From the NCBI GenBank assembly GCA_965228895.1, contig OZ245842.1, positions 3,008,001-3,072,000 on the forward strand: DNA of 64,000 nucleotides, in the 5' to 3' direction. The notes beneath the pieces were generated by a model. That model was not told where the DNA came from, made no database searches, and worked only from the letters and a program-made list of their open reading frames with translations. Positions 1 through 64,000 of this stretch are shown one piece after another (position 1 is the first letter of the stretch; the number at the start of each line of letters is the position of its first letter). The position numbers and the translations under genes were made by a program. This stretch comes from Alphaproteobacteria bacterium. GTDB taxonomy: Bacteria; Pseudomonadota; Alphaproteobacteria; SP197.

Positions 1-446
1 TCGTCGCCATCGCGCATCACGGTGACGTTGAGCGAACCGCGCGGCTCGCTGTAACGGTAGAGGTTCTTGTCCGGCAGGGTCGCACGCAGGAAATCGAGAA
101 AGTCGTCGCCCTCAAACAACGCGCGAAACGGCGAGTCCGGGGGAATGTCGTCGCGGCTGACATAGCCGACGGCGAACCTCACCGTCACCGCCTCGCTGTT
201 GTCGTCCGACGAACCACAATCCGGCGGCCTGTAGTCGGGCGTCATGACGTGATCGCTGAAATGGGCCAGCGGCTCCAGCCTCTCGGCTTCGGCGCAGCAA
301 CGCTGCAAACCGTCCGGACTCAGGAAACCCGGAAGGTGGAACGCGCCGCCATCGGCAAGCTGCCGGCGCGCGTCCGCCACCAGGTTGCAGCCGCTCGTCG
401 ATGCGAGATTGTCAATCGGATAGGTTTCAAGGTCGACAATGGTCAT
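1..446 (-). CDS. Fe(II)/2OG oxygenase of HalD/BesD (ArpA-like) family, partial (3' end runs off the left edge)
   Basis: Not in the ORF track. Manual translation from ATG at 446: MTIVDLETYPIDNLAST...GGAFHLPGFL...DDIPPDSPFRALF...FLDFLRATLPDKNLYRYSEPRGSLNVTVMRDGD. This matches my recollection of the family N-terminal half; the metal-binding motif lies outside the window. Confidence 0.7.
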   Translation of the reverse strand, partial: MTIVDLETYPIDNLASTSGCNLVADARRQLADGGAFHLPGFLSPDGLQRCCAEAERLEPLAHFSDHVMTPDYRPPDCGSSDDNSEAVTVRFAVGYVSRDDIPPDSPFRALFEGDDFLDFLRATLPDKNLYRYSEPRGSLNVTVMRDGD

Positions 447-481
447 GGATTATCCGTGATGCCAAGTCCGGTCAGAAATGG

Positions 482-703
482 TCAAAGGTCCAAGCCCGCC
501 ATGCGCAGCCCCTCGAACAGATGCTGGTTGTCGTCTCCGTGTTCGAGCTTGGCGTCCCTGCGCCAATATGCTTGCCCCGCGTCAGGATTGGTCGGCACCG
601 CCTCCAGATCGCTCTCGGCAGCCTTCAGATACGCGTCCAACGTCGCGCGGGCTTCGTCCATGCGGCCGGCATAGGCAAGGCTCGCGGCTAGCCTGCGTTC
701 CAT
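482..703 (-). pseudogene. Probable C-terminal remnant of a TPR-containing adenylate-cyclase/TolB-like protein
   Basis: 73 aa ORF LAASLAYAGRMDEARA...HLFEGLRMAGL resembles the typical C-terminal tail (EGLRKAGL) of such proteins; no upstream domains present. Confidence 0.45.
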
Positions 704-824
704 TGGCTCTCCCTTCTCCGGCAGACTAGCGAGCGCGATCGTTAGCGTCCATGCTGCGCCCGCCTCGAATCGGGCCGCCGCGCCTGATTGAAGTTTTGAT
801 CGAACCCACTACCGGAATTGCACC

Positions 825-2306
825 ATGACCGACGACCAACAGATCTTCATCGGCGGCGGCGAGACGGCCCAGAACCTGAACCTGGGCTTCGCCAATCGGC
901 ACGGCCTAATCGCCGGTGCCACGGGCACCGGCAAGACCGTGACCTTGCAGATTCTGGCCGAAGGGTTCTCGCAAGCCGGCGTTCCGGTCTTTCTGTCCGA
1001 TGTGAAGGGCGATCTCTCCGGTCTATCGCAGGCGGGCGTGGCCAAACCGAAACTGCTGGAACGGGTCGAAACGATCGGCATGGAAGGTTTCGATCCGGCG
1101 CCGACCCCGGTCGTCTTCTGGGACCTGTTCGGCAAACAAGGCCATCCCGTACGCACGACGGTGTCGGAGATGGGGCCCCTGCTCTTGGCGCGGCTCTTGG
1201 AACTGAACGACGTGCAGGAAGGTGTCCTGTCGATCGCCTTTCAGGTCGCCGACGACGAGGGTCTGCCGATCCTCGACCTGAAGGACCTGAAGTCGCTGCT
1301 GCAGTTCGTTGCCGATAACCGCAAAGACCTGTCGACAGAATATGGCAACGTCTCCGTCCAATCGGTCGGCGCCATACAACGTCGCCTCTTAACGTTGAAG
1401 CAACAGGGCGGCGACAAGTTCTTCGGCGAGCCGGCGCTTGACCTCAACGACTTCATGCGCACCGCGCCGGATGGCCGCGGCTACGTCAGCATTCTGGCAG
1501 CCGACAAGCTGATGTTGACGCCTCAGCTCTACGCCACGTTCCTTCTGTGGCTGCTGTCGGAACTGTTTGAAGACCTGCCGGAAGTCGGTGATCCCGACAA
1601 ACCCAAGCTCGTGTTCTTCTTCGACGAGGCGCACCTGTTGTTCGACAACGCACCGAAGGCGCTGATCCAGAAGATCGAACAGGTCGTGCGGCTGATCCGC
1701 TCGAAGGGCGTCGGCGTCTACTTCGTGACGCAGAGCCCGCTCGATGTGCCTGACGAGGTCCTCGGTCAGTTGGGCAACCGTGTCCAGCACGCGCTTCGCG
1801 CCTTCACACCGCGCGACCGCAAGGCGGTGAAAGCCGCAGCCGAGACGTTCCGCGCCAACCCCAGACTGGATGTCGCGACGGCGATTACGGAACTGGGCGT
1901 CGGTGAGGCCTTGGTCTCGACCCTGCAAGACCGGGGCGTGCCGAGCGTGGTCGAGCGCACGCTGATCCGCCCGCCCTTGTCGCGCATGGGCCCGGCCAAG
2001 CGCGCCGAGCGCCAGGCGGTGATCGCCGACAGCCCGGTCGCCGGGCTTTATGACGAGACCGTCGACCGCAAGTCGGCCCATGAGGTTCTGGCCAAACGTG
2101 CCGAGAAAGCAGCCAAGGAGCAGGCCAAGGCCGACGAACGGGCCAAGGCCGAAAGGACGTCGTCACGCAGCAGTGGCTCGTCGGGCGGACGCCGCCGTCA
2201 ATCGGCTACCGAAACCATGGCAAAGAGTGTCTTGCGAAGTGCCGGGCGCACCATCGGCCGCGAACTTGTGCGCGGCATTCTGGGCTCGCTGTTCAAGGGG
2301 CGGTGA
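825..2306 (+). CDS. yjgR: HerA-like ATPase, DUF853/YjgR family
   Basis: [16 protein letters not shown] Walker [19 protein letters not shown] Walker [27 protein letters not shown]-terminus. Confidence 0.9.
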
Positions 2307-2324
2307 TCGCGCGACGGCGGAAGG

Positions 2325-4703
2325 TCAGTCGCTGTGCTTCGCCGCGATGTCGCCGTGAACTTCCGGATGCTCCTCTTCCGCTTCCGACGGATCGGGTTCA
2401 GTTGACGTGTCTTGCGGCGGCGGCTCGGTATCCTCGGCATCAATGCGGACATGAGCCGGCGGCGTGCGGCCCTTTCTGACTTCGCCGAAATAGAGCGACA
2501 TGTGCGGGAACGGAATCTCGATACCTTCCTTGTCGAACCGCAGTTTGATGCGGCGCAGGTATTCGCGGCGCACGCCCCACTGGTAACCGGCCACCGTCTT
2601 GATCCGGACACGCAAGGTGACGGCGGAGTCGTCGAGCGAATTGACGCCGAACACCTCGAGATCGCCGATAAGATGTTCGGCGAACTCCGTATCCTCGCGG
2701 GCCACACGATCGACATCCTTGATGACATCGAGCACGTGATCGGTGTTCTCCTGATAGGCGACGCCGACATCGATTACCGCGTAGCCGTAGTCGCGGGTCA
2801 TGTTGGTAACGGCGGTGACCTCACCAAATGGCACGGTGTGCACGTATCCGTCGAGGTCACGCATCTTCAGCGTGCGGATCGAGAGGCTCTCGACCGTGCC
2901 CATCTTGCCGCCGGCCTCCACGAAGTCACCGATCTGCACCTGATCCTCGAACAGGATGAAGGCGCCGGTGATGACATCGCGCACCAAGGCCTGGGCACCG
3001 AAGCCGATCGCCAAGCCAATGACGCCGGCGCCGGCGAGCAGCGGCCCGATGTCGACACCCAGTTCCGATAGGATCGTGATGATGACAATGGTACAGATCG
3101 TCACCAGCAGCACGTTGCGTAACAAAGGCAGCAGGGTGATCAGGCGCGGACTGGCGGTGTGATCACCCTCGCTCGTCACGTAATTGGTCAAGGCGCCATC
3201 GCCCAATTCCCACACCACGATGGCAATGATGATGATGATGACAGTGGCAATCACCCGCCCGATAACGTGTGCACCTTCCGGCGAGGCCAGCAGGCTCAAG
3301 ACGTCTATCCGCCAAGCCTCCAGTATGACCACCGCGGCGATGATCCAGATCAGGGCGCTAACAAACCAAGTGAGGACGGAAACGTAGCGGTTGACCCGGT
3401 GCTTCAGGCCCGGGAAGCGCGTACGGAAGGCGGCGTCGACACGGAAGATGCGGTCAAACAACCGCCGTTGGCCGGTCGACAGCAACAACGCAACAAAGAA
3501 GACGACCGTCGAAATGGCGAAGGCCCTGAGGACATAGGTGAAGTCATCTTTCAGATTAAGCGCGTAGACGACATAGACCAGCACTACCATCAAGACTGCG
3601 AAGATGTGCCAAATATCGGCCAGGCGATTGCGTATCATCGCGGCGCCACCGTCTGATTGCTCACGTATCCAGCCGGCAACCGGCTGGCGCAACTGCAGAA
3701 TCAGGACGAAGGCCATCAGGCCGATGATAAGACCGATCAGCCGTTCGATGAGTTCGTAGCTGCTGTCTGGAATGCCGAGCGTCACCAGCAGATCGGCAAT
3801 GAAGAACCCATAGACACCGACAACAACGAACCGCGCCGTCCAGATATAGAGGTAGGCGGCAGTCTCGTCGCCCAAAGGTATAGGTCGCACATTCGCCAGA
3901 AGCGGTGACGTCACACAGCGCGCGACCGCTAGCAGGACCTGGGCAATGGCGATCGCGTTGACGAAGGTCGAGGCGACGTTGTCGGTCAGTACCGGCGGTT
4001 CAAGCAGTGCGATCAATGCATGGGCGACACCAGCGAAGACGACCACCGGGGCAATGCGCAGCAACAATCGGAAGAAAGCCATCAGCAGACGATCCGACCA
4101 CGTGGCGCCCTGCTGGCCCTCTATTCTGCGGCGCTGGCCGCGCAGCAAAAAACGCAAGACAAGAGCGCCGGCCAGACCGCAAGCCAGGATAGCCGCCATT
4201 TGCCACAACGCCGTCAACCAGGCGTCTCTGTCGGCCGGGTTCTCCACTTGCTCGGCGACCCACGCCAGAAGGTCGCCGCCATCGTCGACGTCGTGCAGCA
4301 GCGCTCCGACGTCTTGGTCCAAGGCGCCGACTTTTTCGGCGATGTCACCGACGATGTCACCATCACCACCACTGTCCGCCGTTTCGCCCGTATCGGCGGC
4401 CGTGCTATCGGCCGTGGTGCCGGTCGCGGATCCCTGGCGCTCCTTTTCGGCCTCGATCAGGGCTTTCAACTGGCCGAGGAAGGCCGCCCGCTGGTCTGGG
4501 TCTTCCAGCGTCGTCACCAATCCTTCCAGTTCCTGGATGGTAACGGACTGGGTATCGACGTTGCTGTCTGCGGTTGTTTCGCCCGTGCCGGAGGCATCGC
4601 CCTCCTGCGCCAAAGCCGGTGTCGCGAGGGCGATCGCCGCGACCACGATCAGTCCTGCTGCGACCAGCGCGGTCCGTGATAGAATTGCCGTGCAAAAACG
4701 CAT
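2325..4703 (-). CDS. Small-conductance mechanosensitive channel, YbiO-like large MscS
   Basis: GPLLAGAGVIGLAIGFGAQALVRDVITGAFILFEDQ, GTVESLSIRT, GIEIPFP; signal-like N-terminus. Start moved to ATG 4703 (MRFCTAIL). Confidence 0.9.
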   Translation of the reverse strand: MRFCTAILSRTALVAAGLIVVAAIALATPALAQEGDASGTGETTADSNVDTQSVTIQELEGLVTTLEDPDQRAAFLGQLKALIEAEKERQGSATGTTADSTAADTGETADSGGDGDIVGDIAEKVGALDQDVGALLHDVDDGGDLLAWVAEQVENPADRDAWLTALWQMAAILACGLAGALVLRFLLRGQRRRIEGQQGATWSDRLLMAFFRLLLRIAPVVVFAGVAHALIALLEPPVLTDNVASTFVNAIAIAQVLLAVARCVTSPLLANVRPIPLGDETAAYLYIWTARFVVVGVYGFFIADLLVTLGIPDSSYELIERLIGLIIGLMAFVLILQLRQPVAGWIREQSDGGAAMIRNRLADIWHIFAVLMVVLVYVVYALNLKDDFTYVLRAFAISTVVFFVALLLSTGQRRLFDRIFRVDAAFRTRFPGLKHRVNRYVSVLTWFVSALIWIIAAVVILEAWRIDVLSLLASPEGAHVIGRVIATVIIIIIAIVVWELGDGALTNYVTSEGDHTASPRLITLLPLLRNVLLVTICTIVIITILSELGVDIGPLLAGAGVIGLAIGFGAQALVRDVITGAFILFEDQVQIGDFVEAGGKMGTVESLSIRTLKMRDLDGYVHTVPFGEVTAVTNMTRDYGYAVIDVGVAYQENTDHVLDVIKDVDRVAREDTEFAEHLIGDLEVFGVNSLDDSAVTLRVRIKTVAGYQWGVRREYLRRIKLRFDKEGIEIPFPHMSLYFGEVRKGRTPPAHVRIDAEDTEPPPQDTSTEPDPSEAEEEHPEVHGDIAAKHSD

Positions 4704-4766
4704 CAAGAGGCCGAACCCAACAGTTTTCGGCCGGGAAGCTGCCACGTTGTCGAACCGGAAGCGAGT

Positions 4767-5339
4767 ATGAAGAGGCTCATCGGCGCATTGTTGCTGCTGA
4801 TTCTCGGCCAGACAACGGTCCAGGCGGGGTTTCTTGCCGGTGAAGCGGCCTTGCATGCCGGCCAGTTCGAACGCGCCCATGCGGAGCTGCTGCCCGCCGC
4901 CGACCAGGGCGACGCACGCGCGCAGAACGCGCTCGCGCTACTCTACCTGAACGGCTGGGGGGTCGCGACCGATCACCGTCTGGCGGCCAGCCTGTTCCGG
5001 CAGGCTGCCGACCAAGGTTATGCCCGGGCCGAACACAATCTGGCCCTGCTCTATCAGACCGGACGCGGCGTCGAACAGGACGAGACCGTGGCCGCCGATT
5101 GGCTCAAACGAGCGGCGCGGCGCGGCTATGTCCCCTCGCAATCGGATCTGGGCTATGCCTATTACGCGGGCCAGGGCGTACCACGCGACCTGCTGCGCGC
5201 GTACTTCTGGTGGACCCTGGCATCCAAACGATTGGACCTCGAGGCAACCCGTGCGCGCGAGGACATCATCTTCATGATGACTGCGCACCAAAAACACATC
5301 GCCGAACTGCTCGCCGAGCAGTTCGTGCCCGATAGGTAA
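4767..5339 (+). CDS. Sel1-repeat secreted protein
   Basis: Signal peptide, then AQNALALLYLNGWGV, AEHNLALLYQTGRGV and SQSDLGYAYYAGQGV Sel1 repeats. Confidence 0.85.
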   Translation: MKRLIGALLLLILGQTTVQAGFLAGEAALHAGQFERAHAELLPAADQGDARAQNALALLYLNGWGVATDHRLAASLFRQAADQGYARAEHNLALLYQTGRGVEQDETVAADWLKRAARRGYVPSQSDLGYAYYAGQGVPRDLLRAYFWWTLASKRLDLEATRAREDIIFMMTAHQKHIAELLAEQFVPDR

Positions 5340-5363
5340 GGCCGGCTACCGTCGACAAGGGCG

Positions 5364-5503
5364 CTGGAGCGGATCATGGTTAGATGGGACCGCTTGACGG
5401 TCCCATCTAACCATGTGAATCCGCTCTTTATCGATGAGTAGAGCAGATTCACCTGTCTTGATGTCATCGCGAAGCAATTCCATCAAAACAGGATCTGCTC
5501 TAG
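5364..5503 (+). repeat. Double-hairpin interspersed palindromic repeat (REP/RIME/MITE-like), copy 1
   Basis: Hairpin A TGGTTAGATGGGACCG-CTTGA-CGGTCCCATCTAACCA; hairpin B TAGAGCAGAT...ATCTGCTCTA. Near-identical to 49235-49374. Confidence 0.85.
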
Positions 5504-5599
5504 CGCCGAAACCACTTTCCCTGAGGCCCCGGCTTCGCCTATAACCAGCGCTGGCGCGCGGACGCCTTGGTTTTGACGTCTTGGGACCGGGATATCGAC

Positions 5600-5737
5600 A
5601 TGGAGCACACGCCTTCGGATTGGGAAAACGCTGACCAGAGCCATCTGGGCACCTATCGCCGGTTTATGAAGCTGACGCTCTATTCCACCATCTTCCTGAT
5701 CATCCTTCTGATCTTGATGGCGCTCTTCCTGGTCTAG
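5600..5737 (+). CDS. aa3-type cytochrome c oxidase subunit IV-like small membrane protein (45 aa)
   Basis: Below the ORF-track cutoff. MEHTPSDWENADQSHLGTYRRFMKLTLYSTIFLIILLILMALFLV has the HxxTYxxF motif followed by one C-terminal TM helix. Confidence 0.75.
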   Translation: MEHTPSDWENADQSHLGTYRRFMKLTLYSTIFLIILLILMALFLV

Positions 5738-5763
5738 GACCGCTCGCCAGGCGCCGTTCTTCC

Positions 5764-6237
5764 TTGTCTTGGATCCCTGATCGGCTGGTTTCCGGGGGGC
5801 AGACCGGGGTCGACCGCGCCGCGCTTGACCTAGCCATGGCGCTTGACCTGCCGTGCGGCGGCTGGTGTCCCAAAGGCCGTCGCGCCGAAGACGGGCCGAT
5901 CGACGAGCGCTACCCGCTCAAGGAAACACCGCAGATTGATTACGCCGAGCGCACGGCGTGGAACATCCGCGATTCCGACGCCACCTTGATCATCAGCCCC
6001 CAACCGCTGACCGGCGGCACAAAACTGACCGCCGAACTGGCAAAGCGCCAACCGCGGCCGTGGCTGGCCGTCGATCCCAGCAGCGATCCGGATGCCTTGA
6101 CAAAGGCGCAAGCGTGGTTGGACCAACAACAACCCGGCGTTCTCAACATCGCGGGACCGCGCGCCAGCAAGACACCCGATCACTACCGCGTCGCCTATGA
6201 TTTCCTGATGAGGCTGTTCGATCCCGAAGCGACCTGA
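5764..6237 (+). CDS. Putative molybdenum carrier / SLOG (YpsA-like) family protein
   Basis: SGGQTGVDRAALD, GGWCPKGRRAEDG, RTAWNIRDSDATL, LNIAGPRAS. Confidence 0.85.
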   Translation: MSWIPDRLVSGGQTGVDRAALDLAMALDLPCGGWCPKGRRAEDGPIDERYPLKETPQIDYAERTAWNIRDSDATLIISPQPLTGGTKLTAELAKRQPRPWLAVDPSSDPDALTKAQAWLDQQQPGVLNIAGPRASKTPDHYRVAYDFLMRLFDPEAT

Positions 6238-6248
6238 CGTTCGTCGCG

Positions 6249-6725
6249 CTATTCCAAACCAATGACACCGCTGCGCACGCGGTCCGGCTCCAGTGCCAGG
6301 GCGTGACAAAGGTCGTCGAAGGTCCTGACTTCGTCGGGCAAGACACGGTTGTCGGCGGCGATGATCAGCCAGGCAACACGCATCAAGGTGCGGGCGCGTT
6401 TTGGTTTCGCCGCCATACGCTCGATTTTGGCCATCAAGATGCGTCGCGACCTCTCAGGCTCGGACCGCAGCGCATGGACGTACTCGTCAAAAATCGAGAT
6501 CGCCTTGCCGGCGTCAAAACCAGCTAGAATTGGCTCGCGCTCCAGGATGGCGTCGATGCGATAACGTTCCTCCAACGACACGTCGCCGTCAGCCTGGGCC
6601 GCCAGCGCGCTGACGGCCATCGCCGCCTTCAAGAACGGGCGGTCGCGAAAACGCTCGACCTCGGCCGATAGTTTCACCATCAAGGGGCCGCGATGTTCGC
6701 GCCTGCCCACGTCATTAACTGCCAT
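6249..6725 (-). CDS. TerB family (tellurite resistance-like) protein
   Basis: FLKAAMAVSALAAQADGDVSLEE ... IIAADNRVLPDE, the two-ADG pattern of TerB. Confidence 0.75.
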   Translation of the reverse strand: MAVNDVGRREHRGPLMVKLSAEVERFRDRPFLKAAMAVSALAAQADGDVSLEERYRIDAILEREPILAGFDAGKAISIFDEYVHALRSEPERSRRILMAKIERMAAKPKRARTLMRVAWLIIAADNRVLPDEVRTFDDLCHALALEPDRVRSGVIGLE

Positions 6726-6904
6726 CACTACTCCCAACGCATTCCCAGCAACCGGCGCGGAGCCGGGAAACTACAGCCAAATCCACGTCCTGTCCCTATC
6801 CACAGTTCGTTGGGCCCGGTGTGATCAAGCGCATTGGCAGATGGTCACGAAGCGGACATGCTTAGGCAATCGCCCGTTCTTTGTGCCGCAAGCCTTCGGA
6901 AGCC

Positions 6905-7654
6905 ATGTCAAAACCGTCCGCCTCGACCATTCTGCCGACCGTATTCGCCGAATATCAGCCGATCATCGACCTTTCCCGCAACCGTATGGTGGGCTGTGAG
7001 GCGCTGGCGCGCTGGACGCCGAAGGGCAAGAAGCCGATCAGCATCGGCAGCGTGATCGACGGTATCGAGGCCAACGAAAAGCACGCCATGGACCTGACGC
7101 GGCGCATGTTGACCTGCATCCGCAACGATCTGGAACCGCTGTTGGCCACGCACCCCCACTTTTGCGTGCATGTCAACATTCCCCCTATCGTAATCGGCAG
7201 CAGCGGCGTCGCTACCCTGCTCGAGGAAGCCGACCTTGCCGCCTATCACAGCCAGTTGGTCGGCGAGATCACCGAACGCCAAGCGCTGGATGACTTGGGC
7301 CGCAGCGCCATTCACATGGCGCGAGACGAATTGGGTATGCGTGTCGCCATCGACGATTTCGGCACCGGCCAGTCGGGCCTGGAGCAGTTGATCGGGCTAG
7401 AGGTCGATATTCTGAAGATCGACCAGACCTTCATCGGACTGATCGGCGAAGATCCCGCGGCCGAGCGGCTGGTCCGCGCCATCACCGCCCTTGCCGCCGT
7501 CCTCGACAACGAGGTGATCGCCGAAGGGGTCGAGACATCGGCCCAGGCGACCTTCCTGCGCGACATCGGCGTGAACAAGGGACAGGGCTGGTTGTGGTCA
7601 AAGGCAATCGGACCGCTTGAGTTGGAGACCTGGCTGGAAGCAGCCTCGGTCTAG
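6905..7654 (+). CDS. Stand-alone EAL-domain c-di-GMP phosphodiesterase
   Basis: YQPIIDL, CEALARW, VNI, EITE, DDFGTGQS, LKIDQTF, AEGVET and QGW motifs present. Confidence 0.9.
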   Translation: MSKPSASTILPTVFAEYQPIIDLSRNRMVGCEALARWTPKGKKPISIGSVIDGIEANEKHAMDLTRRMLTCIRNDLEPLLATHPHFCVHVNIPPIVIGSSGVATLLEEADLAAYHSQLVGEITERQALDDLGRSAIHMARDELGMRVAIDDFGTGQSGLEQLIGLEVDILKIDQTFIGLIGEDPAAERLVRAITALAAVLDNEVIAEGVETSAQATFLRDIGVNKGQGWLWSKAIGPLELETWLEAASV

Positions 7655-7673
7655 CCGCCGGTGTCATGAACCC

Positions 7674-8459
7674 ATGACAACCGGCGACAGCGCAGACGAC
7701 CAGCTTGTCCGTCTTGATCGGCTTGACGACACCATCGCCGTCATCGCGCTCAACAAACCACCGCTCAACCTGATCGATGTTCCCCTGCTCGACGCGCTGC
7801 TGGCGGTCCTGCGCAAAGCAGGCGACGACGATACGGTCCGCGCGGTTGTCATCACCACCGATCTGGCGCGCGCGTTCAGCGCCGGTCTCGACCTCGTCCA
7901 GGTCTTGGACGGCGGTTCGGCCATGATGCGCGCCATGCTGCAACGCCTCTACATCGACCTCTATGATGTCCAGCACACGCTCGGCAAACCGTCGATCGCG
8001 GCGATCAACGGGCTGGCGCGCGGCGGCGGCATGTCGCTGGCGGTCTCGTGTAACATGATCGTGGCCGCGGATGATGCAAGCTTCGGTTACCCAGAGCTCA
8101 ACGTCGGCATTCTGCCTGGCATCCACTTCACGCATCTACCCCGCATCGTCGGCCGTCACAAGGCGTTCGACCTGTTGTTCGGCGGCGAGCCGTTCGACAC
8201 GGCCGAAGCCCACCGTCTCGGTCTGGTCACCCGCGTGGCGGAACCCGGCGAGGCGCGCGCATCGGCGCTTGCGATGGCACGGTCGTTTGCCCAAAAGCCG
8301 CCCGACGCGATGCGGCACGCGCGCGAACACTTCATGCGCATCAACGACCGCGACTACCGCAGCAAGATCGCCAGCGTCGTCGACACCATGGCCACCATGA
8401 TCGACAGCGCTGAAACACGCCATGCGCTCGAGAAGTTCTTGGGCAAGTCGGGCAACTAA
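7674..8459 (+). CDS. Enoyl-CoA hydratase/isomerase family protein
   Basis: AFSAGLDL, KPSIAAINGLARGGG, FGYPELNVGILP. Confidence 0.9.
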   Translation: MTTGDSADDQLVRLDRLDDTIAVIALNKPPLNLIDVPLLDALLAVLRKAGDDDTVRAVVITTDLARAFSAGLDLVQVLDGGSAMMRAMLQRLYIDLYDVQHTLGKPSIAAINGLARGGGMSLAVSCNMIVAADDASFGYPELNVGILPGIHFTHLPRIVGRHKAFDLLFGGEPFDTAEAHRLGLVTRVAEPGEARASALAMARSFAQKPPDAMRHAREHFMRINDRDYRSKIASVVDTMATMIDSAETRHALEKFLGKSGN

Positions 8460-8468
8460 ACGGCCTGC

Positions 8469-9242
8469 CTAACCGCCCGATCTGCCTTGCTGGTTATAGG
8501 TTAGACAAGACGCGTAGAAGGCGGCGAGATCGGCACCGAAGACCGTATCGTGATCGGCAATGAAATCCACAAGATCTTCCCAGGTCAGGCACGCTAGATT
8601 CATATGTCGAAGCGTCGGCAAGAAGTTTGCCTCGAACCATGCCAACTTCGGTTCGTCATACGCATCAACACGGCGCCGTACCACGGCCTCAACGCTTCGT
8701 TTGTTCATCATCTCTTGAAAAAAGCCACGTTCGATCTGCTGTTTGGGCGCCAACACAAAGAAACTCAGGTCGGACACTGACGCTGGGTCTCGTCCGGAAT
8801 GCCGAATTGTTTCAGCCATACAGGCGACGTTGCGAGCGGCCTGGTTGTAACCCGGCGCGCGCCTTGTGCCGGCGGAAAGCGTACTGAACATCTTGGCCTC
8901 GATGACCTTGAGCATTGTCCCGTCAACGTCAAACGACAAGTTGGCGTGGCCCGCACTTCCGATCTGAAAGTGACCTATGGCACCGTCAGCGTGCGTAAAA
9001 CCCTCGGCGTGAGAGTCGCCTCGATACCGGGGCAAGAACGTCGAAGTCAGCATGGCTTCGGAAAACCAAACGGCCGACGCATCGAAGGCGAGCGGATGAT
9101 CGACCGCTCGATTTGCGGCAAACCAGTCGAGAACCAGCCGCAGCATCCAGCCTTCTTCGAACAGCAGTGTTGACGGGAAAACACGATCACCCGACGTTGA
9201 TCTGCAAAGCATGTCCGAAATCCTGGTCAAGATCTGCTGCAT
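8469..9242 (-). CDS. Hypothetical protein, possible PD-(D/E)XK nuclease fold
   Basis: EGFTHADGAIG...KVIEAKMFS...YNQAARN pattern; visibly lower GC than neighbours. Confidence 0.55.
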   Translation of the reverse strand: MQQILTRISDMLCRSTSGDRVFPSTLLFEEGWMLRLVLDWFAANRAVDHPLAFDASAVWFSEAMLTSTFLPRYRGDSHAEGFTHADGAIGHFQIGSAGHANLSFDVDGTMLKVIEAKMFSTLSAGTRRAPGYNQAARNVACMAETIRHSGRDPASVSDLSFFVLAPKQQIERGFFQEMMNKRSVEAVVRRRVDAYDEPKLAWFEANFLPTLRHMNLACLTWEDLVDFIADHDTVFGADLAAFYASCLTYNQQGRSGG

Positions 9243-9406
9243 GCCGCAACTATGCATTAGGTTTGCCGGTGATTCACCCACCTCGTTTTTCTCCGGGTGT
9301 AGCGCAACAAAGTTTTCGGCACATTTCACCGCCACGTTATACATTTGAGGCGCTCCCAAGTTTTGAATGGGCTTTTCGTGTGATTGATAACGTGCAGGGT
9401 AAGTCG

Positions 9407-10159
9407 ATGGAAACAGAACCCATCCTGAAGCCGGGCGCGGTGGCGCTTGTGACGGGCGCCAGTGTCGGTATCGGCAAGGCGATCTGCATGCGTTTGTTGG
9501 AACAGGACGCGAAGCTGATCGCTGTCGCGCGCAACCGTGACCGGTTGGAGGCCTGCTTCAGCGATTACAGCGACAGCGTTCACGCGTTGCCGCTTGACGT
9601 GACCGACGGTCCGGCGGTCGCCGGGCTCATCGATAACCTGCCCGAGGCTTGGCGCGAGATTGACATTTTGGTCGCCAACGCCGGTTCGGATGTCGGCGGC
9701 CGGCGGCCGTTCTGCGAGGGCGATGTCGAGGATTGGGCGTCGACGGTCGAGACCAACGTGAACGGCGTTGTCAGAATCTGCCACGCCGTCTTGCCCGGCA
9801 TGCTGGCGCGTGGCCGCGGTCACGCGGTGATCGTCGGCTCGATTGACGCTTTGGGCACGCGTCCGGGTGGCAATGTCTATGCAGCGACCAAACATGCGGT
9901 ACATGCGCTCGCCGACGGTCTGCGCAAAGACTATGCGAACGATCCCATCCGCATCACCGAAATTCTGCCTGGCCTGGTGCGCACGGGTTTTGCCGAGGCC
10001 CGCTTTCGCGGCGATGAGGAACGGGCGGATGCGTATTATGAGTCGTTCGCCGCGTACCTCGAGGCCGACGACATCGCCCGCAGCACCATGTTTGCGTTGA
10101 ATCAACCGGCCCAGGTCAACATCGCGCAAATGGTCATCGTCCCGACGGGCGACAAATAG
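9407..10159 (+). CDS. SDR oxidoreductase (YdfG-like NADP-dependent 3-hydroxy acid dehydrogenase)
   Basis: TGASVGIG, LDVTD, ANAG, YAATK, ITEILPGLVRT. Confidence 0.9.
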   Translation: METEPILKPGAVALVTGASVGIGKAICMRLLEQDAKLIAVARNRDRLEACFSDYSDSVHALPLDVTDGPAVAGLIDNLPEAWREIDILVANAGSDVGGRRPFCEGDVEDWASTVETNVNGVVRICHAVLPGMLARGRGHAVIVGSIDALGTRPGGNVYAATKHAVHALADGLRKDYANDPIRITEILPGLVRTGFAEARFRGDEERADAYYESFAAYLEADDIARSTMFALNQPAQVNIAQMVIVPTGDK

Positions 10160-10163
10160 TCGC

Positions 10164-11477
10164 TTAGCGCACCTTGGCCAGCTCAGCGCGGTCACGCCGG
10201 GCGGTCCACCAGTCGCGTGCCTGATAGAACCAATAGGCCGACTGTGCGGCGACACTGCCGAACGGCCCACCGGCCCAATCGAGGCCGAACGGCTCGAACA
10301 GCCGGATACGATCGCCCTCACCCGCGATGGCCTCGGCCAGGACCTCGCCGGCGACAGTGGTCGTACCCATGCCCGTGCCGCCAAATGCTTGCGCGTACCA
10401 CAGCCCGGGTTGCCGCTCGCCAATCTGGGGCATCCGGTGACGCGCGTAACTCATGGTGCCCATCCACGCGGATTCATAATGCGCGACATCCGAGAGCTGC
10501 GGATAGACGCGCTTCAAGTCGCCCAGCATTGCGTCAGCCAGCCGCGCCGGTTCGCCGCGCCGCGCGGTCATGCGGCCGCCCCACAGGATGCGACCATCGG
10601 GCAGCGCGCGGTAATAGTCCCCGGCATCGCGCGTGTCGCCGATGGCAAGGCCACACTTAACCGCATCGGCCAACCGTTCGGTCGGTATCGGCTCGGTCGC
10701 CATGACATAGGTCGCGACAGGCAGCACCGCACCGGAGACCGGTGCATAGAGGCCGAGACCGTAGCCACCCGCCGCCAGGACCACATGACGCGCGTTGACC
10801 TGGCCGCCCGGCGTCACGACCAGCTTGTTCTCGCGATCCGGGTCAAGCGTGATCACCGGCGTGTTCTCGAAGATACGCACGCCCTTGGCCTCTGCCGCGC
10901 GCGCAACGCCCAGACAATAGTTCAAGGGGTGAAATTGAAAGGCCTGCCGATTCAAAAGGCCGTCGAAGTAACACGGCGAGTCCGCGAACTCGGCCTTCAG
11001 GCGGTCGCGCTCAACAAACTCAAGCTGGCTGCCGAACGTTTCGGCCATCAGATCGCGGTGGGCCTTCAGACCATCGGGCGAGCTTGTCCAGGATGCGACG
11101 AGCACGCCATCGGTGTTGGGACCGCAGGCAATGTCGTAGGTAGCGATACGTTGGCGAACCAGCCCGACCGCCTCGGCCGTGAGGTCATAGAGCGCACGTG
11201 TGTGGTCGACACCGACCCATTTGATCAGCGTCTCCGTGCCTTGCGAATAACCTTGGCCGACAAATCCGCCATTGCGGCCCGACGCGCCGAAGCCGACCCG
11301 CTCGGCCTCCAGCAAAACAACGCCCTGAACGCCACGTTCGGCCAGCGACAGCGCCGTGTTCAGTCCCGCCAGGCCGCCGCCGACAACACAGACTTCGGCA
11401 TCGAAGGCGCCTTCCAGCCTGGGCCGCTCAGCATCTTCGGTGCGCGTCTGCGCGTAGAAACTATCGATGTAACCCAT
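10164..11477 (-). CDS. FAD-dependent oxidoreductase, PuuB/DAO family (paralog 2)
   Basis: VVGGGLAGL, GFGASGRNGG, FHPLNYCLG, DYYRALPDGRILWGG. Confidence 0.88.
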   Translation of the reverse strand: MGYIDSFYAQTRTEDAERPRLEGAFDAEVCVVGGGLAGLNTALSLAERGVQGVVLLEAERVGFGASGRNGGFVGQGYSQGTETLIKWVGVDHTRALYDLTAEAVGLVRQRIATYDIACGPNTDGVLVASWTSSPDGLKAHRDLMAETFGSQLEFVERDRLKAEFADSPCYFDGLLNRQAFQFHPLNYCLGVARAAEAKGVRIFENTPVITLDPDRENKLVVTPGGQVNARHVVLAAGGYGLGLYAPVSGAVLPVATYVMATEPIPTERLADAVKCGLAIGDTRDAGDYYRALPDGRILWGGRMTARRGEPARLADAMLGDLKRVYPQLSDVAHYESAWMGTMSYARHRMPQIGERQPGLWYAQAFGGTGMGTTTVAGEVLAEAIAGEGDRIRLFEPFGLDWAGGPFGSVAAQSAYWFYQARDWWTARRDRAELAKVR

Positions 11478-11525
11478 CAGTGAGAAAGACGCCCTTGGGC
11501 CGTTACGGAGAGCAGAAGAACAACG

Positions 11526-12836
11526 TCAGCCCTGGGCGGCATGCAGGCGATCGATACCGGCGCGCGCCTCGTCACGGGCTCTCACGCGATGCCGCAAGAC
11601 CTCACCATACAGTTTACCGAAGGGACCGCCGGCCCAGCCCAGACCGAACGGCTTGAACAGGTGCCAGGTGTCGTCGCCTTGCGCAATGGCACCGGCCAGG
11701 GCCTCGCCGGCGACCGTCGTCGTGCCCATGCCCTGACCGCCAAAACCTTGCGCGTACCAATAACCCTGCTTCAGCTCACCGAGCTGAATCATACGGTGTC
11801 GGGCATAGCTCATGTAGCCCTGCCACGCGCTCTCGGCGCGAATGCCGGCAAGCTGGGGATAGACCCTCAAGAGGTCGCCCATCATCATCCCTTTGAGGTC
11901 ATGAGGTTCGCTGAGGCGAAGACTGCCGCGCCCGCCCCACAGGATGCGCCCGTTCTCCACGCGCCGGTAATAGTCCAGGCTGAACCGCGTGTCGTAGATC
12001 GCGTGATCGCACTTGATTGCCGACTGCAGGAGATCGTCATCGACCGGCTCGGTGGTCATGACATAGGTCGCGACGGGCTGGATCGCGCCGTTGAGTTGCG
12101 CCGCCGCGCCGTTAACGTAACCACCGACGGTCACGACCAACTGGTCGGTTTCAACCACACCTTTATCGGTCGACACCTGCTTGTCGGCGCGATCGCCGTC
12201 GATCACGGTGACCGCGCTGTTCTCATAGATCTTGACGCCCAGGTTCTCGGCAGCGCGGGCTACGCCCAGGCAATAATTCAGCGGATGGAACCAGAAGACG
12301 CCGCGATGCAGCAGGCCGTCGAAGTAGACGGGGGAGTCGCAGAACTCCTCGCGCAACCGCTGACGCGGAATGAACTCGAACTGTTCGCCGTAGTTCTCCG
12401 CGGCAAAATCGCGCCACGCCTTCAGCTCATCGGCGTTGTCGAACCAGGACGCACCCAGGTGACCATCGGGGTTGGGGCCGCATTCAATGTTGTATTTGGC
12501 GATCCGGCTCTTGATCAGGTGCAGCGCATCGACGGTCAGCGCATGAAGCTTTTTGGTGTGCTCCAGACCGACCTGGCGGATCAGACGGTCGTCGCCCGCC
12601 GCATAACCGGTGCCGACAAAGCCGCCATTGCGGCCCGAGGCGCCCCAGCCAACCCGCTGGGCCTCCAAGACCACGATGTCGCGAACACCCCGTTCGGCGA
12701 GACCGAGTGCGGTGTTCAGGCCCGCAAGGCCGCCGCCGACAATGCAGACCGACGCCTTGACCATGCCTTCAAGCGCCGGGCGCGGCTCGTCCTCGGTCGC
12801 TGTCTGGGCGTAATAGCTTTCGATGTATTGGCTCAT
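11526..12836 (-). CDS. FAD-dependent oxidoreductase, PuuB/DAO family (paralog 1)
   Basis: IVGGGLAGL, GWGASGRNGG, FHPLNYCLG, DYYRRVENGRILWGG; start at ATG 12836 (MSQYIESYY). Confidence 0.88.
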   Translation of the reverse strand: MSQYIESYYAQTATEDEPRPALEGMVKASVCIVGGGLAGLNTALGLAERGVRDIVVLEAQRVGWGASGRNGGFVGTGYAAGDDRLIRQVGLEHTKKLHALTVDALHLIKSRIAKYNIECGPNPDGHLGASWFDNADELKAWRDFAAENYGEQFEFIPRQRLREEFCDSPVYFDGLLHRGVFWFHPLNYCLGVARAAENLGVKIYENSAVTVIDGDRADKQVSTDKGVVETDQLVVTVGGYVNGAAAQLNGAIQPVATYVMTTEPVDDDLLQSAIKCDHAIYDTRFSLDYYRRVENGRILWGGRGSLRLSEPHDLKGMMMGDLLRVYPQLAGIRAESAWQGYMSYARHRMIQLGELKQGYWYAQGFGGQGMGTTTVAGEALAGAIAQGDDTWHLFKPFGLGWAGGPFGKLYGEVLRHRVRARDEARAGIDRLHAAQG

Positions 12837-12846
12837 AATCAATCGC

Positions 12847-13890
12847 TCAAGGGCATGGGTATGTGTAGCGGTGATGAATGTCTTCAACGGCCTCTAGGGT
12901 CTCATCATCCAGCGCCACGTCAAGACACGTCATTGCCGTCTCGAGCTGCGCCATGGTCGTCGCGCCGATAATGCTGGACGTCAGAAACGGCTGCTGGGCA
13001 ACCCAGGCAAGCGCCATGACGCCCGGATCGAGTCCTTTTGAGCGCGCCAGATCGGCATAGGCCTGGGTCGCCGGTTCGGCGTTGACCGGCTTCAGGTAGC
13101 GTGTGTTGTCGGGATTGAGCGTCATACGCGCGCCTTCCGGTCGCGCGCCGCCCAGATACTTGCCCGACAGCGCGCCGGCCGCCATCGGCGCATAGGCCAG
13201 AAGGCCGACGCTTTCACGCATGGCGACTTCGGCACAGCCGGCCTCGAACGTGCGGTTCAACAGGCTATAGGCGTTCTGCACCGCGACGACGCGTGGCAGC
13301 CCCATGGTCTCGGCCAAGTGCACGAACCGCATCATACCCCAGGGAGTTTCGTTGGAGAGGCCGATGTAGCGCACCTTGCCGGCGGCGACGAGATCGCCGA
13401 GCACGGCGAGCGTTTCCTCGATCGGCGTCATCTGTTCTTCGTGGTCGTGGCGATAGCCGAGCTGGCCGAACTTGTTGACCTCGCGGTCCGGCCAATGGAG
13501 CTGGTAGAGATCGACATAGTCGGTCTGCAGGCGCTGCAAACTGGTGTCGATCGCCTGCTCGATATGCCACCGGTTCAGCCGGGGTTCGCCGTCACGAATA
13601 TAGGGAAAGCGCGCGCCGGGCCCGGTGACCTTGGTCGCCAGGATGACCTTGTCGCGGTTGCCGCGCGCCTGCATCCAGGTGCCGATGACCTCCTCGCTGC
13701 GGCCGTAGTGGTCGGCCGACGTCGGCACGGCATACATCTCCGCCGTATCGATGAAGTTGCAGCCGCGCTCGAAGGCATAGTCCATCTGCTCATGGCCTTC
13801 GGCCTCGGTGTTGCGCGAGCCCCACAGCATGCTGCCCAGGCAGATCACACTGACCTGGATATCCGTGTCGCCCAGCCGGCGGTACTCCAT
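12847..13890 (-). CDS. tas: NADP(H)-dependent aldo/keto reductase, Tas family
   Basis: ICLGSM, FIDTAEMYAVP, DLYQLHWPDR, GLSNETPWG, YSLLNR. Confidence 0.88.
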   Translation of the reverse strand: MEYRRLGDTDIQVSVICLGSMLWGSRNTEAEGHEQMDYAFERGCNFIDTAEMYAVPTSADHYGRSEEVIGTWMQARGNRDKVILATKVTGPGARFPYIRDGEPRLNRWHIEQAIDTSLQRLQTDYVDLYQLHWPDREVNKFGQLGYRHDHEEQMTPIEETLAVLGDLVAAGKVRYIGLSNETPWGMMRFVHLAETMGLPRVVAVQNAYSLLNRTFEAGCAEVAMRESVGLLAYAPMAAGALSGKYLGGARPEGARMTLNPDNTRYLKPVNAEPATQAYADLARSKGLDPGVMALAWVAQQPFLTSSIIGATTMAQLETAMTCLDVALDDETLEAVEDIHHRYTYPCP

Positions 13891-14150
13891 GATGTCCCCT
13901 TCCCTATGCGGCCGCGCATTCTAGCGGGCAGACGCAGGCTTCCAAGGGGAATAAGGGGGACCGTGATGTTTGCGCGTGATGCCTTTCTACTCTCCGCTCC
14001 TGATGTTCAAGCGACCGTGGCCGGGCCGGTTGAGATCGGACTACGCGCTTCAAACTGGTCGAGTGCGTAGCGGCTGTCACACGCAAGGTGAGCTTCATCG
14101 CCAAGTAACAGCATGGCACGTCACGAAGGACAAATGTCACCACTTACCGC

Positions 14151-14954
14151 TCACGCCGCCGCGCGACCCAGGCCCGGCAGGCGGCTGATCAGGAACAGGA
14201 TGAAGGCCGCAGCGACCACCGACGGCCCTGACGGCGTATCATAGGTCAGCGATGCACCAAGGCCGATCAGGACGGCGAGGCAACCGATCACGGCGGCGGC
14301 CAGTGCCATCTGCTCGGGCGTGCGGGTGAAACGCCGCGCCGTGGCGGCCGGAATGATCAAAAGCGAGGTGATCAGCAAAATGCCGACCACCTTCATGGCA
14401 ACGGCGATAACCAGCGCCAACAGGACCATGAAAGTCAGCCGCACGGCAGCGACGTTGACCCCTTCGACCTCAGCCATTTCCTCATGCACGGTCAGCGCCA
14501 GAAGACGGCGCCACAGGAACGCCGCGACCACCAGGACGACCGCGCCGCCAGCGTAGATCCAGATGATGTCGTTGATGCCGACGGCCAGAATATCGCCGAA
14601 CAGATAAGCCAGAAGATCGACCCGCACGTTGGGCAGGAAAGCCAGAACGACGAGCCCGAACGCGAGCGTGCTGTGCGCCATGATGCCAAGCAGCGTGTCG
14701 GTCGCCAGCATGCCACGGCGCTGCATGGCGCCGACCACGAGCGCGACGACGATACACACGACGGCGACGCCGGCGATGACATCGACCTCCAAGAGGAAAC
14801 CCAACGCGATGCCAAGCAGCGCGGCGTGGGCAAGCGTGTCGCCGTAATAGGCCATGCGCCGCCACACAACGAAACAACCGAGCGGACCGGCGACCAGCGC
14901 GATGCCGAGACCCGCCACGACCGCGCGCACCATGAAGTCGTCGAAGATCGTCAT
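14151..14954 (-). CDS. znuB: Zinc ABC transporter permease
   Basis: GPLGCFVVWRRMAYYGDTLAHAALLG, VDLLAYLFGDIL, DTPSGPSVV; start MTIFDDF. Confidence 0.93.
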   Translation of the reverse strand: MTIFDDFMVRAVVAGLGIALVAGPLGCFVVWRRMAYYGDTLAHAALLGIALGFLLEVDVIAGVAVVCIVVALVVGAMQRRGMLATDTLLGIMAHSTLAFGLVVLAFLPNVRVDLLAYLFGDILAVGINDIIWIYAGGAVVLVVAAFLWRRLLALTVHEEMAEVEGVNVAAVRLTFMVLLALVIAVAMKVVGILLITSLLIIPAATARRFTRTPEQMALAAAVIGCLAVLIGLGASLTYDTPSGPSVVAAAFILFLISRLPGLGRAAA

Positions 14955-14961
14955 CTCGCGT

Positions 14962-15732
14962 TCACCGTGCCGCCCCAGCCTTCTCATCGACGACGTTGCC
15001 CGCCATGTCGTGGCTGTGGTCGTGATCGTGGTGGTAGATGGCGAGGCCCGGCACCTCGGCGCCGAACAGCGCGAGGTATTCGGGATTGTTCTGGATCGAA
15101 TCCGGTCGGCCCGAACAGCAGACATGGCGGTTAAGGCAGACCACCGTGTCACTCGCCGCCATGACGATGTGCAGGTCGTGGGAGACCAGCAGAACGCCGA
15201 ATCCACGCTCGTCGCGCAACCGCGCGATCAATCGATAGAGCGTGCCGAGGCCGGATACGTCGACGCCGGCCGACGGTTCGTCCAAGACCAGGAGGTCGGG
15301 ATGACGCAACAGCGCGCGGGCCAGCAGGACCCGCTGGCGCTCGCCGCCGGAGATCGACTGAAAGGCGTTGTCGCTGACATGCAGCACACCGACATCGCGC
15401 AACAGGTCATCGACCTCATCGCGCGGTACGTGTGGCGCGCCCAGCGACAGGAAGCGGCGCACCGACAACGGCAAGGTATCGTCGACGGCGATGCGCTGGG
15501 GCATATAGCCGACTTTCAAACCCGCCCGGCGCATGACCGAACCGGCGTCCGGCCGCAGCAGACCGAGCGCGACGCGCAGCAAGGTCGACTTACCCGAACC
15601 GTTAGGGCCGATCACCGTGACGACCTCGCCGGGCGCGATGGTCAGGTCGACATGAGACAAGACCTGCGTATCGCCGAACCGCACGTCGACGCCACGCACC
15701 TGGACCAGCGGTGATGGATCGGCGGTGGTCAC
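14962..15732 (-). CDS. znuC: Zinc ABC transporter ATP-binding protein
   Basis: GPNGSGKST, SGGERQRVLLARAL, CLNRHVCCSG, His-rich tail YHHDHDHSHD; GTG start overlaps the zur stop (GTGA). Confidence 0.93.
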   Translation of the reverse strand: MTTADPSPLVQVRGVDVRFGDTQVLSHVDLTIAPGEVVTVIGPNGSGKSTLLRVALGLLRPDAGSVMRRAGLKVGYMPQRIAVDDTLPLSVRRFLSLGAPHVPRDEVDDLLRDVGVLHVSDNAFQSISGGERQRVLLARALLRHPDLLVLDEPSAGVDVSGLGTLYRLIARLRDERGFGVLLVSHDLHIVMAASDTVVCLNRHVCCSGRPDSIQNNPEYLALFGAEVPGLAIYHHDHDHSHDMAGNVVDEKAGAAR

Positions 15733-16178
15733 GCCGCACCCGACGAGCAATCGGCACAGGTCCCGGTAATCTCGACGGTCTGCCTGTCGACGACAAAACC
15801 GTGGTCCGCCGCGCCCTTGGTGATGGCGTTCTTGATGCGTCGGTCTTCCATCTCGACCGCGCGTCCGCAGTCATCACAGATCAGGAACTGCCAGGCATGG
15901 TTATGGGCGGGATCGGCACAACCGACGAACGCATTCAGCGACTCCACCCGATGCACAAGACCCTGCTCGATCAGGAAATCGAGCGCCCGGTATACCGTCG
16001 GCGGCGCCGCCTTGCCCTGCCGATCACGCAAAAGGTCGAGCAGCTCATAGGCGCCAATCGGCCGTCCGGCCGCCACGACCAAATCGAGAACCGCGCAGCG
16101 CAACGGCGTCAAGCGGACGCCGCGCTGGTCACAGAGCCGGGCTGCCGCTTCACTGGCACGCTGTTTGCTGGCTGTCAT
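15729..16178 (-). CDS. zur: Fur-family zinc uptake regulator
   Basis: RLTPLR, AYELL, APPTVYRALDFL, HRVESLNAFVGC, CDDC and CADC; first gene of the znuCB operon. Confidence 0.92.
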   Translation of the reverse strand: MTASKQRASEAAARLCDQRGVRLTPLRCAVLDLVVAAGRPIGAYELLDLLRDRQGKAAPPTVYRALDFLIEQGLVHRVESLNAFVGCADPAHNHAWQFLICDDCGRAVEMEDRRIKNAITKGAADHGFVVDRQTVEITGTCADCSSGAA

Positions 16179-16197
16179 GACACCGTCCCTTCACGAA

Positions 16198-16217
16198 GAA
16201 TGTTACGTTATAACAAT
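16198..16217. promoter_or_regulatory. Zur box
   Basis: GAATGTTACGTTATAACAAT contains TGTTA-N5-TAACA, the proteobacterial Zur consensus core, about 22 bp upstream of the zur start. Confidence 0.8.
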
Positions 16218-16332
16218 GCCAACGTGAGCGCCAATGCCTTCTCTACCGGCCGTGACACCGCACGTTTTCGCGTCGTCCGGCGTGATTCAGACAGTGGTTC
16301 AATCGAGGTGCGATCCGATCTAGGTTCGGGCC

Positions 16333-17499
16333 ATGACACAGACACTTCCGCCGGTACGGCTGCATATCAACGACCGTTTCGATCCAAGCGAAGCCTATGG
16401 CGACGCGCAACGATCGGTCATCGGACCCGCTGCGCGAACCCAGGCGCTGGACACGATCACCGCTTGGCCGGGCTACGCACCAACACCGCTGATCGAGCTG
16501 AAGGGGCTGGCCGACTATTGCGGTATCGACCGCTTGTGGCTGAAGCACGAGGGCAAGCGGTTCCACCTGAAAAGCTTCAAGGCCCTTGGCGGCGCCTATG
16601 CGGTCCAGCGATTGTTGGGTGACAAAGCCGGTAGCGATGCCAGTGGCCTCACCGTGTGCTGCGCCACCGACGGCAACCACGGCAAGGCTGTGGCCTGGGG
16701 CGCCCAGCAGGCGGGCATCCGCTGCGTTATCTATCTGCACGCCCATGTCAGCCAGGGCCGCGAGGACGCCATCGCCGCGTTCGGCGCCGAGATCAAGCGG
16801 GTCGACGGCACCTATGACGATTCCGTGCGCCAAGCCGCCGCCGATGCCGAGACCAACGGGTGGACCGTGGTCTCCGACACCTCTTGGGACGGCTATACCG
16901 AGATCCCGTCCTGGGTGATGCAGGGGTACACAGTCATGGTCGCGGAAATCATGGATCAGTTGGGGTCTGAGCGGCCGACCCATCTGTTCGTGCAAGGCGG
17001 CGTCGGCGGTCTGCCGGCGGCGGTCATCGCACCGTTCTGGGCCGACTGGGGAGCCGAGCGCCCGCGCCCCATCGTCGTCGAACCCCATGCCGCCGACTGT
17101 CTCTATCAAAGTGCCGTAGCCGGCAAGCTGGCCGAGGCCGAAGGCAATCTGGAGACCCTGATGGCGTGCCTGTCGGCCGGCGAAGCCTCACCGCTCGCTT
17201 GGCAGATCCTGGACCACGGTACCGCCGCCTTCATGACCATGGACGACGATTTTGTTCGCCAGGCCATGACCGTGCTGGCGCGAGGTCACGGCGCAGACCC
17301 CAAGCTGGTGGTCGGCGAGTCCGGGTCGGCCGGAACCGCGGCGATGCTGGCGCTGAGAGACAGAACCGATTTGCGCCAGGCGCTCGGGCTCGACGCCCAC
17401 GCACGCGTGCTGGTCATCGCGAGCGAAGGCGCGACCGATCCGGAGATCTATCACGAGGTCGTCGGCCAAACGCCGGACGCGGTGGGCGAAGCCGCATGA
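16333..17499 (+). CDS. dpaL: Diaminopropionate ammonia-lyase (PLP-dependent)
   Basis: GYAPTPL, RFHLKSFKALGGAYAV (PLP lysine), ATDGNHG, VSDTSW, MQGY, QGGVGG. Confidence 0.88.
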   Translation: MTQTLPPVRLHINDRFDPSEAYGDAQRSVIGPAARTQALDTITAWPGYAPTPLIELKGLADYCGIDRLWLKHEGKRFHLKSFKALGGAYAVQRLLGDKAGSDASGLTVCCATDGNHGKAVAWGAQQAGIRCVIYLHAHVSQGREDAIAAFGAEIKRVDGTYDDSVRQAAADAETNGWTVVSDTSWDGYTEIPSWVMQGYTVMVAEIMDQLGSERPTHLFVQGGVGGLPAAVIAPFWADWGAERPRPIVVEPHAADCLYQSAVAGKLAEAEGNLETLMACLSAGEASPLAWQILDHGTAAFMTMDDDFVRQAMTVLARGHGADPKLVVGESGSAGTAAMLALRDRTDLRQALGLDAHARVLVIASEGATDPEIYHEVVGQTPDAVGEAA

Positions 17500-18929
17500 G
17501 CGACGGCGAAGACCTGGACCTCGTCATTCGCGGCGGCACGATCGTTACCGCGTCGGATACGTTTCGCGCCGATGTCGGCATCCGCGATGGCCGCATCGCG
17601 CTTTTGGCCGAGACCATCACCGGCGCGCGCGACACGCTTGATGCCGATGGCCTGATGGTCCTGCCCGGCGGCATCGATGCCCATTGCCACCTGGCGCAGC
17701 CGCCGAAGGGTAAGGTCGAGTACGCCGACGACTTCGAAAGCGGCACGCTGTCGGCGTTGGCGGGCGGCACCACGACGGTCATGCCGTTCGCCCTACAACT
17801 GCCCGACATGAGCTTGCGCGAGGCGGTCGACGATTATCACGGCAAGGCCAACGGCAAAGCGGCCATCGATTATGCCTTCCACCTGATCTTGACCGAGACA
17901 TCGCCGCAGATCCTGGGCCAGGAACTGCCGGCCCTGATCCGCGACGGCTACAACTCGTTCAAGATCTTCATGACCTATGACGATTTCCGTCTGGATGACC
18001 GCGAGATCCTGGAGATTCTGGCGGTCGCCGGGCGCGAGGGCGGCCTCGTGATGGTGCATGCGGAGAACCACCATTGCATCCAGTGGATGAGCGACGAGCT
18101 GGTCTCGGCCGGCAAAACGGAGCCCAAGTACCATGCGACGTCACGGCCCATGGCGGTCGAACGCGAGGCAACCCACCGGGCGATCTCGCTGGCCGAGGTC
18201 GCCGGCGTGCCGGTCTTCCTGGTGCACGTTTCCGCGCGCGAGGCGGCCGAGCAGATCGCCTGGGCACGCGAGCGGGACCTGCCGGTCTATGGCGAGACCT
18301 GCCCACAATATCTGTGTCTGAGCGAAGAAGACCTGGACCGGCCTGGTTTCGAAGGCGCCAAATTCATCTGCTCGCCACCACCACGCGATGCCGATAATCC
18401 GGCGGCGCTGTGGCGTGCCTTGCAGTTGGGCACGCTGCAGATCGTCTCTTCCGACCATTCACCGACCCGTTTCGACGATCCCAAGGGCAAGAAGGTCGGT
18501 GGCACCGACGCGCCGTTCACCCAGGTGCCAAACGGCATTCCCGGTCTTGAAACGCGCCTCTCCTTGATCTGGTCCGAGGGCGTGACGACGGGCCGGATCA
18601 CCGCCAATCAGTTCGTCGACCTGACCGCGACCGCGCCGGCCCGGATGTATGGGCTGACGCGAAAGGGCCGGGTTGCGATTGGCGCGGACGCCGACCTGGT
18701 CCTGTGGGACCCCACGCGGCAGACCACCATCCGCAACGAGGACCAGCACCACAACATGGACTACACGCCCTATGAGGGGTTCGAGGTCACGGGCTGGCCG
18801 GTCACGACACTCTCGCGCGGCGAGATCGTCTGGCATGACGGCGCGATTACCGCGGAGCCTGGGCGCGGCCAGTTTATCGTCTGTGACGCGCCCGGACCGA
18901 TGGCCCGAGCCGCCAACAAGACCGGCTAA
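17496..18929 (+). CDS. hydA: Dihydropyrimidinase / D-hydantoinase
   Basis: PGGIDAHCH, FKIFMTY, VHAEN, VHVS, ETCPQYL, SSDHSP, NGIPGLETR; ATGA overlap with dpaL. Confidence 0.92.
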   Translation: MSDGEDLDLVIRGGTIVTASDTFRADVGIRDGRIALLAETITGARDTLDADGLMVLPGGIDAHCHLAQPPKGKVEYADDFESGTLSALAGGTTTVMPFALQLPDMSLREAVDDYHGKANGKAAIDYAFHLILTETSPQILGQELPALIRDGYNSFKIFMTYDDFRLDDREILEILAVAGREGGLVMVHAENHHCIQWMSDELVSAGKTEPKYHATSRPMAVEREATHRAISLAEVAGVPVFLVHVSAREAAEQIAWARERDLPVYGETCPQYLCLSEEDLDRPGFEGAKFICSPPPRDADNPAALWRALQLGTLQIVSSDHSPTRFDDPKGKKVGGTDAPFTQVPNGIPGLETRLSLIWSEGVTTGRITANQFVDLTATAPARMYGLTRKGRVAIGADADLVLWDPTRQTTIRNEDQHHNMDYTPYEGFEVTGWPVTTLSRGEIVWHDGAITAEPGRGQFIVCDAPGPMARAANKTG

Positions 18930-19017
18930 CCTGATTTTGCCAAATTCTTGATCGACGATCGTGCATCGGCATGCTTCGGTAGGACATTGCCAACGGTTTG
19001 GATCGATTGGGGCAACG

Positions 19018-19512
19018 ATGCGACTTGTTCTTATGGCGACGGTTTTCCTGGTTCTTGCGTCACCCTTATCGGCGCAACAGACCATGGTGCCCGACGCGAC
19101 TGCCCTGGCCGTCCAGGAAGGCCTGACGGCGCTGGGGTACAACCCCGGCCCGACCGACGGCAAACCGGGACCGGCGACAAAACGCGCGATTGAGCAGTAT
19201 CAGCGCGACAACCAGTTGCCCGTCGATGGTTTGGCGACAAGAGAGCTTGCCGAACACATCGATATCGCGGTCGCGCGCGGCAACAACTCGCCCGAGCAGA
19301 TTTTGGCGCGCGGCAACATGCTGCGCAGCTATACCCGCGCGATACAGGAAAAACTGACCGCGCTGGGCTACGATCCCGGCCCGATCGACGGGGCAATCGG
19401 CAGCCAGACACGGGCCGCGATCACACAGTACGAGAGCGACAACGGCCTGCCGGAACGGGGTCAGGTCAGCAAGGCGCTTCTGGCGCATATGCACGGGCTG
19501 AACGGGCCGTGA
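19018..19512 (+). CDS. Secreted protein with two peptidoglycan-binding (PG_binding_1) domains
   Basis: Signal peptide plus two repeats of Q..LTALGY.PGP.DG..G..T..AI..Y....LP. Confidence 0.85.
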   Translation: MRLVLMATVFLVLASPLSAQQTMVPDATALAVQEGLTALGYNPGPTDGKPGPATKRAIEQYQRDNQLPVDGLATRELAEHIDIAVARGNNSPEQILARGNMLRSYTRAIQEKLTALGYDPGPIDGAIGSQTRAAITQYESDNGLPERGQVSKALLAHMHGLNGP

Positions 19513-20153
19513 AACATCAAAACGAAGGCGCGCCGGGCGGCCACGCCGACTTTCGCCTCCACGCGCCGGCAACGGCGCGCAACCGCGACGCCATACTCGA
19601 AAAGATCACCGACCTTGCCGCCGCCGACGCCCGTGTTCTGGAGATCGGCAGCGGCACGGGCGAGCACGCCGTTCATATCGCTGGCCAGATGCCGAACCTG
19701 GTGTGGCAGACCAGCGATCCCGATCCCACCATGCGTGCCAGCACTCAGGCGTGGATCGATCACACCGGGGTCGCCAACGTCGGCCAGCCGCTGGCGCTCG
19801 ACTGTGGCGCAGAGGCCTGGTGGCGCGACGTCAATTTTGGCCCGGACCTGATGATCGCCATCAACTTCACCCACATCGTGCCGCCTGCCTGTATCGACGG
19901 TCTGCTGGCCGGCGCCGGGGTCCTGCTGAAACCGGACGGCGTGCTGGCGCTCTATGGCGCCTTTACGTTTAACGGCGTCTATAGCGCTGCGACGAACCGC
20001 AGCTTCGATCGCATGTTGCGCCAGCAGAACGCGGCCTGGGGGCTACGCGACCTCAACGACATTTCGGCCGGCGCCAACCGCCACGGCCTGAAGCTGGACC
20101 AAATCATCGCCATGCCGTCCAACAATCATTTGTTGACGCTGAAACAGGCTTAA
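19509..20153 (+). CDS. DUF938 SAM-dependent methyltransferase
   Basis: APATARNRDAIL, LEIGSGTGEH, WQTSDPD, WGLRDL, MPSNN. Confidence 0.88.
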   Translation: MKHQNEGAPGGHADFRLHAPATARNRDAILEKITDLAAADARVLEIGSGTGEHAVHIAGQMPNLVWQTSDPDPTMRASTQAWIDHTGVANVGQPLALDCGAEAWWRDVNFGPDLMIAINFTHIVPPACIDGLLAGAGVLLKPDGVLALYGAFTFNGVYSAATNRSFDRMLRQQNAAWGLRDLNDISAGANRHGLKLDQIIAMPSNNHLLTLKQA

Positions 20154-20280
20154 GGAGGCCACCGGGTAGGATGTGCCCGCTAAAACAAGGGTTTGCCAGC
20201 GCCTGCCGTCATCTGTTAGTCCCTTGGCGGCAGAGTAACGGTCCGTTCAAAGAGCGCGGGAAGACCAAGGGGAAGTAGGC

Positions 20281-21051
20281 GTGCGTCAAGGCAGTTGGGG
20301 ATTACGCGAGACAGGGCGGCAGCAGCGCCGTCGGCGCATCGCCTTCCTGATGCGTGTGCTTATCTATGTACTCGTCGTCTGCGGTGTCGCGTGGTTCAGC
20401 TACAGCGAAGGACGGCGTATATCGCAAAGCCGGATCGACAATCTGGAAAGCCAGGTTTCGCAGCTTCGCATAACGACCGACGAAGCGGTCGAAGCGGCCA
20501 TCGAGGCCGAGAGTTCCGAACAGGAACTGCGTGCCGCCGTCGATACCCGTGAAAGCGCCTTGCGTGACGAGGCGGCTGCCTGGCAGCAGCGCTATGACGC
20601 CGAGGTGCCGCACGGCGAAGCGGCCGTGCTGTGGACCCAGGTCACCGAGCGGCTGGAGCAAGGTATCAGCGTCGATCGGCTGGGCGATGTCATCGCCCTG
20701 GTCGAGGAAGAGCGCAACTGCGATGCCGCGGCGCCGTCCAAACGCATCGTTGTCAAAACGGAGTTCCACGACGATACGGTGAGCGCGGCGAGCTTCGCCG
20801 ACGGCCGCATCTCGGTGACCGGCAGCGGCGCGACCGCGACCGACGAGAACGGTTATCCCGCCGCGTGGTTCGATCCGGGCAAACCGGTGTCCCTGGTGTT
20901 CTCCACCATTGGCGGCGGCACCGACACGATCGAAGGCCCACTGCCAGTCTATCACAACATCCTGGTTGGCAACGACCAGTACCGCTTTGCCGTCAGCGAG
21001 GGGCCACCGGACTTCGCCATCGTCACCGTCGAACGCTGCGACTATCCGTGA
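20281..21051 (+). CDS. Hypothetical membrane-anchored coiled-coil protein
   Basis: Basic N-terminus, one TM segment, a coiled-coil and a C-terminal globular domain with two Cys. Confidence 0.65.
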   Translation: MRQGSWGLRETGRQQRRRRIAFLMRVLIYVLVVCGVAWFSYSEGRRISQSRIDNLESQVSQLRITTDEAVEAAIEAESSEQELRAAVDTRESALRDEAAAWQQRYDAEVPHGEAAVLWTQVTERLEQGISVDRLGDVIALVEEERNCDAAAPSKRIVVKTEFHDDTVSAASFADGRISVTGSGATATDENGYPAAWFDPGKPVSLVFSTIGGGTDTIEGPLPVYHNILVGNDQYRFAVSEGPPDFAIVTVERCDYP

Positions 21052-21626
21052 GCGATGCAGTAAGGCAGGTGCTCGCCTTCTGGTTCGGCGAGGAAGGCGA
21101 CCCCGACTGGGGTGCTATGTGCGAAGCGTGGTTCGAAAAGAGCGATGATTTCGACCAAGCTTGCCGTGACGGCTTTTTGGATCTCTACGAACAGGCGGCC
21201 GCGGGCAAGTTGGATGACTGGATGGCCAGCGCTGACGGCTGTCTTGCCTTGCTGATCCTGCTCGACCAGCTTCCGCGCAACATGTTCCGGGGTTCGGCGC
21301 GCATGTACGCCACCGACGACAAGGCGCTCGCCATCGCCGAGCATGTCGCGGCAAAAGGTCTCGACGCCAGCATGACAGACGTCCAGAAACTGTTTGCCCA
21401 CCTGCCCTTCGAACACGCCGAGGATCTGGACCACCAGAATCGTCACGTCGCCTATATCGACGCGAACTATCACGGGCCCCGTCGAGAGGAATGCCAGAAA
21501 ACGGCGGCACGGCACCAGGAGATCATCGCACGGTTCGGACGTTTCCCTCACCGCAATGACATCCTGGATCGCGTCTCGACGGACGAGGAAATCGAGTTCC
21601 TTAAGGAGCCGAACTCGTCGTTCTAA
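21048..21626 (+). CDS. DUF924 family protein
   Basis: VLAFWF, ILLDQLPRNMFRG, LPFEHAE, IIARFGRFPHRN; GTG start overlapping the previous stop. Confidence 0.9.
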   Translation: MSDAVRQVLAFWFGEEGDPDWGAMCEAWFEKSDDFDQACRDGFLDLYEQAAAGKLDDWMASADGCLALLILLDQLPRNMFRGSARMYATDDKALAIAEHVAAKGLDASMTDVQKLFAHLPFEHAEDLDHQNRHVAYIDANYHGPRREECQKTAARHQEIIARFGRFPHRNDILDRVSTDEEIEFLKEPNSSF

Positions 21627-22630
21627 CGCGCGGCATAGGCCTCAAGCTTTTGGTGAAGCGCTCCAGCAATCGCGACGCCGTCTCGGGCGGTCGCCTCGCG
21701 CGCCTTGAGCCGGCGTTCGCCCGGCAGGCGGGTACCCGGCTGGTCGAGGATCGCCGAAAATAGATCGTCGGCGCGCGTTTCGAGATTACCGCCAAATGCC
21801 TGGGGATCGAAAGCCAGGAAACACTGGCCGGTGCGCGGCGGCCCGCCCTCGTTGCCGCCGAAGGAACTCGCCTGATAGCCGAAGTTGGCGCCGCCCAGCC
21901 CGGCTGCCATCAGTTCGATCAATAACGCCAGATTGGCGCCCTTGCGCCCACCGGTCGGCACCATCGTCCCCTTGAGCGCGGAGTCGGGGTCGGTGGTCGG
22001 TTTGCCTTCAGCGTCGAGCGCCCAGCCCTCCGGGATGGCCTCGCCGCGCTGAGCGTGCACGACGACCTCGCTCTTGGCGACGACACTGGACGACTGGTCG
22101 ATCACCAACGGCGGCGTGCCCGGGCGTGGACAGGCAATGGCGATCGGGTCGGTTCCAAACATGCCCTTGGCGCCACCCCATGGCGCAATCGCCGCTGGAC
22201 CGTTGACGAAACCCAGCGCCAACAACCCCTGGTCGGCAATCCTCTCGACGTGATAACCGACAACGCCGCAGTTATAGGAATTGGTGACGGTCATGACGGC
22301 GACACCCTGGGACTGGGCCGCCGCGTAGAGTTCAGGCAAGCCCAGATCAATGGCCGGATGGGCAAAGCCGGCGGCGGCATCAGCCACCACGGCGCCCGGC
22401 TTTGGCCTGGCGACGGTCGCCACGACCTTGCCGTCGACCTTGCCGCATAGAACATGCTCGGCATAGGTCGGCAGGCGGGCCAGGCCATGGCTGTGAATAC
22501 CGTCCGCCTCCGCGGCAACAACCGATCGCGTCACGGAATCTGCGTTGGTCTCTTCCGTGCCGCAGGCGCGCAGAACGCGGCCGGTCAGATCGCCGACCGC
22601 ATCAAGCGTCAGTGTCACCGTTTCTGTCAT
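21623..22630 (-). CDS. Ldh_2 family oxidoreductase (sulfolactate/malate dehydrogenase-like)
   Basis: DGIHSHGLARL, FGTDPIAIACP, IPEGWALDAEG, GGRKGANLAL, RLPGERR. Confidence 0.88.
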   Translation of the reverse strand: MTETVTLTLDAVGDLTGRVLRACGTEETNADSVTRSVVAAEADGIHSHGLARLPTYAEHVLCGKVDGKVVATVARPKPGAVVADAAAGFAHPAIDLGLPELYAAAQSQGVAVMTVTNSYNCGVVGYHVERIADQGLLALGFVNGPAAIAPWGGAKGMFGTDPIAIACPRPGTPPLVIDQSSSVVAKSEVVVHAQRGEAIPEGWALDAEGKPTTDPDSALKGTMVPTGGRKGANLALLIELMAAGLGGANFGYQASSFGGNEGGPPRTGQCFLAFDPQAFGGNLETRADDLFSAILDQPGTRLPGERRLKAREATARDGVAIAGALHQKLEAYAAR

Positions 22631-22753
22631 CGCACCATTCCCGGTCATTGGGTTTGCGGCAGCATAGGGCGATTCTTGGCCCGCGCCACCCGGGCTAACG
22701 CCTACCAACTTGGATCGTGACCGCTCCGGCACGCATCGTTATGATCGCGCGCC

Positions 22754-24463
22754 ATGGAGAGGTCGGAACGTCCCCATACCCTGGTCACCATGTGCCTGCT
22801 GGCGGTTGTCGTCGGCATCGTCGCGGCCGCCGGCGCCTGGATCTTCAAGAAGCTGATCGCGTTTTTCCACAACGCGCTGCTGCTTGGCCAGTTTGGCTGG
22901 TCCTACGACATCTCCGACTACGTCTCCGTCAATCCCTGGGGTCCGGGCATCATTCTGGTGCCGCCGCTGGCCGCGATCATCGTCGCCTTCCTGGTCAAGA
23001 CCTACGCGCCGGAGGCCAAAGGTCACGGCGTGCCGGAAGTGATGGACGCGATCCATTACAACGAAGCCCGCATGCGATGGCAGGTCGTGGTGATCAAGGC
23101 GGTCGCCTCGTCGCTGACCATAGGTTCCGGTGGTTCGGCGGGCCGCGAGGGGCCGATCATCCAGATGGGTGCTGCGATGGGTTCGGTGCTGGGCGCGTTT
23201 GTCGGCATGCCGCTCAACCAACGTATCACGCTGGTTGCCGCCGGCGCTGGCGCAGGCATCGCGGCGGCCTTCAACGCGCCGGTCGGCGGCATCCTGTTTG
23301 CCGTCGAACTGATTTTGCTCTCCGTCAACGCGGCCAATCTGCTACCGGTATCACTCGCGACTGTCGTCGCGATCTGGCTGTCGCGCCTCGTCGAGGGCCG
23401 CTCGCCGCTGATCGACATACCCGAACTGATGGTCCATGCGGGCGAGACCCTCTCGCTCTGGGTCATGCTGCTGTTCGTGCCGCTGGGCATTCTGGTCGGC
23501 CTGCTGTCGGCCTTGTTCATCTGGTCGCTCGACAAGGCAGAAGATCTGTTCGCCCGGATTCCGGGCGGCTACTACGTCCAGCATGTCCTCGGCATGTTTC
23601 TGCTGGGTCTGATGATCTATGGCCTGTGGAGCTATGCCGGGCACTACTTTGTCGAGGGTGTCGGTTACGCGTCGATCACGCAGATCTTGATGACCGTTCT
23701 TGCCGACCCCGTCTTCCTGCTGATGCTGATGGTGTTCAAGCTGGTCGCGACCTGTCTGACACTGGGCTCGGGCGCATCAGGCGGCGTCTTTTCGCCATCG
23801 ATGTTCATGGGTGCGGCACTCGGCGCGGCATTCGGCCATCTGTGCCAGGCGTTCATTCCCGGTATCGACATTCCGATCGCGATCTTCGCCATCGCCGGCA
23901 TGGCGGGTGCGGTGGCCGGGGGAACCGGCGCCGTGTTGACGGCGATCGCCATGACCTACGAAATGACATTCGACTACAACAGCATGCTGCCGGTGATCGC
24001 GGTGAGCGTGATCAGCCTTGCCGTGCGCCGGGCGGTTATCCCCGAGAGCATCTACACGATCAAGCTTCTGCGGCGCGGCCATGTCGTGCCCGAAGGGCTG
24101 CAGTCCTCGGTGGACGCCTCGCGCCATGTCGACCAGTTGATGAGCGCCAACTTCTGCGAATGTGATGCCGCGGCCGTATCGAGCCACGAGGCCGGCCAGA
24201 CCAGTATCGTGACCAGGGACGGCACGATTACCGGGGTCCTGGGCCCGGCCGCGCGCGCCGACGCCGACTTCACCAAGGGCTATATCGTCGTCGAGCCCGA
24301 CTCGCCGATGATTCCCACCCTGCAAGCCATGGACCGGGCCGGCGCCAAGATCGCCGTCGTTTCGCGCGATCCGGGCTCCGGCAAGTTTTCCGATGTGTTG
24401 GGTGTCGTGACCGCGGCCGAGATCGGCGCCCATGTCGGGCACAGCGCCTTGATGCTGTCCTAA
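22754..24463 (+). CDS. ClC-family chloride channel/H+ antiporter with C-terminal CBS-like region
   Basis: [35 protein letters not shown]. Confidence 0.92.
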
Positions 24464-25584
24464 TCCACCGCATTCAGTCCGAGGCGCCTGACCACCTCGT
24501 CGGCAAGCGCGAGGGACGACGTCAGACCAGGCGATTCGATACCAAACAGATTGACCAGGCCGGCAACGCCGTGGTCGGCGGGACCCTGGATAACGAAGTC
24601 CGCCGCCGGCTGGCCGGGCGCCTGCACCTTCGGGCGGATGCCGCTATAGCCCGGCTCCAGCGCGCCGTCCTGAAGGTCCGGCCAAAAGCGGCGAACGGAC
24701 TCATAGAAGACATCGGCGCGGGCCGGGTCGACGTCGTAGTCGATCGTCTCGACCCACTCGGCATCGGGTCCGAACCGGCACTGGCCGCCCAGATCGACGG
24801 TGACATGGACACCCAGACTAACCTGGTTGGGCGCGGGGTAGATCAGGCTGTTGAACGGCGAGCGTCCGGGAAGCGTGTAGTAGCTGCCTTTGGCCATATA
24901 GAGCGGCGGCACCTTGTCGGCCGGCATGCCGTCGATCGACGCGGCCAGACGGTTGGCGCCCAGGCCGGCCGCGTTCACCACGAGGCGCGCGCAGAGCGTC
25001 ATCGGTGCTTCTCCGCCAATCTCCAGGACGATGCCGTCGTCGCTAACGCGCCCACCGGTCGACGGCGCGTTCAGCGCCAGCATGGCGCCAGCGTCCTCGG
25101 CATCACCCAGATAGGCAAGCATCAGGCCGTGGCTGTCGATGATGCCGGTCGACGGCGATAACAGCGCGCCCAGGCAATGCACCGCCGGCTCCCGCCCAGC
25201 GACCTCCGCCGGCGTCAGGTGAACCAAATCATCGACGCCATTGACCGCGGCGCGCCGTCTGAGGTCGTCGAGCACCGGCAACTCGCCCTCGTCGGTCGCC
25301 ACGATCAGTTTGCCACAGCGGTTATGGCCAACCCCGTGACGGGCGCAGTAGTCGTAGAGTCGGGCCTTGCCCTCGACGCAAAGCCGGGCCTTCAGGCTGT
25401 TCTCGGCATAGTAGATACCGGCGTGGATGACCTCGCTGTTGCGCGATGACGTGACTGTGCCAAACGCCTCTTCGGCCTCCAGGACAATCACCTCACGCCC
25501 TGCCCTGGCTAGCGCGCGCGCGACCGCCAAACCAACGACCCCGGCGCCTACGACAACCGCTTCGACCTGCTCCATGGCGCTCAT
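24460..25584 (-). CDS. L-2-hydroxyglutarate oxidase-like FAD-dependent oxidoreductase
   Basis: [43 protein letters not shown]. Confidence 0.88.
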
Positions 25585-25736
25585 TCCGGGCTGAATTGGG
25601 TCATGCAGACGGTCATGGCGTCGGGTTAGCCTTGAGGCGCGGTGAAATTTGACTTAAATCGAAGCAGGCGCATGATCTGCGCTGGGGGAAGCTAACACGT
25701 AATCTCTATAGCGCTTCACGACTGGGAGGAAGAGCT

Positions 25737-26885
25737 TTGGCCAAACATGAAAAAATCAAGACCGTGGACGACAAGGTGACGTCACGTCGGCGCTTTCTGA
25801 AGGGCGGGGGTGTTGCCGCCGTCGGTGGCGCTGCGGCCGTTGCGATGCCGAACGTTGCACGCGCTCAGGACACCAAGGTCATCAAGATGCAGGGCGCCTG
25901 GGGCGGCGGCATCTTCAAGGAATTCGCCGAAGACTACGTCACACGCGTCAACCAGATGTCCGGCGGCAGCTTGCGCATCGACTATCTGGACGTTGACGCG
26001 GTTGTGAAGACCGCTGAAATGCAGACCGCGGTCAGCGAAGAGGTTATCGATGCCGCGCACTTGGTGACCGCGTACTGGTACTCCAAGAACGCCGCGGCAT
26101 CCCTGTTCGGCACCGGCCCGTGCTGGGGCTGGACCGCCAACCAGCTTCTGGGTTGGATCAAATATGGCGGCGGCCAGGCGCTCTATGACGAGCTGATCTC
26201 CGACATCCTGCGCCTCAATCTCGTCGGCTTCTTCACCGGCCCGATGCCGGCGCAGCCGTTCGGCTGGTTCAAGGAACACATCACCGAAGTCAGTCAGATC
26301 GACGGCATCAAGTACCGCACGGTCGGCCTTGCCGCCAACGTGCTGGCCGAGATGGGCATGGAGGTGACGCAGTTGCCGGGCGGTGAAATCCAGCCGGCGA
26401 TGCAGACCGGCCTGATCGATGCGGCAGAGTTCAATAACCCGACGTCGGACAAGGACTTCGGCATGCAGGACGTGTCAAAGCACTATCACCTGGCGAGCTT
26501 CCATCAGTCGCAGGAGACGTTCGAGATTATCTTCAACAAGGATCTCTTCTTCTCGCTGGACGAAAAGGAGCGCGCGATCCTGCAATACGCGTCGGAATCG
26601 GCATCAGCCGACATGTCATGGAAATATCAGGACCGCTACTCCAACGACCTGATCGCGTTGCAGCAGGAGTTCGGCGTCAACGTTTACCGTACGCCCGACG
26701 AGATCATGGCCGAGCAGTTGAAGGCCTGGGATACGGTGCTCAAGGACTTCGTCGACAGCGATCCCTATTTCGCCAAGGTCGTCGAATCGCAGAAGGTCTG
26801 GGCCAAGCGAGTCGGCGCCTACGAGTTGACCAACGCGCCGGACTATGCGGGCGCCTATCGTCACTATTTCGGCGATCCGGTTTAA
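25737..26885 (+). CDS. dctP: TRAP transporter substrate-binding protein (TakP-like, Tat signal)
   Basis: SRRRFLK Tat motif, QPFGWFK, LPGGEIQPAMQTGLIDAAEFNNP; TTG start with a GGAGG RBS. Confidence 0.9.
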   Translation: MAKHEKIKTVDDKVTSRRRFLKGGGVAAVGGAAAVAMPNVARAQDTKVIKMQGAWGGGIFKEFAEDYVTRVNQMSGGSLRIDYLDVDAVVKTAEMQTAVSEEVIDAAHLVTAYWYSKNAAASLFGTGPCWGWTANQLLGWIKYGGGQALYDELISDILRLNLVGFFTGPMPAQPFGWFKEHITEVSQIDGIKYRTVGLAANVLAEMGMEVTQLPGGEIQPAMQTGLIDAAEFNNPTSDKDFGMQDVSKHYHLASFHQSQETFEIIFNKDLFFSLDEKERAILQYASESASADMSWKYQDRYSNDLIALQQEFGVNVYRTPDEIMAEQLKAWDTVLKDFVDSDPYFAKVVESQKVWAKRVGAYELTNAPDYAGAYRHYFGDPV

Positions 26886-26908
26886 GCGAACGCCGTACAA
26901 GACCTGAA

Positions 26909-26945
26909 CCGGTGTGGGCGGTGTCATAGACGCCGCCCCCACCGG
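26909..26945 (+). terminator. Intercistronic stem-loop after dctP
   Basis: CCGGTGTGGGCGGTGTC-ATA-GACGCCGCCCCCACCGG, 17 bp near-perfect stem, no U tract. Confidence 0.6.
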
Positions 26946-26982
26946 CGATAACAACAACAGGTCCAATGATCAGGTGCGGGGC

Positions 26983-27621
26983 ATGAAGCGCCTACTGTTT
27001 TCGATCGATAATCTCAGCGCGTGGACCGGCAAGGCATTCGCGTGGTGCATCGTCGTCTTGACGTTCGCCACCTGCTACGAGGTCTTCGTCCGCTACGTCA
27101 TCAACCAGCCGACCGCCTGGGCGTTCGACATGAGTGTCCAGATGTACGGCGCGCTGTTCCTGATGGCCGGCGCCTATGCGTTGTCGCGCAACAGCCACGT
27201 GCGCGGCGATGTCATCTACCGGCTGTTACCGATCAAGGCACAAGCCAGCATCGACCTTCTGCTCTACTTCATCTTTTTTATGCCCGGCGCCATTGCGTTG
27301 ATCGTCTCCGGCTACTTCTACGCCTATGATTCCTGGTTCTATAAGGAAGTCGCCTGGTCGAGCCCGGCGCGTATCCAGATCTACTTCTTCAAGACGCTTA
27401 TCCCGGCCGCCGGCGTCCTGCTCTTTTTGCAGGGGATCGCCGAAATCGTGCGTTGCGTGCATTGCATCCGCCGCGGCTACTGGCCCGAACGCCAGGCCGA
27501 CGTCGAAGAGACGGAGACCATGCTAATGCATGAGGCGGAGGATCTGCACGCGATTGATCACGACGATGCGGCAGCGTCCCTCGAAGCGCGCGAGTCGAAA
27601 TCCGAGGAGCCGAAGCCATGA
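26983..27621 (+). CDS. dctQ: TRAP transporter small permease
   Basis: YEVFVRY...PTAWAFD...YGALFLMAGAY...HVRGD; four TM segments. Confidence 0.9.
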   Translation: MKRLLFSIDNLSAWTGKAFAWCIVVLTFATCYEVFVRYVINQPTAWAFDMSVQMYGALFLMAGAYALSRNSHVRGDVIYRLLPIKAQASIDLLLYFIFFMPGAIALIVSGYFYAYDSWFYKEVAWSSPARIQIYFFKTLIPAAGVLLFLQGIAEIVRCVHCIRRGYWPERQADVEETETMLMHEAEDLHAIDHDDAAASLEARESKSEEPKP

Positions 27622-28964
27622 GCGATCCCATGGTCGCCATCATGATGCTCGGGCTCTTTATCCTGATCGTTCTTCTGGGTTTCCCGATCGCTTTCACACT
27701 CATCGCAATGGGTTTGGGTTTTGGCTACTACGCCTATTACCAGCCCGAACGCATGGACCACCTTCTGGACAACCGGATCTTTGATCTGTTCGTCCAAAAC
27801 ACGTTCTCGGTCATGTCGAACGATGTGCTGGTGGCGGTGCCGCTGTTTTTGTTTATGGGCTACGTGGTCGAACGGGCCAACATCGTGAACCGGCTGTTCT
27901 TCAGCCTACAGCTTGCCGCGCGTCATCTGCCGGGCTCCATGGCGGTCGCGGCGCTGGCAACCTGTGCCGTGTTCGCGACGGCAACCGGCATTGTCGGCGC
28001 GGTCGTGACCTTGATGGGTCTGCTCGCTTTCCCGGTCATGTTGCGCGCCGGTTACGACGAGAAATTCGCTGCCGGCGTGATCTGTGCGGGCGGCTGCCTG
28101 GGCATCCTGATCCCGCCCAGCATCATGCTGATCGTCTATGCCGCGATCGCCCAGGTCTCGCCGGTCAGGCTTTATGCCGCGGCACTCTTCCCGGGTTTCA
28201 TGCTGGCCGGGCTTTACATGCTTTATGTCATCGGCCGCGCGTCACTGAACCCCAAGCTGGCGCCCAAACCGCCACAAGAGATCGTGCCGCCCGTGGCGCA
28301 GATCATCTGGCAGTTGATGACCAGCTTCGTGCCGCTGGCCGTGCTGATCTTGTCGGTGCTGGGCGCCATTCTGTTCGGCGTCGCAACGCCGGCAGAAGCG
28401 GCGGGTGTCGGATCGTTCGGCGGCCTGTTCCTGGCCGCGTGTTACCGGGCGCTGACATGGCAGCGTCTGAAAGAAGCCGTGTTTTTGACCGCGCGGACAT
28501 CGGCCATGGTGTGCTGGCTGTTCGTGGGGTCGTGGACCTTTGCGTCCGTTTTCTCCTATCTCGGCGGCCACACGCTGATCGAGGATTGGGTGCTGGCGGC
28601 GGACCTGTCGCCGATCGAGTTCCTGATCCTGGCCCAGCTCATCATCTTCCTGCTCGGCTGGCCGCTTGAGTGGAGCGAGATCATCATCATCTTTGTGCCG
28701 ATCTTCCTGCCCATGCTCGCAGTGTTCGGCATCGATCCGCTGTTCTTCGGCATTTTGGTCGCCCTCAACCTGCAGACTTCGTTCCTGACACCGCCCATGG
28801 CGATGGCCGCCTATTACCTGAAGGGGGTAGCGCCGCCCCATGTGGAGCTGATGAGTATCTTCAAGGGCGTCATGCCGTTCTTGATGATGGTCTTCATCGC
28901 CATGGCGATGCTCTACATTTTCCCCGAACTGGCGCTCTGGCTGCCCGTGTTCTTCTTCGGTTGA
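27618..28964 (+). CDS. dctM: TRAP transporter large permease
   Basis: LVAVPLFLFMG, ATATGIVGA, LGILIPPS, NLQTSFLTPP. Confidence 0.92.
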   Translation: MSDPMVAIMMLGLFILIVLLGFPIAFTLIAMGLGFGYYAYYQPERMDHLLDNRIFDLFVQNTFSVMSNDVLVAVPLFLFMGYVVERANIVNRLFFSLQLAARHLPGSMAVAALATCAVFATATGIVGAVVTLMGLLAFPVMLRAGYDEKFAAGVICAGGCLGILIPPSIMLIVYAAIAQVSPVRLYAAALFPGFMLAGLYMLYVIGRASLNPKLAPKPPQEIVPPVAQIIWQLMTSFVPLAVLILSVLGAILFGVATPAEAAGVGSFGGLFLAACYRALTWQRLKEAVFLTARTSAMVCWLFVGSWTFASVFSYLGGHTLIEDWVLAADLSPIEFLILAQLIIFLLGWPLEWSEIIIIFVPIFLPMLAVFGIDPLFFGILVALNLQTSFLTPPMAMAAYYLKGVAPPHVELMSIFKGVMPFLMMVFIAMAMLYIFPELALWLPVFFFG

Positions 28965-28978
28965 TGGTCCGCTAGACC

Positions 28979-30331
28979 ATGTCGGACGAACTGTCCCAGC
29001 TTGGCATTCACGCGGCCGCCGAAGGTATCGCCGCCGGACGTTTCTCATCGGAAGAGCTGGTGCGCGCCTGCCTGGAACGCATCGACAAATTCGATGCCGA
29101 CATCGAGGCCTGGGCCTACCTGGACCCCGAGCATGCGTTGGCGCAGGCGCGCGACGCCGACGACCAGCACCGGCGCGGCCGCGAACACGGCCCCCTGCAC
29201 GGCGTGCCTCTCGGCATCAAGGATATCTTCGACACCAAGGACATGCCGACCGAAGACGGTACGGTTCTGCATGCCGGACGCACGCCGGGTTATGACGCGG
29301 CCTGTGTCGCCAGCCTGCGCAGCGCCGGCGCGGTCCTGATGGGCAAGACCGTGACAGCCGAACTCGCCGCCTCGACGGATTCACCGAAGACGCGCAATCC
29401 GCACAATCGGGATCACAGCCCCGGCGGTTCGTCATCGGGCTCGGCAGCGGCGGTCGCCAGCTACATGGTGCCCGGCGCGATCGGCACGCAGACGGCCGGG
29501 TCCGTGATAAGGCCAGCGGCCTTCTGCGGCGTCTACGGTTACAAGCCGTCCTTCGGCTTGATCTCACGCCACCGGGTCTTGGGCATCTCGCGCACCCTCG
29601 ACACGATAGGCGCTTTCGCGCGTTCGCTTGGCGACGTCGCCCTGCTGGCCGAATGCATGATGGCGTACGACGACCGCGACCCCGACATGGTCAATCGCGC
29701 CCGGCCGACGGTGTCCGCCGCGGCCGACGAGACGCCGCCGCTGGCGCCGCGTCTTGCCTTTGTCCGCACGCACATCTGGGATCAGGCGAACGGCGAATGT
29801 CAGGAAGCCCTGGCCGAACTCAAAGACGCCCTGGGCGATCGGGTCGCCGATATCGACCTGGGTCCAACCTTCGCCACAGTAAACGACACGTTCCAAACAA
29901 TCTGCGCCGTCGAAACCGCCGCAAGCCTGGCGCGCGAATATGACGGGGGCAAAGACAAGCTGACCCCTTCCCTGGCGGCACTGATTGAAGAAGGGCGTAC
30001 CATCTCCGCGGTCGATTATGTCGAAGCCAAGAACCGGCGCAGCGATCTCGACCTGCTACTCGACGAGCTTTTCGGCGACTACGACGCGATTTTGACACCG
30101 GCCGTAACGGGCGCGGCACCGGGCATGGAAAGCACCGGCAGTTCGGCGTTCAACCGGCCATGGTCGCTGATGGGCGTGCCGGCGCTGAACCTGCCGCTGC
30201 TGCACGATGAGGCCGGCATGCCGATCGGCGTGCAACTGGTCGGCGCGCGCCATCACGACGTACGGTTGATGCGCACCGCCCGTTGGTTGTTAAATGAACT
30301 AGAAATCGATCAACCCGGAGCCCCCTTATGA
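28979..30331 (+). CDS. Amidase signature family enzyme
   Basis: GPLHGVPLGIKD, PGGSSSGSAAAV, GTQTAGSVIRPAAFCG. Confidence 0.92.
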   Translation: MSDELSQLGIHAAAEGIAAGRFSSEELVRACLERIDKFDADIEAWAYLDPEHALAQARDADDQHRRGREHGPLHGVPLGIKDIFDTKDMPTEDGTVLHAGRTPGYDAACVASLRSAGAVLMGKTVTAELAASTDSPKTRNPHNRDHSPGGSSSGSAAAVASYMVPGAIGTQTAGSVIRPAAFCGVYGYKPSFGLISRHRVLGISRTLDTIGAFARSLGDVALLAECMMAYDDRDPDMVNRARPTVSAAADETPPLAPRLAFVRTHIWDQANGECQEALAELKDALGDRVADIDLGPTFATVNDTFQTICAVETAASLAREYDGGKDKLTPSLAALIEEGRTISAVDYVEAKNRRSDLDLLLDELFGDYDAILTPAVTGAAPGMESTGSSAFNRPWSLMGVPALNLPLLHDEAGMPIGVQLVGARHHDVRLMRTARWLLNELEIDQPGAPL

Positions 30332-30519
30332 ATGCCAAATGGGACAACGTGATCATGGGTGTGATCGGCATGGGGCTTCTCGGCGCGTTTCTGATTGGCC
30401 TTGCCATATCCATCGGCTCGATCCCATTCGGCATCATCGTCGTCGGCGTGCTGGCGCTCGCTCTTTACGAGTTCTACGAGTCCGCCGTGTTGCCGCTGAA
30501 GGGATCGCGCGACGATTGA
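30328..30519 (+). CDS. Small hypothetical membrane protein (63 aa, two TM)
   Basis: ATGA overlap with the amidase stop, GGAG RBS, hydrophobic sequence. Confidence 0.65.
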   Translation: MNAKWDNVIMGVIGMGLLGAFLIGLAISIGSIPFGIIVVGVLALALYEFYESAVLPLKGSRDD

Positions 30520-30899
30520 GGCGTGCGGAATCCTGCGCGCACCCAGCGTACGGCGGGCATGGCGACGACCAAGATCAGCCCGATGATCAGCAACGTGTAG
30601 AGCCAGCCGAGCCTCTCGACATCGAGTGTTTCGCGATAGTGCGTCCAGCGATAGGACGCCAGGACTTGTTCTTCACAGAACACAGCAAGCGCTTCGACCT
30701 GGTCGGGCGCGCATTCGGCAGCGACTTCCGCGTCGATTTGTGCGCGCGCCGGCGTGCCAACCTCCGGCAAGCCGTAAGGTTCGTTGACAAGCAACACCAA
30801 CAGCGCGAACGCGGCGGCAAACAGGCAGAACAGCACAACCGCCAGACGGTCAAATCCCAGCTTGTAGCGGTCGCGCAATTTCTGTCGTCTCTCGGCCAT
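30474..30899 (-). CDS. Hypothetical membrane protein
   Basis: AAGGAG RBS upstream; two TM segments flanking a loop with two Cys. Confidence 0.55.
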   Translation of the reverse strand: MAERRQKLRDRYKLGFDRLAVVLFCLFAAAFALLVLLVNEPYGLPEVGTPARAQIDAEVAAECAPDQVEALAVFCEEQVLASYRWTHYRETLDVERLGWLYTLLIIGLILVVAMPAVRWVRAGFRTPQSSRDPFSGNTADS

Positions 30900-30927
30900 C
30901 CCGCTCCTTCGAGTCTCACCGCCGTCG

Positions 30928-31062
30928 TAGCAGATCCTGTTAAATAGGATCGCTTTGTGATGCCATTAAACACGTGAATCCGCTCAACTCATAGATACAG
31001 AGCGGATTCACGTGGTTAGGTGGAACCGGTTAGCGGTTCCACCTAACCACGACCCGCTCTGG
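30928..31062 (-). repeat. Double-hairpin interspersed repeat, copy 2 (inverted)
   Basis: GTGGTTAGGTGGAACCG-GTTAG-CGGTTCCACCTAACCAC hairpin, preceded by a degenerate AGCAGATCCTGT...GTGAATCCGCT hairpin B. Confidence 0.8.
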
Positions 31063-31079
31063 TGTGCTATACAGACCCC

Positions 31080-32525
31080 ATGGGGCGACGGCGAGGCCTG
31101 CTAAGCGGGTATAGTGCAGGAAGCGATTGGTGTGAACTTTCGGGAAGGCGCGGCCACCCGGCGCGCCACGCCGCGCTGATCCGCAAACGCCTCTCGTCAC
31201 TCGACATCAATGACCTCAAGCAACGCGCCAGCGACGCCGAGCGCGAGTTGCACAATCTCGGCATCACGTTCACTGTCTACTCCGACAAGAACGCGATCGA
31301 CCGCATCCTGCCGTTCGACGTCGTCCCACGCCCGTTGTCGCACGAGGATTGGGAGATCATCGACACCGGCGTCAAGCAGCGTGTCGCAGCGATCAATCTC
31401 TTCCTGCACGACGTCTATCACGACCAGAAGATCTTGAAAGACGGCGTCGTGCCCAAGGACCTGGTCCTGGGTAACGAGAACTATCAACCGGCGATGGAAG
31501 GGCTCGCCGTGCCGCACGGCACCTATGTGCATATCTGCGGCATTGATCTGGTGCGCGACGAAAAGGGCGCCTTCAACGTTCTCGAAGACAACGGACGCTG
31601 CCCGTCAGGCGTCTCGTATGTGGTCGAGAACCGGCACATGATGATGCGCGCCTTTCCCGACTTGTCCGAAGGCATCGACATTCTGCCGGTCTCCGACTAC
31701 GGCGTTCGCCTGCACCAGGCCCTGGTCGAGATCGCACCGCCCAGCCGGCACGAGGCCCAGGTCGTGTTGCTGTCGCCCGGCGTCTACAACTCCGCCTATT
31801 TCGAGCACATCTTCCTGGCCCGCGAGATGGGCGTGCCGCTGGTCGAAGGCAGCGACCTGTTCGTCGAGAACGACCGCGTCTACATGAAGACGACCGAAGG
31901 GCCGGCGCGTGTCGATACGATCTACCGGCGCATCAGCGACGACTTCCTGGACCCCAAGGCGTTCAACCCGACGAGTATGCTGGGTGTGCCCGGGGTCATG
32001 GAGGCCTACGCGCGCGGCCATGTCGGCCTGGCCAACGCGATCGGCACCGGCGTCGCCGACGACAAGGCGGTCTACGCCTATATGCCGCGCATCATCCAAT
32101 ACTACCTGGATGAGGAACCGATCATCGTCAACGTGCCGACCCATATCTGCCGCGAGAAGGAGGGTTTGGCGTACACGCTGGATCATCTCGACGAACTGGT
32201 GGTGAAGCCGGTTGGCGAATCCGGTGGCTACGGCATTACGGTCGGTCCCCATGCCAGCAAACGCCAGCTCGCGCAGTGCCGCGCGGCGGTCAAGAAAGAT
32301 CCCGCCAACTACATCAGCCAGCCGATGGTGCACCTGTCCGTCTGCCCGACCTTGATCGGCGACGGGCTGGAGCCGCGCCATGTCGACCTGCGCCCGTTCG
32401 CCGTCACCGGCAAGGACACCTGGGTTCTGCCCGGCGGCCTGTCGCGCGTCGCCCTGCCGCGCGGGTCCCTGGTCGTCAACTCGTCCCAGGGCGGCGGTTC
32501 GAAGGATACCTGGGTCCTTGCGTAA
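31080..32525 (+). CDS. Circularly permuted ATP-grasp type 2 protein
   Basis: GITFTVY, RILPFDVVPR, GIDLVRD, LEDNGRCPSGVSY, GTGVADDKAVY, PRHVDLRPF, VVNSSQGGGSKDTWV. Confidence 0.92.
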   Translation: MGRRRGLLSGYSAGSDWCELSGRRGHPARHAALIRKRLSSLDINDLKQRASDAERELHNLGITFTVYSDKNAIDRILPFDVVPRPLSHEDWEIIDTGVKQRVAAINLFLHDVYHDQKILKDGVVPKDLVLGNENYQPAMEGLAVPHGTYVHICGIDLVRDEKGAFNVLEDNGRCPSGVSYVVENRHMMMRAFPDLSEGIDILPVSDYGVRLHQALVEIAPPSRHEAQVVLLSPGVYNSAYFEHIFLAREMGVPLVEGSDLFVENDRVYMKTTEGPARVDTIYRRISDDFLDPKAFNPTSMLGVPGVMEAYARGHVGLANAIGTGVADDKAVYAYMPRIIQYYLDEEPIIVNVPTHICREKEGLAYTLDHLDELVVKPVGESGGYGITVGPHASKRQLAQCRAAVKKDPANYISQPMVHLSVCPTLIGDGLEPRHVDLRPFAVTGKDTWVLPGGLSRVALPRGSLVVNSSQGGGSKDTWVLA

Positions 32526-33459
32526 TCTGCTGGCACGTTTCGCGGCGAACGCTTTCTGGACCGGACGCTACATGGAGCGCGCGGAGAACCTGGCGCGCAT
32601 CCTGGACGTCAACGAAACCTTCGCGCGCGGCGGCAGCGAAGAGGAAAGCTGGCTACCGATCGTCAGGCTGCACGCCGAAGAGGATCTCTTCTTCAACAGC
32701 CACAAAAGGGCCGCCGCCGACAGGGTCGTGCATTTCTATACGATCGACCGCGACAACCCGAGCTCGATCGTTTCCAGCATCATTCACGCGCGCGAGAACG
32801 CGCGCACCATGCGCCATGTCATCAGCACGGAGATGTGGACGCAGCTCAACGTCTTTCACGGTTGGATCACGACGCTTAATCGACGCGACATCCGGCTTAA
32901 CAATCTGTCGCGGGTTTGCGCGGAGATCAAAGAGCGCTGCCAGACCCATGCGGGCATCGTGCAGGGCACGCTCTACCGCGATCAGGTCTGGTACTTCTAT
33001 CTGCTCGGCAAGCACATCGAACGCGCCGGTCAGACCTCGCGTCTGGTCGATATCAAGTCCCATCTGTTGGAGAACCCGATCGGCGAGGCCGAAATGGCCG
33101 CCGACATCTCACAGTGGAACGCGCTGCTCAGATCGGCAGCCGGCTATCATGCGTTTCGCCGCGTCTACCCGCGCGGCATCGAACCGGATCGCGTCATCGA
33201 GTTTTTCTTTTTCAACGCTGGTTTCCCCCGCTCGGTCGTCTCATGCCTTGATCGGGTCGACACCCTGTTGGCCGGGCTCGCCAAAGGCAAGCTGACCGCA
33301 GCCAACGAACTACGCGAGAACCTGGCGCCACTTCAGGACATCATCCACGCTGGCAATGTGCAGGAGGTCCGCCGTCAGGGTCTGAATGCCTTTATCGATG
33401 ACCTGCAACGCGAGCTCGACAGTTTTTCCAGCGAGCTGGGCGAGCGCTTCTTTAAGTAG
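32518..33459 (+). CDS. Alpha-E domain protein (DUF403)
   Basis: LLARFAANAFWTGRYMERAENLAR, ARENAR, GKHIERA, FPRSV; probable TTG start overlapping the previous gene. Confidence 0.88.
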   Translation: MRNLLARFAANAFWTGRYMERAENLARILDVNETFARGGSEEESWLPIVRLHAEEDLFFNSHKRAAADRVVHFYTIDRDNPSSIVSSIIHARENARTMRHVISTEMWTQLNVFHGWITTLNRRDIRLNNLSRVCAEIKERCQTHAGIVQGTLYRDQVWYFYLLGKHIERAGQTSRLVDIKSHLLENPIGEAEMAADISQWNALLRSAAGYHAFRRVYPRGIEPDRVIEFFFFNAGFPRSVVSCLDRVDTLLAGLAKGKLTAANELRENLAPLQDIIHAGNVQEVRRQGLNAFIDDLQRELDSFSSELGERFFK

Positions 33460-33576
33460 CTAGTTCAAATGGTTAGCCGGGTCCTTTGCATTGCCGGCGG
33501 GCGCCGCCTATGATCCGCGCGGCCGTGGCTGGAGAGGCCCCGGGTGTTCTAGAGAGTTGCCGACGATTGGGCCCTG

Positions 33577-34485
33577 ATGCGCCGTTTGACCATTCATCAC
33601 GTGACGACCTATCGCTACGCCAGGCCGGTAACCTTTGGCGAGCACCGGCTGATGTTCCGGCCGCGCGACAGTCACGACCTGCGTCTGATCCACACCGAGC
33701 TTTCGATCTCGCCGGCCGCCAGGATCCGCTGGTACCACGACGTCTTCGGCAACTCGATCACCATCGCCAACTTCGACGACATGGCCGACGAGTTGCGGTT
33801 CGAAAGCACGATCGAGCTGGAGCACTACGGCGTCGAAACAACCGAATTTCCAATCGAGCCATTTGCCAGCTTTCTGCCCTTCACCTATCCACCGGAAGAA
33901 CTGCCGGACCTCACGCGCACGACAGAGCGCTACTACTTCGACCCAGAGCGCCTGATCGATGCCTGGGCGCAACGCTTCCTGAATCCGGGCGGCCGAAGCT
34001 CGACCCAGGAAGTGCTGGTCGCGATGACCAGCGCGATCAAGGACGAGTTCACCTATCAGGTGCGCGAACTGCATGGGGTGCAGACGCCGATCGAGACACT
34101 GAACCTGGGCAGCGGCAGTTGTCGCGATTACGCGGTGTTCTTGATGGAGGCTGCCCGAAGCCTGGGGCTCGCGGCGCGCTTCGTCACCGGCTATGTCTAC
34201 GACCCCGCGCTTGATGGCGGGATGAACCAGGGCCTGCGCGGCGCGGGCTCGACCCACGCGTGGGCGCAGATCTATCTGCCCGGCGCCGGCTGGGTCGAGT
34301 TCGATCCGACCAACGGCATGGTCGGCGGCGCCAACCTGTTTCGCGTCGGCGTCGCGCGCACGCCCGAACAGGCTGTGCCCCTGCAGGGAACCTTCATCGG
34401 TGACAGCGGCGATCTCCTGGAGATGAAGATCGACGTCAAGGTGACGTCAAGCGACAACGACAACGCCCTGCCCCGCGCCGTCTGA
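33577..34485 (+). CDS. Transglutaminase-like protein with Bact_transglu_N domain
   Basis: IHHVTTYRY, DVFGN, GSCRDYA (Cys), ARFVTGY, THAWAQIYLPGAGWVEFDPTN (His, Asp). Confidence 0.92.
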   Translation: MRRLTIHHVTTYRYARPVTFGEHRLMFRPRDSHDLRLIHTELSISPAARIRWYHDVFGNSITIANFDDMADELRFESTIELEHYGVETTEFPIEPFASFLPFTYPPEELPDLTRTTERYYFDPERLIDAWAQRFLNPGGRSSTQEVLVAMTSAIKDEFTYQVRELHGVQTPIETLNLGSGSCRDYAVFLMEAARSLGLAARFVTGYVYDPALDGGMNQGLRGAGSTHAWAQIYLPGAGWVEFDPTNGMVGGANLFRVGVARTPEQAVPLQGTFIGDSGDLLEMKIDVKVTSSDNDNALPRAV

Positions 34486-34659
34486 CGATCATTCCTGGCG
34501 CCTCGGCCTCGGTTTGTTGCGGAAGCGTGACCGTTCGATGAAGTTTTCGTCTTGAACGCCCCTGCGTTGTGCCGGTTTCGCAAATCTTACACCAAGTCTT
34601 GTTAGACCCCGGTCAAGCAACGAGTCGACCTGTGCAACTTGACGCGGCGGATACGACGA

Positions 34660-35472
34660 ATGCATGGCCATCGCTCAGTGAGCCGGTACCGTTCGATCTG
34701 GATTTCGGACATTCATCTGGGAACGCGCGGCTGTCAGGCAGAGTTGCTGCTCGACTTCCTGCGCCATACCGACTCTGAGTATCTCTATCTGGTCGGTGAC
34801 ATTGTCGACGGCTGGCGCCTGAAGAAATCCTGGTTCTGGGCGCAAAGCCATAACGACGTGGTGCAGAAGCTGCTGCGCAAGGCGCGCAAGGGCACCAAGG
34901 TCATCTATATTCCCGGCAACCACGATGAGGCGCTGAGAGACTACACCGGCCACCAGTTCGGCGGCGTCCATGTCGCCGGTGAGATCGTGCACACGACCGC
35001 CGACGGCCGGCGGCTTCTGGTCCTGCATGGCGATGAGTTCGACGGGATTGTCAAACACGCGAAGTGGCTCGCATTGCTGGGCGACTGGGCCTACAACGCC
35101 ATGCTGACCGTCAACATCTGGTTCAATGCGGCGCGCCGCCGCCTGGGCTTCGGTTACTGGTCGCTTTCGGCCTATCTGAAGAACCGGGTCAAGAACGCCG
35201 TCCAGTATGTCGACCGGTTCGAACAGGTTGTCGCCGAGGAAGCGCGCCGGCGCGATGTCGACGGCGTCGTATGCGGCCACATCCACAAGGCGGAAATCCG
35301 CGAGATCGACGGCATCCTCTACTGCAACGACGGCGACTGGGTTGAGAGCTGCTCGGCGCTTGTCGAGCACAGTGACGGCCGGCTGGAAATCGTTCAGTGG
35401 GCGACGCCGCAGAATGTCTCGGCCAGGCCGCCGCGCATGCGCCGAACACGCAACGTGCCTGTTGCCGGTTGA
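34660..35472 (+). CDS. UDP-2,3-diacylglucosamine diphosphatase-like metallophosphoesterase (LpxH2 type)
   Basis: ISDIHLG, LVGDIVDGW, PGNHDE, HGDEFD, CGHIH, NDGDWVES. Confidence 0.88.
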   Translation: MHGHRSVSRYRSIWISDIHLGTRGCQAELLLDFLRHTDSEYLYLVGDIVDGWRLKKSWFWAQSHNDVVQKLLRKARKGTKVIYIPGNHDEALRDYTGHQFGGVHVAGEIVHTTADGRRLLVLHGDEFDGIVKHAKWLALLGDWAYNAMLTVNIWFNAARRRLGFGYWSLSAYLKNRVKNAVQYVDRFEQVVAEEARRRDVDGVVCGHIHKAEIREIDGILYCNDGDWVESCSALVEHSDGRLEIVQWATPQNVSARPPRMRRTRNVPVAG

Positions 35473-36497
35473 TGCACGTCGCCATCGTGTCGGACGCCTG
35501 GTTCCCCCAGGTCAACGGGGTGGTCAGGACCCTGTCGCGCGTCAAACAAGAAGTCGAGACCATGGGGCACGACGTCACCGTGATCTCGCCCGACCTCTTC
35601 ACCAATCTGCCCTGCCCGACCTATCCGGAGATTCGCCTGGCCGTGCTGCCCGGGCGCGGCGTGCGCGAACGGCTCGACCGCGCCCGGCCGGACGCGATCC
35701 ACATCGCCACCGAAGGGCCGCTGGGTTGGGCCGCGCGCCGATACTGCCGGCGCCGGGGTCTGCCCTTTACAACGTCGTTTCACACTCGCTTCCCCGAATA
35801 CGTTCATGCCCGCAGCGGTATTCCGCCAAGCTGGCTCTATAGCCTGCTGCGTCACTTTCATGGCGCCGGCGAAGGCATCATGGTGGCGACCCAAACGATC
35901 CGGCGCGATCTGGAGACGCGCGGCTTCGACAACATCAAAAACTGGACACGTGGCGTCGATACGGAGCTGTTCAGGCCGCCCGAGCTGATCGGCGGAGCAA
36001 CGCCGCTGGCGTCCCTGCCGCAACCCATTCACCTCTATGTCGGTCGCGTGGCGGTGGAAAAGAACATCGGCGCATTCCTCGCTCTCGACCTGCCGGGCAG
36101 CAAGGTGGTGGTCGGCGGTGGACCGCAACTGAAGCAGTTATCAAACGATCATCCGGAGGTCCTGTTCACCGGGGCCAAACACGGTGAGGAACTGGCCCGC
36201 TACTATGCGGGTGCGGATGTCTTCGTTTTCCCAAGCCGCACCGACACGTTCGGCCTGGTGCTGCTGGAGGCCCTTGCCGCCGGCGTGCCCGTCGCGGCCT
36301 ATCCGGTGCCCGGGCCGCTCGACGTCGTCGACGGTTCCGGCGCAGGCGTTCTGGACGAAGATCTGAAGGCAGCCGCCGCCGAGGCGCTCACCATTTCGCG
36401 CGACACATGCCGCAATCATGCGCTGACCTATTCTTGGCGGCGCTGCGCACAACAGTTTCTCGACAATCTCGCACCGTACGGCGCGGCGTCGACTTAA
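35472..36497 (+). CDS. GT4 glycosyltransferase
   Basis: SDAWFPQVNGVVRT, HIATEGPLG, YVGRVAVEKN, FPSRTDTFGLVLLEA; TGATG overlap. Confidence 0.92.
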   Translation: MHVAIVSDAWFPQVNGVVRTLSRVKQEVETMGHDVTVISPDLFTNLPCPTYPEIRLAVLPGRGVRERLDRARPDAIHIATEGPLGWAARRYCRRRGLPFTTSFHTRFPEYVHARSGIPPSWLYSLLRHFHGAGEGIMVATQTIRRDLETRGFDNIKNWTRGVDTELFRPPELIGGATPLASLPQPIHLYVGRVAVEKNIGAFLALDLPGSKVVVGGGPQLKQLSNDHPEVLFTGAKHGEELARYYAGADVFVFPSRTDTFGLVLLEALAAGVPVAAYPVPGPLDVVDGSGAGVLDEDLKAAAAEALTISRDTCRNHALTYSWRRCAQQFLDNLAPYGAAST

Positions 36498-37069
36498 CCG
36501 GCGGGCACGCGCTCCAGCAGACCGCGCTCCTCGCCGCACACGCTGCAACGGCAGTCCTGGATGCGCCGGCGCGGTTTGCGGACGAAATGATAGAGCTCGC
36601 CACAGGCAACGCAGCGCCAGATGACGGCGGCCTGACTTTCGCGCGACAGATAGGGGATGTCGTGATGGAGGACCGGTAGCTCGCCGATCATAACCATGGT
36701 GGCGCGCCACAACGGCCCATGCTTGCACGACTTGCCGTAGTGCAGGTCCGCCAGGATGTGGGCGCATTCGTGCAGAAAAGTCGCGTCGCGATCGCTTTCG
36801 CGGCCCGCCGGCAGCAGTTCGCGATGCAGGACGATGCGCTGTTCGGAGGTGTACGCCTTGCCGGCATAGAGTTTGCCGCGCGCGGAGACCTCGACCCGCG
36901 ACGCCAGGCAGGCGTCATAGGCATCGCCATAGCGGCTGGCCCGCGCCAACTGCTCGAGAACACCCCAACGGGCTGCGACTTCTTCAACGCGGCCCAGGAC
37001 CGAGCCGCCACGGACACGCTGCGTCATCGCCTGCGAAGGTGCGTGTCCGGCGCGCTCTTGTCCAGTCAA
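36494..37069 (-). CDS. SprT-like zinc metalloprotease domain protein
   Basis: LHECAH (HEXXH), HGPLWR, CVAC and CSVC zinc ribbon; start uncertain. Confidence 0.8.
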   Translation of the reverse strand: MTGQERAGHAPSQAMTQRVRGGSVLGRVEEVAARWGVLEQLARASRYGDAYDACLASRVEVSARGKLYAGKAYTSEQRIVLHRELLPAGRESDRDATFLHECAHILADLHYGKSCKHGPLWRATMVMIGELPVLHHDIPYLSRESQAAVIWRCVACGELYHFVRKPRRRIQDCRCSVCGEERGLLERVPAG

Positions 37070-37088
37070 CTATCCCCAGGTGCCGTGT

Positions 37089-37586
37089 TCACGCCTCAGA
37101 TTTCTCGGTGACCCTGGTCAGGCAGCAACCCTTTTTGCCTGGTGACCACAGTTCGATCTCGTAATCAAAGCCTGCGGTGTCCCACGTCGCCTCATCAAGG
37201 GCCGATGCGCAATGAAGGAGCGTGCAGATTTCCTCATCGCTGCATCCGGCATCGACCCACGCATCCTTGATCGGACAGGTCATCATCTGAACTTCCAGGC
37301 AGGTGTCATCAAGCCGCCTGATATTCGGTGAAAACATCGCGCCGTCGTCGGGAGCTCTGGCGTAACCTTCGACCAGGCCCGCAAAATCGCGCGGCGCGAA
37401 GCACGCCAGCGCTTCACCCATCGGCTTGCCGTACGCATAGCTGGCGCTGCGCATCACGCTTATGGCTTCTGCTTCGCCATAGCGCTTGGAGAGTTCTCGA
37501 AACACCGTGAGAAACATCCTGCCACGATCTTTGATGGCGTCGTAGACTTGGGGATTGGCTTGAGGGTTAGCTTGTTTATGGGCCAT
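37089..37586 (-). CDS. L-2-amino-thiazoline-4-carboxylate hydrolase (ATC_hydrolase) family protein
   Basis: ELSKRYGEAEA, MMTCPIKDAW...LLHCASALD...GCC pattern; start MAHKQ with a GGAG RBS. Confidence 0.7.
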   Translation of the reverse strand: MAHKQANPQANPQVYDAIKDRGRMFLTVFRELSKRYGEAEAISVMRSASYAYGKPMGEALACFAPRDFAGLVEGYARAPDDGAMFSPNIRRLDDTCLEVQMMTCPIKDAWVDAGCSDEEICTLLHCASALDEATWDTAGFDYEIELWSPGKKGCCLTRVTEKSEA

Positions 37587-37673
37587 TTGAACCGCTCCGT
37601 TTTGCACCGAACCACGGGTCCGACAATGGGAGCGGCGCAGGCAACCGGGCAAACCAGAAAATCTCCCGTCGAG

Positions 37674-37690
37674 ACTTAGAAAAACTGAGT
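37674..37690. promoter_or_regulatory. Putative LysR T-N11-A binding site
   Basis: ACTTAG-AAAAA-CTGAGT imperfect palindrome (T37676-N11-A37688) between the divergent LysR and ATC-hydrolase genes. Confidence 0.55.
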
Positions 37691-37734
37691 CGTGAGCGGC
37701 CTCAAAGCGTGCTGTTTTCGCCCCCGAGGGAAAT

Positions 37735-38328
37735 ATGACGTACCGACTTCCGACATTGAATGGGTTGCGCGCCTTCGAAGCGGCAGCGCGACACCTGAGC
37801 TTCAAAGTGGCCGCCAGCGAACTTGGCGTCACCGCAGGCGCCGTGAGCCAACAGGTCAAAAAGCTCGAGATGTCTCTTGGCATCTCGCTGTTTCGCCGGT
37901 TGCCGCACGGCCTTTTGTTAACAGGAGAAGGCGAGGCCTATTACCCCAGGATCTCGCGCGCCCTTGAAGACCTGACAGAAGCGACCGAGGCGATTGCGCC
38001 GGATCTGAACGCCAGAAAGTTCACGCTGGGACTGTGCCCGACGGCAGCACACCTCTTGCCCAAGAAGTGGCCCCGTCATTCGACAGCCTTGGACAACTAT
38101 GTCAGCAACACCTGCAGCACAGGCGATGTGGCATTGATCTTCGACAACAAACTCGATTGCATCATTCGACCAGGCAGCGGCCCGACCGGCGGTCTGAGCG
38201 CGATCACAGTCGGTCACGGGACTTGCTCTGAAGGGGAAGAGCCTTTGCAGTTCATCTGCCGCAACGGGTTGATCGAATGCAGGCAATCGAAAGCGATCAT
38301 TTACGACCTGAAGACTTGGCTCGGTTAG
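37735..38328 (+). CDS. Short LysR-family (GcvA-like HTH) regulator, 197 aa
   Basis: LPTLNGLRAFEAAARHLSFKVAASELGVTAGAVSQQVKKLE; C-terminal domain about 100 aa shorter than typical. Confidence 0.8.
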   Translation: MTYRLPTLNGLRAFEAAARHLSFKVAASELGVTAGAVSQQVKKLEMSLGISLFRRLPHGLLLTGEGEAYYPRISRALEDLTEATEAIAPDLNARKFTLGLCPTAAHLLPKKWPRHSTALDNYVSNTCSTGDVALIFDNKLDCIIRPGSGPTGGLSAITVGHGTCSEGEEPLQFICRNGLIECRQSKAIIYDLKTWLG

Positions 38329-38337
38329 AGATGCCAA

Positions 38338-39561
38338 TCAGTTTGCGCGCCTGAGTTCGCGCACGCGGTAGCCGAACAGGCCCGGCAAGCCGACCGCCGC
38401 CGCCGATATGGCGATCACCGCGGTCATACCGACGACCGGCAAAACAAAACCTGCGGCCAAGCCGCCCAACGGGTTCGTGCTTTGCATCAGCATGCGCAGC
38501 AGGGCGAAGGTGCGTCCGCGTTGATGTTCGGGGATGATCTTCATGCGCAGCGTCTGCGCCCACACGGTCAGCGGCGCCGAAAACACGCCATAGAGCATGA
38601 GGCACAGGATGGTTACGGCGATGTGGCTGTCGAGCAGCATGGCTGCGAGCGCCAGACCGGCCAGAAACTGCGCGAGGCAAATGAGCGTGCCGAGCGGCAG
38701 ACGCATGCGATCAACACCGGCGACAAGCGAGCCGGCGATCTCGCCCACCGCGATGACGCCAAGCAGCATGCCATAGAGCTCCGCGCCGCCGCCCAGCGTG
38801 GTGCTGGCATAGATTGGCAACCAGACCAGCAACGCGCCGACCGCGATGTTGCCGCACATGTACATGATGGTCGTCGAGAGCAGGATGCGGTTGCCGAACA
38901 GCAGGCGGAACGCCGGCCCGATGCCGCGGTCGGCTGTCTCCTTCGTTGCCGGTCGCTCGCCGCCGCGCGCCGCCGCGGGACGTGTCGCAAGAAGCGCGGC
39001 AGCGAAGAGCAGGTATGTCGCCGCATCGAGATAGAGCACGTCGGGCGCGCTCCACAGGGCGACCAGCAATCCGGCAATCGGCGGCCCGATGACGCCGCAA
39101 AGGGTATAGGCCAGCATCTCGAGCGCGTTGGCCGTGGTCAGCCGGCCGGGCGTGACGAGTTCCGGCAACAACGCGGGCGCGCCGGCCAGGGGCACCATCA
39201 ATAGCAGGCCGTAGACCGCGGCGACGGCATAGACGTGCCAGGTTTCAAGCGCGCCAGCAGCGTCAAGCAAAGGCACAGTGATCACGACAACGGCTTTGAT
39301 GATCGAATCCACGACCATCACCATCCGCCGGTCGAAGCGGTCGAGCAGCCAGCCGGCGACCAGGCCGCCGACAACGATGGGTGCGGTATAGAAGAAGGTC
39401 AGCCAGCCGACCGCGACCGACGAGCCCGTCGACTCATAGATGTACCAGGTGAGCGCGACACGGGTCATCGCATCGCCGGTCATGGAAAGGCTGAAGCCGA
39501 CCCAGAAGACAGCGAACGGCCGGTGCCCGAGCACCTCGCGATAGGCGCCGAGCGCCGCCAC
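38338..39561 (-). CDS. MFS transporter (macrolide-efflux/DHA3-like)
   Basis: GWLLDRFDRR motif A, about 12 TM segments, IPEHQRGR; GTG start just after the regulator stop. Confidence 0.88.
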   Translation of the reverse strand: MAALGAYREVLGHRPFAVFWVGFSLSMTGDAMTRVALTWYIYESTGSSVAVGWLTFFYTAPIVVGGLVAGWLLDRFDRRMVMVVDSIIKAVVVITVPLLDAAGALETWHVYAVAAVYGLLLMVPLAGAPALLPELVTPGRLTTANALEMLAYTLCGVIGPPIAGLLVALWSAPDVLYLDAATYLLFAAALLATRPAAARGGERPATKETADRGIGPAFRLLFGNRILLSTTIMYMCGNIAVGALLVWLPIYASTTLGGGAELYGMLLGVIAVGEIAGSLVAGVDRMRLPLGTLICLAQFLAGLALAAMLLDSHIAVTILCLMLYGVFSAPLTVWAQTLRMKIIPEHQRGRTFALLRMLMQSTNPLGGLAAGFVLPVVGMTAVIAISAAAVGLPGLFGYRVRELRRAN

Positions 39562-39565
39562 GGAC

Positions 39566-40690
39566 TTAAGTCCCGTCGCGCGAGAAGAACCGGCGCATGG
39601 CGGCGTCGGGCAGCGCGAAGAAGGCACCGCGCTCAAGCCGCAGGATGATCGAGCGCGACGGCGTCAGTTCTTCGTTGATCAGGCCGGCCTCGCGCATCAG
39701 GAAAAGATGGTGCGAGACCGTCGACTTGGAGAGACCGAGTGTCTCGGCGACCTCGGTCGCCGAGCGCGGTCGTTCGGCAAGCAGATCGGCGATGGCGACG
39801 CGGCTGCTGTTGCCGAGCGCCCGGCAGACAAGCGCCAGGTCGACATCGCGCGGACTTGGGCCCTCATCCAGACTTGCCAGCAAAGACGGCTGGTGGGCGG
39901 GAAAGTGGGCGACCTTCCCGCCCTTGCCTTCGAGCATGGTCCAGAAGCGCCCGGTGTTGAATGCCGAGGGCATCAGCCGGACTTCGACGATGCTGTCGAT
40001 GTCGGCGCGATACCCGCCGCGCAGCGCGCACAGTTCGTTGGTTGTCTCGTCGATCTCGACCGGCAGGCGGTTGATGGCAATCACGGTCGCCAGATCATCG
40101 GATCGCAAGTCCTGGTCCATGGCCCGCGCCGCCGCCCGGTAGGCGCCTTCCTGGTCACGCCAGAAGTCTGCGAAACCCTCATCCCAGAAGGCCTGGACCG
40201 CGTTGATGATGCTGTCGCGCACGCCCTCGGGGTCGTCGAGCAGCCGGGTAACAAACCGTCCGGAGGGTTTGTCCGCGTCGTACGGGAAGAGGCCGACATG
40301 GGCAAGCCACTGGGATTTGCTCGCCGGCAGCTTCTTGATCGCCGCCTTGGGCGTCAGACGGCCGTCCGCCACCGCATCGACGATCGCGTCATCATGCAGC
40401 ATGCCGATCAGCAACGTGCGGACGACGTCGCGCGCCGGCACCTCTTCCAGGCGTTCGACGATCAGACCGAAGCTTGCATCCGTCGGCACGTCGCCCAGCA
40501 GGTCGCCGATGCCGAGCCAGATTTCCGGCCAGGCGCCGAGATCGCGGTGGATCGCCAGAAGCGTCTCGGACGGCTGCCAAGGACGCCCGTCGTTCAGGAC
40601 GGCGTGGAGCGCATAGAACAGTTCGAACCGCAGACCGGCCGCCACGTCGATCGTGGGTTGGGGCCTTTCCTGCACAGCACCGATAAGCAT
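39566..40690 (-). CDS. ArsR-family regulator with long N-terminal domain and C-terminal HTH
   Basis: C-terminal RALGNSSRVAIADLLAERPRSATEVAETLGLSKSTVSHHLFLMREAGLI. Confidence 0.85.
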   Translation of the reverse strand: MLIGAVQERPQPTIDVAAGLRFELFYALHAVLNDGRPWQPSETLLAIHRDLGAWPEIWLGIGDLLGDVPTDASFGLIVERLEEVPARDVVRTLLIGMLHDDAIVDAVADGRLTPKAAIKKLPASKSQWLAHVGLFPYDADKPSGRFVTRLLDDPEGVRDSIINAVQAFWDEGFADFWRDQEGAYRAAARAMDQDLRSDDLATVIAINRLPVEIDETTNELCALRGGYRADIDSIVEVRLMPSAFNTGRFWTMLEGKGGKVAHFPAHQPSLLASLDEGPSPRDVDLALVCRALGNSSRVAIADLLAERPRSATEVAETLGLSKSTVSHHLFLMREAGLINEELTPSRSIILRLERGAFFALPDAAMRRFFSRDGT

Positions 40691-40695
40691 GGAAA

Positions 40696-40797
40696 TTCTA
40701 CTATCATAGAATCAGTTCGATAAAAATCGAATCTTACAGAATCGATCGATCAACAACTAATTTTTATAATAATCAAATAGTTACGATAATTTTCGAA
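40696..40797. promoter_or_regulatory. AT-rich promoter with three related palindromic operators TTCNA-N6-TNGAA
   Basis: TTCTA-CTATCA-TAGAA (40696-40711), TTCGA-TAAAAA-TCGAA (40716-40731), TACGA-TAATTT-TCGAA (40782-40797). Confidence 0.6.
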
Positions 40798-40860
40798 CGT
40801 TTCACTGCCACCAAATTGCGGGTGATGGTGCCCCTCGCAGTCTTGTGGCTGCCTGCGCGC

Positions 40861-42006
40861 CTAGTCCCGCAGGAGGTCGCGGGCGATGACCAGGTTCTGG
40901 ATCTCGTTGGCGCCGTCGAGCCATTCGGCCATCTTGGCGGTGGCCAGATGGCGGGCCAGCGGGTGGCCGGCGTCGTGGCGGAAACCGACCGCGCCCATGA
41001 CCTGCATGAGTTGGGCGATGTTGCGCACCGCCGCCCGGCTGCCGAACTTCTTGGCGTGGGCAGCGGCAACGGTCGCGTTCTCGCCGGCGTCGAACAGGTC
41101 CGCCGCATGGCCGGTCAAGAGCCGCGTCGCCTCCAGATCCGTCGCCGCGTCGGCGAGTTGCCATTGCACGCCCTGGAAATCCGCGACTGTCTGACCGAAC
41201 GCCGCACGGTCGCGGGTATAGGCCAGGGCCGCGTCCAGGCTGGTCGCCATCATGCCGGCCGCCATCGCGCCGACGCCGATGCGCGCGATATCGATGCCGC
41301 GCATGGCGCCCTTGAAGGCGACCTCGGGCTCCAGCAGCAGCGCGTCGGGACCCAGTTTCACCCCGTCGAACCGCACGCCACAGGTGCCGAGCGCGTGACC
41401 GCTTAAGACATGATAGGCGGGTTGGCGGACAACGCCGGGCAAGTCCGCATCGACCAGGAAACCGGCGATGCCGCGCCAGCCCCGCGCCGGATCGGTCTGG
41501 GCGAACACCAGCATGACACCGGCAACCGCGCCGTTGGAGACCCAGGCTTTTTCGCCGTCGATCACCCAGCCGTCGCCATAAGCCCGGGCGCTGGTGGTGA
41601 TTGCGGTGGCATCGCTGCCACCCGCCGGTTCGGTCAGCAGGAAGGCGCCGATCACCTGGCCCGCCAGCATGGCGTCCAGATAACGCTCAACCTGGGCCGG
41701 AGAACCGTTGCGAGCCAGGTTTCCTGCGAGATTGCCGTGGACCTTGAACGCGAAGGCCAACGCCATGTCAGCGCCGGCCAAGACCTCATCGATCGCCGCG
41801 GTTTGTTTGAGGCCGAGGCCGTGGCCGCCGGCCTCCTGCGGCACCATCAGGCCCAGCAGGCCGGCCTTGGCGGCGGTCTTGAACAACTCGACCGGCATGC
41901 GCCGCTCCTGCTCCCACCCCGCGGCCGCTTCGACCACGTGGTCGGCCACGAAACGGCGCGCCGCGTTAACCAATTCGCGGTCTCGGTCACCTGATTGAAC
42001 GGCCAT
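40861..42006 (-). CDS. Acyl-CoA dehydrogenase family protein
   Basis: LLTEPAGGSDA, GEKAWVSNG, RAAFGQ...FQGVQWQLAD, DGANEIQ. Confidence 0.92.
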   Translation of the reverse strand: MAVQSGDRDRELVNAARRFVADHVVEAAAGWEQERRMPVELFKTAAKAGLLGLMVPQEAGGHGLGLKQTAAIDEVLAGADMALAFAFKVHGNLAGNLARNGSPAQVERYLDAMLAGQVIGAFLLTEPAGGSDATAITTSARAYGDGWVIDGEKAWVSNGAVAGVMLVFAQTDPARGWRGIAGFLVDADLPGVVRQPAYHVLSGHALGTCGVRFDGVKLGPDALLLEPEVAFKGAMRGIDIARIGVGAMAAGMMATSLDAALAYTRDRAAFGQTVADFQGVQWQLADAATDLEATRLLTGHAADLFDAGENATVAAAHAKKFGSRAAVRNIAQLMQVMGAVGFRHDAGHPLARHLATAKMAEWLDGANEIQNLVIARDLLRD

Positions 42007-42194
42007 GAACTCCTCTTAGAGGTGCAATTTTATCCACAAGATGTGCGCGCCATCACGACAAGCATACCCTATCTCGATAGATCCATTGACATCAGGGCCT
42101 TAGAAGACGACAACCGTTGCCGATGAAGTTGCTCGCCGACATCGCTGACCGTCACCTGATGAACCAGCGACAAGCAAAGGCCGACATATCAGAC

Positions 42195-43877
42195 ATGACG
42201 TTCCCGAACGACCCATCGAGCCGCGCCCCTAGCCAGATTGGCCAGACCTGCGGAAGGCTCGCCGGGGCATGTCTGCTGGCTGTCGGCCTGGCCTTCGCGG
42301 CCACAGGCCCCTCGCATGCCATCATCAACGGTGCCGACCAAGGCCAGACCCAGACCGACGGGCTGGTGCGCGACATCCAAGACGAGCTGCGCCGGCTGGG
42401 GTTCTACGCCGGTCCCGTCGATGGCATCCTCGGGCCCATGACCAACCAGGCGATCAGCGAGGTGCAGTTGGCCAGCGGCTGGCCGGTCGACGGCCTGCCG
42501 AGCCGTGAACTGCTGGATCACCTTTATAGTCAGCAGGACAAGGCCCAGGCCCTGCTGGATCACCTGGAAAGCAACCGGGTCGAGCAGATCGACGACGCTC
42601 GCGAGATGCTGGCGGCCAGCGAAGCGACCCAGGATCTGCTGTCGCCGGTGCTGGGCGGACCGTTCCTGGATAGCGTCGCCGAAGAAAACTGCGCCAACGA
42701 GCCGACGACCGCCTGCCTGCTGGATCACGCCATCGCCGCGGCGCGCGCGATGAACGATGTGGAGCGCCGCAGCTTCGCATTCCTGCAGATCGCCGAAGTT
42801 CAGGTCGCCATGGGCCAGGTCGAGGCGGCGCGCCAGACGCTCCGACGCATCCGCGATCCCCGTTACATCATTAGCGCGCTTGACGTGCTCGCCCTGGGTC
42901 TGAGTCATCAGGGCCGCTACGACGAAGCGCTTGAGCTGATCGACGTTGTGCCAATCGTGCGCATCAAGCTTGCCGGGCTGGACGCCGTTGCCCGCGCCGC
43001 GCACGAAGCCGGAGCCAATGCGATCGTCAGCCGAGCTGTTGCCGAAGCCGAGCAGACGATCGAAAGCGACGAAGGTGCCGCGATCAATCCGTGGCGTCTG
43101 ATCGAGTTTGCCCAGATGCTGCAGGCCGTCGACCGGATCGACGACGCCCAGGCGATGTTGGACCGCGCATCCGCCGCGACCCTCGCGGTTACCGAAGTCG
43201 AAGCGCGCGACCGCATCACGCCGCAGATCGTCACGACACTCCTGATGGTCGACCGCTTGGAAACGGCGCAACAGTTGACGGCGGCCATCCGCACCCCCGA
43301 TCACCGCGCCTTGGCCGAACTGGCCTTGGTGCGCTACCTGGTCGATCACGGCGACTACGCGGGCGCCCATCAGGTCTCCGCGACGATCGTGCCGGCCGAG
43401 TACCGCAGCCTGGCGCTTGCCGCCAGCGCCAGCGGACAGGACAACATGGCCGCCCAGACCATCTTGACCGAGGCCCTGGAAGCCGCGCGCGAGATCCCAT
43501 TCAAGCGCCGCCGCGACGAGGCCTATGCGGTCATCGCCCAAGGCCAGGCCGCACTCGGCAACAACGATGCCGCGCTGGAAACTGCCGAACTGATCGAAGA
43601 TGACGCTCTGAAGGCCGGCATCCTGTTCGCCATGGCCGACGACAACGCGCCGCTCGCTCTTGCCGCGCGCCGCGCTCTCGACGACGTCAACCAAGCGTAC
43701 CGCCGCTCCTTGTTGCAGCTTCACCTGGCTGTCGAGCTGGCCGACGCAGGCGACCAGACCGCCGCCGATGACAGCCTGGACGATGCCGTCGCCAGCGCCT
43801 TTGCAGTGGCATCCGATGCCGAACGCGCCCTGGCGCTGGCCCATTCCGCCGAGACGCTGGCCGCACTCCACCGCTAG
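42195..43877 (+). CDS. Secreted protein with N-terminal peptidoglycan-binding domain and TPR-like helical repeats
   Basis: Signal peptide, IQDELRRLGFYAGPVDGILGPMT, then repeated helical units; start uncertain (42117-42195). Confidence 0.75.
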   Translation: MTFPNDPSSRAPSQIGQTCGRLAGACLLAVGLAFAATGPSHAIINGADQGQTQTDGLVRDIQDELRRLGFYAGPVDGILGPMTNQAISEVQLASGWPVDGLPSRELLDHLYSQQDKAQALLDHLESNRVEQIDDAREMLAASEATQDLLSPVLGGPFLDSVAEENCANEPTTACLLDHAIAAARAMNDVERRSFAFLQIAEVQVAMGQVEAARQTLRRIRDPRYIISALDVLALGLSHQGRYDEALELIDVVPIVRIKLAGLDAVARAAHEAGANAIVSRAVAEAEQTIESDEGAAINPWRLIEFAQMLQAVDRIDDAQAMLDRASAATLAVTEVEARDRITPQIVTTLLMVDRLETAQQLTAAIRTPDHRALAELALVRYLVDHGDYAGAHQVSATIVPAEYRSLALAASASGQDNMAAQTILTEALEAAREIPFKRRRDEAYAVIAQGQAALGNNDAALETAELIEDDALKAGILFAMADDNAPLALAARRALDDVNQAYRRSLLQLHLAVELADAGDQTAADDSLDDAVASAFAVASDAERALALAHSAETLAALHR

Positions 43878-44003
43878 ACCGCGGTCTCTCACCTCTAAAC
43901 TAAACGTCGCGCCTTAACGCTCCCCGTTATCTGCACGGCCTCGCAATCGTTAGGGATTTTTGCTTTAATCGAACGATGAACTGAACTCAATTCATCGTTC
44001 GCC

Positions 44004-44930
44004 ATGGCACCCAGGCTTGGAATCAACCATCTACAGATGCTGACGGCCATCGTCGAGACCGGCACGGTCGCGGAAGCCGCACAGCTCTTGGGCGTGACAC
44101 CGTCCGCGCTGAGCCACAGGATCCGCGAAGCCGAGCGGCGCCTGGATCTCGCCCTCTTCACGCGGCTCGGCCGTCGCCTGCGCCTGACCCCGGCGGGCGA
44201 ACTGCTGCATCAAGCGTCCGTGCGCCTGCTCGACGAGCTGGAACAGGTCGAGACCGCCGCCCAGAAGATGGGGCACGGCATCGAGGCCGTGGTGCGCCTG
44301 GGCATTGCGACCTACAGCAGCTACCACTGGCTGCCGGATTTCCTGAACCGGCTGCACGAGGCCGCACCCGCGATCGAGGTCGAGGTGATGGCGAACGCGG
44401 TCCAGCGGCCGCTCGCCGCGCTACAAGAAGGGGACATCGATCTGGCGGTCGTGCCCGACGTCCTGATCCCGGCCGGCATGACGGGCTTGCCGCTGTTCGA
44501 CGACGAACTGGTCGCCATCATGTCGCCAGAGCACCGCCTGGCGACACGCGAAAGCGTCGAGGCCGCGGACTTCCGCGAGCACGACGTCCTGACCTATAGC
44601 TTCACCAACCTGCCCGGCCACGAACTGGATCTGTTCTGGCGCCCGGCCAACGTGTCGCCACGCCGCATCATTCGTGTTGAGCTGATCGACGCGATCGTCG
44701 ACCTGGTCAAAGCCAATCTGGGCATCGCCATCGTGCAGCGTTGGGCGATCGCACCGCACCTTGAGACCGGTGCCCTTGCCGCCTGCCGCCTGACCGAAAC
44801 AGGCCTCAGCATTCCCTGGAGTGTCGCGCGACGCAGCACGGGTGAGCACGACGACGCCGTCACGACCGTTGCTGAATGTTTGGCCGATTGGAGCCGGGCC
44901 CGCGATGGCGGGTTCGCGGCGAGCAGTTAG
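44004..44930 (+). CDS. LysR-family transcriptional regulator (MetR-like)
   Basis: GTVAEAAQLLGVTPSALSHRIREAE HTH, YHWLP, full substrate-binding domain. Confidence 0.92.
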   Translation: MAPRLGINHLQMLTAIVETGTVAEAAQLLGVTPSALSHRIREAERRLDLALFTRLGRRLRLTPAGELLHQASVRLLDELEQVETAAQKMGHGIEAVVRLGIATYSSYHWLPDFLNRLHEAAPAIEVEVMANAVQRPLAALQEGDIDLAVVPDVLIPAGMTGLPLFDDELVAIMSPEHRLATRESVEAADFREHDVLTYSFTNLPGHELDLFWRPANVSPRRIIRVELIDAIVDLVKANLGIAIVQRWAIAPHLETGALAACRLTETGLSIPWSVARRSTGEHDDAVTTVAECLADWSRARDGGFAASS

Positions 44931-45011
44931 ACGTCATCCGGCCTTCTGCGTTCATGGCCTTCGCTGCTGCCGTCTATAGAATGGGCAGGTAACGCAACGG
45001 AGATGGGCGCC

Positions 45012-46415
45012 ATGGCCGAGAACAGAACCGACGACGTTCGCCGCTATGCAGAAGAGCAGTTCCAGCAGACGCTGAAGCGGTTGAGCGGTTACATCGCCTT
45101 TCCCGCCATTTCGTCCGACCCCGATCACGCCAAGGATGTCGTGGCGCTGGCGCACAAGATCCGCGACGACCTGGAAGCCTTGGGTTTCGATAAGGCGCGT
45201 GTGTTGGAGTTGGACGGCGCGCTGCCCTCGGTCGCCGCCGAGCGCATGGATGGCGGCCCCGGCAAACCGACGGTTCTGATTTACGGTCACATGGATTTGC
45301 AGCCGGTCAAAGGCGAGCCGTGGAACACACCGCCCCATGAGACGGTCGAAATTGACGGCCGGCTGTACGCCCGCGGCTCCGGCGACGATATGGGCGGTTG
45401 GGTCAGCCACCTCGCCGCCATCGAAGCGTGGCTTGCTGTCGTCGGCACGCTGCCAGTCAACGTCAAGCTGATCATCGAGGGTGAAGAGGAGATCGGCTCG
45501 CCCAACCTGGTGGGTTACATGGACGCCTATCCCGACGTGTTCGACGCCGACGTCATGGTGCTGACCGATTGCGACAACCCGTCAACGGAAATTCCCGGGC
45601 TGACGACATCGCTGCGCGGTCTGTTGGAGATGGACGTGACGTGCGAGGCGTTGGAGTCCGATGTGCATTCCGGCATTTGGGGCAACGTCGCACCGGATGT
45701 GTCGACAACTTTGGTCAAGGCATTGGCGCGCCTCGTCGACGATGACGGTCGGTTTGCGCTGGGCCGTGTCGATGTGCCGAAAGCCTGGCGCGACACCGCG
45801 CGCGAGCTGCCGTTCGATGCGGCCACTGTCGAGAAAGGCGCACACATCATCGACGGTGTCACGGCCTTGCCCGAGCGTGGCCGCACGCTCGCCGAATGGG
45901 CGTGGCGGCAATCGGCACTCACCATCCTTTCGACGACCTTGCCTCGGCCAGGACGCGAGAAGAACGCGTTGCGTCATGCGGCGACGGCGTCATTGTCGAT
46001 CCGCGTCGCGCCAGGCCAGGATCCCGACGCGCTCGCGGCGGCAGTCATCGAAACACTGACCGACGACCCGCCCGGCGGCGTCAAGCTCACGGTCAGCGAA
46101 CGTCCGGGCCACGGCGATGCCTGGCTCTATGAACCCAAAGGCCCCGCTTTCGAGGCAGCCGGGCGCGCCTACCGCAAAGCCTGGGGGCACGACCTCATGC
46201 AGATCGGCATCGGCGGGTCGATACCGTTCGTCGCGCTGTTCGCCGAACGCTTCTCTCACCTGCCACTGATCTTGAACGGCGTGCTGGATCCCGCCAGCTC
46301 GATTCACGGCCCCAACGAATCCATGGACCTCGGCGTGTTCAAAAAGGCAATCGCGACGAACGTCTACCTGTTGGCCGAACTTAGCGCGCTGAACGACCTG
46401 ACAGCCGCACCCTGA
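45012..46415 (+). CDS. M20 family dipeptidase/deacylase
   Basis: YGHMDLQP, ARGSGDD, EGEEEIGS, HSG, GGSIP, HGPNES. Confidence 0.9.
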   Translation: MAENRTDDVRRYAEEQFQQTLKRLSGYIAFPAISSDPDHAKDVVALAHKIRDDLEALGFDKARVLELDGALPSVAAERMDGGPGKPTVLIYGHMDLQPVKGEPWNTPPHETVEIDGRLYARGSGDDMGGWVSHLAAIEAWLAVVGTLPVNVKLIIEGEEEIGSPNLVGYMDAYPDVFDADVMVLTDCDNPSTEIPGLTTSLRGLLEMDVTCEALESDVHSGIWGNVAPDVSTTLVKALARLVDDDGRFALGRVDVPKAWRDTARELPFDAATVEKGAHIIDGVTALPERGRTLAEWAWRQSALTILSTTLPRPGREKNALRHAATASLSIRVAPGQDPDALAAAVIETLTDDPPGGVKLTVSERPGHGDAWLYEPKGPAFEAAGRAYRKAWGHDLMQIGIGGSIPFVALFAERFSHLPLILNGVLDPASSIHGPNESMDLGVFKKAIATNVYLLAELSALNDLTAAP

Positions 46416-46563
46416 CAGCGGTTTTGCGCTGTTTGCCGTTATCACCGTGCGTACACCGCTTATCAAGCCACGGTGAAGTCGCCGTGCATGCCGTTGATGT
46501 CGTGATCTCGCCGCTTACGTAGAGGTAGGGACCGGGAATGCTTTAACTGCATGGACCGGCACG

Positions 46564-46683
46564 ATGAACGACAAACACACCACCTCCTCCTTATCCGGAT
46601 GGCGCGAACTGATCGTCTATTGCGGTTTCGCCACCGTGGTTTCCGTCGCCAATGTGGGCGTCGCGATGCTGGTGCTGTTCTAG
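46564..46683 (+). CDS. WREL-motif membrane microprotein 1 (39 aa), unannotated
   Basis: MNDKHTTSSLSGWRELIVYCGFATVVSVANVGVAMLVLF*; paralogous to 47936-48055 and 49594-49707. Confidence 0.8.
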   Translation: MNDKHTTSSLSGWRELIVYCGFATVVSVANVGVAMLVLF

Positions 46684-46728
46684 CAGCGAGCCAGCGTTCT
46701 GCCCCGACCGGCACAAGGAGGCGTACCC

Positions 46729-47766
46729 ATGCCCCGACGAACGATCGTTCTTTTACTGAGATGGTTGCCCGCCGTGTTGGCGACGGGCTGGCTGGCCAGC
46801 TTTATCTGGGACACCGACAGCGGCGGCGCGGTCGAGACCATACCAATCGACCAAGGCGTGGTGCGTGTCTTCGTGACCGGGCCGCGTGGTGACGTTACGG
46901 GCACCGGTCTGGTGGTCGACGGCAACGGCCACGTCGCGACGAACTTCCACGTCATCCAATCGCATCTGGAGAACGGCTGGCCGCTGGGCGTCGGTGAACC
47001 CGGCCGCGGCAGCGACGAGCGGTTGGCCGCGACCGTTGTCGCCGCTTATCAGGGCGAGGACCTCGCCATTCTGCATGTCGAGAATCTCGACACTCTACCT
47101 GTCACTTTTGCCGCACCAACCGATGATGCCTTGGGTAAGGGCGCGGATGTCTTTGCGATTGGCTATCCAGGCGCGGCCGACCGGTTGGGTCCCGCCGATG
47201 ACGCCAGTCTGGCGCCGGGCATTGTCAGCCGCATCTTTGCCGGCCCGTGGTCCGACGGCGGTCCGATGATCGGTATCATCCAGCACACCGCGCCGACCAA
47301 CCCGGGCAACAGCGGCGGTCCGCTGGTTGATGCCTGTGGCCATGTCGTCGGCATCAACTCGCAGCGCGAAGTCAGAATGATTTTAGGTCCAGGCGGTGTA
47401 CCGCTGGTTACCGACCCAATCCAGGGTGTGTTCTACGCATCCGCAGCAGCAACGCTGGTCGAGAAGCTTCGCGATCTCGGCGTGAGCTATGTATCGGCGC
47501 CAGGCATGTGCGGCCCGGTCGGGTCGTCGACCACGCGGGAACCTGCGTTCGGATCGTGGATGGCGGTGTTGTTGATCGCGGCAGCGTCGGGCGCGGTTGC
47601 AATCATGAGACCGAAACCCGGCGTTCGCGTGATGGTCGATTGTGGCGCCTTTGTTGGCGACTGCGCCAAAGCCGTCGCCCGCACCGCCAAACACCTTAAC
47701 GCCGACGACCGCGGCCGCGATGTCGAGATCGTCATGATCCCCGACAGGCGCTCTCCTGACAGATGA
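46729..47766 (+). CDS. Trypsin-like (S1) serine protease with N- and C-terminal hydrophobic segments
   Basis: ATNFHV (His), DLAIL (Asp), NPGNSGGPL (Ser); AGGAGG RBS. Confidence 0.88.
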   Translation: MPRRTIVLLLRWLPAVLATGWLASFIWDTDSGGAVETIPIDQGVVRVFVTGPRGDVTGTGLVVDGNGHVATNFHVIQSHLENGWPLGVGEPGRGSDERLAATVVAAYQGEDLAILHVENLDTLPVTFAAPTDDALGKGADVFAIGYPGAADRLGPADDASLAPGIVSRIFAGPWSDGGPMIGIIQHTAPTNPGNSGGPLVDACGHVVGINSQREVRMILGPGGVPLVTDPIQGVFYASAAATLVEKLRDLGVSYVSAPGMCGPVGSSTTREPAFGSWMAVLLIAAASGAVAIMRPKPGVRVMVDCGAFVGDCAKAVARTAKHLNADDRGRDVEIVMIPDRRSPDR

Positions 47767-47792
47767 CGAAGAGCGGGCCGCTGTTCGCAATC

Positions 47793-47867
47793 GTTGATGG
47801 CGGTCACAAAATGTGGCGAGAACGTGCCGCCAATCCTCGCAGTGACATCAATGTGATGCCGGTCAAT
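47793..47867. promoter_or_regulatory. Two CRP/FNR-family boxes upstream of microprotein 2
   Basis: GTTGA-TGGCGG-TCACA (47793-47808) and TGTGA-TGCCGG-TCAAT (47852-47867). Confidence 0.6.
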
Positions 47868-47935
47868 TGCATCGGAATGGCGCGAATCCTACGTATCACC
47901 CATAGAGCGCGGTGACGGTTAGACGGACAAAATCG

Positions 47936-48055
47936 ATGAACAAGAAAAGCAACAACAAGGGTTCAGGCAACTGGCGGGAGCTGGTGCTTTACACCGGCCT
48001 CGGCACCATGGTTTGTGTCGTCAATGTGGCGCTGTCGTCGCTGCTGCTGTTCTAG
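47936..48055 (+). CDS. WREL-motif membrane microprotein 2 (39 aa), unannotated
   Basis: MNKKSNNKGSGNWRELVLYTGLGTMVCVVNVALSSLLLF*; stop overlaps the convergent gene stop in CTAG. Confidence 0.8.
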   Translation: MNKKSNNKGSGNWRELVLYTGLGTMVCVVNVALSSLLLF

Positions 48056-49215
48056 GCATTCGACGGCCATGGCGCGGTGAGCCATGCCGCGTCCATATCC
48101 GCAGCGCGCGGACAGCCGAGTTCCCCCAGCACGTGCAAGAGTTCCTGACGTAGGATCTCGATCACATGGTCGCCGCCGGCCTCACCCAGCGCCGCGATCG
48201 CGAACATGAAGCTGCGTCCGCTGAACGTGAACTGGGCGCCGCGCGCCAGCCCGCGCACCACATCGAGACCAGTTCTAATCCCGCTATCCAGCATTACCGT
48301 TGTCTTGTCGCCGACCGCCTCGACGATCTCGGGCAGGATGTCGATGGTCGCACGTTCGCCATCGAGCTGCCGGCCACCGTGGTTCGAGACGATGATGCCG
48401 TCGGCGCCCAGGTCGACGACCAGTCGCGCATCGTCGGGATGCTGGATGCCCTTCACGATCAGCGGCCCCTGCCACTGGCGCCTGATGTCGCCGAAGTGCT
48501 CGCGCGACATCGGACCCGTGAACTGACGCCCCAGGAAGGTCACGCTTTCCTTCATGTCCATCTTGTTGTCGACATAGGGCTCGACCGTGCGGAAATACGG
48601 CAAGCCGTGGCGCAGGGTCGCGATCGACCAAGCCGGCGCCAAAGCCGCTTGTACGAAGTTTCGCCAGGTGATGCGCGGCGGGACCGAGAAACCGTTGCGG
48701 ATGTCGCGTGTACGGCGCGCCTGCACCGGCACGTCGATGGTGACGATCATGGCGCCGAAACCGGACGCCTGGGCGCGGCTGATCAGATCCTTTTCGATGG
48801 TTCGGTCGGCCGGCGGATAAAGCTGGAACCACGCGTGATCGCCGCCGATGGCGCCGATTTCCTCCATGACGGCCGTCGAAACCGTGCTGAGCAAATACGG
48901 AATGCCGGCGCGTTTGGCCGCGCGGGCCAGCATCGCTTCGACCCCCGGCCACACCAGACCGGCCTGGCCGATCGGCGCCACGCCAATCGGCAGGGCATAT
49001 CTTGTACCGAAGACGTCCATGGAAAGGTCTGTGTCGCAGACGTCGACGAAAAATCGCGGCGTCATCAAGACCCGATCGAAGGCCTCCCGATTGCGCGCCA
49101 CCAAACGCTCCTGCCCCGAACCGCCGGCCAGATAATCCCAGGCAAACCGCGGGATACGCCGGCAAGCCCGACGCTCCAGGTCGGCGACGGAGGGGTAGCG
49201 CTGCATCAACGTCAT
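48052..49215 (-). CDS. lldD: FMN-dependent alpha-hydroxy acid dehydrogenase (L-lactate dehydrogenase-like)
   Basis: AWDYLAGGS, WFQLY, TIDVP, IVKGI, VSNHGGRQLD, DSGIRTGLDV, GRSF. Confidence 0.88.
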   Translation of the reverse strand: MTLMQRYPSVADLERRACRRIPRFAWDYLAGGSGQERLVARNREAFDRVLMTPRFFVDVCDTDLSMDVFGTRYALPIGVAPIGQAGLVWPGVEAMLARAAKRAGIPYLLSTVSTAVMEEIGAIGGDHAWFQLYPPADRTIEKDLISRAQASGFGAMIVTIDVPVQARRTRDIRNGFSVPPRITWRNFVQAALAPAWSIATLRHGLPYFRTVEPYVDNKMDMKESVTFLGRQFTGPMSREHFGDIRRQWQGPLIVKGIQHPDDARLVVDLGADGIIVSNHGGRQLDGERATIDILPEIVEAVGDKTTVMLDSGIRTGLDVVRGLARGAQFTFSGRSFMFAIAALGEAGGDHVIEILRQELLHVLGELGCPRAADMDAAWLTAPWPSNA

Positions 49216-49234
49216 GGGCGATGTCCCTGAACAA

Positions 49235-49374
49235 CGAGAGCGGATCATGGTTAGGTGGAACCGTTTGACGGTTCCACCTAACCATGTGAATCCACTCTCT
49301 ATCTATGAATAGAGCAGATTCACCCGTCTTGATGCCATCGCGGAGCGATTCCATCAAAACAGGATCTGCTCTAG
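49235..49374 (+). repeat. Double-hairpin interspersed repeat, copy 3
   Basis: TGGTTAGGTGGAACCG-TTTGA-CGGTTCCACCTAACCA plus TAGAGCAGAT...ATCTGCTCTAG. Confidence 0.85.
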
Positions 49375-49507
49375 AGGCCGAGAGGTTAGCCGGGATCGCC
49401 GCTACGAACAGCGGGTCGAACGAATCAAACCGGCCGGACGGCCGCCGACTACTCCGTTAGTAGTATATTAAGGAATTTGGGTTAAGCGTTGATTCGCCAG
49501 CAGAAAG

Positions 49508-49523
49508 TGTGATGGCCATCAAT
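49508..49523. promoter_or_regulatory. CRP/FNR-family box upstream of microprotein 3
   Basis: TGTGA-TGGCCA-TCAAT followed by TG, as at 47852; centre about 78 bp from the ATG versus about 76 bp for microprotein 2. Confidence 0.6.
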
Positions 49524-49593
49524 TGTCTGGCATGTGACTTGCACTAAGGATAGCGGTGACGAAAACTCTTACCGGGCAGGACGGCCCACGGTC

Positions 49594-49707
49594 ATGAAAC
49601 AAAAGAAACAGGGATCGCCGAACTGGCGGGAACTCGCCGTCTACAGCCTGATCGCCACCGGGATCACCGTCGTCAACATCACCATCTCCTCGCTGCTTTT
49701 CTTCTAG
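49594..49707 (+). CDS. WREL-motif membrane microprotein 3 (37 aa), unannotated
   Basis: MKQKKQGSPNWRELAVYSLIATGITVVNITISSLLFF*. Confidence 0.8.
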   Translation: MKQKKQGSPNWRELAVYSLIATGITVVNITISSLLFF

Positions 49708-49778
49708 ACCCCGTCCCTATCTTGTACACGGGCCGGCCGGTCTTGAACCGGCGTGGCACATGACGCGCATCTGATCAT

Positions 49779-50774
49779 CTAGTCGCGGCAATCGAACGCG
49801 GCCCACAGGGGGTAGTGATCGGACAGCCGGTGCTGCACAACGGACTTCGAGAAACCTTTGTCCTGATAGAGAAACGGCACGAAGTCGACCATGCCGGCGC
49901 TGTCGAACGTCATGTTCAGACGCCGTTTCCTGCCCGACGTGAACCACGCGATCTGGTCATAGTACTTTTCGAGCTGGGCATCGTTGTCATCAGCAAAAAT
50001 CGAGCGCTTAACCTTGTGCAACGCATCGGGCACCTCAAGGCCCGTGCTGGTAAACGCCTTCCATAGCGGGTCGCCATGCCGGTCGATGTTGAAATCGCCG
50101 AGCGCAATGAAGTTCTGGCCATAGGCATTGGCTTGTTTGGCCCAGCGATCGAGCCATTCGGCGATTGCCTTGAGCTCGGGCACCCGCCCGGACGAAGACT
50201 TGCCGAAGTCGACATGAAGCGTCACCAGGGTGAACGTCTCCGAACCCGCCTGAAAACTCACCGCATAGGGCGTACGCGCGAACTGGCGCTGCAGGGCGTC
50301 AGAACCAACCGCGCCCAGTTCCTCTTCCGGCACCACGAGTTCACCGGCGAGACCCGATAGATTGGCCCGCGTCGTATCGAAGATGAAACCCATACGCTCG
50401 CTGTTACCGGCGTTGCCACGGGTGACGTCGGTCATCAAAAACCGCCACGACGGTCCCAGCGTCTTCATCATGGTGCGAAGCGCGCGCAGATCGCCTTTGA
50501 TCTCCTGGATCGCAATGACGTCGAAACGCGAGACGATCTCGGTGATCGCCCACAAACCGCGAAAATCCCGCTTGGGGCTGTCGCTGCCCGATGCCGTCCA
50601 TTTGCGGGTCAACGACGAGAACGCCTTGATGTTCCATGTCGCGATCAGAAGGTTACGGTCGGCCTGGCGCTTCGGCGGGACCGTTGCGTCCAGCTCGGCG
50701 CGCAGCGCCGTCATTTCGTCTTTCACCGCAGCCGGCGAAGCAGCGGCTTGCCATGATGGCAAGGGATCGGACAT
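49779..50774 (-). CDS. Endonuclease/exonuclease/phosphatase (EEP, DNase I-like) family protein
   Basis: ATWNI, DVIAIQEI, ARTPY, LGDFNI, YDQIAW, SDHYPLW. Confidence 0.9.
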   Translation of the reverse strand: MSDPLPSWQAAASPAAVKDEMTALRAELDATVPPKRQADRNLLIATWNIKAFSSLTRKWTASGSDSPKRDFRGLWAITEIVSRFDVIAIQEIKGDLRALRTMMKTLGPSWRFLMTDVTRGNAGNSERMGFIFDTTRANLSGLAGELVVPEEELGAVGSDALQRQFARTPYAVSFQAGSETFTLVTLHVDFGKSSSGRVPELKAIAEWLDRWAKQANAYGQNFIALGDFNIDRHGDPLWKAFTSTGLEVPDALHKVKRSIFADDNDAQLEKYYDQIAWFTSGRKRRLNMTFDSAGMVDFVPFLYQDKGFSKSVVQHRLSDHYPLWAAFDCRD

Positions 50775-50881
50775 CGGCGGAGCCCCCGGCGGTTCGTATT
50801 GGACCGGGCGTTATGATCGCACGAAATGCCACCGTGACCACCATGACGGCATCCGATACCCGAAACGCAGGTTCGTGCGAG

Positions 50882-51853
50882 TTAGAGGCTCTCGCCGCCG
50901 GCGGCCGGGATCTCCTCGGTGTCGCCATCACCTGTGGCCGCGGAGGCATCGGTGTCATCGGCGCCAAGGCCGTCGGCCTCGCTCGCACCACCGGCCGCTT
51001 GGCTGGGCAGCGGCACCGTCCACTCGCCGTCGACGACGCGGCCCATCTCGAGGATCAGATCGCGCGGCACATCGCCGATCAGGCTGTAGGAGCGTCCGGC
51101 GGTGCGCCAAAAGAGTGCGCTGACCAACCCCTCCTCCATCACCGTCAGGCTCGTCTCGCTGCTTTCCGCATCCGGACTATAGAAGAGTTCGACCCGCCGG
51201 CCGGCTTCGGACTCGTAGACCAGCTGCATCGCGCTCTCGTCGCTTTCCGAGAGCAGCCGGGCGCCAACGAGATTGAAGCCGAACACGCTGAAGTCCGGCG
51301 CGCCGTGCCCAGGCGCCGCTGGTTCGGCCGTACCGTCTTCCAGCACGGTTGTTGTCGCATCCGCAGCCGAACCGTCGTCGGAAACCTGTTGTACCGTGGC
51401 AGCGTCATCACCCTGCCCCGTCGAGAACAGGGCGAAGAGATCCTGATCGGCTGGACCGCCGATCACCGCGCGCAAGCCAACGGCGATCGCGCCCAACATC
51501 ACGACGGCAAAAACGGCGGCAGCGGCAAGCTGCAGGGGCAGCCGCAGCCAGTCGGCGCGATAACCCTGCCGGATCTCGTTGCCCTGGCTGGCCCGTTCGA
51601 TCGCCAAGCCCAGCTCGACATGCTGGGGCGGCAACGGCGCCTCCAGCCGCTTGTCGAACAGGCGATGCAGGTCCTGGCGGATCAGCCGCCCGCTGCGCAC
51701 ATAGGCCGCAGCCTCCGCATCCGCCAGCAGATAGCGTTCGACCGCCTCGCGTTCGGTGTCGTCCAGTTCGCCATCCAGATAGGCATCAAGCACGCCGTCG
51801 CCCCACGGCACCTGTTTGCCGCCCTGGTTCGCGTCCCTGTCGCTTGTGTCCAT
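50882..51853 (-). CDS. Transmembrane anti-sigma factor
   Basis: LDAYLDGELD..ER.AVE.YL N-terminus, one TM, APDFS.FGF.LVGARLL, QLVYE, YSLIGD; directly after the ECF sigma gene. Confidence 0.85.
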   Translation of the reverse strand: MDTSDRDANQGGKQVPWGDGVLDAYLDGELDDTEREAVERYLLADAEAAAYVRSGRLIRQDLHRLFDKRLEAPLPPQHVELGLAIERASQGNEIRQGYRADWLRLPLQLAAAAVFAVVMLGAIAVGLRAVIGGPADQDLFALFSTGQGDDAATVQQVSDDGSAADATTTVLEDGTAEPAAPGHGAPDFSVFGFNLVGARLLSESDESAMQLVYESEAGRRVELFYSPDAESSETSLTVMEEGLVSALFWRTAGRSYSLIGDVPRDLILEMGRVVDGEWTVPLPSQAAGGASEADGLGADDTDASAATGDGDTEEIPAAGGESL

Positions 51854-51854
51854 A

Positions 51855-52412
51855 TCAGTTGATCTCCGCCAGCTTCGGCCGTTCAGCCTTGTCCATGCCG
51901 TTCATCAGTGCGCGGCGTGCCCGCGACAGCCGCGACATCACCGTACCGATCGGGATATCCAGGATGTCAGCAGTCTGCCGGTAACTGAACCCTTCCAGAC
52001 ATACGAGTAGAATCACGGCTCTTTGTTCCATGGGCAGCCGCGATATGGCCAAAAAAAGTTCGTTGAGCTGCACCGCGTGTTCCTGGTTGGCGGCGACCGG
52101 CAGTTCCATGGTCAGGTCTTCCATGGCGATGTGGTCGCCGTCACGGCCGTAGCGCAGTTGCGACACCCTGACATTGTGCAGGATGGTGAAGAGATAGCCG
52201 CGCATGTTGCGAATCTTGCGGCCATCGCGCATCGCGGCCAGCCCACGCTGCAAGGTTTCCTGCACCAGATCATCGGCATCGGCGCTGTTGCCGACCAGCG
52301 ATAGCGCGTAACGGCGAAGCCCTGCGATGCTGCTGCGTAGTTCGTCGGACAAGGATTGCAAGAAGCTGCCCCCGTTCCCCAGCGTTGGCGAACGGGTAGC
52401 TTGGTCTGGCAT
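51855..52412 (-). CDS. ECF RNA polymerase sigma factor
   Basis: LRRYALSL...ADDLVQETL, YLFTILHN (region 2); LP.EQRAVILLV.LEGFSY...IPIGTVMSRLSRAR (region 4). Start uncertain. Confidence 0.92.
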   Translation of the reverse strand: MPDQATRSPTLGNGGSFLQSLSDELRSSIAGLRRYALSLVGNSADADDLVQETLQRGLAAMRDGRKIRNMRGYLFTILHNVRVSQLRYGRDGDHIAMEDLTMELPVAANQEHAVQLNELFLAISRLPMEQRAVILLVCLEGFSYRQTADILDIPIGTVMSRLSRARRALMNGMDKAERPKLAEIN

Positions 52413-52472
52413 TGGGTAGAGAATGTGGCAAGGCGTGCCGAGGTCGCACTTTTTTTGCCGCGGCACGATGAC

Positions 52473-52494
52473 GCAACACCATCGACTCTATTCC
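52473..52494 (-). promoter_or_regulatory. Putative ECF promoter facing the sigma gene
   Basis: Minus strand GGAATAGA-GTCGATGGTG-TTGC(GTCA), i.e. GGAAT-N16-CGTC. Confidence 0.55.
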
Positions 52495-52655
52495 CGAAAA
52501 ATAAAGTTCGCGGCGCGCGTGCCTCTCGACAAGACATCGCATCGTTTTTCGATGCTGCGTCAACGTCAACCGATCCGCGGCTGAGCGCATCGCCGGCTGC
52601 CTTTTGCTCGGCTGGTTGATGGAGGTGGCTGCAGAACTTCTTTTCGCGCGGTTCA

Positions 52656-52677
52656 GGAATAGACGGCGAAGACTTGC
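52656..52677 (+). promoter_or_regulatory. Putative ECF promoter facing the repeat-protein operon
   Basis: GGAATAGA-CGGCGAAGAC-TTGC, same motif and spacing as 52473-52494. Confidence 0.5.
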
Positions 52678-52811
52678 ACTCCATGGGGTGACAGGTCGCA
52701 TCAACGCGATCGGCCACGTCGCCCAGCGAGCCAACCCATCGCCAGGTGAACGAATCGAAAGGATGCGGCCTGTCGTCTTTCATAGCGAACCGCAGCGAAG
52801 GAATGGATTTC

Positions 52812-54671
52812 ATGCGCCTCAAAGACCTACTTCTGACGGCCAGTGTCAGCGCCGCCGCACTCGGACTGGGAACCGCCCATGCTGGTCAGCTTCTGATCGG
52901 CGGCATGGACGCGATCGACGTCCCCCAACAAAACGCCCTTTTCCTCGCCCAAGCGGATGCCGACGGCGGCGACGCTGGCGGTGATGGCGGCGGCGACGGT
53001 GGCGACGCCGGGGGCGGCGATGCCGGAGGCGACTCTGGCGGCAGCGATGGCGGCGGCGACGCTGACGGCGGTGGCGATAGCGGTGGTGGTGACGCCGATG
53101 GTGGCGGCGATGCAGACGGCGGCGCCGGCGACTCAGGCGGTGAGAGCGGCGGCGACGCCGGTGCCAGTACCGGCGGCAATGCTTCGGCCAGCGGCAACAG
53201 CTCAGCGAGCGGCGGCAATGCCTCCGCGTCGGCCAGCGCATCCGCCAGTGCCGGCGGCGGTTCGGCCGGCGCCGAAGCCGAGGGCTCGGCATCCGGCGAC
53301 AACGCGTCAGCCGGCGCCAATGCCAGCGCGGGCGTATCCGGCGATGGCGATGGTGCCTCCGCGGACGCCGGTGCTTCGGCCTCGGCCGATGGCGACGGGG
53401 CATCGGCCGGCACATCGGCCAGTGCGGATGCCGGAACCGACGGTGACGGTGCGTCGGCCAGCGCCGATACCGGTGCATCCGCATCGGTCGACGGTGCCGG
53501 CACGGCCAGCGCATCGAGTGATGCCAGCGCCAGCGCGTCTGTCGGGGATAGCGGCGGCAGTGCCGAGGCCTCGGGCGATGCCACCGGCGACGTTGCCGGC
53601 AACGGCTCGACCGAAACCGGCACCGAGCTCAGCGCGTCGACCGGCGGCAGTTCGGCAAGCGTCGACACAACATCGAGCGCCAGCGGCGGCACATCAGCCA
53701 ATGCCTCGAGCAGCGGTGATGCGTTCTCATCGTCCAATGGCGATGTCGCGATTAGCGGCGCATTGGGTAGCGCGGATGCGGATGCCGAAGGCGATGGCGC
53801 AACCGCTTCGGTCGGCGTCGATACGTCCGCTGGTGCCAGTGCAAGCGACACGTCGATCGACACCGGAAGCTGGAGCGGCGCCGATGCTTCAGCTGACGGC
53901 GACGGAGTAGCATCCGCTTCGGCGTCAGGCGCATCGGTCGCCGCAGCCATCGACGGCGAAGCTGTTGGCGGTTCGATCGGCACAGCGACCAGCAGCGCGG
54001 AAGGGGAAGATCCGTCAGCGTCGTCGGACGTCAAGACGGGTGTCGAGATCTCCGTCGATGACAGCACGGTGGCCGAGGCCAATGCCATGGCCGCCGCGAG
54101 TGCCGCGGTCGAAGGCGAAGGTGCGGTCGAAACGTCGGCAGCCGGCAGCAGCGAGGCGTCCTATCAGGACGGTGAGGCCAGTGCCGATGCTGAGGCCGAA
54201 GCCGAGGCGAGCGCCCAGGCGCAAGCCGACGACGCCGATGACGGCGTGCCGACGGCATCAGCCCAGGCGACCGCAACCGCAGTCGCCTCCGTCACCAACG
54301 ATGACGGGACGACCGTGACCGCGACAGCCATGGCGACCGCCATGGCCGAAGCAGTCGGCAATGCCAGTGCGGCAGCCCAAGCAGCGGCCAGTGCAGCGGC
54401 CCATGCCGAGGGGGCCTCGTCTGCCACGGCGGCAGCGGAGGCCGCGGCCCAGGCCGGCGCCGCAGCCAGTGCGGCCGCCCAAGCGGCAGCACAAGCCCGG
54501 TCGCTCGCCGACACGATGGGCACGGCCGAAGCCCACGCCCAGGCACAGGCGGCAGCCAAGGCGGCGCTGAGCGCCGAGGCCAATGCCGAAGCGGCGGCGG
54601 ACGCAGCAACCGTCGTTGTCGGCAGCCTCGCCGGCGCATCCGCAAGCGTCGATGGGGTGGCTGCTCCGTGA
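52812..54671 (+). CDS. Secreted low-complexity Ala/Ser/Gly/Asp-rich repeat protein (619 aa)
   Basis: Sec signal MRLKDLLLTASVSAAALGLGTAHA, (GGD)n block, ASASA..DGDG repeats, Ala-rich tail; AAGGA RBS; codons vary while the amino-acid pattern holds. Confidence 0.85.
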   Translation: MRLKDLLLTASVSAAALGLGTAHAGQLLIGGMDAIDVPQQNALFLAQADADGGDAGGDGGGDGGDAGGGDAGGDSGGSDGGGDADGGGDSGGGDADGGGDADGGAGDSGGESGGDAGASTGGNASASGNSSASGGNASASASASASAGGGSAGAEAEGSASGDNASAGANASAGVSGDGDGASADAGASASADGDGASAGTSASADAGTDGDGASASADTGASASVDGAGTASASSDASASASVGDSGGSAEASGDATGDVAGNGSTETGTELSASTGGSSASVDTTSSASGGTSANASSSGDAFSSSNGDVAISGALGSADADAEGDGATASVGVDTSAGASASDTSIDTGSWSGADASADGDGVASASASGASVAAAIDGEAVGGSIGTATSSAEGEDPSASSDVKTGVEISVDDSTVAEANAMAAASAAVEGEGAVETSAAGSSEASYQDGEASADAEAEAEASAQAQADDADDGVPTASAQATATAVASVTNDDGTTVTATAMATAMAEAVGNASAAAQAAASAAAHAEGASSATAAAEAAAQAGAAASAAAQAAAQARSLADTMGTAEAHAQAQAAAKAALSAEANAEAAADAATVVVGSLAGASASVDGVAAP

Positions 54672-54737
54672 CGGCCCGCGTGGCCGTGAGCCCGGACGAT
54701 GGTGAACCCTGAGTCGCCTTGTCCGGCTCCCCGTAGA

Positions 54738-54768
54738 GGTGGCCGGCGGGTTCGCCCCGCCGGCCACC
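54738..54768 (+). terminator. Strong intercistronic stem-loop
   Basis: GGTGGCCGGCGGG-TTCGC-CCCGCCGGCCACC, perfect 13 bp stem, no U tract. Confidence 0.65.
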
Positions 54769-54809
54769 GATGCGGCACCACCCGACAACCAAAAAGCCGG
54801 AGAGAACCC

Positions 54810-55196
54810 ATGAAGACCCATCACACCACCCGCCTGGTCGCCACGACCCGTGGTCTGACGATTGCCGCGATGCTGCTGATCGGCAGCGCGGCCGCCCTGT
54901 TCGCCGCGTCGAGCTGGGCCGACGACGCAATCACGGTCGATAGCCTGGAGGACGTCACCACCATGACCGCAGACGAAACGGACACATCGACCAGCGCCTC
55001 GGCTTCCGCCAGCGCCGGCACCACCATCACGTCGGATAAAAAGGCGGATTGCGCCGCCCATGCGACCGCCACTGCGAGCGCCACGGCAGACGGCGAAACC
55101 AGTTATCAGCACGACGAGGATCATGCCGCCAGCCAAGACGGCGGCTGTAACGCCGAGGCCAACGCGTCGGCGACGGCAACCAGCCAATCCGACTGA
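54810..55196 (+). CDS. Small secreted Ala/Thr/Ser-rich protein with two Cys (128 aa)
   Basis: GGAG RBS, signal ending SWA-DD, TSASASASAG / CAAHATATASATADG / CNAEANASATAT strands. Confidence 0.8.
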   Translation: MKTHHTTRLVATTRGLTIAAMLLIGSAAALFAASSWADDAITVDSLEDVTTMTADETDTSTSASASASAGTTITSDKKADCAAHATATASATADGETSYQHDEDHAASQDGGCNAEANASATATSQSD

Positions 55197-55314
55197 CGCG
55201 GATGACGCCCGCGGCGCGGTGATCGTCGCGTGATCCCCTGGTCATGCCACCGCGCACTGGGCGTCTCCGCTAACGGGGAGCCGGATCGGCTAAACATGCT
55301 CAGGAGCACGAACC

Positions 55315-56250
55315 ATGTTTCATCACGCTGTTGGAACACGCGGTCTTATCGCCGTGTGCCTTATCACCCTTCTCCAGGCTTGCAGTTCGGCACCGCCGGA
55401 CGCGCACCTTGTCCCTGACAATCCCGGCCTTTACGCCATCCGCGCCGATGAGTCCGTCCGCCTTGACGGCGATGCGGCCTGGGAGAATCAGAGCTGGGGA
55501 TGGCGCTCGACCATGCCCGAACAAACACAATTCGTCGTCTACGCGCCCGGCGAGAACCTCGCCAGCCAGCCGTCTGAGAAGATCTTCTTGCGCAAGGTCG
55601 CGTGGGTGCGCAGTCAGGTTTCCGCCGGCGGCGACATCATGCCGACCACCGGCAGCCAGTGGGACGTGCCGATCAGCGACGACTATCTGGTGCCGGTCAC
55701 CTACAGCATCATCGCGGGCCGCGCCGACACCATTCGCGTCGCGCCGCAGCAGCCTCTCGCACCCGGTCTTTATGCGCTTCAACTACGCGGCGGTGAGGTG
55801 CGCAACGCGCGCCTCGGTGTCAACTGGCCGAACATCGATCAAGACACCTACGCGGCCGCCCACTGTGTCGATCACTATCAGGACGGCACCGGCACCTATC
55901 GTCTGGAACCGTGCAACGACCAGCAACCGCAGTTGGCGGCGGCGAACGACCTGGCCGGCAACGGATTGGAGATCCAACTGGCCAACCCGACGACCGAAGT
56001 GGTCGGCGGTGTGACGACGCTTGTCATCCAGGGTGTCGTCACCAGCAGCAGCGACCGCGTCCAGCCGATCCCACTGTTGAATGCCGAGTTGCTGGATGGC
56101 GCCGGGCAGATGCTGACCAAGTGGCGCATCGTGCCGCCGGCAATCGAGATCGCGCCGGGCCAGACCGTCGCCTTCGAAACCCGCGCGCCGAGCCTGCCCG
56201 AAGGCACCGAGACGGTGAATGTAACCTTTAACGGAGCCCCGGCGAGTTAG
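55315..56250 (+). CDS. Lipoprotein with C-terminal DUF3426/FxLYD-like Ig domain
   Basis: AGGAG RBS, lipobox LQAC, C-terminal LVIQGVVT...PIPLLNAELLDGAGQ...IAPGQTVAFET. Confidence 0.78.
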   Translation: MFHHAVGTRGLIAVCLITLLQACSSAPPDAHLVPDNPGLYAIRADESVRLDGDAAWENQSWGWRSTMPEQTQFVVYAPGENLASQPSEKIFLRKVAWVRSQVSAGGDIMPTTGSQWDVPISDDYLVPVTYSIIAGRADTIRVAPQQPLAPGLYALQLRGGEVRNARLGVNWPNIDQDTYAAAHCVDHYQDGTGTYRLEPCNDQQPQLAAANDLAGNGLEIQLANPTTEVVGGVTTLVIQGVVTSSSDRVQPIPLLNAELLDGAGQMLTKWRIVPPAIEIAPGQTVAFETRAPSLPEGTETVNVTFNGAPAS

Positions 56251-56383
56251 AGCAGATCCCAATTGATTGGATCGCTACGCGATGAAATCAACTTGGGTGA
56301 GTCTGCTCTACATCTGAATAGCGATCGGATTCACACGACTTGATTGAACAGCAATGCGGTTCAATCAAGTCGTGATCCGATCG
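56248..56383 (-). repeat. Double-hairpin interspersed repeat, copy 4 (diverged, inverted)
   Basis: TAGAGCAGAT...GTCTGCTCTA hairpin B, then CGATCGGAT..ACGACTTGATTGAAC-N9-GTTCAATCAAGTCGT..ATCCGATCG hairpin A. Confidence 0.75.
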
Positions 56384-56409
56384 GGCCGCGCCCACTGACT
56401 CGCTGATGC

Positions 56410-56443
56410 TGGCGGGCCGCGGACTAGGAACTGCGGCCCGCCA
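56410..56443 (+). terminator. Probable intrinsic terminator
   Basis: TGGCGGGCCGCGG-ACTAGGAA-CTGCGGCCCGCCA followed by a pyrimidine run. Confidence 0.6.
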
Positions 56444-56650
56444 CCTCTCTTTCCCAGCGTTACTTCTCGATGATGAAGGAGACGCCGAAGCAGCGTCGCT
56501 TGCCGTCGAGCTCGTCGATGAACTTGCAGGTGCATGGCTCTCCAGCGTTGCCGCCTGCCGTCACAAAGCCGTCACGACCACTTGCTCTCGCGACAAACCA
56601 GGCACGACAGACCCTTTACATCTGTATAAGGCTGGGCGATCATCTCATAT

Positions 56651-57220
56651 ATGAGAAATCCTCCCGGCCATGAGTCTCACCTCGACGACCGCATCGCCAA
56701 CCGGCTGAAGGCGCTGCGGGTCGAACGCGGCTGGTCGCTGGATGAGCTGGCGGCGCGCTGCGGCGTCAGCCGGGCGACCCTGTCACGCCTGGAAAACGGC
56801 GAGGTCAGCCCGACCGCCTCGGTGCTGGGCAAGCTGTGCGCCAGCTACGGGCTCGCCATGTCGCGGCTGATGGCCGAGGTCGAGACCGACTTCGCGCCAT
56901 TGGTACGCCACGACGACCAGACCGTCTGGCAGGATCCGGAAACCGGTTTCGTGCGGCGCTCCGTCTCGCCGCCGGCACAGACACTGGGCGCCGAGGTCCT
57001 GCATTGCCACCTGCCGGCCGGCACGCAGATCGCCTACCGCGATCCGCCCCGGCCCGGGCTGGAACATCATCTGGTCATGCTGACCGGGACGCTGACCCTG
57101 ACCGTCGGCGGCACCGCCTATGCGCTTACCAAAGGCGACTGCCTGCGCTACCAGCTTCACGGGCCCGGCATCTTCGAAACCGGCAAGAAACCAGCGACCT
57201 ACATACTGGTCGTGTTGTGA
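56651..57220 (+). CDS. XRE-family HTH regulator with cupin domain
   Basis: WSLDELAARCGVSRATLSRLENGEVSPT, WQDPETGF.RR.VSP, GDCLRY. Confidence 0.9.
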   Translation: MRNPPGHESHLDDRIANRLKALRVERGWSLDELAARCGVSRATLSRLENGEVSPTASVLGKLCASYGLAMSRLMAEVETDFAPLVRHDDQTVWQDPETGFVRRSVSPPAQTLGAEVLHCHLPAGTQIAYRDPPRPGLEHHLVMLTGTLTLTVGGTAYALTKGDCLRYQLHGPGIFETGKKPATYILVVL

Positions 57221-57226
57221 GGCGCC

Positions 57227-57757
57227 GTGGCTGATCCGGACATCAACATCGCGACGCTGACACCCGATGATTACGCCGACCACGAGACAGTCTTGGCCGA
57301 ACTGCTGCGCGACTGCGTCGCCACCGGCGCCAGCGTCAACTTCGTCATGCCGTTCGGCCTCGATGACAGCCTCGCCTACTGGCGTGACAAGGTGTCGCCT
57401 GCGGTGCAGGCCGGTCATCGCGACGTGTTCACCGCCCATGTTGCCGGCCGCCTTGCCGGCACCGTACAGTTGGATTTCGGCACGCCGCCCAACCAGCCAC
57501 ATCGCGCGGATGTGTCGAAGCTCTTGGTACATCCGGACTACCGCCGCCAGGGGATCGCCCGCGCGCTGATGATGGCGTTGGAGGAAAACGCCAGCCAACG
57601 AGGGCGGCGCCTCCTGACCCTGGATACCGCGACCGACGACGCGGAAGCGCTTTATCGTTCCCTCGGCTATCAGCGCTCCGGCGTCATTCCGGGCTACGCC
57701 CTGGACGCCGCCGGTGAACACTTCCTCGACACGATCATCATGTACAAGACGCTCTAA
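57227..57757 (+). CDS. GNAT N-acetyltransferase (Ttr-like)
   Basis: GASVNF, PPNQPHRADVSKLLVHPDYRRQGIAR, LLTLDT, GVIPGYA. Confidence 0.9.
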   Translation: MADPDINIATLTPDDYADHETVLAELLRDCVATGASVNFVMPFGLDDSLAYWRDKVSPAVQAGHRDVFTAHVAGRLAGTVQLDFGTPPNQPHRADVSKLLVHPDYRRQGIARALMMALEENASQRGRRLLTLDTATDDAEALYRSLGYQRSGVIPGYALDAAGEHFLDTIIMYKTL

Positions 57758-57763
57758 CAGCCG

Positions 57764-58219
57764 ATGTCGCCCTATGCGCCCCTGGTGATAATCGTGGCGG
57801 CAGCCATCGGCGGCGGTCTGCTGGCCGCGCAAGGGCCGATCTTCGCGCGCATGGCCATTCATGCCGGCGGCGCGCTACAGGCCGGTATGATCGCGTTCGG
57901 TCTGGGCTTCCTGGCGCTGATGGTCCTTTACGTCGTGACCGGAGGCACGCTTCCCAGGCTCGACGATCTCAGAACCGCGCCGGGATGGGTCTGGTTCGGT
58001 GGCGTGATCGGCGCGGCCATGGTGTTGCTGTCGATCGTTGCCGTACCGCGCATCGGTGTCGGCACCTTCATGGCTGCTGTGCTGTGCGGTCAGCTGTTCG
58101 CCGCCATCTTCTATGACCATGTGGGGGCATTCGGCCTGCCGACGAACGCCATCGATACCTCGAAGATTATCGGTGCCGGCCTGCTGCTTGCAGGCGCCTA
58201 TCTGATCATCCACGACTAA
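57764..58219 (+). CDS. DMT family transporter (YdcZ-like)
   Basis: LAAQGPI, WFGGVIGA, VPRIG, GQL...DHVGAFG. Confidence 0.85.
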   Translation: MSPYAPLVIIVAAAIGGGLLAAQGPIFARMAIHAGGALQAGMIAFGLGFLALMVLYVVTGGTLPRLDDLRTAPGWVWFGGVIGAAMVLLSIVAVPRIGVGTFMAAVLCGQLFAAIFYDHVGAFGLPTNAIDTSKIIGAGLLLAGAYLIIHD

Positions 58220-58339
58220 GCTACGACCTCGTACCTCGGGGCGGAGACGGATTTATGTCTCGCAGCGGCGCCATGACACTGGACGAAACGGCCGGGATGC
58301 GGCTTCATGGCGCCAACAACCGGGGAGCGCGCGCCAAGC

Positions 58340-58954
58340 ATGGATCTTCACGTCTACGCAGCCTTTGTCGTCGCAACGGCCATCATGATCTTTCTGCCCG
58401 GGCCCAGCGTCATCCTGACCGTCGCTCACGGCATCTCTTTCGGTTGGCAGCGCGCACTTGTGACCGTGGCGGGCGCGACCGCAGGTGTCGGCGTGCAGCT
58501 CATGATCGCCACCATCGGCCTCGTCTCACTGTTGCATGTCGTTGCCGAAGCCTTCGAATGGCTGCGCTGGGCGGGCGCGCTCTACCTCGTCTATCTGGGC
58601 ATCAAGCAATGGCGTAGCGCCGCGGTGCCACGCGACGATACCGCGCCGCCGGCATCGCGCAAGAGCCTCTTCGTGCAGGGCCTCGTCATCACCATTCCCA
58701 ATCCCAAGAGCCTGATCTTCATCGCGGCGTTCCTGCCCCAGTTCCTTGATGCCGCACGTCCGTTGGAAACCCAGTTCGCGATCATCGTGCCGACATTTCT
58801 GGTCATCACCTTTGTCGTCACCGGCGTCTGGGCTGTCGCCGCCGGCAAGGCCCGGCAGTTCCTGAGGAGCCCCAAGGCGCAGCGCGTCGTGGCGCGCGTC
58901 TCCGGCAGCCTGATGATCGCCGCCGGCGCCGGCCTTGCGCTGGCGCGGCGTTGA
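58340..58954 (+). CDS. LysE/RhtB family translocator
   Basis: LPGPSV, LRWAGALYLVYLG, NPKSLIF.AAFLPQF. Confidence 0.9.
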   Translation: MDLHVYAAFVVATAIMIFLPGPSVILTVAHGISFGWQRALVTVAGATAGVGVQLMIATIGLVSLLHVVAEAFEWLRWAGALYLVYLGIKQWRSAAVPRDDTAPPASRKSLFVQGLVITIPNPKSLIFIAAFLPQFLDAARPLETQFAIIVPTFLVITFVVTGVWAVAAGKARQFLRSPKAQRVVARVSGSLMIAAGAGLALARR

Positions 58955-58968
58955 CCCGAGACACGCCC

Positions 58969-59595
58969 ATGGAAAGCGCGTGGTTGACATGGGCCAAGAG
59001 ACTTCAGGCTATCGCTGCGACCGGCCTGCATTACTGCGAGGACGCCTTTGATCGGGAGCGCTACGAAGAAATCGACCAGATCGCGCAATCGATGATCGCC
59101 GAACTCGGCGCGCTACCAATCGAACAGGTTAAAGGCCTGCTGGCCGATCCCGCCATGGGTGGTTACGCGACACCCAAGATTGACGTACGGGCCGCGGTGA
59201 TCAGCGACGGCAAGGTCCTGCTTGTGCGCGAGCGCGGTGACGGCCGATGGTCCCTGCCCGGTGGCATGGCCGATGTCGGTCGCTCGGCAACGGAAAATGT
59301 GGTCAAGGAAGTCTGGGAGGAAGCCGGCCTGCGGGTCGACGTGACGGACCTCTATAGTGTGCGCCACCGTGCCAAGTACGCCTATGATCCCGATATCCGT
59401 GACTTCTACAAACTTCATTTTCTTTGCCGGCAAACCGATGGTGCATCGCCCAAACCCGGCCTGGAGACAAGCGCTGTGGCATTCTTTTCGCCCGATGATC
59501 TGCCGGAATTGTCGACCGAACGTATTCTGGCAAGCGACATCGATGCAGCCTTTGCCTTTCATGCCGGCGCGTCGCGCCAGACTCATTTCGACTAA
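58969..59595 (+). CDS. NUDIX hydrolase with Nudix_N domain
   Basis: LQAIAATGL...FDRERY, GYATPKIDVRA, LPGGMADVG...KEVWEEAG. Confidence 0.9.
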   Translation: MESAWLTWAKRLQAIAATGLHYCEDAFDRERYEEIDQIAQSMIAELGALPIEQVKGLLADPAMGGYATPKIDVRAAVISDGKVLLVRERGDGRWSLPGGMADVGRSATENVVKEVWEEAGLRVDVTDLYSVRHRAKYAYDPDIRDFYKLHFLCRQTDGASPKPGLETSAVAFFSPDDLPELSTERILASDIDAAFAFHAGASRQTHFD

Positions 59596-59599
59596 GGGG

Positions 59600-59820
59600 A
59601 ACGCAGCAACCGTGTGTCTCGACAACCATGTGGTCGCCGCACCGTGCGGGCCTCCCAAGAGCCGGCAATGAGCGGCGTCACCTTCACCGTTTATCCGCTG
59701 GATCCGGACTTGCCGAGCAATCGGTACGGCGGACGCACCACGCTTTTCGAACGTGCAGGTTTTCTAGAAGTTGGCCGGGCGGGCACGCGCCGTTTCGATT
59801 TGCGCATTGCCTTCCGTTGA
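59600..59820 (+). pseudogene. Degenerate C-terminal fragment of a GNAT acetyltransferase
   Basis: VYPLDPDLPSNRYGG...LFERAGFLEVGRAGTRR resembles a GNAT subfamily C-terminus; N-terminal part absent. Confidence 0.5.
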
Positions 59821-59848
59821 CATGGTACCAAGAACAAAAGGCCCCTTG

Positions 59849-60469
59849 ATGACCGATGTATCACTGACACTCGCCCTAGAGCACCGCCGGACCTGCCGGG
59901 AGTTCGACAGCCGCGCCCTGCCGCTACCGGTGGTGCATCGCCTGCTGTGGGCGGCCCAAGGCATCACCGGCGCCATGGGCGAGCGTACGGCGCCGTCGGC
60001 CCATGCGCTGCATCCCCTGCGCCTGGTGCTGGTGGTCGGCGCGGTCGAGGGGCTGGAGTCCGGCGTCTATGCCGCCGACCCGCAGACCGGGCGGCTGACC
60101 ATGACCGTGCACCGGGATGTCCGTGGCGAATTGCAGGCCGCCGCGCTCGACGACCAGCCATGGATCGGTCTTGCGCCTTTCATGCTGACCTTGTGCGCGG
60201 ACTTCGTGACGCCGGCGAAAGACTTTGCCGATCAGCCGCCCTATGGCCAGCGCGGCGAACGCTACGTCTATATCGAAGCCGGCGCGGCCGCCCAGAACGT
60301 GCAGCTTCAGGCGGTGTCGGAAGGGCTCGGCTGCGTCCTCGTCGCCGGTTTCAAGGACGAGGCGACGGCGGGCCTGCTCGACCTCAAACCCCCGCTCGCC
60401 CCGGTGCTGCATCTGTGCCTGGGCTGGCCGCAAATCCCCGACGGCACCGTCGACCTGTTCTCCGCATAG
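59849..60469 (+). CDS. SagB/ThcOx-like nitroreductase family dehydrogenase
   Basis: RRTCREF, LLWAAQGIT, RTAPSAHALHP, YGQRGERYVYIEAGAAAQN. Confidence 0.88.
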   Translation: MTDVSLTLALEHRRTCREFDSRALPLPVVHRLLWAAQGITGAMGERTAPSAHALHPLRLVLVVGAVEGLESGVYAADPQTGRLTMTVHRDVRGELQAAALDDQPWIGLAPFMLTLCADFVTPAKDFADQPPYGQRGERYVYIEAGAAAQNVQLQAVSEGLGCVLVAGFKDEATAGLLDLKPPLAPVLHLCLGWPQIPDGTVDLFSA

Positions 60470-60523
60470 GACAAAAAGCCGATAATGCGTCCCTCGCCAT
60501 GACGTCAAAGGGGGACCCATCCG

Positions 60524-61084
60524 ATGGCATCGAAAGCGCGCAAGGCGCCATCACAAGCCGATATCAAGATCTTCATGCTGTCGACCGTCTCGCTTTCGGT
60601 CGCGGCTTGGGACATCGCGTTCAATCTGGGCGTCTTCAACACGATCTTCTTCGACAAGGTTTTCACGGTCTGGGCCGCCTCGACGGCGGCGCTGATCGCC
60701 AGTTTCTTCGTGCCGCCACCCGACGACCGCAAACGCCTGGTCAGCTGGCGTGGCCGGTTTGTGTTGCTGATCCCGACACTGTGGATGTTGGTCGATCTTG
60801 AGTCGGGCGTCAGCCTGACGGGCACCGAGATCGACACCCATCTCTCCTGGCTGTCGCTTGTCGTCGCGCTGGTCACCCTGCCCTACACGCTCTACGTGCT
60901 CGTCATCATGGTGACGCCCGACCTGATCAACCTGAAACAGCCCCGCTACTTCGCCGCCATGTTCGTCATCGTCGCCTTCATCGCCGCCGTCGGCCTTGCG
61001 GTCGGTCATTACAACGAGGATTTCCTGACCTGCCAGGACTTCATCATCTCCGGCAACGACACGCCGGCGCGCTGCAAGGGGTGA
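60524..61084 (+). CDS. Hypothetical membrane protein
   Basis: About five TM segments, C-terminal LTCQDF.ISGND.P..C motif, AGGGGG RBS. Confidence 0.7.
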   Translation: MASKARKAPSQADIKIFMLSTVSLSVAAWDIAFNLGVFNTIFFDKVFTVWAASTAALIASFFVPPPDDRKRLVSWRGRFVLLIPTLWMLVDLESGVSLTGTEIDTHLSWLSLVVALVTLPYTLYVLVIMVTPDLINLKQPRYFAAMFVIVAFIAAVGLAVGHYNEDFLTCQDFIISGNDTPARCKG

Positions 61085-61121
61085 GGTAGGCGAACGATCA
61101 GTTCTTGAGTCTGGAAGGTGA

Positions 61122-62603
61122 CTAAGTCTTTGCCAGCGGCCCAAGTGCCTTGATGAGCGGCTGCAGTTCGGCCTCATACATCTTCCAGCGGCCTACCGAG
61201 GAGCTGTAGAGCGGCTGGCGGACCTGCCAGGTGCTTGCCGTTACGACGGTGCGTTTGTTTTCGAAGAACCTCTCGCACCGTGGGTGCCAATCCAGTCCGC
61301 AGAAAGCAAGAAGGTCGCGCGACACCGCCTCCTGGTTCTCGATCATGTCCTCATAGGAAAGATCGTAAATCGGGAGTGGCAGCACCTCCCGCCAGTGGGT
61401 CATGAGGTCATGGTAAAGGCGGTAGTAGTGGGCGAGATCGTCGAGATCGAACGTGTGTTCCATGCCCGTGGCGAACTTCTTGAAGTAGCACGACAGGCAG
61501 ACATCGAGTGGCGAACGCATGCAATGAATGATACGCGCGTTCGGAAACATAATGGCGATCAAGCCGAGATGCCGAAAGTTTGCCGGGTTCTTGTCGACGG
61601 TCCGTGCGGCACCCGATGCCAAGGTCGCCGTGCGGTGCAGGTACGCATCGGCAAACTGGCGGTGCGCAGTGACATCCATGTCGCGGAGACAACCGGGATA
61701 GATGGCGCCGGGTTTTGATTGGGCAGGAAGCGCGTTCGCGATGTCGGTGAGATCGCCCAGTTCGCCGAGCCCGGCTACCTTTGGGTGACTGGAGAGGATC
61801 TGCTCCACCAATGTCGTTCCCGAACGCGCCATGCCGACGATGAAGATCGGCGCGTCGCTTTCAACGCCATGGCCGGCATAACGATCGAACAGCGTCTTGT
61901 CGAAGACCAACTTCTGGTCGGCAGTGAAGGTCTCCTCCCACGTTCTGTCGTAGCTGCCCGCCATGAGGCGGTTGGCGTCGCGAAAGTGCGCGAAAGCAGG
62001 AGATGGTTTGCCCATGTCATCGTGCATTTTGCCTGCGGCAAAGTGCAAAAAGCAGCGCTCGGATTTTGAGAGATTCGATGTCTTGCAAAGTGCCTCGACC
62101 CTGTCGACCGTGCCGTCGCCCCGCTTGAACTTGTGCGACAAGGAAAGGCTGAAGTAGGCCTCGGCGAAGTCAGGCTTCAGGCTGATTGCCCGGTTCAGAT
62201 GCCGGCGCGCGGCCGCCATGTCACCCAGGCGCTGATCGATCACCCCGAGATTGTAGTAGGGCAACGGATCGGAAGAGTCGATCTTGATGGCCGTCTTAAG
62301 GTAGCGCTGCGCGGCCTTCAGATCGTCCATGGCGAACGCGGCGATACCCAGTTGGGTCCAGGTCTTGGCGTGTTTTTTGTTCTTCTTGAGGATGTGTCGA
62401 AACACCTCGCCAGCCTCTAGATGTCGACCAGCCTTCTGCAGCGCCATGCCCTGGTTGAATCTGACAAGGATTTCCGGAACCAGAGGTTGCTCGGTGTTAC
62501 GTGTTGTCGCCGGCATAGGCTTGTGCCGCGCAACTCTTTCGCCAGAAGTCGCCATGCGCATCGACCTTGAGTCCAAAGAGTTATTTGATCTAATCTTTGG
62601 CAT
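61122..62603 (-). CDS. TPR-containing sulfotransferase family protein
   Basis: N-terminal TPRs; PIFIVGMARSGTTLVEQILSSH, DKNPAN, IIHCMRSPLDVCLS, TASTWQVRQP. Start uncertain. Confidence 0.9.
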   Translation of the reverse strand: MPKIRSNNSLDSRSMRMATSGERVARHKPMPATTRNTEQPLVPEILVRFNQGMALQKAGRHLEAGEVFRHILKKNKKHAKTWTQLGIAAFAMDDLKAAQRYLKTAIKIDSSDPLPYYNLGVIDQRLGDMAAARRHLNRAISLKPDFAEAYFSLSLSHKFKRGDGTVDRVEALCKTSNLSKSERCFLHFAAGKMHDDMGKPSPAFAHFRDANRLMAGSYDRTWEETFTADQKLVFDKTLFDRYAGHGVESDAPIFIVGMARSGTTLVEQILSSHPKVAGLGELGDLTDIANALPAQSKPGAIYPGCLRDMDVTAHRQFADAYLHRTATLASGAARTVDKNPANFRHLGLIAIMFPNARIIHCMRSPLDVCLSCYFKKFATGMEHTFDLDDLAHYYRLYHDLMTHWREVLPLPIYDLSYEDMIENQEAVSRDLLAFCGLDWHPRCERFFENKRTVVTASTWQVRQPLYSSSVGRWKMYEAELQPLIKALGPLAKT

Positions 62604-62911
62604 ATAACTCTTTCGATAAATAAATCTCTCACCAATATTACCTGACTATTGTTAACGATCTGTGTCGAATACGCAAATCTTCAACAATCGGCGCGATCTT
62701 GATCGCGTTGATGTTGCGAGTTTTGAACGGGATATTGTCTGGTCGTGTTTTTGCGCGGCACGCCGGCTTAAGCCGTGTCGGGCCAGCGCCAAAGCAGCCT
62801 TGCGTCATGGCGCGCTCGTGCCCGGGCGATACCACGCCGAACGATCGGCGCACCGACGGAGCGCCGCGCCAACACAAGGCGCGTCAACAGCAATGAAAGG
62901 ATGAAGTGAAG

Positions 62912-62928
62912 TGGCGTCCCCAGGGGGA
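62912..62928 (-). mobile_element. tRNA-Glu-like 3' end fragment, probable att site of an integrative element
   Basis: Reverse complement TCCCCCTGGGGACGCCA resembles the T-arm 3' half, acceptor stem and CCA of tRNA-Glu; the rest of the tRNA is absent; GC drops to the right. Confidence 0.6.
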
Positions 62929-63085
62929 CGCACGCGCCATCACCCATCGGCGCGACCGGTCGTCAGGCTTTAGATCTCAGTCAGACTAGGTCCGCTCTTG
63001 AGGGCTTAGCGGTCGGCCAGAGCAACATGCTCCAACACCTGTTGATAGCCATAGGTGGACGTTTCTGGTGTCCCCTGATTACCTT

Positions 63086-63850
63086 CTAAAAACGCGGGGT
63101 CCTTCGGGGACGCTTTGACATCCACTGAGATGCGTAGTGTCCGACCGACGCCCGCGCTCTTCGTTGATTGTATGATTTTATCTTGTCAAAAATTGGTTGA
63201 GAGTTGAAACCGCCTTTGCGGCAGCAGTCGACAAAATCCTCTTTTCCGATCAAGGCAATGTACGCTTGAGAATCTGAATTCGTTGGAATGAGTAACCAAA
63301 GGTCGTGCCGTCCAATGTCTTCACCAAAATCAACAAAGACGGGCACACTACTGGTGAACCATTCCATAAAGAGTCTACTGAACATTGGAAAAATGCTCAT
63401 TATCAACGGCTGTTGAGAAACACTTAGTCCATGATCTCTGACCGTTTCGTTGAATTGTTTGAGATCCCTCTTTCGGCGACGGCCGTCAACAACCCACACC
63501 ATACTCCCGTAAAATGCTTCACGTGACCGTCGCTCCACTGGATTGATGTGCGAGTGCTGAAACTCGATTACCAAGTCCTGATCTGTCTTCACATCGGCTA
63601 CATGTTTCTCGCCATCATCTGCCCAACACACACCTTCCTGCCACTTAACAGGAAAGTGGTTCTTCCATTTGCGGTGCCACTCGGTTTCGCTTTCCCACCA
63701 GGAGTCGCATTTCCGTTTAGCCTTGTGTGCCCAGTGCCAGATGTTCTTTTCACCACATTTGGCGATGGTCGCTCCCCCACACACTAAACACTCACCCCGC
63801 AGGTGCGGTTGGGCTTCCTGGCGTTGTCCGTCAACATTGGCGAATTTCAT
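63086..63850 (-). CDS. CoiA-like protein (zinc ribbon plus PD-(D/E)XK-type nuclease)
   Basis: CLVC, KCG...WHWAH, ESETEWHRKWK, HVADV, IEFQHS, WVVD; GAGG RBS; low GC. Confidence 0.85.
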   Translation of the reverse strand: MKFANVDGQRQEAQPHLRGECLVCGGATIAKCGEKNIWHWAHKAKRKCDSWWESETEWHRKWKNHFPVKWQEGVCWADDGEKHVADVKTDQDLVIEFQHSHINPVERRSREAFYGSMVWVVDGRRRKRDLKQFNETVRDHGLSVSQQPLIMSIFPMFSRLFMEWFTSSVPVFVDFGEDIGRHDLWLLIPTNSDSQAYIALIGKEDFVDCCRKGGFNSQPIFDKIKSYNQRRARASVGHYASQWMSKRPRRTPRF

Positions 63851-63894
63851 TGTGCACCTCTTAGTGCAACCCTCTACCCGCGCAGGCAGGCCAA

Positions 63895-64000
63895 CTACCG
63901 TGCCAACGCGTTCAGAAGCAGCCCGATAAACACAGCCCACAGCGCCAGCGTCACATGCCACAGCCGGATCGGTTTCTGCAATTGGCTGATGGGTTCGACC
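63895..64000 (-). CDS. 3' end of a hypothetical protein with a C-terminal TM helix (partial)
   Basis: ...VEPISQLQKPIRLWHVTLALWAVFIGLLLNALAR*, open to the window edge. Confidence 0.45.
   Translation of the reverse strand, partial: VEPISQLQKPIRLWHVTLALWAVFIGLLLNALAR

Follow-up and report, generated by a model that had tools for sequence, protein, structure and literature searches.

Small membrane proteins are under-annotated, and few of them have known partners. Those that bind larger membrane complexes include AcrZ, KdpF, CydX and MgtS, and accessory microproteins of this sort are usually encoded in or near the operon of their partner. In Listeria, the tail-anchored miniprotein Prli42 tethers the stressosome, and in sarcolipin and phospholamban a helix with a functional Asn regulates a P-type ATPase. 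To our knowledge, nearly all type I toxin families described so far are from Gammaproteobacteria or Firmicutes. A review treats the small membrane proteins that bind larger complexes (PMC12648545, in its available sections). According to the accessible part of another source (PMC12719787), YohP of E. coli, a membrane protein of very small size with one helix, blurs the line between regulator and toxin because it depolarises the membrane. For type I toxins, the available text of Fozo et al. 2010 (PMC2887945) gives small size, a helix and multi-copy or tandem intergenic loci as search features and a polar or charged C-terminal tail as a hallmark; in the portions of the type I toxin literature accessible to us, that paper included, no alphaproteobacterial family is named.

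Here we consider three small, co-oriented open reading frames on the plus strand of the window, by which we mean the whole 64,000-nucleotide stretch of alphaproteobacterial DNA that was analysed. They lie at 46564..46683 (c1), 47936..48055 (c2) and 49594..49707 (c3) and encode 39, 39 and 37 amino acids, each followed by TAG. A preliminary description of the window had given the same coordinates, shared orientation and translations, and its further statements about the three frames hold up in the sequence: all end in TTC TAG, exactly 27 residues run from Trp to the terminal Phe in each, ten columns are invariant across them (W, R, E, L, Y, T, V, N, L, F), and the conserved residues are written in different synonymous codons (CGC/CGG, GAA/GAG, CTG/CTC, TAT/TAC, AAT/AAC). 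Our domain assignments for the intervening genes also agree with it, in that a Trypsin_2 protease (46729-47766, plus strand) lies between c1 and c2 and an LldD-like FMN_dh gene (48052-49248, minus strand) between c2 and c3. The likeness of the three peptides, which are 38-44% identical to one another, is far beyond chance. c1, with its uncharged N-terminus, is the most divergent and fastest-evolving paralog, and c3 is the most conserved. The convergent FMN_dh gene reaches with its 3' end into the stop codon of c2; at the 5' end of c2 an alternative start is possible (in-frame GTG at 47912, giving 47 amino acids), and the metagenome protein P0025 carries the same N-terminal extension as this longer form. 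When a profile of the three peptides was searched against the 134,247 stop-to-stop frames of at least 20 amino acids in the genome, only c1-c3 matched (E 4e-25 to 3e-22; next best E 1.9), and a profile of the whole family, run against the 5.5-Mb genome, again returned c1, c2 and c3 only. Both c2 and c3 are called genes in a public protein collection (P0026 and P0022), where they belong to the contig of 5,528,408 bases.

Homologues with a preserved reading frame, which the preliminary description had set as a test, were found within the genus. A second species (G002) has all three copies at the same place and a third (G001) has two. The c1 orthologs lie on the minus strand of their contigs, at L009:10060-10176 in G002 and at L011:56-172, with a TGA stop, in G001; the c2 ortholog of G002 is also on the minus strand (L009:9720-9839, with an in-frame upstream ATG at 9857) and is absent from the syntenic place in G001; and c3 orthologs are present in both species. 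Gene order in G002, and partly in G001, is conserved as M20 peptidase, c1, c2, FMN_dh, c3 and then a convergent Exo_endo_phos gene. The protease is missing between c1 and c2 in G002, where these two copies sit in tandem with 220 nt between them. It has no ortholog in either species (best match 42% identity, trypsin domain only), and as a strain-specific insertion it was rejected as a partner. A near-identical strain, X2, differs at nine places over 46300-49266, and the seven that are listed all fall outside the ORFs, which is too little variation to be informative.

On the far side of c3, the Exo_endo_phos gene runs convergently and ends 72 nt past it; an ECF sigma factor gene and an anti-sigma-like gene also lie just downstream, and all three are on the opposite strand. 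An Exo_endo_phos gene is likewise convergent with the c3-like gene of L015. Apart from this nuclease/phosphatase-family gene in the closest relatives, we found no conserved neighbour; neighbours differ among L015, L016 and L017, so that each gene stands alone, and no co-occurring gene hints at a partner.

The substitution pattern points firmly to selection on the protein, as the preliminary description had proposed. Orthologs compared within the genus have dN/dS of 0.05-0.25 in all seven pairs (c1 0.14-0.21; c2 0.24; c3 0.055-0.21), well below the values near 1 that the preliminary description had named as refuting coding status. Across 114 concatenated codons, this genome (G000) and G002 differ with a dN of 0.063 and a dS of 0.33, hence an omega of 0.19, and the 38 underlying differences are distributed 8/5/25 over codon positions 1, 2 and 3. 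Placing 38 differences at random never produced 12 or fewer amino-acid-changing codons (0 of 20,000 trials). For comparison, omega is 0.06-0.14 in five flanking genes. The dS of c2 and c3 (0.22-0.24) is about one third of that in the flanking genes (0.59-0.65), an estimate that is noisy for ORFs of only 37-39 codons. Judged by these comparisons of sequence, c1-c3 are real protein-coding genes under purifying selection.

Conservation also extends into non-coding DNA. Upstream of c3, and at the same time upstream of the divergent FMN_dh gene, the stretch 49414..49593 is 92%, 92% and 83% identical between G000 and G002 in three successive 60-nt blocks, compared with 63-78% for the same blocks upstream of c1 and c2, and it is probably a promoter or regulatory region. 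An 18-nt motif, TGTGATGCCGGTCAATTG, occurs on the plus strand at 47852..47869, 67-84 nt before the ATG of c2, with a 15/18 match at 49508-49525, 69-86 nt before that of c3. It is conserved in G002 and G001, its local alignment was scored equally well by 9 of 300 shuffles, and it may weakly hint at a shared promoter or operator element of c2 and c3. Similarity among the upstream regions of the paralogs is otherwise marginal. A scan for the sigma-70 consensus returned no site in 46300-49900. By eye, and in alignments only, a TTGnnn-N16/17-TAnnnn spacing can be seen about 40 nt before each ATG; an ECF-type GGAAT-N16-CGTC, also seen by eye, lies upstream of the sigma factor gene, and nothing equivalent is conserved at c1-c3.

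How large is the family, and has it been described before? Searches of 1.84 billion proteins gave 13 representatives at E<=1e-3, a search of 5.8 billion gave 32 clusters, and three metagenome loci were recovered with DNA; together with c1-c3, about 40 further sequences make up a set of 44 distinct cores. A pattern scan of genome contigs gave 14 matches, of which three passed tblastn and one, on a G001 contig, was real; L013 and L014 were rejected as relatives, the motif sitting inside long unrelated frames. Among reference genomes the family was found in this alphaproteobacterial genus only, and beyond it in a few dozen metagenome sequences. Longer or fused forms were absent from the 8000 candidates scored, which is weak evidence. 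For 33 of the 44 cores the nearest paralog is c3, which resembles most relatives outside the genus. We propose that c3 is the ancestral, widespread form, and that c1 and c2 are older duplicates retained as distinct genes in this genus.

No curated family matched these peptides, and the preliminary description had not recognised theirs either. All three drew zero families from Pfam and NCBIfam at E<=10 and from PADLOC and PHROGs at E<=1; the PDB gave no significant match (best E-value 0.12), the best score in the Atlas was 0.85, under the 0.9 lead level, and nothing in Rfam matched. A phage or defence origin is not supported: PADLOC and PHROGs were empty, and eight pattern matches in viral contigs included no true relative. 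A weak match at the level of the class (400 genomes; E 6.3e-4 per genome) led to helix 1 of a 196-aa GtrA-like ORF, and kinship with GtrA (PF04138) was rejected: aligned by hhalign to 12 GtrA-like sequences, the family reached a probability of 33%, and that ORF was the only sequence to score, at 16.7 bits. In full-text literature the motif strings of the family matched one unrelated plant paper, and the family was not found in the literature on type I toxins and small membrane proteins. In short, these tiny membrane proteins form a rare, protein-conserved family that is new and has not been described before, although its general kind is known. The find in itself is unsurprising, since undescribed families of small proteins, membrane proteins among them, are common.

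What sets the family apart is the rigidity of its core. The distance from the Trp position to the C-terminus is exactly 27 residues, with no indel, in all 44 cores. Leu4 and Tyr7 are present in 44, Arg2 and Glu3 in 42 and Trp1 in 40; position 18 is Asn in 39 and Ser in the remaining five, and the terminal Phe is found in 42. Upstream of the core matters are looser. In 41 of the 44 distinct sequences a start Met precedes the Trp position by 7-14 residues, and among these 41 the net charge of the N-terminus is positive in 30, zero in eight and negative in three. AlphaFold2 predicts for c3, from a 15-row alignment, one helix spanning residues 11-36 (mean pLDDT 83, 91-96 in the helix), and the best 15-residue window of the peptides holds 8-12 hydrophobic residues. 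At 36-39 aa, with one predicted hydrophobic helix and no domain match, these proteins look like small single-pass membrane proteins. The preliminary description had proposed single-pass proteins with a polar or basic N-terminus and an intramembrane Asn: the single helix and the Asn are borne out, the basic N-terminus is not universal.

We infer the membrane location, topology and mode of action of c1-c3 as follows. Each protein would begin with a disordered N-terminus of 9-12 residues, usually rich in Lys and Arg, followed by one helix that would open at the conserved [PA]-[ND]-W-R-E-L-x-x-Y-S motif, carry small or polar residues (A11, T12, T15, N18, S/T20, S/T22) and end, together with the protein, 27 residues on from the Trp, almost always in Phe. 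By the positive-inside rule of membrane protein topology, the N-terminus is predicted to be cytoplasmic and the carboxylate of the C-terminal Phe to lie at the periplasmic face; with an N-terminal charge of zero or below in 11 of the 41 sequences, this topology perhaps does not apply to all members. One-sided conservation on the helix, seen by eye, is not significant: the 100-degree moment was matched by 7677 of 20,000 shuffles, and by 4243 of 20,000 when only positions 4-27 were considered.

We suggest, with a probability of roughly one half, that c1-c3 are stand-alone single-pass membrane microproteins of an undescribed family that act through helix-helix contacts. The helix would pack against a larger membrane protein, or against sister copies, and so modulate or stabilise it. 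A mode of action like that of known small membrane proteins is suggested because there is no enzyme-sized domain and polar residues are conserved inside the helix. Some observations do not sit easily with this reading. Unlike most known accessory microproteins, c1-c3 are not in or near the operon of a partner. The clustered multi-copy layout and the narrow, patchy distribution would suit genes of a toxin-like sort no less well.

The main rival, which we consider unlikely, is that c1-c3 encode small hydrophobic peptides resembling type I toxins; once made, the peptides would oligomerise in the inner membrane and dissipate its potential, and antisense or convergent transcripts would silence them. 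This would imply a multi-copy chromosomal toxin locus in an alphaproteobacterium. Three copies of a small predicted-helix protein within 3.2 kb are what the available text of Fozo et al. (PMC2887945) would lead one to look for: the proteins are shorter than 70 aa, have one helix and are clustered in their own intergenic regions, with c1 and c2 in tandem in G002. Their taxonomic range is also narrow and patchy. Both c2 and c3 are convergent with longer genes (FMN_dh and Exo_endo_phos, respectively), so read-through could supply antisense RNA, and the low, if noisy, dS of these two short ORFs may point to additional constraint on the RNA. However, in all 44 cores helix and protein stop together at position 27, where the terminal Phe is the only bulky residue and is followed by nothing, so that the polar or charged tail, a hallmark according to the accessible part of that paper, is missing. 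Neither does the similarity of the paralogs clearly reach beyond the ORFs, and shuffled sequences fold just as well as the putative mRNAs (z +0.88, +0.50 and -0.65). Finally, the locus is stable on the chromosome and keeps its synteny, and each paralog is conserved despite its deep divergence from the others.

A second alternative, which we regard as improbable to a high degree, puts the emphasis on the free C-terminus (hydrophobic-x-Phe-COOH), which at the periplasmic face would be the ligand of a PDZ-type or other C-terminus-reading protease or sensor; the peptides would then be envelope-stress signals, possibly to the adjacent ECF sigma/anti-sigma pair. C-termini of outer-membrane proteins ending in Phe activate DegS, and both the near-constant terminal Phe and the fixed distance from WREL to the C-terminus would suit such a role, as would the ECF sigma, anti-sigma-like and Exo_endo_phos genes that adjoin c3, the last of which recurs in L015. 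Yet we found no PDZ protein in the neighbourhood, where the one nearby protease lacks a PDZ domain and belongs to this strain only; the link to the ECF pair is one of adjacency, confined to close relatives; and a terminal aromatic residue is also a common anchor at the membrane interface.

Very little credence can be given to the view that the ORFs are untranslated and that a DNA or RNA element is what is conserved. Shine-Dalgarno-like sequences are indeed weak (GGA 8-17 nt upstream, by eye), but the third-position bias and the omega of 0.19 speak against it, as do the frame and stop kept in 44 distinct cores with length varying only upstream of the Trp, the sharing of protein by paralogs whose DNA is only about 60-70% identical, the lack of an Rfam match and the unexceptional RNA folds. 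Just as implausible, and rejected for the mycofactocin/RiPP case, is that the peptides are precursors of modified or exported products, RiPP-like (including mycofactocin-like, via FMN_dh) or bacteriocin-like: short paralogous precursors and an adjacent gene in the Pfam family of MftD would fit, but no radical-SAM, YcaO, lanthipeptide, transporter or immunity gene occurs among ten neighbours in the window or nine in L015-L017, the FMN_dh protein scores 220 bits against an MftD cut-off of 471 and is absent from L015-L017, and the conserved part is a 24-residue hydrophobic helix, unlike a typical core peptide.

Returning to single-pass microproteins that act through their helix, we tentatively entertain a bolder form of this reading, namely that c1-c3 are the first representatives of a hitherto unseen family of transmembrane modulators, three non-redundant paralogs in one marine alphaproteobacterial genus, whose exact length and free C-terminal Phe might be recognised on the periplasmic side, either by a partner complex or as the peptides assemble among themselves into a pore. 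Either way the family is a clean test case. Purifying selection on it is strong, its three paralogs are specialised, and its build leaves unusually little room for variation: the helix always has 27 residues, Leu and Tyr never change and the Arg-Glu pair hardly ever does, an Asn is buried, and Phe ends the chain in nearly every member. Once its helix-binding target, or its status as a silent toxin, is established, it would join the short list of understood microproteins as a new example; if the toxin-like version were true, Alphaproteobacteria would have a membrane toxin family of type-I-like character. A family profile would let annotators recognise genes that are now unnamed wherever they are present.

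How do these proteins compare with described systems? Like the class of AcrZ, KdpF, CydX and MgtS, to go by the available sections of PMC12648545, they are shorter than 50 aa, have a single helix in which polar or small residues are conserved, lack a catalytic domain, and readily escape annotation. Unlike that class, with which they share no sequence similarity (Pfam and NCBIfam, zero at E<=10), they are not encoded with a partner, form three diverged paralogs in one 3-kb stretch, end where the helix ends and, among reference genomes, are restricted to one genus. With Ibs, Ldr/Fst, ZorO, TisB and Hok, as portrayed in the accessible text of PMC2887945, they share the small hydrophobic single-helix design, narrow distribution and multi-copy or tandem, often unannotated, intergenic loci; they differ in that no polar or charged tail follows the helix, the copies do not resemble one another in DNA over an extended stretch, and the putative mRNAs are not strongly structured. 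YohP, as far as the available part of PMC12719787 describes it, has the same very small single-helix design in another sequence family and another lineage. Two further resemblances are of design only, and no homology is claimed: like Prli42, the family has a short basic N-terminal segment and, after it, a helix at whose end the protein stops, and like sarcolipin and phospholamban it has a conserved Asn in the transmembrane helix. What is conserved in the present family is not the basic N-terminus but the helix together with its juxtamembrane WREL motif.

Three small open reading frames on the forward strand, c1 (46564-46683), c2 (47936-48055) and c3 (49594-49707), encode peptides of 39, 39 and 37 amino acids and all end in TTC TAG; coordinates, translations and ends are as the preliminary description gave them. 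Aligning the peptides, we recover its ten invariant residues (W, R, E, L, Y, T, V, N, L and F) across a gap-free stretch of 27 residues, with M1 and K4 also common to all three, and the synonymous codon differences it listed at conserved residues are present in the sequence. DNA similarity between the paralogs is restricted to the ORFs and moderate (mean column identity 68%, flanks included). The genome is a single contig of 5,528,408 bases (62.4% G+C). When its 134,247 stop-to-stop frames with a minimum length of 20 amino acids were scanned, all filters off, with an HMM of the three peptides, c1, c2 and c3 were recovered at E values of 4e-25 to 3e-22 and no fourth copy emerged (next match E 1.9); an HMM of the whole family finds the same three ORFs (next match E 1.2).

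These ORFs are real genes whose protein product is under purifying selection. In each of the seven ortholog pairs within the genus, dN/dS lies in the range 0.055-0.25, and concatenating the 114 codons compared with G002, another genome of the genus, gives dN 0.063, dS 0.33 and omega 0.19. Of the 38 differences, 25 lie at third codon positions, against 8 at first and 5 at second. They change an amino acid in 12 codons, a count so low that 20,000 random placements of as many differences never reached it. The earlier proposal of protein-level selection is borne out by omega and the third-position bias, and a non-coding explanation for the conservation is unlikely. For comparison, omega is 0.06-0.14 and dS 0.59-0.65 in five genes that flank them. 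While the dS of c1 (0.58) is ordinary and near theirs, that of c2 and c3 (0.22-0.24) is about a third of it, which hints at added constraint on RNA or DNA, perhaps overlapping regulatory or antisense sequence, or may be noise from 37-39 codons.

A profile of the eight genus peptides retrieved 13 representatives at E<=1e-3 from 1.84 billion proteins, five of them at E<=1e-10, and a second profile retrieved 32 clusters from 5.8 billion. These clusters, mostly from short metagenome contigs, are all unnamed or "hypothetical protein" and carry no Pfam domain. Pooling 48 sequences left 44 distinct cores, every one exactly 27 residues long from the W position to the C-terminus. Within the core, L4 and Y7 are universal, R2 and E3 are each kept in 42, W1 in 40 and the terminal Phe in 42; N18 is found in 39, with Ser in the other five. 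In 41 of the 44 a start Met stands 7-14 residues ahead of the W position, and the intervening stretch is variable, its net charge positive in 30 of those 41, zero in eight and negative in three. In 29 cores the Asn opens an N-x-S/T, which we assign to a distal helix rich in Ser and Thr rather than to a glycosylation site. In the AlphaFold2 prediction, made with a 15-row alignment, residues 11-36 form a single helix (pLDDT 91-96) after a disordered N-terminus. The architecture combines a juxtamembrane WREL-x-x-Y motif, which is conserved, with a polar Asn at two-thirds of the length of the predicted helix and a free C-terminal Phe. Since the nearest paralog is c3 for 33 cores (c2 for six, c1 for five), we take c3 to be the general form, and c1 and c2 to be lineage-specific derivatives. 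No longer or fused forms turned up, which we rate as weak evidence.

Among the 40 nearest reference genomes the family occurs only in the two others of the genus, G001 and G002, and the same two are its carriers among 32 other genomes of the order. A sample of 400 genomes across the phylum gave no match; 400 across the class gave one weak match, which we rejected because it is helix 1 of a GtrA-like ORF of 196 aa. G001, a 500-contig assembly, has c3 and c1; at the place of c2 (contig L010, 1-300) lies unrelated sequence with G+C-rich hairpin repeats, which reflects either loss of c2 in this lineage or chimerism of the metagenome-assembled contig.

Neighbouring genes were named from Pfam and NCBIfam. 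A LysR regulator (44004-44930) and an M20 peptidase (45003-46415), both forward, precede c1. An FMN-dependent alpha-hydroxy-acid dehydrogenase-family gene (FMN_dh; 48052-49248, reverse), scoring under the curated cut-offs of both LldD and MftD, separates c2 from c3, and an Exo_endo_phos-family gene (49779-50774, reverse) follows c3. G002 has the same order: M20, c1, c2, FMN_dh, c3, Exo_endo_phos. There c1 and c2 lie 220 nt apart, without the HtrA-like Trypsin_2 protease that stands between them in the window (46729-47766, forward). Neither G001 nor G002 has an ortholog of this protease (the best match, at 42% identity, is to other HtrA-like genes and covers the trypsin domain), which indicates an insertion in the window's strain only, outside the small-gene unit. 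The protease is flanked by a hydrophobic segment at either end and lacks a PDZ domain; its GC3, 0.73, is below its neighbours'. A strong AAGGAGG lies 45 nt past the c1 stop and pairs, in the minimum-energy fold, with CCUCCUCC inside c1; coupling of c1 and the protease through this pairing is possible.

Between the FMN_dh start and c3 sits a 138-bp hairpin-forming repeat (49237-49374), with 135 blastn matches in the genome (73 of at least 110 nt) and a high-depth pile-up in aligned runs; its absence from G002 accounts for a 137-nt difference in spacer length. Convergent with c3, the Exo_endo_phos gene, an anti-sigma-like gene (50882-51853) and an ECF sigma factor (51855-52466) form an apparent reverse-strand operon (49779-52466). 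The anti-sigma-like protein has no Pfam match and a weak, sub-cut-off NCBIfam antisigma match, and by eye GGAAT-N16-CGTC upstream of the sigma gene is an ECF-like candidate promoter. For a 641-aa ORF at 52746-54671, Pfam gives nothing at E<=0.001.

Outside the genus, DNA was recovered for three metagenome loci. In L015 the small gene lies between a beta-lactamase-family gene and a convergent Exo_endo_phos gene that is similar to the window's at the C-terminus; in L016, between a 134-aa ORF without assignment and convergent DUF1638 and homocysteine methyltransferase genes; in L017 it is followed by an SDR gene and a convergent HupE/UreJ gene. Apart from Exo_endo_phos in the closest relative, no neighbour recurs, and family genes appear to stand alone, without an operon partner.

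The 180 nt upstream of c3, which also lie upstream of the divergent FMN_dh gene, are 83-92% identical between the window's genome and G002, against 60-78% for the regions upstream of c1 and c2. An 18-nt motif is common to c2 and c3 and lies equally far from the ATG in each; its score was reached in 9 of 300 shuffles. A consensus scan around the three genes found no sigma-70 sites, Rfam has no match at them, and folds of their RNAs are not unusually stable.

No characterised family matches: curated families, defence and phage families and solved structures gave nothing, and comparison with the Atlas returned only look-alikes below threshold, drawn from other 37-41-aa clusters that likewise lack names. 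Full-text searches by motif string, and on type I toxins and small membrane proteins, did not bring up the family. It is an undescribed family inside a well-known class, small membrane proteins: well supported and experimentally tractable, if not surprising to a specialist.

What might these proteins do? We favour, at a probability of about 0.5, single-pass membrane microproteins, oriented N-in/C-out, that would act through helix-helix contacts. The main rival, that they are type-I-toxin-like peptides, strikes us as rather improbable. Clustered copies, a narrow taxonomic range, convergent neighbour genes and the low dS of c2 and c3 would fit it; however, the copies share no extended repeat similarity, their RNA folds are unremarkable, and they lack the polar C-terminal tail that PMC2887945 presents as a hallmark of such toxins. 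That the C-terminal Phe is a ligand for a periplasmic reader, or that the peptides are RiPP-type precursors, is unlikely. The mode of action proposed for the membrane microproteins, contact between helices, is that by which known small membrane proteins work (PMC12648545).

Follow-up and report, generated by a model that had tools for sequence, protein, structure and literature searches.

A conserved alphaproteobacterial gene module combining a low-complexity protein, a small two-cysteine protein and a tandem beta-sandwich lipoprotein next to an ECF26-like sigma factor

The stretch of DNA analysed here (64,000 nucleotides of an alphaproteobacterial genome, contig OZ245842.1; hereafter the window) carries a conserved module that consists of a low-complexity (LC) protein, a small protein with two conserved cysteines (2-Cys) and a lipoprotein with tandem beta-sandwich domains. 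The three genes are clustered in five genera belonging to four alphaproteobacterial families; the original prediction for this region had proposed examining synteny, and the outcome was positive. Judging from sequence comparisons, none of the three proteins belongs to a described family, in agreement with the earlier suggestion of an undescribed system, and a search of the main texts of papers found no description of this module. The likely output of the ECF26-type switch at this locus is three protein families that lack any description. ECF26 itself is a large and poorly understood group of sigma factors, whose members mostly control small accessory regulons. The module is compact, comprising a single switch with a defined promoter and five genes in all, which makes it directly testable. 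Below, G000 denotes the genome containing the window (5.53 Mb), and G002 a relative from the same genus. All five open reading frames of the original prediction are present where it had placed them.

The gene order of the module is rearranged between genera, and its distribution is very patchy. An LC-type open reading frame adjoins the lipoprotein gene in seven of the eight genomes examined, while in G490, the remaining one, the available sequence begins within the lipoprotein gene. Of the seven genomes that could be assessed for the small 2-Cys protein, six have it. The module is adjoined by an ECF sigma gene in three of the five genera, which lies divergently in G000 and G002, and downstream on the same strand in G337, G490 and G380. 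In G142 and G558 the surroundings of the module showed no sigma gene, so ECF control is not universal.

The LC gene (52812–54671, forward strand) encodes 619 residues. They comprise a signal-peptide-like N-terminus (...AHA/GQ; signal peptides were assessed by eye and from hydropathy), a Gly/Asp-rich region (45–120), an Ala/Ser/Gly-rich region in which Ala alternates with period 2 (121 to ~490), and an Ala-rich three-helix C-terminus (504–613). Several long open reading frames overlap this gene on both strands, its GC content by codon position (0.71/0.70/0.71) does not single out the frame, which makes the GC3 test uninformative, and no LC homologue was obtained by word-based, Atlas or PDB sequence searches. 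One might suppose from this that the 619-aa frame arose by chance in GC-rich repetitive DNA, the unit being a sigma/anti-sigma pair beside unrelated small genes. This idea is refuted by the codon-position pattern and dN/dS: over 606 codons aligned with G002, differences by codon position number 57/44/268 (268 of 369 in third positions), with 222 synonymous vs 93 non-synonymous codon changes and a dN/dS of 0.10. The GAAGGAA ribosome-binding site ahead of the ATG and the signal-peptide-like start are likewise conserved in G002, equivalent genes occupy the same place in other families, and the probability of a chance frame is negligible. The low-complexity open reading frame noticed earlier is thus a true gene.

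The LC protein is under position-specific purifying selection. At a dS of ~1.0, its Ala/Ser-rich part shows a dN/dS of 0.09, similar to its globular neighbours (dN/dS 0.06–0.20), and its 280 codons align with only 2 gap columns. The best conserved positions are Gly and Ala. In the LC proteins of G000, G002, G337 and G380, A-x-A is over-represented 2.2–2.9 times, A-A is depleted, and period 2 is strong. Longer periods occur as well: 13–19 in G000, 19 and 38 in G380 (z 13.4 and 10.2), and 16–19 and 33–37 in G337. There is no tandem array within 53222–54320 of the gene, so these periodicities do not stem from recent DNA slippage. LC proteins have 560–770 residues, about 70% of which are Ala, Ser or Gly; these four contain 0–4 aromatic residues each and no Cys, and have net charges from −85 to −18 (strongly acidic in three of the four, −18 in G337). 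In the G000 genome, LC is the sole open reading frame of such composition. Features other than composition and periodicity differ between genera: the C-terminal helical domain of the G000 protein is not recognisable in the other LC proteins, and a C-terminal 'TPHMSM' block is common to the G337 protein and a G558 protein (E=1e-5). No homology was found between that block and the G000 C-terminus.

Pfam and NCBIfam contain no family for LC, the PDB sequence search gave only matches to Ala/Gln-rich helices at E>=1.5, and the ESM Atlas gave no usable match. A word-based search with residues 360–619 scored 8000 candidates without any at E<=0.001, self included, and is uninformative because of low-complexity words. 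Monomer structure prediction, proposed earlier as a check, yielded two beta-sandwiches for the lipoprotein but no fold for LC residues 1–492 (AlphaFold2 pLDDT 30–40, from an alignment of 2 sequences).

These values below 50 are consistent with another reading, in which LC is a soluble disordered periplasmic protein serving under envelope stress as a shield, a water or ion buffer, or a 'hydrophilin' rather than as a polymer, with the lipoprotein and the small protein co-induced. Periplasmic disordered stress proteins are known, for example Asr of Escherichia coli. The scarcity of aromatic residues, the lack of Cys, the strong acidity of three of the four proteins and the control by an ECF sigma factor fit this reading, as does the absence of a secretion pore from the neighbourhood: no outer-membrane secretion gene is conserved beside the module, and the conserved neighbourhood holds no barrel-sized gene, so LC may stay in the periplasm. 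Disorder, however, usually tolerates indels and substitutions, unlike what the low dN/dS and the two gap columns of the Ala/Ser-rich part indicate. Moreover, the period-2 Ala and the ~17–19-residue repeat are kept in three genera, which compositional constraint alone does not explain, and the acidity is not conserved, as the G337 protein shows. We consider a purely disordered role less likely than not; if correct, LC would stand out among periplasmic proteins as one that is both disordered and tightly conserved.

The spacer between the LC gene and the small gene (54669–54790) is nearly invariant in three species, and it contains the strong intercistronic hairpin that the original prediction had pointed out, with a 13-bp GC stem (54738–54768, forward strand; z −5.7). 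Since it has no U tract, it is not a canonical terminator; it is likely a partial terminator or a 3′-end stabiliser. Of four genera, three have such a hairpin behind the LC gene, long GC hairpins being present also in G337 and G380; that of G558 is weak. This recurrence suggests that more LC is produced than of the proteins encoded downstream.

The small gene (54810–55196, forward strand) encodes a 128-aa, apparently secreted protein with an N-terminal hydrophobic segment, an ASASASA run, and then a loop of two conserved cysteines separated by 31 residues with an acidic centre. Invariant positions in six sequences from four genera are C81, C113 and A65-S66/S68. Its profile found 10 database proteins, and Pfam contains no family for it. 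The proposed sharing of alternating-Ala strands with LC comes down to a resemblance in composition alone (BLASTP E=10); a relation of major and minor subunits like that of CsgA and CsgB is not supported, no homology having been detected between the two proteins. A complex prediction for lipoprotein residues 24–311 with small-protein residues 38–128 returned a score of 0.02 (mark 0.32).

The lipoprotein (311 aa; 55315–56250, forward strand) has an invariant lipobox cysteine (Cys23), an N-terminal beta-sandwich (36–170), a conserved Cys184/Cys200 pair and a C-terminal DUF3426/FxLYD-like beta-sandwich (215–311). According to the structural model, it is composed of two non-enzymatic beta-sandwich domains; the Ig-like C-terminal domain reported earlier stands as a beta-sandwich (Z 9.2, rmsd 2.6, 89 residues aligned), but there are two such domains, not one. 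Profile matches stay under their cut-offs (PF11906, 16.7 vs 27.7 bits; NF038353, 19.2 vs 23), while 10 of 21 full-length homologues carry PF11906. The family profile matches thousands of proteins through positions 210–310 only, whereas at E<=1e-30 no more than some 76 database clusters have the extra N-terminal domain. A scan of genome contigs with the lipoprotein returned only the G001 contig.

At the 3′ end the terminator of the original prediction has a counterpart in a terminator-like hairpin with a T-rich tail (56410–56453, forward strand; hairpin 56410–56443), but the first element met is one copy of a dispersed double-hairpin palindromic repeat of ~135 nt (56246–56385, forward strand), which has 28 further BLAST matches in the genome. 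An Rfam search over 52300–56700 gave two sub-threshold matches to miRNA families, taken as chance.

The two regulatory genes lie on the reverse strand, as described earlier, the sigma factor being recognised by Pfam and the anti-sigma factor by weak matches. The ECF sigma gene (51855–52361) encodes Sigma70_r2 (40.4 bits) and Sigma70_r4_2 (58.9 bits) domains without region 3. Its product matches TIGR02937 sigma70-ECF (62.6 bits, cut-off 42.9), and its best NCBIfam match, PRK12511, is under its cut-off (131.9 vs 185). The start was set at a conserved TTG at 52361, because a frame-breaking 1-nt indel distinguishes G000 from G002 upstream. The sigma stop codon abuts the start of the anti-sigma gene (50882–51853), whose 323-aa product has an N-terminal anti-sigma-like region, a single hydrophobic transmembrane segment (residues 102–135 by hydropathy) and a C-terminal domain of ~190 residues, presumably periplasmic. 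Its dN/dS vs G002 is 0.14, and its profile matches are zf-HC2 (19.3 bits vs a cut-off of 22.2) and NF052375 (33.4 vs 100).

The sigma factor shares 96% identity with that of G002 and 46% and 45% with the module-linked sigmas of G337 and G380. Many unrelated plasmid-borne sigmas give 42–47%, so identity alone does not define the ECF26 group; the 45–46% among the three module-linked sigmas is no higher than vs plasmid sigmas, so only context and promoter speak for their orthology. Around one of these plasmid sigmas, from Azospirillum, the neighbouring genes are unrelated to the module. The sigma factor of the window appears ECF26-like by its sigma-2/sigma-4 domains, the promoter consensus and the adjacent anti-sigma gene, whose product has one transmembrane segment.

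The ECF26 consensus comprises a −35 GGAATA and a −10 GT (PMC6180224, section 7). A GGAATA-N16-GTC promoter of the sigma/anti-sigma operon is located at 52469–52494 (reverse strand) and kept in G002. This strict motif has 2 matches in the G000 genome vs 3.6 expected from base composition, and the genome-wide search with it identified no regulon outside the locus. It occurs exactly once in each of the loci L013, L019 and L021: 5′ of the sigma gene in G002, and ahead of LC in G337 and G380, at distances of 209 and 325 nt from the start codon, respectively. An ECF26-type motif precedes the sigma gene in G000 and, in two other genera, the LC operon, heading the LC-to-sigma operons of G337 and G380; the ECF link to the LC operon that was predicted recurs in three genera with a common promoter motif. 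In G000 and G002 the LC operon has its own candidate promoter (52656–52682, forward strand) with the same GGAATAGA −35 box and CTC at −10, where other promoters carry GTC. The pair that it forms with the promoter at 52494 (reverse strand) is the only one in the genome with two GGAATAGA boxes back to back within 400 bp. A putative long 5′ leader follows (52683–52811, forward strand), nearly invariant between G000 and G002 save a 10-nt indel and conserved beyond synonymous sites (dS 0.9).

The regulons of ECF26 sigmas are small and lie near the sigma genes themselves, and in one ECF26 operon the first gene encodes a secreted protein reported to account for 10% of all protein in the stationary phase (PMC6180224, section 7; PMC3511301). 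For secreted proteins encoded first in such operons a signalling role has been suggested. Genes co-transcribed with ECF sigmas often regulate them (PMC3511301). The lipoprotein, and perhaps the small protein, could be a sensor or co-regulator in sigma signalling, LC being the main or only output. In G337, G490 and G380, from two other genera, the gene immediately 5′ of sigma, in the same orientation, is that of the lipoprotein, and sigma has no anti-sigma gene next to it; among ECF26 operons, the placing of a lipoprotein gene ahead of sigma is widely conserved (PMC6180224, section 7), and SMc01418 homologues are recurrent in rpoE1-like operons (PMC3511301). Yet SMc01418 is described in these sources as a 'lipoprotein 15' repeat protein, of another family, the module lipoprotein stands beside LC-type genes also in G142 and G558, where no sigma was seen, and in G000 its gene is the last of the LC operon, apart from the sigma/anti-sigma operon. 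We regard a co-regulatory function as rather improbable.

The reading that we tentatively prefer, at somewhat less than an even chance, takes the unit as an accessory envelope module that an ECF26-type sigma/anti-sigma switch controls, with LC as a structural or matrix protein and two accessory factors. It builds on the genes, purifying selection, conserved clustering, promoter motif, hairpins and sequence periodicities observed directly. The membrane anti-sigma would hold the sigma factor until a periplasmic signal frees it; the freed sigma would act at GGAATA-N16-GTC to transcribe its own operon, and at the back-to-back promoter to transcribe the LC operon on the other side. The first LC-operon gene would yield a Sec-exported Ala/Ser/Gly-rich protein, and the hairpin behind it would end or stabilise most transcripts, so that LC would far outnumber the products of the two genes that follow. 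These two, the disulfide-loop protein and the lipoprotein anchored in the membrane, may be sub-stoichiometric helpers that would retain LC at the envelope, nucleate it or organise it there. As structural material, with short (Ala-x)n strands, Gly/Asp/Asn turns between them and ~17–19-residue repeats, LC would build up a layer, matrix or fibre rich in beta structure. A more specific proposal, which we consider unlikely, makes LC a new silk- or amyloid-like building block forming a beta-solenoid or a cross-beta fibre or sheet, nucleated or capped by the small protein, tethered by the tandem-Ig lipoprotein, switched by the ECF26-type sigma, and unrelated to curli, Fap, TasA and chaplins. Should LC polymerise, it would be a bacterial material of a new kind, extracellular or periplasmic, whose sequence grammar is simple and designable. 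The original interpretation is partly supported overall; its label 'stress-inducible' would follow from the regulator type alone.

Among known systems, the closest regulatory parallel is offered by ECF26 operons (SMc01418-rpoE1-ecfR1 of Sinorhizobium meliloti; RpoE4, RpoE6). They share with the module the promoter (−35 GGAATA, −10 GT(C)), a likely autoregulated sigma gene followed by an anti-sigma gene whose product has a putative N-terminal anti-sigma region, one transmembrane segment and a periplasmic domain, and a small local regulon with a gene for a secreted protein or lipoprotein beside sigma. The output differs, being sulfite oxidation genes and the 'lipoprotein 15' repeat protein in S. 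meliloti, and here LC, the 2-Cys protein and the tandem-sandwich lipoprotein; the three module genomes whose sigma lacks an adjacent anti-sigma gene also depart from this pattern.

The C-terminal beta-sandwich of the lipoprotein, ~95 residues, is of the same type as in ZitP/DUF3426/FxLYD proteins, and the G000 genome contains a ZitP-like paralogue. In place of the cytoplasmic zinc ribbon and transmembrane anchor of ZitP, the module lipoprotein has a lipoprotein signal; gene context and the extra N-terminal sandwich likewise set it apart.

Like the module, curli and Fap bring together in a single operon a lipoprotein, a repetitive major protein exported through Sec and a further, small secreted protein, and the LC repeat of ~17–19 residues with Gly/Asn/Asp turns is of a length likened to that of curli. 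In line with the original prediction, which had seen no curli or Fap repeat motifs and no secretion pore gene, curli or Fap homology is absent, and no pore gene was found in the neighbourhood, in contrast to the outer-membrane channels of both systems. Curlin repeats are absent (no Pfam-A match for LC or the small protein of G000, G337 and G380), curli subunits are homologous to each other, unlike LC and the small protein, and the curli channel CsgG has no match in the module lipoprotein, with its two beta-sandwiches and weak DUF3426/FxLYD matches. Fap has FapC-type repeats and the FapF barrel, for which Pfam presumably has models; the module has no Pfam family save the sub-threshold lipoprotein matches, and no barrel-sized gene. 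Arthropod silk-like beta-sheet proteins of the Ala-Ser/Ala-Gly type offer a further comparison. No homology is implied, and organism and export route differ; the likeness lies in Ala at every second position, alternating with small residues, and in Gly-rich turns.

The best-supported reading of the unit is an ECF26-type switch over a compact envelope module, comprising an abundant, Sec-exported low-complexity protein (LC) and two helper proteins. In this scheme, the Ala/Ser/Gly-rich LC would be the main product, exported in large amounts through Sec, and its helpers would be a small protein with a disulfide loop and a lipoprotein with two beta-sandwiches in tandem. All five open reading frames (ORFs) of the original prediction are present in the source genome (G000; 5.53 Mb, a single contig). 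The ECF sigma factor gene (51855-52361, minus strand), with Sigma70_r2 and r4_2 domains, is directly followed by the gene of a 323-aa anti-sigma candidate (50882-51853, minus strand), which has weak anti-sigma matches and a single hydrophobic segment (residues 102-135) with about 190 residues past it. Encoded on the plus strand are LC (619 aa, 52812-54671), the small protein (128 aa, 54810-55196), and the lipoprotein (311 aa, 55315-56250). No Pfam or NCBIfam family was matched by LC or the small protein, and the lipoprotein has only sub-threshold DUF3426/FxLYD matches, confined to its last ~80 residues. Past the anti-sigma gene, 107 nt downstream and in the same orientation, comes an endonuclease/exonuclease/phosphatase-family gene (49779-50774, minus strand), an arrangement shared with the same-genus genome G002; about 3 kb beyond it lies the gene of a trypsin-like peptidase (46729-47766, plus strand) that ends in a hydrophobic C-terminal tail. 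According to the available text of PMC6180224, some ECF26 sigmas are adjoined by serine protease genes.

Sequence composition cannot decide the coding status of LC, because long ORFs overlap it on both strands and GC content by codon position is flat across it. All five genes are syntenic in G002, in the same order. Over 606 aligned codons, the two LC genes differ at 57, 44, and 268 first, second, and third codon positions; 222 of the codon changes are synonymous and 93 non-synonymous, and dN/dS is 0.10 (Nei-Gojobori). The Ala/Ser-rich part (residues 121-400) gives 0.09 with only 2 gap columns; for comparison, the values are 0.06 for the lipoprotein, 0.14 for the small protein, 0.06 for sigma, 0.14 for anti-sigma, and 0.06-0.20 for flanking genes. 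The codon-position pattern and dN/dS therefore show that LC is a genuine protein and that its "low-complexity" part is under constraint at individual positions. Its best-conserved positions between the two genomes are Gly (94%) and Ala (88%), and its composition is unique among the ORFs of G000.

LC statistics were obtained for four proteins, from G000, G002, and two genomes of other genera (G337 and G380). Their length in this analysis is 562-737 aa. Ala makes up 27-32% of the residues, Ser 16-25%, and Gly 16-19%; Cys is absent, each protein has 0-4 aromatic residues, and net charge lies between -85 and -18. The pattern A-x-A is enriched 2.2-2.9-fold, and A-A is under-represented. Autocorrelation revealed a strong period of 2 in all four, together with longer periods of 13-19 in G000 and G002, 19 and 38 in G380 (z 13.4 and 10.2), and 16-19 plus 33-37 in G337. 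DNA tandem repeats in the LC gene occur only in the Gly/Asp-rich N-terminal stretch and at the 3' end; thus, the periodicity is kept at the protein level.

Because of the conserved period-2 alternation, the repeats of about 17-19 residues, and the strong positional constraint, an ordered, beta-rich LC assembly is favoured over a merely disordered chain. The same three features speak against LC being a disordered protectant, which is nonetheless a possible, if less probable, reading: AlphaFold2 yields no fold for residues 1-492 (pLDDT 30-40, from an alignment of two sequences only), and no conserved secretion pore was found near the module. These two results also bear on the proposed ECF-controlled extracellular fibre, sheath, or coat, which is partly supported, through the conserved module with its ECF26-type promoter motif; a fibre formed by LC is possible but rather unlikely. 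For residues 504-613, the same two-sequence alignment gave three predicted helices (pLDDT about 80-88), and this helical C-terminus was not recognised in LC of other genera. The G337 LC (locus L019, 8281-10599, minus strand) and a 269-aa protein of a further genus, G558 (L031, 10678-11487, minus strand), have a common C-terminal block, …S-I-x-T-P-H-M-S-M… (BLASTP E=1e-5). The G000 LC lacks this block, so the C-terminal module differs between lineages.

The sigma/LC spacer contains blocks conserved between G000 and G002. The motif GGAATA-N14-SS-GTC-W precedes the sigma start by 133 nt in G000, with a corresponding site in G002, and precedes the LC start by 209 nt in G337 and by 325 nt in G380. 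Exactly one copy occurs in each of the 15-17-kb loci of G002, G337, and G380, none in the locus of G142 (another genus), and a slightly looser version was not found in that of G558; the whole G000 genome holds 2 copies versus 3.6 expected from base composition. In the available text of PMC6180224, the consensus of group ECF26 across species is -35 GGAATA / -10 GT, and the regulons of the group are described as small and near the sigma gene. On the basis of this description and the motif, the sigma factor is read as ECF26-like. In G337 and G380, sigma is part of the LC operon, which would be autoregulated; in the G000 genus the sigma/anti-sigma pair would have been turned into a divergent unit with its own promoter copy. 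Upstream of LC, the same extended -35 box, GGAATAGA, is found at 52656 in G000, and also in G002, with CTC in place of GTC. Of the 85 GGAATAGA copies in the G000 genome, this box and that of the sigma promoter are the only two arranged back to back within 400 bp. We infer direct sigma control of the G000 LC operon, an assignment weakened by the off-consensus -10. The putative LC 5' leader (52683-52811) is almost invariant between G000 and G002 except for a 10-nt indel, at a dS of ~0.9 at synonymous sites. Long leaders occur in G337 (~185 nt) and G380 (~300 nt) as well, and another regulatory element may be located in this region.

The small proteins of four genera align, sharing a signal-peptide-like start, an ASASAS run, and two invariant Cys 31 residues apart with an acidic centre between them; no homology of the small protein to LC was found. 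The lipoprotein family is characterized by an invariant lipobox Cys, a W-V-R-S motif, and a Cys184/Cys200 pair. Its model (pLDDT 83.6) comprises two beta-sandwich domains without an enzymatic domain. Structural comparison relates the domain at residues 215-311 to generic Ig/FN3-like sandwich domains (best Z 9.2, rmsd 2.6, 89 residues aligned) and the one at residues 36-170 to CopC and L,D-transpeptidase Ig-like domains (Z 7.5-7.7), and Foldseek returned only two-domain Ig-like matches with low TM scores; such model-based scores point to a common fold rather than to a function. A 310-aa paralogue of the C-terminal domain is encoded elsewhere in G000 (about 4739838-4740770; L014 4838-5770, minus strand). 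It has a zinc-ribbon-like N-terminus (CxxC...CxxC), resembles ZitP-type DUF3426 proteins, with which the accessible part of the DUF3426 literature is concerned, and adjoins ORFs resembling, by eye, ftsE/ftsX.

The module is conserved yet rare. The full-length lipoprotein occurs in 3 of 41 relatives (all within the genus), 3 of 33 genomes of the order, and 4 of 401 genomes sampled across the class (E<=1e-20; G000, G142, G337, and G380); within the orders of G142, G337, and G380, it was found in 1/49, 2/50, and 2/40 genomes. Its total spread is five genera in four families. The 90%-identity protein clusters include 21 relatives, one named "FxLYD domain-containing protein", and 1.84 billion 50%-identity representatives include 76 at E<=1e-30, with weaker matches covering the C-terminal domain only.

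LC, the small protein, the lipoprotein, and sigma follow one another on one strand in G337 (LC of 772 aa, lipoprotein followed by ECF sigma) and G380 (LC of 562 aa). The contig of G490, from the genus of G337, begins inside the lipoprotein gene, followed by sigma, and that of G001, from the G000 genus, begins in the LC 3' end, followed by the small and lipoprotein genes. In G142, the contig begins in the 3' end of an LC-type ORF whose stop lies 34 nt before the lipoprotein gene, with no small gene and no sigma downstream of the lipoprotein gene. In G558, two genes converge on the lipoprotein gene, one encoding the LC-like 269-aa protein and the other a small 2-Cys protein; another LC-type gene (478 aa) is found alongside, and an ORF resembling a response regulator, judged by eye, adjoins the 14.5-kb locus, in which no sigma was seen. 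The proposed synteny check gave a positive result: an Ala/Ser-rich LC-type ORF adjoins the lipoprotein gene in 7 of 8 genomes (G490 could not be assessed), 6 of 7 have the small protein, and 5 of 8 have an adjacent sigma. A lipoprotein gene upstream of sigma is a widely conserved ECF26 arrangement in the available text of PMC6180224, and the same order in the G337/G490 genus and G380 would suit a lipoprotein acting in sigma signalling; given the sigma-less clusters of G142 and G558, such a role is improbable, and assistance to LC is the preferred reading. Three assemblies (G001, G142, and G490; starts of L015, L020, and L029) break in or right beside the LC gene, and LC genes and their contexts are probably under-reported by short-read metagenomes. 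Additionally, the G337 module is flanked by genes of a PRC-barrel protein and an IalB-family protein (Pfam; L019 11107-11646 and 5242-5877, plus strand), both of secreted/envelope types.

The LC/small-gene spacer (54669-54790) is near-invariant in three species despite diverged synonymous sites and contains a 13-bp GC stem (54738-54768, z -5.7) without a U tract. GC hairpins unrelated to this stem but equally long lie 3' of LC in G337 (12 bp, z -3.3) and G380 (at least 16 bp, z -4.3); the G558 spacer is not unusual (z -0.9). The recurring hairpin would act as a partial terminator or 3'-end stabiliser, with LC as the abundant product. The terminator predicted after the lipoprotein gene is matched by a terminator-like stem with a T-rich tail, while the other hairpins there belong to a copy (56246-56385) of a dispersed ~135-nt double-hairpin REP/MITE-like repeat. 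This repeat has 28 further BLAST matches in G000 (68-89% identity), at 4900801-4901275 and about 25 other places, three tandem copies being among the matches. Where G000 has the repeat, between the lipoprotein gene and an HTH-cupin gene, G002 carries an additional ORF (355 aa; L013 5038-6105, minus strand) whose product starts with a membrane segment at the N-terminal side.

Full-text searches found no description of the module in the literature. The module is neither a curli nor a Fap system: as the original prediction had noted, there are no matching repeats and no pore gene equivalent to CsgG or FapF. It also lacks a homologous major/minor pair. In the ECF26 system of Sinorhizobium meliloti, as far as the available text describes it, SMc01418 carries "lipoprotein 15" repeats and belongs to a family different from the module lipoprotein. 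The regulator is probably a new addition to an established group, and its three likely output families, LC, the small protein, and the lipoprotein, are undescribed.
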